A stretch of 63,324 nt of DNA, counting the filler, from Platydemus manokwari (taxonomy: Eukaryota): the NCBI GenBank assembly GCA_037951405.1. It is 6 parts of 6 records of this genome, joined end to end, with 100 filler letters (N's around TTAATTAATTAA, not from the genome) between each part and the next. Parts side by side here need not be neighbours in the genome. Positions count along the whole stretch, not along the records: positions 13,129 to 23,296 come from JBBMOY011162102.1; 5 more parts are not named here. The stretch is one strand, 5' to 3'. The position numbers and the translations under genes were made by a program. Each line of letters starts with the position of its first letter. The first letter of the stretch is position 1. The notes under the pieces are model-generated. The model made no database searches. It was not told where the DNA came from and saw only the letters and a program-made list of their open reading frames with translations. This document shows, piece after piece, positions 1-63,324 of the stretch.

Positions 1-644
1 TGTATTTGTTTAAATACTATATATTTGTACAATCTTTTGAATTAATAAATATTAATATTTACTAATCTTTATCACATTTAAGGTTTTGAACTTTTATAAT
101 TATAAATATTAATGATCAAAAGTGAAAAAATGGTTTAAAATTTATAAGCGTGATGGAAATATCTAGGTACAAAATTCCGAATTTCAGCATCTATATAAGC
201 TGAGGGATTTCCATCACAATTCACTCTTAAAAATTTAACTACAAAGATTTGCATTACCAAGATAAAATTTGGAGTAGAGCGAGTAATCAGTTGTTTTTGT
301 TTTTAATCACGAATATTGTTTGTTTTTTTACTCTAAAGGATCTCCCTTTGGAGTCACTATTATATTTTAAACTCAATAGTAAAATCTTAAGGACTAAGCA
401 CAGGTTCTCACGGTCTCTGTGAGATAACCGCACTCAATTTGTTTTTTGATAAAAATCTTCGTGTGAGTTAATTGTATTTGCGTTGTGTTTTGATTGTTTA
501 TATTCAATAAAAGTTTATAAAGGTCATTGATAGTGTTTTTGATAGTGTTTTGAGTGTTGACATGTTAATATATAAATACTAAAGGGACTCACGCTGTTGA
601 GTTGAATAAACATCTACCACAACCCGACAGTATTTATATTTACT

Positions 645-743
645 ACTGCTTATATTCGGAGGGCCGCTTATATTTTTTTACAAACAAAAAAACACGCTAC
701 GTCTTATATTCTGGATACTGCTTATAATAGGAAAAACAAGGTA
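645..743. mobile_element. pogo/Tigger-type DNA transposon terminus (remnant)
   Basis: Repeated subterminal CTTATA(T/A)T motifs end in 'cttataataggaaaaacaaggta', resembling the pogo/Tigger end pattern (...cttata...ggaaaatacgg-TA). No partner end found. Confidence 0.4.
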
Positions 744-3435
744 GTGATATCTCGTTTTTGGTGTTTTTCTTACATAATTTTTATGTTATATTTCTTCATT
801 TACTTTGAGGAATTTTAGATTTGTTTTGCTGATAAGAGCCAATCAGTGAAAAGTCGCTTTTCAAACGCTCTGACTATTTGGTTTCTTTTCCCTACTTGAT
901 TTTTTGAATTAAGAAGCTTATTGGTCTTAGCACATCTTTCACCATGTTCAAAATTTAATTGTAGATCGCTATTCCCAATGATCCCCATAATTCATTATGA
1001 TTTAGCCATTTATATATTCGAAAATAGATAATTTCCAAAGTTTTAATACCCAGAAGAAACAGCCTATTGAATTGGGATTGTGTCAGAAAATTTTAATGGG
1101 AAATCTTCGATAATAGATAACTCGGAGATGTATAATTTTACGGAATATTGAGAGTTCGTCTCATTTTCAAATTATCTTTGTCTTTCAATAATTATTGGAT
1201 CTAATTAAAGAAAAAAATCGTTGTTAAGTATTTTTGTGGAATAAGGTAAGTAATTTAAATTACTGAAAGAATTTGTTGTGTTTTCTACCACCTAACTTCT
1301 ATCAAGATGATTTGATTGCTCTAATTCTTCGTTAAGATTTTAATTGTTGGTTTCTTATGAGTTTTATAAAAAATATTATGAATAAAAAAAATGATAGATT
1401 TATAAATAGAATACCGATAAATATATAAATAAAAAGTGATATCTGACTCCAATGACAAATAATGAATACTTTTTAATTATACTTAATCAAATATATAACA
1501 ATTGTATATTAATGTGACAATTAGGATAGACAACAATAATTTTAATTAATGAAACAATAATTAGGCTCTCTAATTAATTGATTGATATATGGTTCTGTTG
1601 TTCCGATAGAAATAAATTTGTTTCTTCTGTGATTTCACCACAAAATACTTTCTTGTGTAATGACTTACTGCGGATTGGGCCAATATGTTCCAGAAATTCC
1701 TCTTGTCGAGATAAAATTACATTACTAGATTAAGTTTAATTAATTGAATTATTGGGCTGGACCAATCCATTTAAAATTAGGTCAAAATTACATAAGCTCA
1801 TTGATTCAATAATAGTTAAAAAAGTCATTTTAGAAAATCAAAATTACTTGAATATATGACGAAATTTTTGCTATTTGTCAATGCATTATTTACGTTTATA
1901 TACATTAATTTCCTTTCAACCAATCGATTTTTCTTTTAATAAGATTTGTTCCTCACAACGTGCAGCTTTGTGTTTTGTTAAAAATACTTCATAATTTATT
2001 AACTGATTAATAATGACCTTTTATCTGGAATTGTCGTGATAAAATAATAATGATTTATTGAAATAATGTGCTACTAAAATTATTAACATGTTTTTAACAA
2101 TTGGCGCGGAACTGTCGTTTTTGGAGTATATTTACACTTGTTATCTTTTCTTTGTTTGGATACACTTCTATTTTAGTATTTCATCCAATCAATTATAATT
2201 TATTATTTTCTGATGCTATTTTTAGCTGTTTTTATTTTATCCTTCAAATTTAGTATTTTATCATAACCATTTTTATTTTTGGATCTATTTTTAGGTTTTA
2301 CTTTAAAATTTTTTTTAATTATTGTTTCTGGTTTGGGTGGGGTCTGGTACCCAACACAATGTTGATTCAAAGTTTGTTTTGTGAATATATTTATCATCAA
2401 TATTTTTCTTTACACAATTTGTTTTATTAAATATTAAAAGAAAATTTACTGACTCAAGTGCGATTTTCATTATATTTTTATTATTTATGACGTTTGTCAA
2501 GAATCTAATTTGCATGAAAACAGAACTCATCGTTATTGATTTTAAATTATTCATGAACGGGATTCTATAATCCAATGTTAAATTATTGATATTTATTGGA
2601 TATTCGATAAGAATTTGCAAACTAAAACATAATTCAAATAATAACACAATCGAATATAATCGAGATAATCGAATATGAGGTAGTCTAATTAAACGTAATT
2701 TCGATTTCTGATTTTGATCAAATAAAAAATTGATAGGTTGAGACAGTTATTGTTGTAACAAAGAATAAAATTATTTTGTGAGACCGGTCGTTCATCTGTC
2801 TCTCAGTATCTGTAAACGAAGTGCATTTTCATCTGTGATTAACTGGTCATCAAAAACCCAACACAACTTCGTTTTCAAATTATTCTCTCCTTTAACTAGT
2901 TTGCTGTCATATTTGATTTTCTTAAACCCTTTCTGACTGATGCAACAATTTGTCTTCTTTCAGGTTTCTATACCCATGTTGCTTAATCATCTTTCTCCGG
3001 TGATCAATGATTTGTTTCTTAAATATATTTATCATTTGTTTTGGAATTACAAATTTAGAAATATTACGCTTTATATAAATAATCTATTATAAAGGATACA
3101 TTCCTGATTCAATAACTACTTATAGTTTTAAACAAATGACTGAGTCCTAAACTTCTATTGAAATTAATAGTACAGAACCACTTCTGGCTGTTATCACAAC
3201 CTGCCGTATCAGGTACGATATATACTATACAATATCAGTCAGTGATTTTCTAACTATACAAAAATACTTCTATTACTACTGTTGGGTTCCAAAAGAATCG
3301 AAGGTTGCAATTTGTATTTTCTTTAACACGTACTAATACGATACAAGCGTCTCCAAAACTCTGCAAAACATCTCAAATATTACAAACTAGAACTTGGCTT
3401 TCAACTAGCAGTTGGACATCTTTACATCGATATTT

Positions 3436-3477
3436 ACAGTTGCGACTTGTGTGTAATATTTTATCACATTTGTATCA
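3436..3477 (-). mobile_element. degenerate gag CCHC zinc knuckle of an LTR retrotransposon remnant
   Basis: Minus strand reads *YKCDKILHTSRNC, which is CX2CX4HX4C with the first Cys codon changed to TGA. Flanks are not open. Confidence 0.4.
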
Positions 3478-6400
3478 CATTTTGATTTTATCTTTAATTT
3501 CTCGAGTTTCTATTGGACACCTTGATTATTGTATACTTGGAACTGATCAATTTCTGGGTGTGTTACTGTGTGGCTATGTCTCTTTTTCGAGTTATAATTT
3601 TCCATTTAAGACAGCTGTGATTGGTTGATTGCTATACCTGTGTGCATAAAGTGCTAAAATAATAGTTCCAATGTGCAAAATCGTTTTTCTTTGTGTGAGA
3701 TTTTATTTTTACTCAACACTTTTATACTACCATACAATCATACTTGCTACAAAATGAAATACAATAATGGAGGTCATAAAAATCTTACTTTAAATGAAGC
3801 GTGTGCTTGAATGGCGATTTAAAGAGTTTTCTCCGTTCTCTAAATACTACATTTTAATGCACATCTCTTCGTAATTATACAAACCTGGAAACTTTTTAGA
3901 CTACTTCTCTTATTTAGAGACCAATCTCAAGTAAATTTGAACAATTTGTGTAGTATTTGGAGAATAAACACAGCTTTGAGTTGGTAAAATATAAAAAAAA
4001 TTGTCAAAATAATAGGATAAAAAGTTTGATCTTCTTTATAAACGGATTCTACACTAAATTGTGCAGCTTTAGAGGAAAATTAATACCTAGACATAGGTAA
4101 TATTCTTAAATTCCTATCATTAATCCCAATCATTATTACAACTTTCAGGCTCATATTTTCAAGACTTATTATTAATCTCAATTGCTTAGTCAGTTTATAG
4201 GAATCATCGATCATTTCTGGTAATTTGTCTTTTTTGGTTAAGATTCTCGGTCGATTCCACAGATTGGACAGAAAATGGACATTGATCCATTGTTACTAGA
4301 AGCAGGTTAATTGAGATGAGATTATGATATTCTTATTCTTTTAAAAGGTTAATGAGTATCGTGAGTTCCATTACTAAAACCTTAAGGTTTACCAGTACCT
4401 ATGTTAATTTATCTTCTTTATGCGCTCTAGCGGCAGTATGAAGACTGTCCTTAAGATGTCAATAGCAATTTATTTTAGTAACGTTAATAATTGTTTAACG
4501 TCTCAATAACAGCTAATTATACTTGCACATGACAATTATAACCAATGATTAAATAGTGACATTCTGTGCTAAGCAGCAAATGTTAGTCATTTTGGTACAT
4601 GTTATGAATGTGTTACTATTTTTCTCCAGGTAGTTATTTTTGGTAATATTTGCTTTTATTTTCTTTTTGAACATGACGCGATTTCTATTTATAGGTTTTA
4701 ATACAATTTTTATAATGACCTCGACATCGATTAATTTTGATGTAATTAAACAAATTTAAAAAAAATTATGGATATTTTTATCAAAAAATTGTTTTTTTTA
4801 TTTTATTTAAGAAAATTTTGCTCTTATTATTTTAAATCATTTGGTTGCTCAGTTGGCTTGGAAATTCCCCTCACAATATTGATAGTGACTTTTACTATGT
4901 GTTTGATAAAAAACAAACAAGATACCAATGAAGGCATACAGAACTACCCTCAGAATGGTCGGTACACACAGACATGATCAGCGCACGTACCAGTAATCAG
5001 ATGTCTCCAAAATTAATTTAATAAGAATTAAAGCATTAAAAATGTTATGTAGTGAATATTTCTCATGAACTTTTAATAAATATATGGCAATTATTATGGA
5101 ATCTAAAGGTGATAAAATCATGAGCCCTACTAATTTAAGCAAATCAGAAAAATTAATGACTATTGGTGACTATGTAATCGAAAAAATAAGGAATTAGTAA
5201 TTGCTTATTACTCTAAAAGAAGGAATTATAATTAAAATTTTTATTTATTTATTAAAAAGATAGCTTGATTTGTCCAAGAAAACAATCAGTGATGATTCAA
5301 ATAGTTTAGTAAAAAAAGAAATTAACGATTTTATATTTGTTTTTTGCATATGTAGTTTTTTATTTGAGGCTTGTTTGCTCTTTATAAAAGTTGTAAAGGT
5401 GACTAGACATTTGCATTCAATATTCTTAGGCGTACGACTTTGGTTGATGTTTGTATTATTATTTACTGGTTTTAATGGGATTCAATAATTTCATATGATG
5501 ACCAAACTACGGGAACTTCACTGAAATGTAATGGTTTTGGTTTTATAATTTAAACTTTCTGGTTATTGTAACAAGAAGTATATGGATCGCTGTTTAAAAA
5601 TTATTTCAACCTAACTATATAGCAAAATAAATTTGTGTATCAGTGGACGTTATCAGTATGCATTGTAGTGATCATGAAAAATGATTACTTTCTATTATGT
5701 TCATTGAAGAATATGAAACTAATAACAGCAAAACATTAAAAAAAAAACGAATGTGTCGAAATATAAAACCTATAGTAGGTAATTACAAAATATTCTTCTA
5801 GATATTGGGGTATAGGGCTATTAACAATTTTAAATTACAATGATCAGACAGTAGTAGTCTAGTGATTTGGTTACAAAATATAAAATATTATTGCATTTTT
5901 CTCATGGAAAATAATATTGACTATTTTTTATGTAAATTCTGGAAAATTGGTGGTTAATAGAAATAAAATATAATATAAATCATTTCCAAAACAATATCGC
6001 AGTAATAATAACATGGATTGGACCAAACTATTGAGTTACGGGTGCTTTGAAATCTGTCGAATAAGTTATGAATTGAATTACCAACTTGAATATTTATAAA
6101 AGGTTTAAAATTTTGTAGGTTCCGAGCTGAAAGTAAGTTGAGAACTCGGAGACTAAGAAATTAGAGATATAAAGCTATAAATGTAAGAATTTTAAGTAAG
6201 TTTTTGGAGATGTTGTTCCTCAACATCTATATTATAAATATTTGATCATTTATTTAATATAGTTATTTGATAGTTTCCTACTGCAACTAGTTGTGATTTG
6301 ATCAGAACTAAGATATTTGAACATTGAGTAATATCAATTTCTCAATCGGGTTATTCATTGATCAATAATAGTATATCAGTTAGATACAGCAATTAAACAA

Positions 6401-7967
6401 CGACGATGATATAAAAAATTGTATTTTAAACTCAAGAACACAAAAATCCAATTATTATGTGTAGTACACCGCCGATGATGCGGGTAGTCACTTGCCAGCC
6501 GGTAATGAAGAACCGCAGTTGTTGAAATAATTATTTTAAAAAACACTACTCGCTTCATAACAAATGAGATTTGATATCAAAGTTGTATCGAAAACGATCT
6601 CTATAATTGAAACGAGATAATTACGAAATAAACTTGACGATTCAATTTTGGTGGTATCAGTGGAAACGATTCCAAAACGTCTATTCTTTAACTACACTTA
6701 CAATTAGGAATATTATAAAAATAGCTTGTTTTTTGTCAAATACTATTTTACTGAACGACTATCAATGATAGGCGTTAAGCTATTTAGTAAACTAATAAGC
6801 TTTATCATGAATTTATATCTGGTCGCTTTAGCTTAGCTTTTGTGAAGCGAAATGTCAATGTCAGGCTTTCCTTAAAAATTGGTCATTTTTGTAATTTTTT
6901 TAATGGTGGATTTTTTTCACAATATTAATGAACTTAAATTAGTATTTCATTGTTATACCATTACTATTTCAAATTTGTTATCATTTATTTAATTATGGAC
7001 AAATAATTATTTTTTCATGTTTTTCTTTTTTACAATAACCATCAATGTAAGCAAGAGTATGTAAAATTTCCATATGAAATTGATACACACAAAGTTCAGA
7101 ATATATTGTTGGGTAGGTCACAAAAACAGCATTCGTTATTTTATTTAGAGTCAGATAACGCTTTATAATAATAATTATATGTATATATTTGTTGGTATAC
7201 TTAAGTGCCTTATATAAAATCTAAAATTCCTTAATCATAATATTATCATAAAAATCATAATTAGCCAAACAATATTATAAAAGCAATTTATAATATATAT
7301 ATACTAATGTGAGACATATCATTATAAAAATATAAAATATCACATTTTAGTATATATTGGTGGCGGTAGAAAACAAATAAAACTATAGTGTATGTCACTA
7401 ATAATTAAACGAAATTCTTCAAACTAAGTTTTTGCAATTGATTGCAACTCCGTAAAAGATATTAATAAGAGTTTATATTAATGAGTTATTTTAAACTAAC
7501 GTTTTATTATTTTAATTTCAAAACTACTTGGTTAAAGATGTCCTGAACCTTATTATTAAAAGTGTCTAACAGATTTCCCTATCATCACTTAGGGATGTGA
7601 TACGGTTCCATGAAATTAATACATGATATTTATATGATTCCAATCCAACTACTGCATATCTTAATCCCATACTTGTTTTAATGTTTACTACCGAATCCAG
7701 TAATCTTTCGCAACCTTCAGTTTCATATCGATAAAAATCTTCTTTGACAAAAAGATTTGCTTGAAATTCAAAACTAACACTTTAATAATACTTTGAACCA
7801 TGAAATAGATTTTCTATTAGCAATTGATTTGTATCTGAATAAGTTATTATAAAACAATTATGGATTTGATATTAAAATTATTTAGCGTTACAATTGTTTA
7901 CAAAATAACGGACATGCAAAACTCAGAATGTATTAAAAACCGATAAACTTTCAAAAGTAAATAAAGT

Positions 7968-9017
7968 ATGGGCAAATGTTGTTCCAAAGCTTCAAAAGTT
8001 GATGGTGATTATTTTCCTTTGGGTGGCGGGAAAAAGTATTCCGGTGATGTAGTAACGAAATTTGGAATTGAATATAATGTCGAAAGCTCTGAGTCGAAAG
8101 AAGAAGGATCAAAGTCTGTCAATACGAAATCTTTCGAGGTCAAAGATCCAAATATCCGAAGTGAAAACGATTATCTGCAATCTGCAAAAATTGCTTTAAA
8201 TGATGTTTTGTATAAGTATAAATTGGGAATATTTTATGATGAACGAATTGGTGTGTGGTTCAGAATAGTGTTCGTTTTAGACACCGATACTGTAAGAAAG
8301 CATTTTATGAGTTTCTATAATTTAAATATGAAGAATATGAGTCAAGATAAATTTTTGAATTGGTGTGATCAAAACGGTTATCCGCAGACAAAACAGTTTT
8401 ACAAATTTTACAAGTCACTGGATTTCTTCCCCTTTAGTCGAATATTAAATGCCTTATCGAATAAATATCATGTAAGATTTCATATTTCAGACATTTTCAT
8501 GTTTAAAGGCAAAGGATTTTGCCGAGCAGTTACTTGTTGTGGTTCGCATCATATGCTAGTCGATCGTGCAGTTAATGAGTATGAGTCAAGAATGCCCAAA
8601 AAAGAAATCTTGTTTAATGTCTACAAACATTGGGACAATCTCATGTTCTTGAATCCAACAATTGATATTCTTGATCATTCTTTAGATTTTCCTTTTTCGT
8701 GGCCAAAACGAATAAAACCACCGGAACCGGCATGTCCAAAATGGCCATTCGATTATTCAAAGGCTTCACCATCTGTTTTTCTAAATTATCTGGGTGATGT
8801 TAAACCGACTACCGAGACCAATTATGATCCAGTGAAATCATACAGTTTGTTTGGTGATAGAAAATTGAATTCAAAGACTCCAATAAAATTCCGTGACAAT
8901 GTAATTGTTGAAAGTGAAAATCGTACAGATGATAAAAGCGCCTTATCAACATCGGCAATCAATGAACCAGTAACAACGAAGGAGGTAAATAAATTTTTTG
9001 ATAAAAAAAGTGAATGA
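7968..9017 (+). CDS. 349-aa uninterrupted ORF of unknown function with an N-terminal myristoylation/palmitoylation-type motif (MGKCCSK)
   Basis: A 1050-nt ORF is very unlikely by chance in this AT-rich DNA. It has an ATG in an A-rich context, normal globular composition and MGxCCS at the N-terminus. No family recognised. Confidence 0.7.
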   Translation: MGKCCSKASKVDGDYFPLGGGKKYSGDVVTKFGIEYNVESSESKEEGSKSVNTKSFEVKDPNIRSENDYLQSAKIALNDVLYKYKLGIFYDERIGVWFRIVFVLDTDTVRKHFMSFYNLNMKNMSQDKFLNWCDQNGYPQTKQFYKFYKSLDFFPFSRILNALSNKYHVRFHISDIFMFKGKGFCRAVTCCGSHHMLVDRAVNEYESRMPKKEILFNVYKHWDNLMFLNPTIDILDHSLDFPFSWPKRIKPPEPACPKWPFDYSKASPSVFLNYLGDVKPTTETNYDPVKSYSLFGDRKLNSKTPIKFRDNVIVESENRTDDKSALSTSAINEPVTTKEVNKFFDKKSE

Positions 9018-9071
9018 TTTCTATATTGTTTTTCTTTAAATTTTGAAAATTTTTTTTCAATGTCTATTAAT

Positions 9072-9672
9072 TTATTTGTTAATTAGTAATATAATATTTC
9101 TTTCTGGAATTACGTTCTGAAATTTTGCAAACGTTGCTAATAATTCTATAAGAAGGTAACCAGAATTCTCATTATTATATGTATGAAAACAATTCGAATT
9201 CATAATCGAAAATTGGCAATAATAATACTCATCTTTGACGCATACACTGATCATCAAAGATTTTTTCCTTGAATTAAAGTGGATTATTCTCTTGTAATTA
9301 TTTGCATTGGATTCAGAAATGATTTTAGAATTTTTCCATCAAGTAGTTTTTTCCGGAAAATATAGTTGAAGTTCGTGCAATATATGTAAATTCCGTTCTC
9401 TGACTTGATTGATATTGATGATATTTCTCTATCCACTGGTTCCGATTATGAAGTTTTCTGCAGGAGTACAAATAGTTCTGTATAGTGACGATAATGACTC
9501 TTTCATCTCACTACCTTCAATTATAGATTCCCATGACTTAAAATTAGATCTGAATGTTTGTACACCTTTTGGTGGGGCTGGTAAATTTATTCCACTCATT
9601 AATATAGAGAAAACTGGCTTTTTCACTATATCTAAGAATCCTGAATTGAATATTTTTACTGCTTGAACTAAC
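9072..9672 (-). pseudogene. ~200-codon reading frame interrupted by two in-frame stops (unknown product)
   Basis: ORFs 9429..9626 and 9072..9257 are in the same frame. They are linked through TAG (9429-9431) and one TGA (~9340). Confidence 0.3.
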
Positions 9673-10136
9673 TAGAAGGTTTAGTGTAGTTTATGTTTGA
9701 ACAAAAAGAAATCCTTTGTTATATCATTTAGAAGCAATATTGTTACTTTTCTAGGGTCGATAATCTTTTTGATATTAATGACCTCGGAATAATTTCAACT
9801 CGCATTATAATTCACATATATTCACTACTTAAATAAAATAACGAAATCTTAATGTCATTATTTTTATGGGAAAACGAACTTACTTCGGAATAACTAAGTG
9901 AGCCACCAATCGAAGGCCATGTCCGTCTTCGATTGTGTGGTAGGAAAGGTATTTTCTTCATTTCACCGCTTCCTTCTGGTGGAATTGACCACTCAAAGCT
10001 GAATTTATTCTACGATTTCTTTATGTTTCTTTATATAGGAACTTCTTCAATAGTACTTTAGCTTGACTTCATTGCTAATGTTGGTGAGCATAATTTTTTC
10101 TTCCTAGATCTCGCAGGGATTTAATTGTCAGAAGAA

Positions 10137-10817
10137 CAAATATTTCTATGGAATAAGCTTAACTGGCTCTTGGAACATATTCTTGCTCCGAGACATGTAA
10201 TCACTTCTTCTAAAAGCTTTAGCTACCACATGGATTGATCTCACAATTAAATAAAATCAATTTATTCAATCATAAGCTCAGAAATATTTCTATGGATTAA
10301 GCTTAACTTGCTCTTAGAACATCTTCTTGCTCCAAGACATGTAATCACTTTTTCTAAAAGCTTACCAAGACAACTTGCTACATTTGATTGTGGTCTCTAT
10401 GTCCTCAGGTTTATGATTGTTTCATCTCCATATTTGAACTTCAGATTTCAGATAAAAGCGTGTCTGAGCGACTCACTGAATAGAAAACGAGGCATACTAG
10501 TATAAGTATTTTTATTTTGTATAAGGTGTATTTGAGAAACAGCAGTGTTATTCACTTTTTTAATCGTTTTATATAGGTCGTATTCTACACCATTTATTTA
10601 CTTTTATGTGAGACAGTGGCTGGAAGTTCACCATATCCAACACCTAACTAACCTCTTCATTGCTTTGAGTTTTCCTATAAAACCAATAAACATTCATAAA
10701 TTCCAAGAAAAGACAAACGTCAACATTAAAGTTAATTACCTAAAGCTACATTACCATATTATTTTAATATTAGATACCATTAAATGAAATCAATTTATTC
10801 AAACATAAGCTCATAAA
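10137..10817 (+). repeat. local imperfect direct duplication (A-B / A'-insert-B')
   Basis: Block A 'aaatatttctatggaataagcttaact...tctaaaagctt' at ~10137-10220 recurs at ~10282-10362. Block B 'ttaaataaaatcaatttattcaatcataagctca' at ~10247-10280 recurs at ~10780-10813. Confidence 0.8.
10308..10430 (+). pseudogene. Ulp1/C48 protease C-terminal fragment (probably transposon-derived)
   Basis: Translation LPRQLATFDCGLYVLRFM matches the Ulp1-family PxQxNxxDCGxYV catalytic-Cys motif. The rest of the domain is absent. Confidence 0.5.
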
Positions 10818-11007
10818 ACTACAACATATTTTAAAAAATGTTAAAACATTTCAAATACTAACTAATTTTAATAAATCAAATATACAATGCAAATGTTCAA
10901 ACATTACATCAACAAAACTATAATAAACTACTTAATGAATTTTTATTTAACATATTAACTTATAAATCAATACAATATAAAGATAAATCCAAGTAACATT
11001 TATTTGA

Positions 11008-11783
11008 TTAGCACATTCTATCAATAAGTCTGTTGACATATTCTTCTCTGTTTCCAAAATCACCACCTTCAACGAAATGGTTGGCCTTCTTTCTGAAACC
11101 ACCACGTGGGTTGTTCAATTTGAAGTAGTAGAGGAAGGAGTTAGCTTCTTTGAAATGTGGACCAACGGTGTAAATTTCGTGAATCAAATCTTCAACACAA
11201 ACAATGTTGTATTTTCCCAAATGTTGTTCAATCATATCATTGTTATCAATTGGGATACGAGCGCCATTGATCTTAGCGAAACCTCTTTTGTAGACCAATT
11301 TCTTGACCATTTTCAATGATGGGTAACCCCAAGCAACGTATGGTTCAACCAATCTCAACATTTGCAAAGTAGCTTTGTTCAATTTAACGAAAGTACCATT
11401 GTTGATTTGTCTCAATCTGAACAATTGCAAAACTTTTCTTGGTTTTGGTGCAATTTTATTGATACCCTTAAGTCTGATTACGAAGGCAAGTTTTGGTTCA
11501 GCTTTTACAAAGAAGTTTCCATCAGATTTAGCACTTTTGATGTTGTTGATAAGAGCAACTTTTTCTTTAGCATAAGACTATAAGTAAATTACATTGATAT
11601 TAATTTGAAATTTAAAAAACTTACAGCTGCATATTGTTGAGCACGAGCGGTGATCAAAATTTTTTTAGCAATGGCTGCTTTACGGCTTGCAACCTTAAGT
11701 GCAGCCTTCTTAGCGGCAACGGAAATATTTTTTTTTTCCTTTTTCAAAAGTGACTCTGGTTTTTTTGGAACTTTATTTTCCAT
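11008..11783 (-). CDS. RPL7: 60S ribosomal protein L7 (uL30); exons 11783-11625 and 11577-11008
   Basis: Reads [15 protein letters not shown]...[44 protein letters not shown]...AWGYP...[18 protein letters not shown]...GGDFGNRE. A 47-nt GTAAGT...TAG phase-0 intron (11624-11578) keeps the frame. Confidence 0.97.
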
Positions 11784-12189
11784 TCTAATTTTTAAATATG
11801 ATTTATAATATAATGTATAATACTGAAACAAACTTTATTTTAAATTATAATATTTTTAGAATTTCAACAATTTAAACAATTTTATTTTATTTTGAAAAAT
11901 GATTTTTATTTTAATTTATTTATTTTAATTAAACTACGATATATTCATTCTTAATATTAATTTATTGAATTATGGAAATAAAAAACGCATAAAATTTTTA
12001 GCAACAAGAAAATAAGATAAAATCTTAAATTGATATGCTGTATTACTCCAAAAATTTTAATCTTCTAGAATATAAACTTTAATCATAAATTAATAATACA
12101 AAAATGTTTTCAGTTGTACTAATTATCTGCTAAATTATAAAAAGAAATCCAAAAGATTTAATAAAACTACAAAAGTAATAGACACTAAT

Positions 12190-12513
12190 TTATTCAAGAA
12201 ATGTAAATAGTGACTGTTCATTGACTGGCAATTGTAATGGCGTGGGATATATATTTTCATTTTTATCGAAGTCTGTAAACTGGACTAATCCTTTTCCGAA
12301 TGCCAACACAATTGTAGGAGTACTGTTTTTTAAATATTCATTTGTGTTGTTTAGTGTCAAATTCGAAAAGTAATCAACTTCATCCTCGGGTTCTTCTAAA
12401 ATTAGAGAATTCGCAGATGAATTGAGATACTTACTATTTCTTTCTAACTTTGAAGTAGAGTAATGTCTTTTGTTACGAAGAATATCGATATCAGCAATAT
12501 TTCTTAAAAAAAA
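12190..12513 (-). CDS. probable terminal coding exon (107 aa plus stop) of an unidentified gene upstream of RPL7; not in the ORF track
   Basis: A TTTAG acceptor at 12515-12514 is followed by 108 codons, FFLRNIADIDILRNKRHYSTSKLERN...PTPLQLPVNEQSLFTFLE*. The upstream exon was not identified. Confidence 0.5.
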   Translation of the reverse strand, partial: FFLRNIADIDILRNKRHYSTSKLERNSKYLNSSANSLILEEPEDEVDYFSNLTLNNTNEYLKNSTPTIVLAFGKGLVQFTDFDKNENIYPTPLQLPVNEQSLFTFLE

Positions 12514-13028
12514 CTAAATGTAAGTATTTAAAATCAATTAGATAATTTTAAAATTAAAATCTCTGTTATTCAGTATATCAGTTATTGTGTAAATACTTAT
12601 TATTAAACTGTATACAAAGTCATTTTTTTAAAACAAACACATACATCATGAAATCAAAATACAATAAACATTAAGATAATGGATACATAATCATAATAAT
12701 AAGTATTTATTAATAATAGTGAAGTGATCTACATTAGTATTTGGAGTCTTTCGTTATATGTTAATCACTATATTTCTGATAACTGATTTTCCTTTTTAGT
12801 TTTGAATTAATAAAAAACAATACGAATATTTTTGACAGTTGAGCCTTTAAAATACAGGTTTCAATATTAATAGTAAGCCGATTGTGGTAATTAATTTGCA
12901 AGATTTATGGAAAAGTAGAAGATGGAAAACAATGCTGGTTTATTTTATAAATAAATAAACCTATACTAGTACTAGTTAAGTACTAGTTAAGTAGTAGATA
13001 ATCAAAAACGATTTATTAATATTTATAC

Positions 13029-13128
13029 NNNNNNNNNNNNNNNNNNNNNNNNNNNNNNNNNNNNNNNNNNNNTTAATTAATTAANNNNNNNNNNNNNNNN
13101 NNNNNNNNNNNNNNNNNNNNNNNNNNNN
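13029..13128. other. artificial contig spacer N44-TTAATTAATTAA-N44
   Basis: A 12-mer with stops in all six frames, centred in an N run. Identical at five places. Confidence 0.95.
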
Positions 13129-13431
13129 TTTGTTATTATTATTATTATCATTATCACAATTATTATTATTATTTTTAATGTTACTATCATGTTACCTCAT
13201 TATCGCCTTTAGTCTTAATGTGTTAATGTTATATCTTTTTATTGTTGATTTCCGTCTATTCTATACACTATATTCGCAAGTAGCTCATTGACTAATTCTT
13301 ATCAAAAAGGCAAATATCAAATTGTTAGATCGAATTGATAAGTCAAATGTTATTAGGATGTTAATCAAATTGATAAATCAAATGTTCAAATGCTATTGGG
13401 ATAGAATTGAAATGGTTTGCTGTAATGAATG

Positions 13432-13560
13432 TTTGATTGAGGGCGACTGTTAGATAATTGGATTGGTCTGTTGGGGATTATTTGATTGAGGACGATTGTG
13501 GAATAATTGAATTATTCTGTTGGGAATTATTTGGTTGAGGACGATTGTGAAATAATTGGG
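13432..13560. repeat. 49-bp tandem repeat, ~2.6 copies
   Basis: The unit tttgattgaggacgattgtggaataattgaattattctgttgggaatta starts at 13432, 13481 and 13530. Confidence 0.85.
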
Positions 13561-13699
13561 TGATTGAGTTCGGTTATTGTGCGGATCATTTAATTCGGAT
13601 TTGGGATTAATTAGATGACTGGTTACTGTCGGTGGGGTTTAAATATATTGTTGTTGAATATATAGTTGTTCTATCTTGCAGATGATGAAGATGAAGGTG

Positions 13700-15440
13700 C
13701 ATCCTCAACACTACTTTGGGGGTCAAAAAGACGCGTCCTCGTGGACACTTTTCTTACTGAAGGCTTGCCTCTTGATTGCCTTTTTCCTGGGCTTCGCCTC
13801 GTTATTTTGATTCTTAGTGAGGGTATGAATTGATGTAATCACGGGACTTGACTGTTCAAATCTACATCCGGATTTACTTTGGGATATTGATATACAGTTC
13901 TTTTCCCTTCAACATCTTGGGTAGAATTTTCATTGGTTGTCAATATTGGAGAGCAATTCATTCCTCTTCTTTTATCCACTCTTCATATTCATGGAGTGAT
14001 TCCTCGATTCTTAAGGCTTCATCTAAGATGTTAATCATTTCTTCGTTTATTTTTAACTCCGTATTCTTTGTTTCCACGGATTTCTTTTCCACCTCTTTCT
14101 TATTTCTTTTGATATTTTCAGCTCCGAGGTTTTCATGATTACTTGTTGGCCATCTTTGAATTTTTCTGGGGGATGATATTCCTCTCCCAGATGCTGCCTG
14201 ATCATGTGGTCATACGACCTTTTAGCAGGCATTGATTTCTTATCTTCCATTATTTCATCTAAAGGGATTAATTTCCAAATTCGCTGATCCCTTTACTCTC
14301 GCACTATTGTCTTTGGTGCAATTGGGTTTGGATCAACCCATTCTAGTATAGCCGGGGCCTTGGTTATCTCTTGCCTTTTCAATTCCGTCATTTTTTCCTC
14401 CGCCTTGCGTTTTTGGTTGTTTACTTCGTGATCGGTCCACTGGGGTTCCAACTTCCAATATATGTCTCTAATCCCCGCTAAATGGTCTACTATGTCTTCT
14501 TTTCTCATGGCTCTTTCCATGATACGATAATAAATATCTCTCAATCGCAACAGATAGGCCATTCTTATTTTTTTTGTTCCTCCAAAACGGTATTCATCGT
14601 TTACCGCCTCGTTTACTGCTGGCACTCCGTCCAAATCTCTGAGACTTAGGATTTCCGACATCCTGCTCTCCAGCGTCTCTAACTTTTTCTTTAAGTTGTG
14701 ACCTACTACAATTCGGCCTCTCCACATGTGCATGATATGCACTTTGATTTCTTCTGCATCGGGCTGGCCTCTGAACTCGTAATAGCCTAACCCACTTTGT
14801 TCCATAAAATATTTCAATATCTCTGATCTCGAGCATAATTTTGAGCTAAAGATCATGTTGCCCTCATAGTAAATAATTCCCACCCATGTGGGATGATGTT
14901 TTCCATAGTAGTCAAGTGCCAATTCGGCATCCAAAAATATTACATATTTTCTCTCTTCTTTGAACGTTAAGTTTCTTCTTAAGAATGATAGTTGTCTCTT
15001 TGCTGCTTCGAATGGCAGCTCCATCGATGATGCCAACGGTCTCTCTGGCACACCAATCATACATCCGAACCGTTCGGGAAGTTGTTCTAGCGCCAATACA
15101 ACTGGTAGATCTGAGGCACTGTGTATAACTCCTAAGAGATGGCATTCCGCTTCTGCTTAACCTCATTGACAGTGACTGATTCACTGTATGTATTACAACA
15201 TGTGTCGTTTCTTGTGACACTTTCTTCATCAATCTGGAATCTGGATATCGTGATGCTATGATAGATCATCATCACTCGATTTCTCTTTGACGATGCCTTC
15301 AATTTGTTTGGCATCTCTTCTACTTTAAGGATTTCCTTCACCCCTACTTTACAGTAGCTTCCTTTTATTATGGATTGTTGGATTGCATTGTAGAATCGTT
15401 TTGGGTGGTGAACGACTTGAATTTGTTGAACGTCAATCTG
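13700..15440 (-). pseudogene. decayed long ORF containing a REX4/ISG20-like DEDD 3'-5' exonuclease fold
   Basis: ORF 14293..15096 has YVIFLDAE (ExoI DxE), MWRGRIVVGHNL (cf. REX4-type GRILVGH) and LRD. It reads in frame through TAA 14293-14295 (KTIVRE*RDQRIWKLIPLDEIMEDKK) into ORF 14053..14250. It appears frameshift-linked to 15132..15812 upstream. Outer boundaries are approximate. Confidence 0.55.
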
Positions 15441-15854
15441 AATCGAAAGAACCATTAATATCATTAATATTATTATTAATATGTTGTTACTCATTGCATA
15501 ATTAATTAATTTAATTATCATTCGTGTTATCATTATCATTACTATTACTTTATTTGCCTCTGTGCGTGCAATCGCTTCTGGGATTCTTCCGCAGATTGTG
15601 GCGAAATGCAACTTGTTGCAACAAATGATTTCATTTAATAATAAGGGGTTTATCATTTTATCATAATTTAATGTCCTAATATTTTTATAAATTTTTGATT
15701 TCCTCATGATTTTATTTATTTGATTATTATCAATCATCATGCTTTTACTGCTCTGCTTTATCAATTGGACTATCATAAGATAAATAAAGATAATAATTAA
15801 TATAAATAACATATATTGAATTATTTTACAAATCGACTTCCTATTCTTTAATTG

Positions 15855-16260
15855 CTATAACTCCGTCTCGTGGAATCCCGTATATAGCGGATTCCTTTGT
15901 CCTCTTCTTGTTTCTATGCATTTGTGGTATATGTAATTTCCCATGAATAAAATTAATGCTGCCATTATTATTGATAAAACGGCTTCTCCAACTATGAACA
16001 TAATTGTGTTTAGTGAGAAAACTATTTCCTCTATCTTCTGAGTTCTCATTCTTTGTTTGTCTGTGGTCCTTATTTCTTCTTCATATACCTTTCTTGTTGA
16101 TAACTCTTGTTCGACTGTTGTTGATTATTCATCTTCTGGATTAATTATTATTCTTCGTACATGATGCGTAGTATTATTCAATACCGTTTCTCCTATTTCT
16201 TCATAAAAATATACAATAATCTCTGCTGTTGAATTTTGAAGTTGCAAAATAACATTTGTA
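15855..16260 (-). pseudogene. decayed single-pass (type I-like) membrane protein ORF with a cytoplasmic NPxY motif
   Basis: The hydrophobic segment IMFIVGEAVLSIIMAALILFMGNYIY is followed by a basic tail with NPLY. An upstream broken frame (...LQNSTAEIIVYFYEEIGETVLNNTTHHVRR...) has N-glycosylation sequons. Confidence 0.4.
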
Positions 16261-16348
16261 TTATGTTATAAAAGGGAAAATAAATTTTATAATTTGGCTT
16301 TTATTGTTATCATTGTATATTGATATTTGTTTATTGATATAGGAGCCC

Positions 16349-19054
16349 TCACTTACCGGCTTGACATTGCGCTTCAACCAGTAGTAAATAGAACTGCAAC
16401 ATTAGAATCCAGCGTAAATAATTCATCAGAAGCGGATAAAAGATAATTTCCCTGTTTTTAAAATACTGGAACGACAGGAATTCCAAAACATCTTCAATCT
16501 TATCGATTCCGAGGGCCCTACCAATAAAAGGATCGAGTACTAGAAATTTTCGACATTGAAATTCTTTTTTACATAAGGCCATCATTTGTCTTTTTGTAAA
16601 GATTATGTGGTCATCTTGATTTTCTGCAATTTCCGGTCCCATCCCTGTTGATTGTTTAATCGAATCTTCTGAAATGTTTTGTTTACATTTTCTTCTGATG
16701 GTTCTGACGTCTATGCCTATGCATGATTGGTTATTAGCTACGCAATTAATGTGGCCGCATATTAATGGGCTGCAGTCAAAGTTATTTGTTTGTAATTGCC
16801 GTCCTTTCTTATCAAAGAAGTTTCTTTTTATCTTTGAGTTTTTCCAAAGTATGTTTTCGTATTTGATGTGTTGCATATCTTCTTCGCTTTGATTTCAGCT
16901 TCATTTAAGAATTCGTCACTACTCAATGGGTCAAGTATACCTTCCCTAAATGGGTACATCACTAGTAGCGTCCAGTATTGGTTTCGTACTTTAATTGGAG
17001 CAAGGACCGTTTTACATGTTGTGAGCTTCATGGGATTGATACTAACTTCACTGAGATTGCCTCCATTTGTAATTAATTCTGCAACATAGCTACTGATGAA
17101 CATTTTAATCATTTAATTTAACTTGTGTTGATACATATTTATCAATCTGGTCTCCGAAGAACCATTCGGTATACGACATTGAGGCCCTTTTGTTCGCTCA
17201 GGACGAGACCCCAGTGGAATCCCAACAAAAGTCAGATTCCGTGTAGCTCTTAGTGCAAGACAAGGAGTACTCCTCATTATCTAACAACCTTGAGCTGGGG
17301 ATGGTTGACAGGGATCGATTCTTGTTTATGTTTTTTGGTGTCGACGCTATGGCCTGTTTATCCATTAGGCTCAGCATTTTTTCTTGACTCGTAGTGAATT
17401 TTTTGATTTTGACTTCTTTAATCACTGGGTCCGGTACTTCTTCGTGAGATACACAGATCTTTTGAGTTTTATTTTTGGTGTATTCTGCCATGAGCTTGTC
17501 CTTAATTTTTTCTTTTTCTAATTCAAATCTTTTGATGAGTTGGAGAACATCAGACCTATTTTTTGCTGGGGAACCGTAGAACTTATCCAATACTATCGCA
17601 TTATCAATTCTCAATGACGATAGAGAAGATGCTGCCGTATTGATTTTAATGTGTGTTTTAGTGGAATGTGAGTTCGATTCATTCTCCAGGCCTATGGTAG
17701 GCAACTTTGTTTGCGCAGCTAAGCTAATCATTTCGAGGTTTGTCTCTATATCTTGTATTCTGGTCTTGCTTATATTTGTGTTGAGGATATCCAAGTTCAC
17801 GTGATTTGTGGTTACTATATCGAGATCAACTTCGTTCAATTATTTGGCTATAGGATTCGCGATGTTTTCCGTGAAATTGCCAAGATCAATTATATTGTAT
17901 GAGCTTTGATCGTTGAGGTTACTTCTTTTATCATCATTCAAAGTATTAGTTGGCCGAAATATATTTTTTAGAGTTTCCATGATTTTATCAGTAACCTTAT
18001 CTTCTACTCCATAATTACGAAGATTATTTTTGAATTGCAATAGTGCGTCGTTAATCTTTAATGCTGGGATATTATTAGGGTTACAGATGAGACCCTTAGC
18101 ATTTGTTTTAATGTTCGTTAGCTTCACTTTGCTGTCTTTTTCCTTTTCTCCAATGATTTTACTGAATTTATCTAAAGTTGTTTTGAGATGCTGTTCATCT
18201 TTGAGCGATTCAATGTAAATTTTAAGAGACCATGACTTGTAGGAGTTAATAGTAGCAGAAATAAGAGGCCTCCGTTTTTCCTTGAAATGAATTTCATTTT
18301 TTTCTTCCATTTTTCTTGTAGGGTCAATACGTGATAAGTTTATATTCGTTTTTTGATTTTCTGATTTAAACTGTGGGGTATGAACTCGTGAGCCAGATTC
18401 CTTTCTGAAGTTTCTTCGTGTTTTCCTCCTTATCATTTTGAAACCTTCATCATTAAATGTAGTTGGACTTGGTTCCTTGTTTGAATTCATGTTGCTTGAT
18501 TTCCGTATGCTTGACATTTTTTTCTATAGCCATCCTTCCAGTTCACAGATTTTGCAACATTTGAATAGGATGGTCTTCCATTGAAATGGTATTGTCTGTT
18601 CTCTAATTGAGAGTATTCATCCTTATTTTCAATCGGGTAATTCGCTAAGAATTTCTCCAAAACTCTGGCCAATCGATTTATTTGTTTGCGTGCATCCAGT
18701 GTACCATTTTCTCCAGCTTCGAAGCTAGAGGGTTATGATATTCTGTTAGCATTTTTCTTTGAATTGTGGTCATTGTAATGCTGGTCAACATTTTTTAAGT
18801 GCTCGTCGTAATTGTCTAACCTTTCGAGTTGTCCACTTTGTCGAGTAAGTTTAGGTAATTTGTTTAGTAGATTTTAAATACTTCTTGTTGGAGTTACTCC
18901 TGGGTCTGGGTTCATAATTTGGCTTGCCATCCTTGTAGGAACACTCGTCAAAATCATCTTTAATGTTAGATGACGAAATATTTTCTAATGTATTGACCAA
19001 CTGATGAGAAAGCATTATAGATTTAATATTTATTAGCTTCGCGGAAAATCGCAA
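16349..19054 (-). mobile_element. disrupted ~900-codon polyprotein ending in tandem Ulp1-like (C48) protease domains; resembles the N-terminal half of a NeSL-clade non-LTR retrotransposon, with RT missing
   Basis: ORFs 18851..19054, 18487..18672, 17840..18517, 17198..17839, 16828..17112 and 16349..16876 abut through stops or frameshifts. Motifs are APIKVRNQYWTLLV...ILDPL and QTNNFDCSPLIC (first domain), then FLVLDPF...IIFYPLLMNYLRWILM (start of a second domain). Confidence 0.6.
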
Positions 19055-20203
19055 TTGAAAGGGTTTCTAAATCTAGATATTTCTGATTAATAGTAATTTT
19101 CAGGTTTTACTGAATTTCGATAATGTAATCTTCAGTAGTTTTTAATATTTCAAAGTCGCACGTAGTGGACTCGATTCAAACAATTAGAAAAGTAATACTA
19201 TGTTATTTAATACACACACTATAAGTTACGTAATTCAATGTAAAGCATCATTTAGTCTTCAATTTTATCCATCAAATTAATGTACTTGGCTTGAGTTTAT
19301 TTATTTTTTGTTGCCTCTTTTTTTCAAGGTTTTGGGATTATTATCTCTTGTTCTAATTATATTGTGAGTTCTATACCACCAGTTGAAACGCGATGTTAAT
19401 CTGGTAGGTTTGTGCACTTATATTAGAAACAAAAAAACAAAATACCAAGATTGTAATAATATAATCTATTTGATACCATCTCAAATCTACAAAATGAATA
19501 TTTCAAATTTCTTTTTGCAATAAAAAAGGTTTCAAATCCCTTTTATTAAATAATCGATTGAAAATTAATTTCGCATACGCTCGAAATCCAAAATTTTCTC
19601 AACCACCCAGTTTAAAAACGAAATTAAAATTAGTAATTATAGATATAATAATTATAAATATTATAATGAATTAATTCAATGACTAATTAATATCAAATAA
19701 ATTGTGAAAATCTTTTGATAATTACTGAAAACTGTAATGGATCATCGAAGTCTTATGTCTACTTACAATTGGAATTGATTGGAACAATCTACACTTTCAA
19801 TTTTCAGTACTTCATTTCATAAAATGAAGTGCGAATCGAATTTGTTGAAATTGAGAAAATGGTTTTTAAATTAAAACTTGACAAATTTTCAATTTTCATG
19901 TGTATAAACATTAATATATAGAATAAAATTGTTTTTATTATTTAGAATCTATATTAAAATTTTCATAACAATAAGCAGCTCTGAATGTTTTGAAAGACTT
20001 CTTATAAACTATACATGCTTTAAATGTTATTTCATTATACTTTTATTAAAGGGTAAATATGGAAAAAAGATTTTTTATTACTTTATAAAAGCTTTAATTC
20101 AATTAATTTTTTAAAATACATGTTTTCTGTAATTTTCTAAAAATTTCGAAATATATATTTACAAAAAGACTTTAATATCTCATTTTATTTCTACTTTGAG
20201 AAT

Positions 20204-21361
20204 TTATTTTCGATTTCTGGAAACATATGTGAAACCTTGAGAACAATTTCTTGATTCTTGGCTGTAAGAATTGGTGCCCGTTTTGTTCATTGAAGAGTTT
20301 TGATGTAATTCAACATTGGTTCTATTGTTATATTGATTACTTTGTGGATATCTTGTTTGGCGAGTATTCCATGAATCTTTATTAATCTCATTATTTGTTC
20401 TTATGTTTTGTGATTTTTCATAATTTGTATTATAATTACACGATACTGGTTTGGTCTGATATTCTGGAAACCTCGTTTCATTGATTTTCACATTTTCAAC
20501 TTTATTTTCAAACAAGTTGGCCCATTTGGAAGGTGCAGCATTTTGAGATTTTAAAACCTCTCTAGGTTTTTCATTAATTTTATCATCTTTAGGAATTACT
20601 CTTGGAGCTTGGCTTATAATTCTTGTGTGACAACTATCTTTCATTATATTTTCATTCATATTTTTATATTGTTGGTTATATCTATCATATTGTTCGAATT
20701 GGTTTCGTGATTTTATTCCATCGATTGGTTTCTGTAAGAAGTTATTCTTCACTTCTATTTTGCTCGCATTTTCCATTTCTACATGCTTTGTTTTTTGTAT
20801 ATTTTCGTTTCCGTTTAGTATTTTGATTTCATTTAATTTTCTTGTTTCTTCCTGAATTTTTATACGTGATTGCCAAACATTTTCTGTTATTTTAGGTTGG
20901 ATTTCTTTCGATTGATTATTAACTTGTATAGATTGTTCTTTATCCTTCGACATATGAGGAATTCTTTGTTCATTACCACCGGGATTCAATGAATTAGTTT
21001 TGATTGGATATTTAATATCTTTTCCATTACTTGTTTGATTCCTGGATTGATAATTATTACTGAAGTTCTGAAGAGCAAGAAGTTTGTTTTTATTTTCATG
21101 TTTCGGTGGTTCTGTTTTTCGATTTGATTCATGATTTTTGATATTCTTAGGAATATTATTTCTTATTTCAACATTATAATTATTATTCAAGCGATCTCCT
21201 TGTGAAGGTCGATGTGTTTGAGATAAATTATTTTCCAATTTATTTGGGAATTGTGATTGATTATTGTTCTTGATTAAATGGATTTTTGGTAATTTATCAC
21301 TTTCATCATCACTCAACCAATATGCATCATCCCATGGAATAGTGGATTCAATTGAATTCAT
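20204..21361 (-). CDS. 385-aa Asn/Gln/Lys-rich, largely low-complexity orphan protein
   Basis: Uninterrupted 1158-nt ATG-initiated ORF with no recognisable domain. Confidence 0.6.
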   Translation of the reverse strand: MNSIESTIPWDDAYWLSDDESDKLPKIHLIKNNNQSQFPNKLENNLSQTHRPSQGDRLNNNYNVEIRNNIPKNIKNHESNRKTEPPKHENKNKLLALQNFSNNYQSRNQTSNGKDIKYPIKTNSLNPGGNEQRIPHMSKDKEQSIQVNNQSKEIQPKITENVWQSRIKIQEETRKLNEIKILNGNENIQKTKHVEMENASKIEVKNNFLQKPIDGIKSRNQFEQYDRYNQQYKNMNENIMKDSCHTRIISQAPRVIPKDDKINEKPREVLKSQNAAPSKWANLFENKVENVKINETRFPEYQTKPVSCNYNTNYEKSQNIRTNNEINKDSWNTRQTRYPQSNQYNNRTNVELHQNSSMNKTGTNSYSQESRNCSQGFTYVSRNRK

Positions 21362-23296
21362 TTCAATAACTTTAATAATTGATAATCACATTACGAATTT
21401 AAACAAATAATTCATAATTTCATATTATGTAATCAAGATTACTTTTATTTCCGTAAATATTTCCTGAAAAACGATAAACAAATTCACAAAATATAATTCC
21501 TGAATATTTCATGCCAATGTTTTTCATCGAATTTTAATATATCGACACATGTTAATTATATACTAAGTAAAATACAAGTGAGTGATAATAAATAATAATG
21601 TGAATATAAACGATTTATTAAATTTCATCTTACATTAAACAGTGAAAGCTGAAGGTGATAAAATGTTAATAACATGATGACCACTAACTAATAATGAACC
21701 ATTTAGCACAGATATCAATACCGACCAAATATGACAATACTTGACAATTTGTCAGAGAAAGCAAGTTAGATGTAATTCTGATGAATATGAAATACCCTTG
21801 ATTTCTAATAATTTAATATTATTTTCTATCATTTTCATTTCCAAATATTTACATTTTTATCTGTGACCCTTTTTTGTATTTTCTCATTTCCAGAGATCTC
21901 TATCGAAATGAATCATTTATATTTTACTAATAAAATCAGTGATTTACAGTTGAGAAAATATTCTCCTTTGACACATCTCCTGATATATTAATGTTTTTAT
22001 TTATATTTTAGTATGATTTTATTTTATTCAATTAGCTATACAATTGGCTTTTATTTATTGATTTCTCTTTTTACCGGGTAATCAACAATAGACAAGATTT
22101 AATTTTACAAGCAATGTGGTAAAATTTATATTGATTTTTTACATTTTAATGATTATTTACATGATAAAAAAGAATAAATTAATCTTAGAAACTTGGTTTT
22201 ATCACAGAAATTTCATATTAAAAATATTTATTAACATTAAATTATATTTTATAAAATGTGGTAATGGATTAATTTTCAATTAATTAATTAATTAATTAAT
22301 TTACAATAATTATTTCATCAAACACTGTTATTTAAAGTGGCTTGGACATCGTCCAATCACTCATTATTTAATCACCTAAAAAGCCAGTGTAAAATCAGAT
22401 TCTTTTAGCTTTCTAGTTACCGGAATTTGTAGGTCCTAATTATTATATATTAGAATTCAATGACCTCTCAGATCTCGGCACAATGGAGTATTAAAAACTA
22501 TAAACAACAGTAGCTTCTAATTTAAAAAACTAATAAAAGCATGGTTATTTGTTAGTATCTTATTTGATATTTAATCGTTTGCTGATTATCATTTGTACAT
22601 CTTTTAATTCAACAATTAAATATTTTCATTTATTTCGTTTATTAATTTATATTTCTATTCCCGCGTCTTTGGAATAAGGCACATTATAAATATTAATATT
22701 ATTTTACTTTAACCAGCTAAATCATTCTGAACTCCAAAACCCGGTTAAACCGAACAGTAATGTATATATATGTTTGTATTTGTTTAAATTTGAATATAAT
22801 TTTGACTAAATAAATCTTAATATTATTACACTCACATATGACATCACCAGAAAATCTCGAATTAGTGCAATTTATTTTTAAAGACTGAAATGCAACTTAA
22901 ATATTAAAAAATCATTTTCACCAACTCTCAATCAAGTGAATATATAATTATGGAAACATATTATTATCATTCATGAATATTTTGAATTTGGATTCATAAA
23001 TGTTGTTTATGAAGTACATTTTATAATGATTTTAATATGAATATTATTACGAGTTCTAATACCACATATCTACAATTAATTACAGTTTTTTCATATGTGG
23101 TAATATCTGTAATATCGAAATTGATTTTAAAATATAAACGCTACCAAATTTTATAAATAAATTAGGAAATCTAAATTCGATAGCATTAGCCAATCGTTAA
23201 TATATATATTATCGATACAATTATAAAAGATAATAATAAATATGATGAAGGTAATAGAATAATTATATTTTGCACATATTTTATAATCAATTCATC

Positions 23297-23396
23297 NNNN
23301 NNNNNNNNNNNNNNNNNNNNNNNNNNNNNNNNNNNNNNNNTTAATTAATTAANNNNNNNNNNNNNNNNNNNNNNNNNNNNNNNNNNNNNNNNNNNN
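23297..23396. other. artificial contig spacer N44-TTAATTAATTAA-N44
   Basis: Same 100-bp spacer as at 13029. Confidence 0.95.
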
Positions 23397-23490
23397 ATCC
23401 TTTACGACGACCGGCGACGTTCGGCTCAGTGGTTGGATCGCGATGAAGCTCCCAAACATTATCCAAAACCGAAAGTAATCAACAGAAAGA
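23397..23490 (+). mobile_element. mariner transposase internal fragment
   Basis: Translates ILYDDRRRSAQWLDRDEAPKHYPKPK, the conserved segment that follows the mariner TGDEKW motif. Located at a contig start. Confidence 0.85.
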
Positions 23491-25154
23491 TAAGATTTTT
23501 TAATAGATGTGTCAAGATAAACCGGATGGCCAACCCTGCTAGATAATCGGTGTAAAAATCTATATATAAATTTACAAGTACAAACGTATTCCATCAAATT
23601 CATCTATTAGATATTTATTTCTCACTAATAAAAATAAATGATGGAAAAAATATTGTGGGTTGATTATAAAATCCAGTCATTCTTTTACACACGCAATCTA
23701 TACCGACATACCCCATATGTGTTCATTTGCTATTTTATCATTTGTACTTAACATAATAAATTCAATAACAAATTTGAACTGATTTGACCCATCAGAGTCT
23801 AAATATCAAATCAACCATTATCTTGGAATCACGTTTATGATTTATTTTTTTAAGAATCGAAATATTATTTTACTATACAACTTGATTATAAAATTAACAA
23901 GGAAATTGTATGTTATATGCTTCTTTAAATTTAAATAAAATCGTCATAATATGAAATCGATTGACATCAATCGTGGATTTTAATTAATTAATTGTCGGCT
24001 AAATGCTAGAATCAGTAAACGGATTGAAAATATTCACCAGCAGAATTTAAGGTTATCACAACAGAATACATAATATCAATAGCTTGGATGATTAAGTTCG
24101 AACTATGAAAATTTAATTAGCTGTTATGTTTTAGCACGTTTATATGTTCGAAAAGTTTTAAGTGATTATGATATCATATTAATGAGCCTGGATAAAAATT
24201 GACAATAATAATACTATTTAACAACACTTGGAAACATAATATTTCTATACATACACGTGTACAATATGTTACGAAGAGACAAATCACAAGAATTTTGATA
24301 TGACCTTGAGCCTTATTGGATCTCAATCAGAAAAAATACACACGTACACGAAATCATACACACATCTTTACTAATAAAGACAATTTCTATGGCAGTGTAT
24401 TTAATAAGAACTCATGGATAACATAATCAGTAATTCACAAAAATAAATATATCAAAAGCCAATATTGAAAGAACTTTTGTCATTCTGTATGTTATTATGA
24501 GTGAAATTTAATTTAGTTTGGTTATTTATAACTGGTCTTTTGCTAACTATTATTTGAGAATCAATAAACTCATTGAAATAATGAAATCATAATTTGCATT
24601 ATCATATTAATTATGTCATCTATGTGTTTCCAGTCAGTTTGGTATTAACTGATAATATTAGTTACATTGTCTCCCTGGACATTTGTTTACCCTAAATAAA
24701 TTCGCATTAAATGATAAATGAACTCGTGAAGGAGTCCGGCATGTACATTCAGACAGTCAAAGTATTTTACAAACAGGAAATTTTATCAACAGTTAAATTA
24801 ATATTTTTACTGTACACAAATTTTGATATTTGTTCATTGAATATAGTTTTTATAATAAATCCTAGAAAGTACTTTTTGAAACATCGTAAACATTACAAGA
24901 CTACCTTTGGTGAGAACAGAAACTTATTAATGCCCAGGGCTGTGGGATCTGATAAAACTGAATTTTTAACTGTAATTTAAGTAAATATTGATGTATAATC
25001 CTTATATTCTAGTTAGCTCAATAAATTTTTATCTAAATATCCCAAATTTAAAAATCAAATAATTTCCACCAATAGAATTACGATAAAATTAATTTTTAAA
25101 TATTTTTATGCTTATTTAGAGAAAAATGATAAATGATAATCAAATATAAATTCA

Positions 25155-25655
25155 ATGTCAACTATTAACGATAATTGTATCAAAATTAAAGATAAATTAG
25201 ACGCCGTGGAACAATTTAAGGCCGGAATACCTTTGCTACAAATAGCCACCAAATATCGTACGACCACGAAAATGGTTTGTAAATGGTTTCAAACCAAAAG
25301 TGAACTTGAAAACCAATTTATTCAATTTCAACAAAATCAAAATTTGAAGCAAAATAAAGTAACTAATCAAAAATTGTTGAAATCGAAAAACCGTGAAGAG
25401 AAATCTATCATCTCCGATTTTCAAAGGAAGTTTTTAGCAGAAGAATTTGAAAGCGTACAAGCAATATATATGAGCTACTTCCAAAGAACTCAATACATGT
25501 TAAAGAAGAATTCCGAATTCATTAACAAGACGAGTCCTGAAGCTGAAGAACATCTAAATAAATTAGAGGCACACACCAAATTCTTGGAGAGTAATTATTT
25601 TCGACAAGTAATTGATCGAAAAAATCGATTAGAAAAAATGCTTTCACATAAATAA
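25155..25655 (+). CDS. 166-aa protein with an N-terminal CENP-B/pipsqueak-like HTH and a helical C-terminus
   Basis: IKDKLDAVEQFKAGIPLLQIATKYRTTTKMVCKW fits the pogo/CENP-B N-terminal HTH pattern. The ORF is intact and AATAAA overlaps the stop. Confidence 0.55.
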   Translation: MSTINDNCIKIKDKLDAVEQFKAGIPLLQIATKYRTTTKMVCKWFQTKSELENQFIQFQQNQNLKQNKVTNQKLLKSKNREEKSIISDFQRKFLAEEFESVQAIYMSYFQRTQYMLKKNSEFINKTSPEAEEHLNKLEAHTKFLESNYFRQVIDRKNRLEKMLSHK

Positions 25656-28600
25656 ACTTTTATTATTAATTCGACTTTTTTATTATTATTATTATTGGTA
25701 TTATAATATGATCTTGTTGGTGTAGACAGTAATAATTTAATTTGATATTCTATTTGAACTAGACATCGAAAAGTTCAATAAAATTTCTTACTACTAATTT
25801 CAAATATTAATTTCAAGTTACAATCACCAAACTTTTAAAAAAATCAAATAAAATGATGAATATCCATTTTAAAACTGCGATGAATTGCATGATTCACACT
25901 TATTTTGGATGTTATAAATAAAATATTAATATTATTATGTTTTCCAGTAAATTATTATTGTTTCCATTGGGACATTAAAATGCATGATTTTACGAGAATA
26001 GAATATCGTATTAAAAATAAACACATTTTTTATCAAAGCAAAACAACTCAGTGGAAAATATAATTGTAGAATAGCAAATATTATTAAGCTGTTAATGACC
26101 TTTAAACGAATGTCGCGGTGGATCTGAAAACCTATCATACTCGACACGGAAATGAGGTTGTCATATGATGAAAATAATTTAAACAAATTCTTTTGATATT
26201 AAAAGTTTGCTTCGATGAAAAGAAATTATTATAATTGATTCGTTAGTAAATACGTAATGTCATTATTTCAGTCAATTTCAGTTTAGATTAAAATGTATTG
26301 CTATTTAATTTAACTTTAAATATAAACACATAAATGTAATAATCAAATGTCGTTAAAATAGCGTCATATTTCGTCATAGCAGGAATAATATATTGGATTT
26401 GTCATATTAGTTCAAAATTGATACTAAAAATAGAAACATACGAAATTTTGTGTGCGTGTAACATTGCAACGAAAATTGCAATATTTCGTCATGGACAATT
26501 ACAATGCAAAAATAGTTAGTTATTTCAAATTGGCGCAAAATTAAAACAATAAGTATATTAAATTTTAATTGATACATCATGAAATTTGTTAAGATTTATT
26601 TAAAAAAAATTATTTAAAAAATTGAATTATTTTGAAAACTTCGCAAGTCAATTTGAAATTCCAGCTATTATATGATTTTGTGTGAAAATTGAAAATCGCT
26701 GTTTTATCTGTTCTGTTTTATCGATTATGATAGAAAAATCGTAATAATTACTAAATTTTAAAATATTTTTAAATAGTTAAATAAACTATTGTAACACAAG
26801 GTCATTTCTTGTATAATTGCGATCGTTACATTCAAGATTTGACTAATTTGATCAACTTAAACGAGAGAACTTGCGAAAAATTTGATTAGCAGCTGGATAA
26901 TTTGGATAATTTTTGTTGAGATCCTAATAATTCGTTATTATTTTAAATTTTAGTGTGATTTTAAAATATAATATAATTATTTATAAATCCGACTCAGTTT
27001 TAACCATCTCTAATCATTTCATATGTAGTGTGTTCTCAATTTTCCATTTTCTTAATGAAGGCATGTAAATTTAATTTGATAATAATTATAATTATCTTAA
27101 TAATTATTATTCTAATGAATAAAATTGAGTTTTAATATGATAGTACTTGATAATAAATAAATATGTAATTAAAATTTGATGATACAAGAAGTTGAGTTAA
27201 AAATTGAAGCATTTTTAATACAGTCACACCTAAGTTGCTATTCCCAAAAAATAATTAAGTACTGATAAAAATAAAAATCAGTAAAATTATAGTAATCGGA
27301 AAAATCAAATTGTTTAAAAATAATGAGTTGTCAAATTATTAATAGATTACCCAGGTCAAACTTCTCAAAGAACGTTTGACTGTAGGTCTAAACTATCTCT
27401 TCACCAGAATTGGGTTACATTTCTTCTACAATTTTTGAAATTTATTATCAACATAGTTAAACCACTAGCCAAAACAGGTAATGCAACAACAAAACAGCAG
27501 TAATTAATATAGATCAAACAAACAAAGAAACCAACTTATTTAGCATTTTTACAATCGTAGAAATAAAATTGATAGCTCCTAAAATAGAACTCGCTCCAGC
27601 TATATGTAAAGAAAAAATAGCTAAATCCATACCAACCCACTATGAAATAAGACAGAAGTTAAAGGGGGATACAAAGTCCAACCTGTACCAACCCCACCAA
27701 TTATCCAACTAGAACACAATAAAAATATAAAGAAGGAATCAACAACCAAAAATTTTTAGCACGAGGAAATGCTATATATCTATATCAGGCGATCCAATCA
27801 TAAATGGAACCAATCATTTGGACATTGGTGGAATTGTGAAATTATTGAAATCATTATGAAATTCCATCAATGTGATAGAAATGACTCAAATTAACCACAA
27901 TAAATTGCTGATAACTTGAATGATAGATTAATTTTACAGATGGAACCTGATTAATATCTGATTATTAATCAGATAAATAAATCGCCAGTGAAAAAACCGC
28001 AGCTTTTGAAAATAAATAGAAATATTATGAGCAAAGTCAAGTCAGACTAAAAGATGTCAATTTAATAATTTATTTTTATTTTAATCTAAGAAAAGAAGTA
28101 ATTATTGTTCAACCAGAAAATAATTTGAAGGAAAGAAATTTCAGACAAGCACTTACACAAATTAACACTTGGAATAATCTAGGAAATCGTACTAGAAGAA
28201 AAAGTCGATTGAGAAAAGAGAATTATTGACAAAATACAATGAAATTTAGTCACCTATAGAGATCGAATTGATTTATCCAAATAATTCTTATCTTGTATTA
28301 ATAAAATGATCTCTTCAGCTATAATTCAATTAACGAATAGACCAAGTCCAATCATTCAATTAATTATATTGAAATTCATTGCGTAAATTTATTGTAATAA
28401 GAGGGATTGCTGACACATATAGGCGCAATCCTCAGTAAGTCATTGAGCAAAAAGGATTCTTGCGACAAAAACAAATATGTTTCCTTAGGAACAATAGCAT
28501 TCTATATTAATCATATATTCATTAGAAAGCCTGGTTATTGTTTCATTAATTAAAATTGTTGTTGTCTATTTAAATTGTCTTTTTAATCAGAAATTATTAT

Positions 28601-31017
28601 ATATTTAATTATATATTAATAAAAGTATTCATTATTTTTCGTCGGAGTCTAATATCGTGAATATTTATATATTTGTTGGTATTCTATTTATAAATTTACA
28701 ATTATATTGTCCACATTATTTTATTAAAACCAACAGTAATATTACAATCTTAAATTTTCATGAAAGCCTACTTTATTTATTTTATGTTTTATTTATTTAT
28801 ATTTTATTTTTAGCTGTATTTATATTTTATGACGTTTTCAGCTTTTAATCTGACACATTATTTGGATTGTCCTTTTTCGGGCAACAAATAATGGATTTTT
28901 AAGAATTCTGTAGTCCAAGTGAAAAGTTGGAACTGTTTGTGTTTAAAGTCATTTAAATTATTTTGTAATTATAAATAAAAAGTTGATTTCATCTGACAAT
29001 ATAATCGCAGCAAATGCTCGATAAAAAGGCTTTGGTTTATATGTTTAGAGAATTTATTATAAATTCCATTAGGTACTAATGAGGGTTGATAAGTAAAAGA
29101 ATCATTTATATTTCAATATTTAAAAAAGAATATTTATTCAACTCAATGCTTTCAGCTGCTAATAATTAATTTATGTAGACTGTTCATTGAAATCTTTCGG
29201 AACATTTCCAAGCCTCAATATTCAAATTAAACTATAAACTGTAAAAGCCGTAAAATCAAGCAAATATTGACAATGAATTATGTAATATAACTGATCAATG
29301 GTATGCTGTCCTTTGTTAAATTATGCTGACGTAAATACGCACGGCTCGATTTTCATATCATTTAACCAGGATATGAATCATGTGGTAAAATACAGTTTAT
29401 CTCTACCAAGTAGTAATGATCTATGAGATGATAATCTGGATTACTTTTATCAAATTCAAATATTTTATTAAATAATCTGTTGTATCAAAATAGAACTCGA
29501 GCAAACTTTTAATATCTTTCAACAATCGAGCTAAATAGTTCAATAGAGTTCAAAAAATAATTCAATAAATTTTAAACTAATAACTTCATTTAATCTTATA
29601 TAGAAGGTGTTTAGTAAATGATTAAATTTTCAACGAATCAATATTTCGTTTCAAGATTTTATCAAGATTTATCCGAAGAAATGACTTCAACTTGTGAATG
29701 ACTAAATAAATTCTTTATATATTTCATACCCATTGACTATATATTTACTAGTGATTTAATCCGCTCAATATCTCTAAAAATTTAGAAACTTGAGCTGTTA
29801 TATAATTACTGTCAAACTTACAAATATATTTAAAAACCACTAAGTTATAATTTAACTTAATATGACTGATAACAAAAACCACTCATAATTCTACACGAAT
29901 CAAAGATATTTCAAAAGATTTTTTTTAATTTTTTTATTATATGTTTTAGTAAACTGAGTTGCAAATAATAAATGAAAAATAATAGTAAAAAAATAATCTA
30001 TAGATACTTCATAAATATGGATAAAAGGCATATAACTTAAGCTAAAGTCTTTTAAAGACCTACAGGACTAACCATTGACAAAGATATCCAACAATATTAA
30101 TTTATTTTTTAAAACTCACGTTCAAATTCACAATTAATTAATTATACCTGGCTTTTATTTATTAATTCTTCTGAATTTTTCGAAAATATACTTCATTCTA
30201 GTTTCAAAATATCAAAGCTGTTTACCTATAATTAATTTACAACATAAATTTAAATGTTTTAATGCTTCAATAAGCAATTAATAATAAAATGTTCATTGTT
30301 AAACATGTAAGCAAAGATATTCACAAGCATTCGTTGGTATGATTTAATTTGATTTTGTTTGGGTGTTTTTAGATATTTTCAAAATTGTAGACTGTTTACA
30401 AACAACTTCAAAGAACCAGATATAAGTTTAGTTATGATGTCATTTATTTTGCAATATCACTTGTTACCGGGCTGGCATTAATTGTCGTTAGTTATCAATT
30501 TATTTTTAAAAATATAATAAAATATAAATTGCTTAACACAATCAATACAAGGGGACCAAAAAGCTTACAATATGATTTCCTAAATAACAATGAATAATAC
30601 AATCAAATTGATTTTTCTGGTGTTTTTCAGGGGTTTAGTAAAGTGCAAAAATTAGCAACAAAATGTTTATGTGGGGCATTTTAATTCTCTAAACAAAAGC
30701 TTTTTAATCACAAAGATTGAAAACGATAAATGAAACCGAGGGGAGCAATTTAACGGGATTTTTTTATCATTTAAATTATTGGTTTTCAAAATAACATATA
30801 AAACCCTTTTGTAAAAATTTGAATTCTTGGAAAACATTGTGTGTGCATTGCAATTCTATGGGAGAATTGAATGATTAAAAATGAAAAGGTTTCATTTTAA
30901 ATGTTTAAGCCCAAATTATTTTCCGCACATGGAGTCAACTTTTCAAAAATTCGAATAAAAGCTGAAACATAACAAATCATTTCACTACAATCTTGATTGT
31001 TTAAATATAAATATAAT

Positions 31018-31980
31018 TACCGTTAATTACGTGTATTAAGACCCTACATCTATTAAGACTCCCCTCATTTTTAGATAAAAAATTTTAGAAAAAATTAAAT
31101 TACTTTATTCGTCATAGAAACCATGAAATTCTTCTTCACTCTCAAACATATCTTCTGTTTCCACATGTTGATTAACCAGTTTTGTAGCTAATTCTTCAAT
31201 TTCTTCATCGTCTGTGTCTAAGGAATCACTTTGAGCAAAAATAGCATCATCCTCAGAGCCACCCAAGGCATTAATAATACCTGTTTTCTTAAATGATTTG
31301 AAGATAACATAATTCTTGATGGCATCCCATGAAGTTTTCACCCATTGACAGACTTGTCAGAAGGCCTGATGGAGTTAAGTTTGAATCAGATTCAATCATC
31401 CATTTGATCCACCCCTCCTTCATGTTTACCTTAAAATGTTTATTGATACTGACATCAAGAGGTTGTAATTGACTTGTGAAATCACCTGGAATGATTGCTA
31501 ACTGGGTTCTCAGTTCCTTAGCCCTTTGTTTTACTTTTTCCGTCAAAGGCCTCTAAACTGATCAAAAACCAAAAGAGATTTCTTCTTCAAAAGGACTCCA
31601 GAACATTTAAACCATACCTTATCAAACCACGAATCCATGCTTTGCTAGACTATCCATCCTTTTGAAAGAACATAAATCAATACCCAAACTGGAATTTTAT
31701 CTTACGTTTGAAGATTAATAGTAGAGGCGACTTGGTGTCATCAGCCATACAGGTCAAAACACATGTAAAATGACTTTTTTCATGACCTGTTGTACGAATT
31801 GAAATTGCTTTGGCTCCTTTCTCATCAATTGTGTGATTATCAAGACGATCCAAATTCAGAGGCGTTTCATCCATATTCTCTATTTGTGACAATTCATAGC
31901 TAAACTGTTACCGGATATTGATGACAAATTTGTCGAAAGATAGGACTTTTTCTTCATAGAATTCAGGGTAATGAACTAAC
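31018..31980 (-). mobile_element. pogo/Tigger (DDE_1) DNA transposon remnant: frameshifted transposase plus 3' TIR
   Basis: Motifs NMDETP, TGHEKSHFTCVLTCMAD, SLLVFDQFRG, IPGDFTSQLQPLDVSINKHFK and an acidic tail are split over frames. The TIR-like 'TA-ccgttaattacgtgtattaagacc' starts at 31018. Confidence 0.92.
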
Positions 31981-34593
31981 AAGTAATTATTAATCATAGA
32001 TACAAGAGACAATGAAATTGAACAGTCTTCAAGAATTCTTGTTTTCATTTTCTGGATATAGTCTCCAGAATGTGAGTACTGATAATTCCGGAACCTCGAG
32101 TACATCTGATCAAAGATGTGGAATATTGCAGGTCAGTTTGCTTTGTAGTCGAACTAGCAGGAAAATGACGCCATGTCTAAAGAACTTTGCTTATCGTCTT
32201 CTTTTTTGTCTGTGGCTCAAAGGATGAGGTGAGTAGCATACTGCCTTATGTATTGGCATAAGTCGAGGGGACAATAATAGTTTTCAGTATAGTAGCTTTC
32301 ATTTATACCAGGTGAGTTTGACCACGATTCTCTGTTTTGCAGGATGCTCGAAAGCTGTGAATCACGAACATGTAGTTGATAAATTCTTCTAACTTGTAAT
32401 AATAAGCACCTCTAATGAAGAGTTAAGAATTTATAACATGGATAACTGCTTTGATATTTCTGCTATATGTTGGTAAATTTATTTTAAAAATTATTAATAA
32501 ATTACTAATGTGAATTCACATTGTTAGGCAAGGATAACAATGTAACACTTTTTATATAAAATTCTAAAGACACCAAAAAGAACCAATCATATATTGAAGT
32601 TTATCTATATGCCTTTCGACCATCATTAATAATTATCAGTTGTTACATAAAACAAACAAACCCAAACAAAAATAAAAAAATAATATCATAAATAAAATTT
32701 ACAGTAATTATAAGAAATAAAATAAAAGAAAAATACAAAAAAACATATCAAAGATAAAATAGTAGGACATTTAACCAGATACACAAAGCTCCCGCAGAAA
32801 TCCAATAATCGGAAATGATGACGGAAAAAGCAAGCATTTAGAACAATTTTTTCGAATAAAAATTTAGAATTTAGAAAGAATGAAAGATAGAAATCACCAA
32901 TAATAAGAGCACAGTATATTCGAGCACAAAACATTAGCCGCAAAGCACATTATTCATAAGAAAATGTAGTTTATTTATGATACACTTCCTAGCAAAAAAT
33001 AAAACAAGCACTAATAGTAAATAAATACTGATAAATTGAAACCAATAATAAATATCCTTAGATAGATGACTGCTAGATAGGTTTTATTTTCTAGGATTTA
33101 GAATTTGGAATTTATGGAAATTATAAACTATTTGTTGCTGGGTTTTTGTTTTATATTATTTTAAATTAATTTTGTAAAACGATTTGGATGAATGCCATTT
33201 TGTTCCTTGACATGTCAGTAAAATTTAATTTAAAATTTCACACGTTGAATCGAACATCTCCATAATCGTATTCGTTTATTAAATTTATTAGGTCTCACAT
33301 CTTCACATCGCCCTACTTATTCGCAAGGGTTTCCTCTTACAGAATAGATAGTCCAAAATATCCGTAGGTGATTGAGTTATTTAAAATATAATATATCATT
33401 TAAAATCAAAATGATTTTAGAAGATATCTTATCGAGGACTTTAGCAAATATTCGCAACCACTTCAATTTCAAATATCAAATGATACTTTGTTTTCGATTT
33501 ATAATAATTTGAACGAAGTGTTATACCTGGTCAAGTTTGGCATTTTTAATCTTTTAAATTCAAATTTTAATCTTTTCTTTAACGCACCCATAGTGTTTTT
33601 TTTTTTATTTTCCACTGTCAATAATATCGTCAGTTACAACTTTTGCCAATTATAAATGTGCATTGACAAATATTATTGCAACTTTCTATTCAAATATTCT
33701 TCTTAATGTAAGAAAGGAGGTCATAAAGTAAAAATCTTAATTCGAATGCATTGCAAAAATATTCTTTAAAACTTTGAATTTTAGATTTAAATATTTAAGA
33801 AGAATTTTAGCTATTTTAAATAAAATATTAAATGGATAAGAGCTTTAAAATCTCCTAAAATTTAATTATTCGAAAAACGGATCAAAATAGTAAAATTCAA
33901 ATTCATCAAAAATTAGCGAGGACCCTCCTTTTTAATTTTAGCAGCAAATTGAGAGATTTAATATTTTTTACAATTATTTAATAAAAACAAGCAATACTGT
34001 AATATTAAACAAGTCATAAGTTTTCTAAGTTGATTTTTAATTAAATAAATTTAAATTAACAACATCAAAAAATTGTAAAGAAATTTTATGATTACAATAG
34101 GAACTTGGTTTGAAAACATTGGTTTCTCCCTTTTCGACACCCTAAAAAGTGAGATATTAATTAAATCAATTCCTAGAAAATCATATATCATCATTTGTAT
34201 TCCCATATATTGATAAAGAAATTAAAAGTAAACATGATAATAAATCGAGTATGGACAATTATACAAAAAGTTAATCGACGAGTTAATAATAAAAACCATC
34301 TTACAAGAGTTTGAACATCCAGATAAATAAACATCATTATATAAAGTTGAAAAACTAGATAGGGCCTATGAGAACTCAAATAACCGATTTAAGTCGTAGA
34401 TAGTTTCAAAGAAAGAAACAATAATGAATAATCACACTTTGATCGCAGCTGTAACTTTAATATTAAATTATAAATATGGCTTTTGAAGTAAAAAGAGAAG
34501 AAATTAAATTGATCAAAAAACATCATTAATCAAATAAAGCAGACAAAATGGATCTCTAATGATCAATTTTAATCATATTGTTACCATGACAAT

Positions 34594-35071
34594 TGTGAAG
34601 ACTTATAATGAATTGTAATTTGAAAATTTTGAAAATCCGATTTATTATAAAATATTAATTTGTTTGAATAATTGTAATTAAAAGATAATCAGTTATCGCG
34701 ACTTTTCAATAAGTTTCCAAAGCGCTTTTATACGAAGTAATGGTGATATGGTAACCACACATTCAAATTTGATTCTAAGAATGTCTATGCCATGGAAGTA
34801 TATAAGAAATGCAAAGAAGATAAAAAGAAGTAATAGAGATACAAAGGCGATATAAAGAAAATATAAAGTAAAGAAGAAAGAGAAAATTTTACTTTGATAA
34901 ATTCTGGATAATTTGATTGGGATGATGAAAATTCAGAGAAAACCAAAGATTTAAAAGAAAATCGAAAGTGAAAATTTATAACAAATTGTAATTTGAAAAA
35001 TATGAAAATCAGATTCGCGAATTTTCCGTATGTTTCCAAAGTGCGTTTTATAAAAAAGATAGCGGCTTACA
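34594..35071 (+). mobile_element. TRIM-like miniature LTR retroelement, copy 1
   Basis: Diverged terminal direct repeats lie at ~34594-34748 and ~34923-35071, the latter ending tagcggcttaca. A PBS-like tggtaacc is at 34749. The A-rich non-coding interior is homologous to the interior of the 53310-53837 copy. Confidence 0.6.
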
Positions 35072-35551
35072 ACGTTGAAGGTACGTTAGTTTATACATTG
35101 CAATCAGTGACGAATCATTTGAATTTATTTTGTATTACGGTATAGTTAACCTATCAATATATATGAAATGAATCATTGGTGTATTAATAAAACCCATTTG
35201 TTTTCATTGATTTATATAGGAATTCGATTGTTTTTAGGTACAACTCTGTAATCTAATTCAATATTTTATTAAAACAATATATATCCAAATAACATAAGTA
35301 AATGAAATCCTAAATAAGAGTAATGCAAATTAGAAAATTCTGCAATATTTTATCTTTATTTTGAATGTATGGGATAATATGGAGGACTTATTGATAACAT
35401 TTAATTTCCTGTAAAATAATGATATTGAAATATAATCAAATCACTTCATGGTTTAAATGCTTTTATATAATATTAATAAATATATAACAAATATCATTTC
35501 TGAAATTTTGAGCTACCAAATATTTGTACACTAGATGAATATCAATTATTA

Positions 35552-35585
35552 TATTAGGCTGAGTCAAAAGTTATTCATGTTTTTT
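35552..35585 (+). mobile_element. mariner terminal inverted repeat (single end)
   Basis: TA-ttaggctgagtcaaaagttattcatgttttt resembles mariner TIRs of the ttaggttggtgcaaaagtaattgcggtttt type. It lies at a contig end. Confidence 0.55.
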
Positions 35586-35621
35586 AGTTGTTTAAAGTTT
35601 TTGTTTTACCAAATCATTTAA

Positions 35622-35721
35622 NNNNNNNNNNNNNNNNNNNNNNNNNNNNNNNNNNNNNNNNNNNNTTAATTAATTAANNNNNNNNNNNNNNNNNNNNNNN
35701 NNNNNNNNNNNNNNNNNNNNN
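35622..35721. other. artificial contig spacer N44-TTAATTAATTAA-N44
   Basis: Same 100-bp spacer. Confidence 0.95.
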
Positions 35722-38307
35722 GATCTATATAATCCTAACCCATTGATAATTCAAAATCAAACAGAAACAACATCAAAACCAATAATCCGTCAATTTCCGA
35801 GAATATATTTTTATAATTTATGTTTTGATATTCATTAACGGAATCCCTTTCGACATGGTTTTGATAGGAAATGGTGTTGATTTTCGTATTTATCTGCTCA
35901 TTTCATAAGATTAATAAACATGGATGGTGAAAGATGTTATCTAAATGCACGATATCGATATATATTTGTGAAGTGTTTCACGATATCTCATTTTCTAATC
36001 ATGACTGCCTAGATTTTGATTACAGATTGGACGAAAAAGTTATTTTTAACATAAATAACTATTAAAACAAATCTCATAAAAATTGGCACGACATGTTGCA
36101 TTATAATAATGAGCAGATGCAGCGTTTAAATTATACGCTTCTTGTTCCCTTTAACCGGTAGTACTCGCAATACAAATATTTCTTCAACGTATTTATTTTC
36201 TTAAAGATTTATTTCTTGTCACAAGAATTTACTTCCTTCGTCTTGATTAGCGATTAAGCAAGGCACCAAAATTGCTTTTGATTTTCCATTCAAATATTAT
36301 ATTGAATTGGCTTCACAGAACAATAACACTTGTCAAAGATTATACTTAAATTATTTGTGTCATTAAGCCCCAAACAGTATTCACCATAGAAACCCATGGC
36401 AACCATAAATGTATTAATATTGTTCTTGGTGTTGATGATCGTATTTGATTGGTTTATTATAATACTGAAAAATATGCTGGAATAATCCAATGTACTTATA
36501 AAAATGTACTACTGACAGTTTATTATCTCAATAAAGATCCGCACTGATCGATTTAACTTACCAAGAGGATTGTGATTTCGGTTTGTCAATAATTAGTGAC
36601 CTACCAATAATCAATTAGCATATATTATGATTATTGGTTTAGCGGTTCATCTAGATTCAAAACTTGTAACCCAGTTCATTATTGATTGTAAAAGATGAAC
36701 AGCTTTTGTGATTGAGTACCTGTTCTATGTCAATCGTATCTATCACACGGTTCATTATTAATGACAAATTGCCAATACACAATACAATTTTCTCTCACGT
36801 GATAATAATGTTTTCTGCACATATTTGTTTACATTTCCCGTTTAATTAGTCTAGTGAAAATAAGAAAAGAAATTTTATATTGTGCTATGAAATAACTGGT
36901 AGACGATAATCATCACAAATAGTGGATCTATTAGAGCAAGGTTGTCAATTCCAGAACGGCACAAATAGAACAAAAACTATGGCTGAGGAATTCCGGAGCA
37001 GTATCAAAGAGAGATTACTGCAACATTAATAGACAAGTGACTGTGGAGAAACTGATGATCAGTTGGAGAAACCTAATCAATCAAATGACCTTGAAATTTA
37101 TTACGATGGAGATGGATTATCAAAGACAAGAATTAAAGAAAAAGAAAGAAAATATCTAAATAAAAGCTTTGATGCAGGCACAGGCAGGATGCGAATGCAG
37201 CGTAGAGCTCTCATGAACAAGAATGGTGTTTTAAAATAAAATTTTATGTATGCATATCGATTTTTTATAGAATTCTCATGTAAGATCGGAACTGCCTTTC
37301 TTCAAATGATTCTATGAGAAGGCTGCTGATAAAATTGTTATTAATGCTATTGAATTCAATGATTATTTTGTTTATGATTCTCCGTTGATCTATAAGTCGA
37401 TAAGAATTCGAATCCCTGATCGATATTGAAATGGTGAATCTCTTTTTCATCAAAATGTATTAGATAATCAATATATATAGATATAGATATGTATGAACTG
37501 TCATCCTCCAAATAGAAATAACAGTTACTAATATGTGGGTGGATATTGGAATATTTTTCATTCAGAAACATCTCACCAAACGCCGATGTACCTTTCGATT
37601 ATCAATGGTTTTTGCCTGTCAAATCATGGATATTCAATGATAAGAAAAAAACTCATCGAATTATCGATATTAATAAGGAACATCGATATCCTTGACAAAA
37701 TTATCAAAATATTGATACGAAATTCTATATTATATAAAAAATAATCCATCCATCTCGTAGTTGTGTCAGCGTAAAAAATCGATTATTTCATGGATCGTGC
37801 ATCTCCTGCTGATACATATTATAAAAAACTTGTATTTTCACGCCCAATTAAATGGATCCAGTGTAGCAACAAGTGTTCAACCAGTATTGACCCAGCAACC
37901 TGAAAATTCCACGAAGCCGACCAAATCGTTACCAATCTTTTTATCAGCCCGTATTACAATTTCTAATTACGCTCCATCAAACATATTAAAAACTATATCT
38001 ACTTCATTATGATTGGATATCCGTTTTAACTGCGGCAACCAATAGGAATCCGTTGTAAAGAAAATAATAATTCTTGTATATAAAACGATGATGGATTTGA
38101 AATGAATCGAGTTTTCAATGGTCTTTTTGAAGATGAGTAAGATTTCGTTTATTTCTTTAAATTTTTTATAAATTGCATTCATATTTATCCTTCATTGATC
38201 TTGAATTGACAACCCATGATGTCAGATACGACAACATTCTTTTGAAGTCGAACGATCATGCAAATACAACGATTTTAATATCGACTTCTTTTTTAGGTGG
38301 TCTCACA

Positions 38308-38949
38308 ATGACGACTTCAACGGTTGACATTAAAATCCCAAAGAAACGCGGTCCTAAAAAGAAACCAATGACAGACGAAAGACGGGAACGATTGGTTCAG
38401 AGACGAGCACGAGCCAATTCACGAGAACGAAACCGAATGCACGGGTTGAATCACGCTTTGGAAAGTCTGCGTTTGCACGTACCGGTCTTCAATCAAACAC
38501 AAAAGTTAAGCAAAATCGAAACACTTCGATTGGCCAGTAATTACATATGGGCGCTATCAAAAGTCGTACGGAACGGATCATTTCCGGATACACTGACTTA
38601 TGCAAGAATGTTAACAGAAGGTTTGTCTCAAACAACGGCCAATTTAGTGGCATCATCGCTGCATATCAATCCACGATATCTCAACAAACCATCATCCAGT
38701 GGGTTTTTGCGTCCAACGGAAAAACCGATTGAAGCTCACGATGCTGATTCTTTTAATCCATGTTTTGGGTTGAATTCGTTTAATAAATATCCCTTCTATG
38801 GCCACAATCCGGATTCTATTGGGCAGATTTATCAAGACAAAATCGATTTCAGTCCTAACTCGATATTTGTCCATCAAGACAATAGCTTGAATAATGAAAG
38901 TTATATCATGCAAGATCCATTCCAATGTTCGATCTGTAACCATTTCTAA
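38308..38949 (+). CDS. neuroD: NeuroD-family bHLH transcription factor (213 aa from ATG 38308)
   Basis: PKKRGPKKK motif, b[27 protein letters not shown]...[20 protein letters not shown], and the NeuroD-specific extension [24 protein letters not shown] polypyrimidine/AG acceptor at ~38286-38297 suggests an upstream exon. Confidence 0.95.
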
Positions 38950-41900
38950 CTGGACTGGAACATTGGCGTTGTGTATATATATTATAAAAAAATATTTTTG
39001 TTCATGATTTTTTTTAAATGTCTTTATTGGATTGATTTCTTGACTTTTTATTTAAATTGCCACTTCACTCTTTACGTTAACTATGTTTTACTCATCAGGT
39101 GGTGTAAATAATTGGTCAAGTTATCCGATACAATCGACCGGTCACGATTCTGTTGCTGGGGTTCATTAAAATGTCGATGGGTTTCCTAATAGGAATCGAT
39201 TGGATGTGTTATTTTTTAATAAGACATATCGTGACATATTAGAGATATTCTATTATTGTTATTATTGTTGTTATCGGATATTTTTTTTTGAATATCGATT
39301 TTTAAGGGAGTTTCTTTTATGGATTATTAAAGGTATCTCTGATGGTGTGCAACTAATTGTTTTGATGAAGCGGTAATCGAAAGATTCTCTTGATATACAA
39401 TCGACCAACCGAATACGACAACAAACCTTTTAAAAAGATCTAATAATGATAATAATAATAACAATACATATTATTATAATTATTATTATAATTTTATCCC
39501 AAAATTATTATTATAAGCATGGAGCATTGATATTATAATTACGACATAATCCATACTGATGATGATTCTTATTATTATTATAATAAAAAATATAATGGTC
39601 TCACAGGTGAGCAGAATCGTTGATGATAAAAACCGGACGTGCACTGTGTATTGTGCAAAGACAAATATTAAAGCGAGATAAAAGTTTGTCAAACTTCGCT
39701 GTCCATTATTAATGACATAACAAGTGCGAGAATTGTGTTTGGAAAACATTGATGTTCATGTAACAACGATCATCATAAATTGCTGTTACGTAATCGGAAC
39801 GAGAAATATTCAGGTTCCAGTAATAAAAAATCAAAAAAAAATAAAACCCACTGACACCCTTGTAAGTGATGCAACAGGTCATTTGATGTACACGCATAAA
39901 ATAATCGCTCGAGAGGGACTATTAATTGTAAGATTTTTTTTTCTTATTATCCTAGCTTTGCACCTGCTCCATCGGCAAATCGTTAGTGATTGTTTATATA
40001 AAGCTGAGTGTGATTTACATAAATTCTTCTCCGTTTTTATTTACAACACTCGAATTTCGAATAAGTACTTCAATGACGCGCCTCCGGCTTTTGAGAGATG
40101 TCGTGCAAAAACAATATTAAAAATCAACCCAGATGTTTACTCGTTCTCAAAAGTATTTTTCAAATCATTTCTGTTTGCGTTCATTGTATAACACTCTCTC
40201 TCTCTCGCACACAATTCGTTGGGCTATTGTTGATGCTGTCAATAAATATAAGAAAATAATAAATGCGGACCACATGTGCCCGTTGACGCATGAATACCAT
40301 ATGGTTACTCCATACAGCTGGTTAATGACCCAGTTTGATAACCAGCAAAATCATAAATATAAACTCATATAAGATTAAAGATGGCACATTTTTTTAATCG
40401 TTCTTCACCAAATATTACTTATAAATTTAATAAGTAATATTATTTTTATAAAAATTTTATGAATAAAATAACGATCTTCAGTTTAGTTGATTATAAATGA
40501 TAATAAATCACAGCTATTATCTAGAGTGAATCAGGAATAATAACTATTATTTCAAAACCCCTTTTAATCCGATAAGTTTATTTTAAATCTGTCGATAAAA
40601 ATATCTCGATAACAAGTGATCTTGAAAACAATAATTGATTCATTAAAACAATCCTGCTTGGATGGAAAGATGACCTCCATCAATTTACCAGCGATCATAA
40701 AATCCACAATCAACAATGGACCAAAAAAAACTCGAAAACAAATTAATTTCATTAAAAAATAAATCGGAAATCAGATCCAAGTGTGCGATGACCAGATAAA
40801 TAGAACGGGAACGTTTTCATTTATCACATCTCCAATAATTCAATTACAGATGATAAAAAAAATATTCCCATAAATCTGAAATAGAATTATCTTATTAGAG
40901 ATAATTCCAATCACTGTTATTCATCATTGTCCACATCCTTCGACTGTACAATATTATCTCAAAGCAAACATCGATGAGCAGAAGCAAATATGCAACCATA
41001 TTGACCAAATACTGTCTTATCATCGACGTGTCAACGGGTTATTGTTGTTGTGGTTTGAGAAATGATTTCTGTTATGATTCAGTAATATAAATAATTTTTA
41101 CGTAATAATTTTCAGCTACTGATAATTGTAAATAATATATATTGCTATCATTTTAAATTCAATTATTTCGAATGAATGTATAGGCTTGGTAAATATGTGG
41201 AAAAAATACCTACAGAAGCTGAAATTGAAAAGTAAATTATTATGTAATAGTTATTTAAATTCTAATAGATGAAGAATAAATATTTAAATAAAAGAATTAG
41301 TAATAGAAAGGCAAACAAAATATTCTATATTTAGAATCATTTTAAAATTAATATATTAATGATAATATAATAACTATAATTATTGTTTCTATTAAATTTA
41401 ATTTATTATTAATATTTTGGTCTACTTATTCGATCATTTACAGACTCAGCATGAAAGTCTATCGTTAGACCGGAATCGAGGTCCTTTCTATTTGTCGATA
41501 TCAGGTATTACTTTAAATATAGCAAACAGTCTATCAGTGGGCATAAATGCTTTGCCCTACTTCTCTTATCATTAACAATGATTGTTTTGGGTTCTAAAAA
41601 CGGATATTCTGATAGCATGGTAATATTATTATAAATATATATTATTATTAATTTAATAATTATCAATAAAATAATAATAATAATAATTATTATTATAATT
41701 ATTAACACTCCAAGATCAAAATTTATTATGCGATCGAAAGCGGCAAGAGCTTTAGTTCATTCGATTCTTCATCCGATTTTCTAATTAGACATTGAATGTT
41801 TTCCTACCGATTTAAAATAATTAAAATGTGTTCCGACATCAATATTTATATCGAATGTTTCCCATTGACATTTCGATGTACATTTTTTATTGGATTTCAT

Positions 41901-42269
41901 CGGTAGAGAAATATTAATAATAAATAATGTGAACGGCATTCCGTCAGTGAAACAAATTAATAACAGATAAGGTCAAGTGACCTGCAAAACAGAAACATGT
42001 CCCTTGGACAAGAAATGTGAATCTTGGGATCGGTGTTGATATTAATTATTTGATTGACCATCAATATTAATGACGAAAATGTCCCTGATTAAGGATTTTG
42101 GATTTATAAATATAGTGATATCCATTGATTCCCAACATTGGGATTGCACTGTAAATGGGATTAGTTTTAAATACATATCATGGAGGTACTGTACCTTGAA
42201 TAAAATTAGATAGGTGATTTGTTAAGTTCATGTTTATTGTATTCGCTATTGACGTTATTGTAATTCATT

Positions 42270-42475
42270 NNNNNNNNNNNNNNNNNNNNNNNNNNNNNNN
42301 NNNNNNNNNNNNNNNNNNNNNNNNNNNNNNNNNNNNNNNNNNNNNNNNNNNNNNNNNNNNNNNNNNNNNNNNNNNNNNNNNNNNNNNNNNNNNNNNNNNN
42401 NNNNNNNNNNNNNNNNNNNNNNNNNNNNNNNNNNNNNNNNNNNNNNNNNNNNNNNNNNNNNNNNNNNNNNNNNNN
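42270..42475. other. scaffold gap (206 N, no spacer motif)
   Basis: Plain N run, distinct from the 100-bp spacers. Confidence 0.95.
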
Positions 42476-42831
42476 TCCATAAACAACAAAGTTCATTTAG
42501 ATTTTTCTAAATCAAATGTATTTCGTCAACCAAGACATGAGATGAAGAATAAAATAAAAGCTGATTTATGCCTTTCATCTAGTGGCAGTTTACAGAAATA
42601 TCGTTGACACAACTAGCTTGAGGGTATTACGATGATATCAATGGACTAAATTGACTTATTTTGGTTTGTATTTTGTCGACACTACCTTCTATATTTTACC
42701 AATCTATATTCAACTCGCCATTAGAATAGGATTGCTACATACAGGATTGGAACGAAAGTCTTGTCCGATAGAAAATTATATTGATTTAACCAATACAGAA
42801 AATATATAAATTGAGAAATATAAACAAAACA

Positions 42832-43119
42832 TCATTGGCCTGTAAATCTGAAATGTTGAAAATTGTCACCCTTAAGATCCACACATTTTTTCCAGCGTTC
42901 CGAAAGTTGTTTTATGCCGAACCACTTTTCCAAAGCATCGTTAACCTCTTCAACAGTGAGTGATACATTTTCCCACGAAGAGTTATTGATAAAAGAAAAC
43001 AGGTAATAGTCCGAAGGGGCAAGGTCTGGGGAGTATGGTGGATGCGGTATTTGCGAAAAACCCATCTTAGCAAGCTTATTTTGAGTTAAACGTCCCGTCT
43101 GCGGTTCCATTTCCTTCAC
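42832..43119 (-). mobile_element. mariner transposase C-terminal remnant
   Basis: Signature IPHPPYSPDLAPSDYYLF and C-terminal GIKQLSERWKKCVDLKGDNF. The 5' part is missing. Confidence 0.93.
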
Positions 43120-44458
43120 GATAACGGCTTAAATAAAACCTTTTTTTCCATTAAAGTAAATTAATAAAATAAATTATAATTATAGCTATTAATATTTGAT
43201 GATATAATAATTTATAACCTTTCGCATTAAAGTACTTTTTAACCTATTCAATGGGAATGGAATAACCATAGGAAGTTATAAAAAATCATGAATGTTGGTG
43301 AACAAAACTAGATTATATCAGAAACTCTAAATTGTTCATTGAAAAATAGTATATATAACAGAACAATTCATTTTGGAACTCACAATACAGGTTATTAAAA
43401 TAGTCTTTTAGTTTCGAGAAATAGCGAATAGACTTTAAGCAATTATCGTGGAATTTCAAGACGTGACGTTTGAGTACTATTGATTGAAAGCGTTATTCTA
43501 ATGATGTAGTTCTTTCTACGATGGCGATTTTTTGTGTCAATGTTCAAGATTTATCGATGGAGGCAGTAGATTGAGAATTCTATTCCGTACTTGATTATCG
43601 GAACATTTTATTTATTCTTGATTTCTGTTTCAACCCAGCTGATTGATGTTGAGCGAAAAAATAATCGGTTAACAATATATTCGTTATGTCCATGTTGGCC
43701 TAGAATATCATTTCGGAATTCAACTGTAGGCAAAAGTATCGATCTATCGATCATTCAATACTTAAAATCAATAAAAAAACCCCGTGATATTTGATAAGTG
43801 TGTTTGATAAAAGCTTTCAATACAATTGGTTCTTCCAAGGATCGCATTCGAAAAGCTGAGATTTCTATGGGGAAAAATATACAAATCCCGAAACTAATCA
43901 AATGACGATTTTTTATTACAAAAATAATAATAAAAAAAAGAATTTCTTTAAAAAATATTTAACATAATCTTTATCATTTTAAATCCATGTGTTTCATTTG
44001 AAGACCTTTCCATGAGTTATTCATATTGATTAAAATTGAATTTCAGTATTGATTTTTTTTCAAAACGCTCAGGTCCACCAGACTTTGTCCGGAAAAAAAT
44101 CATATTCTCAATGGTTTTAGACAACTTCTTAGATAAATTAAAAAAAAATATCGTCGGAAATACTCGGCAATTATCGAGGTGAACTAAAACTCCATATGCT
44201 GGGCTTTTCATTTTATGATTAAATCGAGGTGCTCTGTGAAAATTGTGAAGGACAGAATTAATCTGAATTATAAAACGTATTTTAAATTAAAAAAAAAATA
44301 ACTCGCAATTAATAATTAACCAGAGGATGAGGAACTAATTTGTTTAAATTATGGATTTATTAAGGAAAATCAATAATTATCAAGCTGAAATGAATGAAAA
44401 AAGAAAAATGTGTTTTCAACCTAAAAGCAATACTAATAATTAATAAGTTACAAACAAT

Positions 44459-44558
44459 NNNNNNNNNNNNNNNNNNNNNNNNNNNNNNNNNNNNNNNNNN
44501 NNTTAATTAATTAANNNNNNNNNNNNNNNNNNNNNNNNNNNNNNNNNNNNNNNNNNNN
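44459..44558. other. artificial contig spacer N44-TTAATTAATTAA-N44
   Basis: Same 100-bp spacer. Confidence 0.95.
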
Positions 44559-45458
44559 TATCCTTGGCAACAATTCAGCCCAATTTTTCTCTTGGCTGTT
44601 ACCCTTTAAAGTAGCTGTTATCATATCTCGTACCGAATCATATCTCGAATTTGCAGATGGGTATAAACTATGAATAATTTTATATTTATTGTATCTTACT
44701 TTATCTTACTATGGAATTTGTGTTCTTCCAGTATGAATACTGGGCATATACAAAACTATCGAATCTTCTTCCCCGGATCGTAAAACTGATGCGATGTATT
44801 ACCGCACTTTGAAATAAATAACTATGCGTCGATTCTGTCAATGAGTTGCTGTCCTACTGTTGTTATTGTGCTATCGTGTCGTTTATTAATTGCAGCCACT
44901 GCCTTATATAGGCAGCAATGACATCATCGCGGATATTTTTTGCGAATATTTATTTATTATCGTGCATATATGTTTAATGTACAGTAATTTTTCAAGGCAG
45001 TGAGAAACTCTATGGCATTAATTTTATCAAGTCAGAGAGAAATTCTCTGTGATTATTTTATTCCATGACTATTAACTTTAATGCATGGTATTTATTTAAT
45101 GTGTAGCTATTTATTGAATGCATGCTATTTATTTAATGCCTAGCTATTTAATTTATTTTAGGTGTATATTTTATCTGCAATGCGCGATAATGGATGTTAG
45201 ATATTTACTGCGCGATAACGCATCACGGGTTATTTATTATTATTTTATAGATATTTTTTATTATTATTATTTCGTGGGATATTTTAAACGGGTAATGCAA
45301 TATTATTTTGGGTCTAAAATATATTGTATTTTATTTATATCAACCGCAAAGCTTTTCCAGAGTTATAATCCAAAAATTTTTCATACAAATAAATATTATT
45401 TTCATGCAGTAAACTTTTATACATTGGGGTGGTTTTAATACACTAAATCATGCTAACA
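44559..45458 (-). mobile_element. LTR-like dispersed repeat (~0.9 kb), copy A
   Basis: Begins TGTTAG at 45458 on the minus strand and contains ctgcctatataag (TATA). It is colinear with 59200-59750 (shared cgtgcatatatgtt, cagagagaa.ttctctg, attatcgc.ca.tgc, tgcatgaa). It runs into the contig end. Confidence 0.6.
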
Positions 45459-45464
45459 ACGGAG

Positions 45465-46608
45465 TCAATTTTTCAAAACCCCAACAGAAATATAAATTCT
45501 AAACATTTTATTAATTTCACTAATTTCATTTTGGAAATACTTTTTAACATCAGTTGCACATCGTTCAAGATATTTCCTAATAAGTGCATCAAATTCATTT
45601 TCAGGATCTCGTAAATTTCTTGTATTATAATAATTTAATCCTAAATTTCCTTTAACATAATTTCCATTATTATTATTGTATCTAACATAAATTCGATTTT
45701 TAGCATTCATCATTTCTTGAGCACCACTCATATTATTAATGAACTATTCTCAAATTCGAGCAATAGATATTTTTTAAACCGAAATTTATTTTATTTTTCA
45801 TATTTCCAATTATATAATCAAATTTCAATCCAATGTCTAAAAAATGTAAATCATACATGGATAATTGACTACATAATTCTCCGTAAGATTGTATTTGAAT
45901 TTAATTATAAATTTCTTTATTTGATAAAATTCCATAAGAATCAAAATATGTATTGAGAGTTACTTATCGATACTTGATCCTTTGTTTTTTAAATTTATAA
46001 TACATTTTTTATTGGTTGTAACTAATTCATCTATCATAATAATTTTCACGTTTAATTTTAAATCATCCGCTGTATCTTTTAAATCAAAATTAGGCACATT
46101 ACGTACATTTTTTAATAAAAGAAAATCGAAGGAACTTTGTCCAAACTTGTTTAAGAAAGCACATTTGATATTTCTTCATCATTAAAATTTATTTATTTAT
46201 TATTTTGTTCTGTAATCGTATAATGAAATATCAGAAATACATTTACTAAATATTGGAAAAAAATACTTGATCTGCTTCTTTAATATATAAATAACCAAGG
46301 AGAACACTATTATCTGAAAAATTATAAATAATATTTGTTCCTTTATCAGATGCACATATTTTTGAATATCCAACATTTATTTATTTGTCATTTTATGATA
46401 ATTGAATTCCAGAGAAATATACTTTATTATATTCGATTGCTAAAACAAATACTAAAGTAATAAATCCCATATTTCATTTTGTTGCAAAATTGCATATTAA
46501 TCCTGCTTTATCAAGTTCTATTCTTTCATCGCATATAGGGTTTTTATTATTATTTACTTGGATAACATCATTAATTTTATAAAATTCAACACTTTTGTAT
46601 ACTTTCAT
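45465..46608 (-). pseudogene. decayed cluster of tightly packed intronless ORFs (virus/Polinton-like organisation, unassigned)
   Basis: Head-to-tail minus-strand frames: MKVYKSVEFYKINDVIQ...LGYLYIKEADQVF, then FLNKFGQSSFDFLLLKNVRNVPNFDLKDTADD...DIGLKFDYIIGNMKK, then MSGAQEMMNAKNRIYVRY.... Scattered stops and frameshifts, very short spacers. Confidence 0.35.
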
Positions 46609-47867
46609 TCATATCAGTAATTTTATAACATTTATAATTTTGTTTATTATCATTTATTTTATCAATTTATTAGTTATTTATTTTTTCTCCACTATAGTTA
46701 AATATTTTTGGTTTACCATGTTTATTATTTATTTTCAAATTTTTTTATTAATATAAATTGTTAACATTATTGTCCAGGTTTTAAAAAATTAAATATTACA
46801 TAAATTTAGGCTCTCCTTTAATTAATATTTCAACATATTTTTTTCTAATATACAATAATAAAGGCTGCATTTTAAAAAGAAATGCTATATAAAGTTGGAA
46901 GTAAATTTTCAAAATGATCTCAGAGTATCGGAATAAATCTTTCTCCTCTGTAGTCTCACGAAAGTCACATTAAAAATACAAATTATAAATACCTATCATT
47001 TTTATTGCCATAAAAACGAGAAAGGAAATAAAATATACTTGTTCACATTTTACCAAATTAGTTTACAAATAAACATTTATGAATTTAATAATTTTTAAGT
47101 AAAATGGAAGTAATGGCGCTTCTCGTTTTAATTTAATAGTCATACTTTTTTGATATTTCTGAATGATTAACTTTTAGCGTCCATATTTTTATGCGCAATA
47201 TGATAATAACTTTAAATAAACAATATTTACTTAGGTGAATACCTAGTGACGATAATTTAATATCAATATCAGTGTAATGATAACAAATAGTACACCAAAT
47301 AATAATTTTATACGTCAAATCACTTAAAAATTTTGTTACTCGTTTTAACATATACCTATGAATATGAAATATACGTACAACAGTAGGGAAATATAACACA
47401 CAAATCAATTGAAACAGGATTTAAAGAAGTTATCATTCAACAAATTCAGATTTATGGTTGATATTTTAAAAATATTATTTGATTATCATTCAATGTATTA
47501 TATTTAACATAATATATCGATTTATTTGTGTTCAGAATTTTATCACTTTAATACCAAATATTCTAAAATCGCATTTCAAAATGTTCAACATTGGTCGATT
47601 CATTAACAATATCAACACTGATCATTAAATAAATATACTTTATTCGTAGTAAACACGTAAAATAATGAATATTAAAATATAAAGTGCTTAAAATATATTT
47701 ACGAAAGCCTTACGAAAAATTACGTGGTACAGATTTCCTGTTTCGAAAAAGAAAATAAATTAAAAGCAATGTTGTAGCGGTTGTATATTTCGATTTAATT
47801 GTTACAGAAAAGAGAACTCTAGATGCTAGTTAGTTATAAAGTACATCTAATCCAAAGAAAAAATATT

Positions 47868-50800
47868 CTATGATCTTGTCGAAATAGCTTGTCTCATGTA
47901 TTGACTTATTTCCATCAGATGTATGAATTTGTTTCCAGCAGCTGCTGCAGCACTTGGTGGTCGGCCGACATAACTAAAAATATTTTTAAAAAATGAATAT
48001 TATTGATTTCTTACACCCAATGAATGATGGTCTGTTGGGGATATAAAGACAAATAAAATTATTCAGTTGATATTAAAATATAAATAAAATAAAATAATCG
48101 ATGGATATACAATTTATAAAAAATAAATTTATCTAAAAATTACAAATCTCCCTAAATAATAGCCCTGTAACGATATGTAAATACAAGTACAATCGAGTTT
48201 CATTGGGTTGACATGCTGCTATGTATGGAGTGATACAGCGTGTACATCTGGAAATATAAAAGCAAAACGAATTTAACAAATTTCATTTCTGATTATCGGT
48301 CATGAATATTCACACACCAGTTTGTCAGTCTCCAACTGAGTGATGATGTGCGTCAAGTTCAACACATTATATTGGCAACGACATTTTTCAAGGAAGACGT
48401 GTGTACTAAATTTCTAAATGTTGCACAATAATTATTGATATGTTCAAGAAACTGATCTTTTCGACATTAGATAATTTCCAAAATAGGATTCTGGAAGAGA
48501 GCTTAAAAAACCTTTCCACTATAATCGACTCGAATTACAGGTTATTAATTAATAAGGAAAAATTATAATAAAAATCACGGCAAATATTTACCTAATTTTT
48601 GGCTTTCTCCGATTTGGCAGTTTCACTTTGATCAGATTATTAATCCGTGGTTCCACATAAAACCAAGCTCCCATGTTTTTGTGCTCTTCTTGCACCCATT
48701 GAACAGCTGCATCACTGTATTTGTTAAGTTCATCAAAGATTAAATCGTAAGGAAATGGAGAAATTTGTTCAACTCTTGCGATAGCAATCCTATCCTGAAG
48801 CGCACGTCGCTCACGCTCTTTTATTAATTCATAATAAACCTTTGGTAATAATTTAGCGGATATATTTCAACATTAATTTTAAAATCAATACTTTTCCTGA
48901 GCACAGAATTAATTTCTCGATTTTGTCCGGATTTTCCGTTGCTATTCCAGTCTCGGGAATCAATCTTTTAAATTTCGTATTTCCTATCATGTCATCAAAA
49001 GATGATTTCGCTTCTGGAAGACGAAGCAAAGATTTCGGAGTCATTGCAATCAACTATATGAATTTAAAAGAAAAAACATAAATAGGCTGACAACAGGAGT
49101 ATTAATAACGTACTGGTTTCCTAAATGACAATAAAACTTGTCTTCTAAGAACATGGAACATATTTGCTGGTGTTGTACAATTCACCACAAACCAATTTAT
49201 ATCGTGCAATTGCTGTGCTTCAAAATGCTCACCGAATGGCTGTAAATATCAATATTCCATATCAATATCATCACGATATTCCAAGTTATTTCGAAACTTT
49301 AATATAATTAAGATATCTGTGTAATGAAATGAGAAATTTTATATTTGACATAAAAACTAGTTTAGACATTATTTAATTGATAAATCTTATTCAAATCAAT
49401 ATTGGGGAAATTTATATGTATAATAAGGACATCATGTTTGTGTCACAATTTTGTTTTATTATCCTAATGGATACACATTATTGCATATAATAGGGAAATA
49501 CTGGTGTACAATTTAAAATGTAATTACAATAGTCACAGTAGTAAGTAGTATGAAATTAAGTAGAGTGACCTTGGATTTGAATCCATCAACCAATTATGAC
49601 TCGACTTTTATTGAATGTTCGAGTCGAAATGTTAATTGCTTGTAGAATTAATTTAATTTTCCTACTTTTTTTTATAAACTAAATAAGGAAAGCTTTCATG
49701 ATCAATTTCAAGAATTAATATGCATTGTAGGAAATGAATGGTTTACAAATAATTCCTAATTGTTCCCATATATTAAATTTGAAAATATGTTTTCACAAAC
49801 CTTTAAACATTTTGAATGAAATAAATTCCAAAAAATCAAAAAAATGAGATTTTATTGGCCAATTGATATCCACAAAACATTAACAACTTTCACTATAAAT
49901 GATCTGAATATTTTTCCATGAACATATTCATGTGAATATTTGCCCTACTTATTTGAAAATCTTTAAAATTTCAATTTCGATAATTGATTATTTTTGCCTG
50001 AACAAAGGGATTATTGATTATTTTTCAAAAGGTTTAGTTTGATTTTATATTGCTTTGTATTATAAGCGATTTGAATCTGGTATCTGTCAAAATGTTTAAT
50101 GGTGCAATTTATATTAATAAAAATAAATAAATGCTGTTAATCTAAGTTGGTATAATGAAGCACAAAACATCAAAATGAATAAATAAATAAAGGAGAAAAT
50201 TATTTTTATAACAAATAATAATTATTTAATTGGAATGAATTGTTATTATTTTCATTATCATATAATTATCAATTAATTTAATTAGTTTAATAATTAAATA
50301 ATTATTAAATAATGAATGAAAAAATCAAATGAGCCAATCAATTCAATACCGGTATATAATCTTGATCATCATTGGACATTTGGAGAAATCGTTCCAAACG
50401 AGCACTTGAATGTTCTGGTCCCATTCCCTCATAACCATGAGGAAGTAACATGACCAATCCAGATTGTCTGACCCATTTCGATTGTCCAGACGATATGAAT
50501 TGATCAATGATACACTGAGCAGTGTTGTTGAAATCACCAAATTGTGCCTCCCAACAAACCAAAGCATTGGGATCGGTTTGTGAAAAACCCAATTCAAATC
50601 CCAACACAGCATATTCGCTCAGAGAAGAATTGTTGACACAGAATTCAGCTTGTCCCGGATACAATTTGTTAAGGGCTACATAGACTGACAAATCCTTATC
50701 CTAAACATCAATCCGACAGACACATTCAAATCGATTACTAAATTATTAATCAACTTGATCATGTAACACGGTATGTCGGTGAGAAAATGTTCCCCGTTCG

Positions 50801-51849
50801 ACATCTTGACCACTGAGTCGAACATGAACCCCATTTTTCAATAAACTACCCCAAGCAAAAGCTTCACCAAGAGCCCAATTTGCCATTCTTTCCGAAACAA
50901 ACTGTTCACGCTCTTTAAGAGCTCTTTTCAAACCCGAATGAATAACGAAATCTTTAGGAACAGATGACACACATTTACCTGAAAGTAATTATTTATCAAA
51001 AAGATATTCAAAACCATAAACCAAATTTTGATAAATACCGATATGCTGTAACACAGATTCTTCAACTCCTGTGTCGGGGATTTTCATTGGATCCTTGTTA
51101 TCGAAAAATCCATCCCAAGGAGAATCGAGCCATTCACGATTGCGAATAGCAGTTTCTTTCTTGGCGAGCATATATGCATCTTCACATACCTTGTCATATT
51201 TAGAAATCTCATCCTAGTTATTAAAATTGCCATCACCAATAAAGCTGTTAAGGACAAATAGAAACTTGATATTGTTGAAGAGATACAACATTTTCAGTAA
51301 TCAATTTCTCTTTGTATTGTTCGAGGACAGTTGGTTGATTGCGGATCTTTTTGTACATCAACGGTTGTGTAAACATAGGCTCATCCATTTCGTTATGACC
51401 GAACCTCCGATAACATACAAGATCAATCACAACATCTTTTCCAAATTCATTTCGCCATTCAGCAGCCACCTAGACTCGTCATCGGTTTACATAATAATAA
51501 TAAATTGTATTATTTTGATCTACTTTCGAAACGTAAACGACAGCTTCAGGATCATCAGCATTAACGTGAAAGATCGGTGCATTTGTAACTCTAGCCACGT
51601 CCGTACAGTATGGAGAAGATCGAGCGACTCTAGGATCGGTAGTGAAACCAATCTATAATCAATTCTATTATTGAAATAGAATGGATTCGAAATATAACCT
51701 GATTATTTACAACAATGTGTATTGTTCCTCTGGTTGAGTATGAAGGTAAGTCACTTAAATGAAATGTTTCAAACACCACCCCTTGACCACAGAATGCAGC
51801 ATCACCATGTAACATTAGACTCATTACTTTTTTCCCTTTATTATCTTTG
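47868..51849 (-). CDS. OGDH: 2-oxoglutarate dehydrogenase E1, 3' part; exons 51849-51699, 51652-51524, 51469-51266, 51213-51039, 50978-50755, 50700-50350, 49239-49114, 49053-48892, 48839-48592, 47973-47868
   Basis: ThDP motif [16 protein letters not shown]...IVVNNQIGFTTDP, plus [70 protein letters not shown] and YVGRPPSAA. All junctions are GT-AG and frame-consistent. 5' exons were not found in the window. Confidence 0.97.
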
Positions 51850-53309
51850 CTGAATTTTTAATATTTAATAAAAATAATTTTCAAATTAATGCTACAAATT
51901 ATATTATATTTTGTTTCTAAATTTCAGGATACAAAGTATTAGCTTGTAATGTTTCAATCGATGTCATTGCTACTAATATCTGTTTAACTCCAATAATCCA
52001 ATATAAGAGCGATTCGATTAAACTTTACTGTTTCTTTTCTGTTACAATAATTCTATTTGAGATTATATTGTTTTTGAAAGATTAATTGCGGTATTTAAAT
52101 AAGGTTTACAATCAACTTATATCAGTAGAACTTAATGGGTTTTACAGTTTACTTTGCTAAATATTCACGATCATATGGAATCACCGAACTAATAAGAAAA
52201 TGTTACTAACAAAAATGCATTATAATTTAACCTTAATACAAATAATAATTTCATCATCTAACCAAAATAAATATACAAACCAAAGCTAAAAATATAATTG
52301 TCTCAAATTGATTATTGTAATTATTAAGAAATAATATTGAATTTCACTAAAAAATAAACCAAATAAATAATGTTTTATTTTTGGATTCTAAAATCACATT
52401 AATCAATATCTAACACCGATATTTATAATCAATTGGTTACAACTCAAACTACTTTGATTGCAATGTTATATAATTAGAAAATTTTTAAAAAACAAATACA
52501 TTATTTTTCATAATTTTATATCATCCAATGATAATTAATTAATAGCTGGCAATATTGGTTACAAATCAAACTTCATCAGAGATGTGAGATTCAACAATAT
52601 GTGTGTGCGTGTTTTACACATCAATAAATCTACTGAAGCTGTCAATTTTAACTGAAAACACCAAAACGTTATACTGTACTTGTAGAAATTTTAAAAAATT
52701 CATTTTCATTACAATAACAACTAGATGTATTTGTCTTTAAATATGAAAAACTCCAGATCTAATCAGAGTAAAATATGTTCAGAAAAAACGATTTTACTAT
52801 AAAACTTGAACTTAATTTTGTACAACTCTACACGAAATTTTCTTAAATGATCACACAAGTTTTTAATATAAACATATAGTTACATTATAAAATATGAATT
52901 TCATAATTTTCAAAGTACTTTACTATCACTTAATACATAAATAAAGTGAAATTTTTTTTTTGAAAAATCTGATGTGAATTTTTCCGATGTGTTTTGTTAT
53001 TGACATTGGATATAAATGCTCAACTTACGGATATTCATTAAAACTTACCCATTCAATCATACTATATAAATCGGTATTTATTAATTTTTCATTCAGTATT
53101 TCTATTTTATAAAAGTAAGATATGTGCCAAATATTACGGTGTTCTTTTAAATAAGTAATAATTTAAATTTCAAGTATTCAAATAACTTTGTTCAACCTTT
53201 TCGATTAAACAAAATGGATTATTTCTCAAATAACATAATTTTAAGTAGAGAAACCTTGAGAATCAATCTGATAAAAAATCCAAAATTTTATACAGTTAGT
53301 CGATAGTTA

Positions 53310-63324: not shown

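Follow-up and report, generated by a model that had tools for sequence, protein, structure and literature searches.

A minus-strand block of the Platydemus manokwari genome is probably a decayed chimera of a Gypsy element end and a Ulp1-carrying element

Results

We found that a GC-rich 6-kb block of the window (the whole 63,324-nucleotide stretch of DNA analysed here, filler included) is probably a decayed chimera of two unrelated elements, which lie end to end on the same strand (Table 1). The left half (13.1–16.3 kb) would be the 3′ end of an env-carrying Gypsy element of the Burro type (element A), consisting of the membrane tail of a polyprotein, an exonuclease gene and a repeat-bearing 3′ region. 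The right half (16.4–19.1 kb) would be the front part, itself truncated, of an unrelated transposon that carries Ulp1 (element B), probably a NeSL-like LINE, and is separated from the left half by a scrap of a very abundant repeat. We consider it quite likely that a nested insertion or a deletion at this single locus brought the halves together, that they never moved as one, and that this copy yields no working protein.

The GC content of the block is 35.2%; its flanks have 28.4% and 24.5%, and the highest value among 182 other 6-kb windows is 31.2%. This agrees with the raised GC noted in the original prediction. The uniform decay noted there was also seen, as stops and frameshifts interrupting the minus-strand coding. 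Coding described as nearly wall-to-wall does lie on the minus strand, but it makes up approximately 80% of the block when summed from ORF coordinates. Pfam searches of the six frames and of pieces of the block gave no meaningful match, and Rfam and ARAGORN over 12900–23300 gave no real Rfam or tRNA match. The 49-bp repeats reported as terminal are present in 2.6–3 copies, but look terminal only because the contig stops at the gap. An (AAT)n-like run lies at the contig edge (13133–13177), within the 3′ non-coding region of element A. There is no polypurine tract before the gap in 13129–13670, and no LTR or PBS in this piece of the window, which stops at the gap.

Table 1. Features of the block and its left edge, in window coordinates.
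Feature	Position	Strand	Basis and remarks
Assembly gap	13029..13128	.	N runs with TTAATTAATTAA spacer; block starts on the left where the contig is cut, not at a natural boundary
Non-coding 3′ region of element A, probably the 3′ UTR ahead of the LTR	13129..13670	-	No ORF; depth 331–417
49-bp tandem repeat, 2.6–3 copies	13427..13573	+	TRF score 186; family D8
Broken accessory gene of element A	13671..15430	-	Several frameshifts and stops
AT-rich spacer read by chance as hydrophobic first half of ORF 15132–15854	15431..15854	-	GC 24%
Type-I membrane domain, C-terminal end	15855..16262	-	Hydropathy: stalk, TM 15936–16025, basic stop-transfer, NPLY tail; one internal stop
Very high-copy repeat fragment (~100 bp) between elements A and B	16298..16396	.	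Depth 18,542 at 16360, 61 contigs; left edge approximate
Second Ulp1-like unit of element B	16404..16615	-	ESM Atlas and motif location; ends after HW-type motif
First Ulp1-like unit of element B	16772..17164	-	Split over frames; motifs by eye; C-terminal part inside ESM Atlas-scored ORF
Long polar N-terminal region of element B ORF	17165..19015	-	No recognisable domain, Pfam blank; depth 333–865

The left half carries a broken exonuclease gene

The accessory gene of element A comprises an N-terminal domain, an ISG20/REX4-like exonuclease domain (approximately 14425–14940) and a charged low-complexity tail, the extent of which was judged by eye. The segment at 15231–15428 is the best match in the whole window to the N-terminal domain profile of the exonuclease family (iE 2.3e-4; next 0.64). 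The domain has a cupin-like look, but Pfam and PDB profile searches lent this resemblance no support. The exonuclease had been predicted as REX4/ISG20-like, and structural modelling supports this: the model (pLDDT 86) has a DnaQ-like fold whose best PDB matches are ISG20 (Foldseek E 4.7e-10, TM-score 0.81 by target) and ISG20L2. A single-sequence fold prediction with a pLDDT of 38 was discarded. The family profile matched ISG20L2 at 1.2e-32. The catalytic positions in the window read D-E-K-E-H, against D-E-[DE]-H-D in the family, and thus depart from canonical D-E-D-H-D. The DEDDh set is retained in 33 of 39 exonuclease domains (rows covering all five places), and the window copy belongs to a catalytically altered subgroup that shares a Lys at the ExoII acid. 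Full-length relative ORFs with altered catalytic residues also exist. An ordinary spliced host gene was rejected as the origin, because the alignment runs in one unbroken stretch, the gene is multi-copy and its context is Gypsy. Rotifer-type DEDDy (RNase D-like) identity was likewise rejected, as ExoIII has His and the best matches are DEDDh enzymes.

Upstream of this gene, the predicted membrane ORF with an NPLY tail was recovered, with its transmembrane helix and with NPLY at 15882–15893. The same stalk–TM–tail layout is found at the end of the ORF that immediately precedes the exonuclease in related loci L003 and L010/L011, and in L004 it closes an ORF that lies one coiled-coil ORF ahead of the exonuclease. 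By position and layout, and not by significant sequence similarity, the membrane ORF in the window is likely to be the end of the element A pol polyprotein. NPxY is rare by chance (13 in 126,644 codons); it is not a family feature, since none of the three distinct membrane ORFs that lie upstream (L003, L004 and L010/L011) has it. A hydrophobic ORF placed at 15132–15812 proved not to be a separate gene: the AT-rich spacer makes up its 5′ half, and the frameshifted start of the exonuclease gene its 3′ half. Relatives have spacers of 169–337 nt, with a GC content of 18–37%, at the equivalent place.

The right half carries predicted Ulp1-like units

ORF 16349–16894 scored 0.92 in the ESM Atlas, in which 27 of 30 matches were to Peptidase_C48 (150–156 shared features, compared with 170 usual within the family), and Pfam and PDB sequence searches with it were blank. 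By eye, the first unit has Asp, Gln and Cys (in a Q-x4-D-C motif) with a residue other than His at the His position, and the second lacks His and is cut at approximately 16404, before Asp; neither carries the full His-Asp-Gln-Cys set. Of the predicted tandem Ulp1 proteases, the Ulp1-like signal stands, but the second unit is incomplete. The predicted role of these units would be to deSUMOylate host or element proteins, or to cleave the polyprotein of the element itself. No relative of the Ulp1 ORF, longer or near in length, was found in the word-indexed protein search, which also gave no near-length relative for the exonuclease; viral contigs searched with A2, A3 and the Ulp1 ORF gave no match. 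Because no relative was found, the carrier of element B can only be guessed, and a NeSL-like LINE is our likeliest guess. The Ulp1 units lie in the front part of the ORF, and the piece ends before any RT. The approximately 620 codons that precede them have no Pfam match, and so lack the integrase-like DDE domain needed for Ginger1.

Read depth and loose ends mark the joint

Read depth, which is not copy number and came from one matching public run (contigs only; no RNA run among those listed), was 40–108 in six of the seven bins of 13872–16223 and 333–1034 in the eight bins of 16560–19247, against 4–12 in unique flank. The right part is roughly 7–8-fold deeper than the left. The exception, a depth of 1855 in bin 15216–15551, was tentatively put down to low-complexity DNA. 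Between the halves lies the very high-copy fragment, which has no second copy in the window, and 13 and 16 contigs diverge from the window sequence at 16386 and 16395. One contig is another copy of the Ulp1 element and extends beyond the 16404 break with different letters. The Ulp1 half had no tblastn or blastn match in 11 exonuclease loci, Peptidase_C48 was absent from their scanned ORFs, and no relative links Ulp1 with an exonuclease. These observations argue against the original proposal of one element that unites deSUMOylation and nucleic-acid trimming with a surface protein, and favour its fallback of two unrelated elements fused near 16345.

Two further contigs bear on how the parts are connected. 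One joins 13609 to 13801, linking the far-left segment with the exonuclease tail; the other joins 13710 to 17652, with a short side of 25 letters that is below trust level. Neither junction of the chimera is bridged by a listed piece, so that, with a single contigs-only run, misassembly or a real repeated fusion is possible. The 13710–17652 joint, weak as it is, would suit a single recombinant, non-autonomous element mobile as a unit, in which the 5′ part of a Ulp1 LINE and an (AAT)n-tailed 3′ end flank a captured Gypsy accessory region that replaced the RT. The common strand of the halves, the (AAT)n-like run next to the gap and a far-left depth (331–417) resembling that of the 5′ end of the right half also fit such an element. 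We nevertheless consider it improbable, as the 13609–13801 joint connects the far-left segment with the tail of the exonuclease, tandem repeats follow the exonuclease in relatives too, and a third repeat lies inside the joint.

Slightly less probable still is a subfamily of giant Gypsy elements, or an endogenous virus, that carries tandem Ulp1, membrane protein and exonuclease as one cassette, of which the window would hold an internal deletion. Burro elements do gather ubiquitin/SUMO-related cargo according to part of one account (PMC6431247), and the 11 loci are partial, with 5′ cargo mostly outside them; the depth step, the repeat between the halves and the lack of Ulp1 in the scanned ORFs of these loci all speak against it. 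Least probable is that the joint is an artefact of a short-read assembler crossing between repeats through the very high-copy scrap: the scaffold is fragmented (6 gaps), the joint falls on the deepest repeat and no listed contig bridges it, but both halves are diverged copies specific to this locus, and window-identical contigs of single-copy depth from one run lie on both sides (13790–14280 and 19346–20134), which fits one locus without proving it. Even if the joint were artefactual, the reading of two unrelated elements would hold.

Relatives of the exonuclease lie in Gypsy loci

We found 48 relatives of the window exonuclease at E ≤ 1e-3, the full-length ones being 409–684 aa; none of the 20 looked up had a usable name. 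They share just 19–36% identity with the window protein. In a tree that left out 4 of 47 rows for being under 120 aa, the window copy sits on a long branch outside any well-supported group and is not firmly placed. A metagenome scan returned 14 loci, of which 11 are family members; the other three, L012–L014, are too distant and were set aside, one being a likely host exon and two being DnaQ-like genes of bacteria.

Within these loci, the exonuclease directly follows an env-PR-RT-RH-IN polyprotein or adjoins TRAF/RING genes, near a putative LTR. This Gypsy pol context agrees with the original pointer to giant planarian LTR elements, and the linked RT and integrase looked for were found in L003 and L004. 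There the exonuclease lies 3′ of a polyprotein with Monjiviricetes_fusion (E 5e-94 and 8e-84), PR, RT, RNase H and integrase, the fusion glycoprotein being in frame ahead of the protease. The window fragment has neither pol (Pfam) nor the fusion glycoprotein. In L011, to which L010 is 99.8% identical, the exonuclease follows a protease-plus-membrane ORF. On contigs other than the pol-bearing ones, it follows RING and TRAF/MATH genes (L006 and L008) or precedes 2.1 kb of non-coding DNA, a PBS-like motif and gag with CCHC (L005). We take this motif to be tRNA-Lys-like. L001 has a PPT-like run followed by TG. Ubiquitin/SUMO-like, BCL2 and dUTPase-like cargo was sought in loci that are cut at the 5′ side, and the only match, to ubiquitin in L004, was weak (E 0.069). 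Tandem repeats lie 3′ of the exonuclease gene in L002 (44 bp × 3.7) and L010/L011 (36 bp × 1.9), with no DNA similarity to the 49-bp repeat of the window. Of 26 accessory starts, 20 have a splice-acceptor motif no more than 8 nt from the ATG, compared with 17 of 1243 other ATGs; the motif was defined after inspecting the same starts, and L005–L008 are kin. None of the loci with known context falls in the catalytically altered subgroup of the window.

Discussion

For intact elements, we think it possible, if somewhat short of probable, that the exonuclease is the last in a row of accessory genes, each expressed from a spliced message, and that it acts as a 3′–5′ RNase or RNA-binding factor for which catalysis is dispensable. 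Each accessory gene would have its splice acceptor just ahead of the ATG, and the exonuclease would blunt host RNA defence or trim element RNA. The dispensability of catalysis is suggested by the altered full-length ORFs and by the Lys at the ExoII acid of the subgroup; if it holds, the window lineage would act as an RNA-binding pseudo-nuclease. A broader proposal is more speculative, and we advance it only tentatively as one that may well be wrong: Burro-type enveloped retroelements may carry operon-like host-manipulation genes freed by splicing, possibly spliced-leader trans-splicing, the last being a captured ISG20-family RNase directed against host RNA defences; in the window lineage this enzyme would have lost catalysis and been retained as a full-length gene for an RNA-binding decoy.

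The locus in the window is itself junk, and it cautions that adjacent relics on the same strand can mimic one cassette. It nonetheless points to a family of at least 48 unnamed ISG20-like exonucleases, with both active and dead branches among them, on giant enveloped Gypsy elements. Enzymes of the ISG20 type are host antiviral factors, so a copy on an element would make it possible to test whether a retroelement has taken up a host defence nuclease as a weapon or imitates one. The acceptor-before-ATG pattern yields a clear RNA-seq prediction. The literature searched held no report of an ISG20/REX4-like gene in Gypsy elements or of tandem Ulp1; Repbase entries and supplements, outside that scope, may describe either.

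Comparison with known systems

Compared by published description, the relatives of the left half are likely to be Burro-type giant Gypsy elements, and the context of the exonuclease relatives matches the Burro layout as given in part of PMC6431247. Like Burro/GYPSM1 of dugesiid planarians and the GAG-ENV-POL errantiviruses of platyhelminths, in the portions of PMC6431247 and PMC13524379 drawn on here, they carry a mononegavirus-like fusion protein in frame ahead of PR-RT-RH-IN, gag with a CCHC knuckle, cargo of the TRAF/MATH and RING types, and tandem repeats. Unlike those elements, for which the same portions name no exonuclease or post-integrase membrane domain, L003 and L004 have accessory genes 3′ of pol; and the window, unlike Burro, holds a broken 3′ scrap with no pol or LTR. 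Cellular ISG20, ISG20L2, REX4 and SDN1 share the fold and, in 33 of 39 aligned domains, the DEDDh motifs, but the element-borne family is intronless and has an extra N-terminal domain, and the window subgroup has lost catalytic acids.

The bdelloid Juno/Vesta LTR elements and Terminons also carry a 3′–5′ exonuclease as an extra ORF after pol, and these ORF3s are reported to arise from spliced messages (PMC5408684, in part). Their ORF3 is DEDDy, whereas the window family is of the DEDDh REX4/ISG20/ISG20L2 type, with an unnamed N-terminal domain of approximately 170 aa, and is not RNase D-like; the exonuclease of the Gypsy elements is therefore likely to be an independent capture. Element B resembles the RLE elements NeSL and Utopia-1_TSP (PMC4640811, in part), as well as Ginger1 and Mutator with Ulp1 (PMC2836005, in part), in being multi-copy with a Ulp1-like domain, the N-terminal position of which fits NeSL. 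As far as those partial accounts go, it differs from all of them in having two Ulp1 units in tandem after approximately 620 polar codons, the piece in the window has no RT, RLE or transposase, and, unlike Ginger1, element B has no integrase before Ulp1.

Two halves of different read depth in one block

The window is an AT-rich animal scaffold (28% GC) with six assembly gaps, one of which bounds the left edge of the block at 13129. A planarian host is suggested by the element type alone. The original prediction described 13129-19100 as a GC-rich, minus-strand coding relic ending in 49-bp tandem repeats. This description held: the block has 35.2% GC, against a maximum of 31.2% among 182 other 6-kb windows, its minus strand is coding with broken frames, and the repeat was confirmed.

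Features of the block and of the remaining window
Feature	Position	Strand	Evidence
Exonuclease ORF	14293-15156	-	RNase_T clusters, ESM Atlas (0.94; 29/30 matches)
Exonuclease N-terminal domain	15231-15428	-	Family profile, top match in window (iE 2.3e-4; runner-up 0.64)
Transmembrane helix, then NPLY	15882-16025	-	
Ulp1-like ORF	16349-16894	-	Peptidase_C48 clusters, ESM Atlas (0.92; 27/30 matches)
Abundant repeat scrap	16298-16396		No Rfam or tRNA match
Ribosomal protein L7-type (RPL7) gene piece, uninterrupted 189 codons	11008-11577	-	Ribosomal_L30 E 2.5e-17
NeuroD-type bHLH gene	38161-38949	+	HLH and Neuro_bHLH matches
N/Q/K-rich open frame, 393 codons; a probable exon of the host, lying upstream of the block	20204-21385	-	Single-copy depth; no Pfam match
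350-codon ORF; its MGKCC start we take as a possible myristoylation/palmitoylation signal	7965-9017	+	No Pfam match
Exons resembling 2-oxoglutarate dehydrogenase E1	50338-50700, 51218-51658	-	Recognised by eye
Paired inverted copies of ~108 bp, probably small dispersed repeats	44949-45056/59592-59699, 1471-1578/28517-28624		

It had also been proposed that the block is one 6-kb cassette uniting Ulp1 proteases, a membrane protein and an exonuclease. To compare the halves, contigs from one public run (X1) were aligned to the window at 80% likeness. Depth, in itself a rough guide, was 4-12 in the unique flank, 40-108 in six of seven bins of 13872-16223 (the seventh, overlapping low-complexity DNA, reached 1855) and 333-1034 across eight bins of 16560-19247. 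At 16360 it rose to 18,542. Among the best-supported ends (the best 6 of 848), 29 contigs in two rows depart from the window sequence behind 16386-16395, indicating a remnant of a third repeat of very high abundance (X1 depth >18,000). One contig continues before 16404 with different letters, and by eye the Ulp1 frame stays open there. The right half had no match in any of the metagenome loci compared. Given the depth step, the intervening repeat and this absence, the cassette is not supported. A single element would accord with a weak joint connecting 13710 with 17652 (main table, best 15 of 183 joints) and with a far-left segment, terminating in an (AAT)n-like run, that equals the right half's 5' end in depth. 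We infer instead that the two halves met by accident, through nested insertion or deletion, and that the locus is inert.

Tandem Ulp1 domains, as predicted, were recovered in part: the Atlas signal and two units traceable by motif agree with them, whereas Pfam and PDB sequence searches of the ORF were blank and the second unit ends abruptly at about 16404. Protein and viral-contig searches found no relatives. Two papers place N-terminal Ulp1 in NeSL and Utopia-1_TSP (PMC4640811) and Ulp1 in Ginger1 and Mutator (PMC2836005). The likeliest carrier, by a modest balance of probability, is a NeSL-like LINE; a DNA transposon with the Ulp1 ORF as accessory gene ranks next and is rather unlikely. Ginger1 was rejected, as the ~620 polar codons ahead of the domains include no integrase.

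An exonuclease family with inherited catalytic changes

The predicted ISG20-like fold was borne out. Sequence matched ISG20 weakly (E 0.013), and the model, folded with relatives (pLDDT 86), found ISG20 (E 4.7e-10) and ISG20L2 (E 1.1e-9) as best structures. Scanning in full with HMMER retrieved 48 relatives, 15 of which reach E<=1e-10. In full-length members an unnamed N-terminal domain of ~170 aa precedes the nuclease, which RNase_T matches in 23 of 32 members, and a low-complexity tail closes the protein. An N-terminal profile built from 31 relatives matched one half of a supposed separate hydrophobic ORF, whose other half has 24% GC; that ORF is thus a spacer plus the frameshifted exonuclease gene start.

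Among 47 aligned rows, 39 span all five catalytic places, and 33 of these keep D-E-[DE]-H-D. The window has D-E-K-E-H. Its Lys at the ExoII acid recurs in four partial relatives among its better matches (P0002, P0020, P0024 and P0035); P0003, with which a tree groups the window without firm support, has Arg. Because the full-length ORFs P0011, P0028, P0033 and P0054 also have altered catalytic residues, the loss of catalysis is inherited and not merely local decay.

Relatives lie in loci with a Burro-type Gypsy layout

A metagenome scan gave 14 loci, 11 with family members. In L003 and L004 the exonuclease follows polyproteins of >2,900 aa carrying a mononegavirus-like fusion protein, protease(s), RT, RNase H and integrase. 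Several consecutive aspartic-protease domains separate env from RT: L003:2686-5175 has three stretches of them, L004:3458-4522 two. Upstream of the exonuclease, L006:54-2995 and L008:1-5150 contain, in a row, a RING gene, a second RING gene, a TRAF gene (RING-zf-coiled coil-MATH) and a pair of coiled-coil genes related to each other. Downstream in L005 come a 2.1-kb non-coding stretch, a PBS-like motif and then gag; in L001 a purine run and TG follow. In L011:3-1679 a membrane domain directly follows an aspartic-protease domain, with neither RT nor integrase between, possibly a non-autonomous or differently ordered element.

The predicted membrane ORF with an NPLY tail was seen, at a position relative to the exonuclease equivalent to the membrane ends in L003, L004 and L010/L011. 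The upstream ORFs there close with a membrane domain made up of a signal-like segment, an ectodomain, a Thr-rich stalk, a TM helix, basic residues and a short tail; all lack NPxY.

Across L003-L011, a 3' splice-acceptor-like hexamer, chosen after inspecting the starts and with four of the loci kin, lies <=8 nt before the ATG at 20 of 26 accessory starts versus 17 of 1243 other ATGs. These ORFs follow AT-rich spacers; the hexamer was not found before gag. The accessory ORFs are perhaps an operon-like array resolved by trans-splicing.

Proposed role and known systems

The structure, the relatives' context and the breaks in the window copy are established. The exonuclease of an intact element would be translated from spliced message and would act on RNA 3' ends. 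Given the RING/TRAF neighbours and the persistence of dead full-length versions, we tentatively favour an RNA-binding role that blunts host defence. An essential step in reverse transcription seems improbable, and exclusion of rival elements more so.

Among the papers searched, none describes an ISG20/REX4-type gene borne by Gypsy elements. The main text of PMC13524379 lacks the word 'exonuclease', and passages of PMC11410931 mention Burro once. The layout around our relatives is that of Burro, the giant env-carrying Gypsy retroelements, as described in section 7 of PMC6431247, whose text mentions no exonuclease for Burro, whereas the window's relatives have one. Exonuclease cargo in LTR elements has precedent in rotifers, but that cargo is of DEDDy type (PMC5408684), in contrast to the ISG20/REX4 type here.
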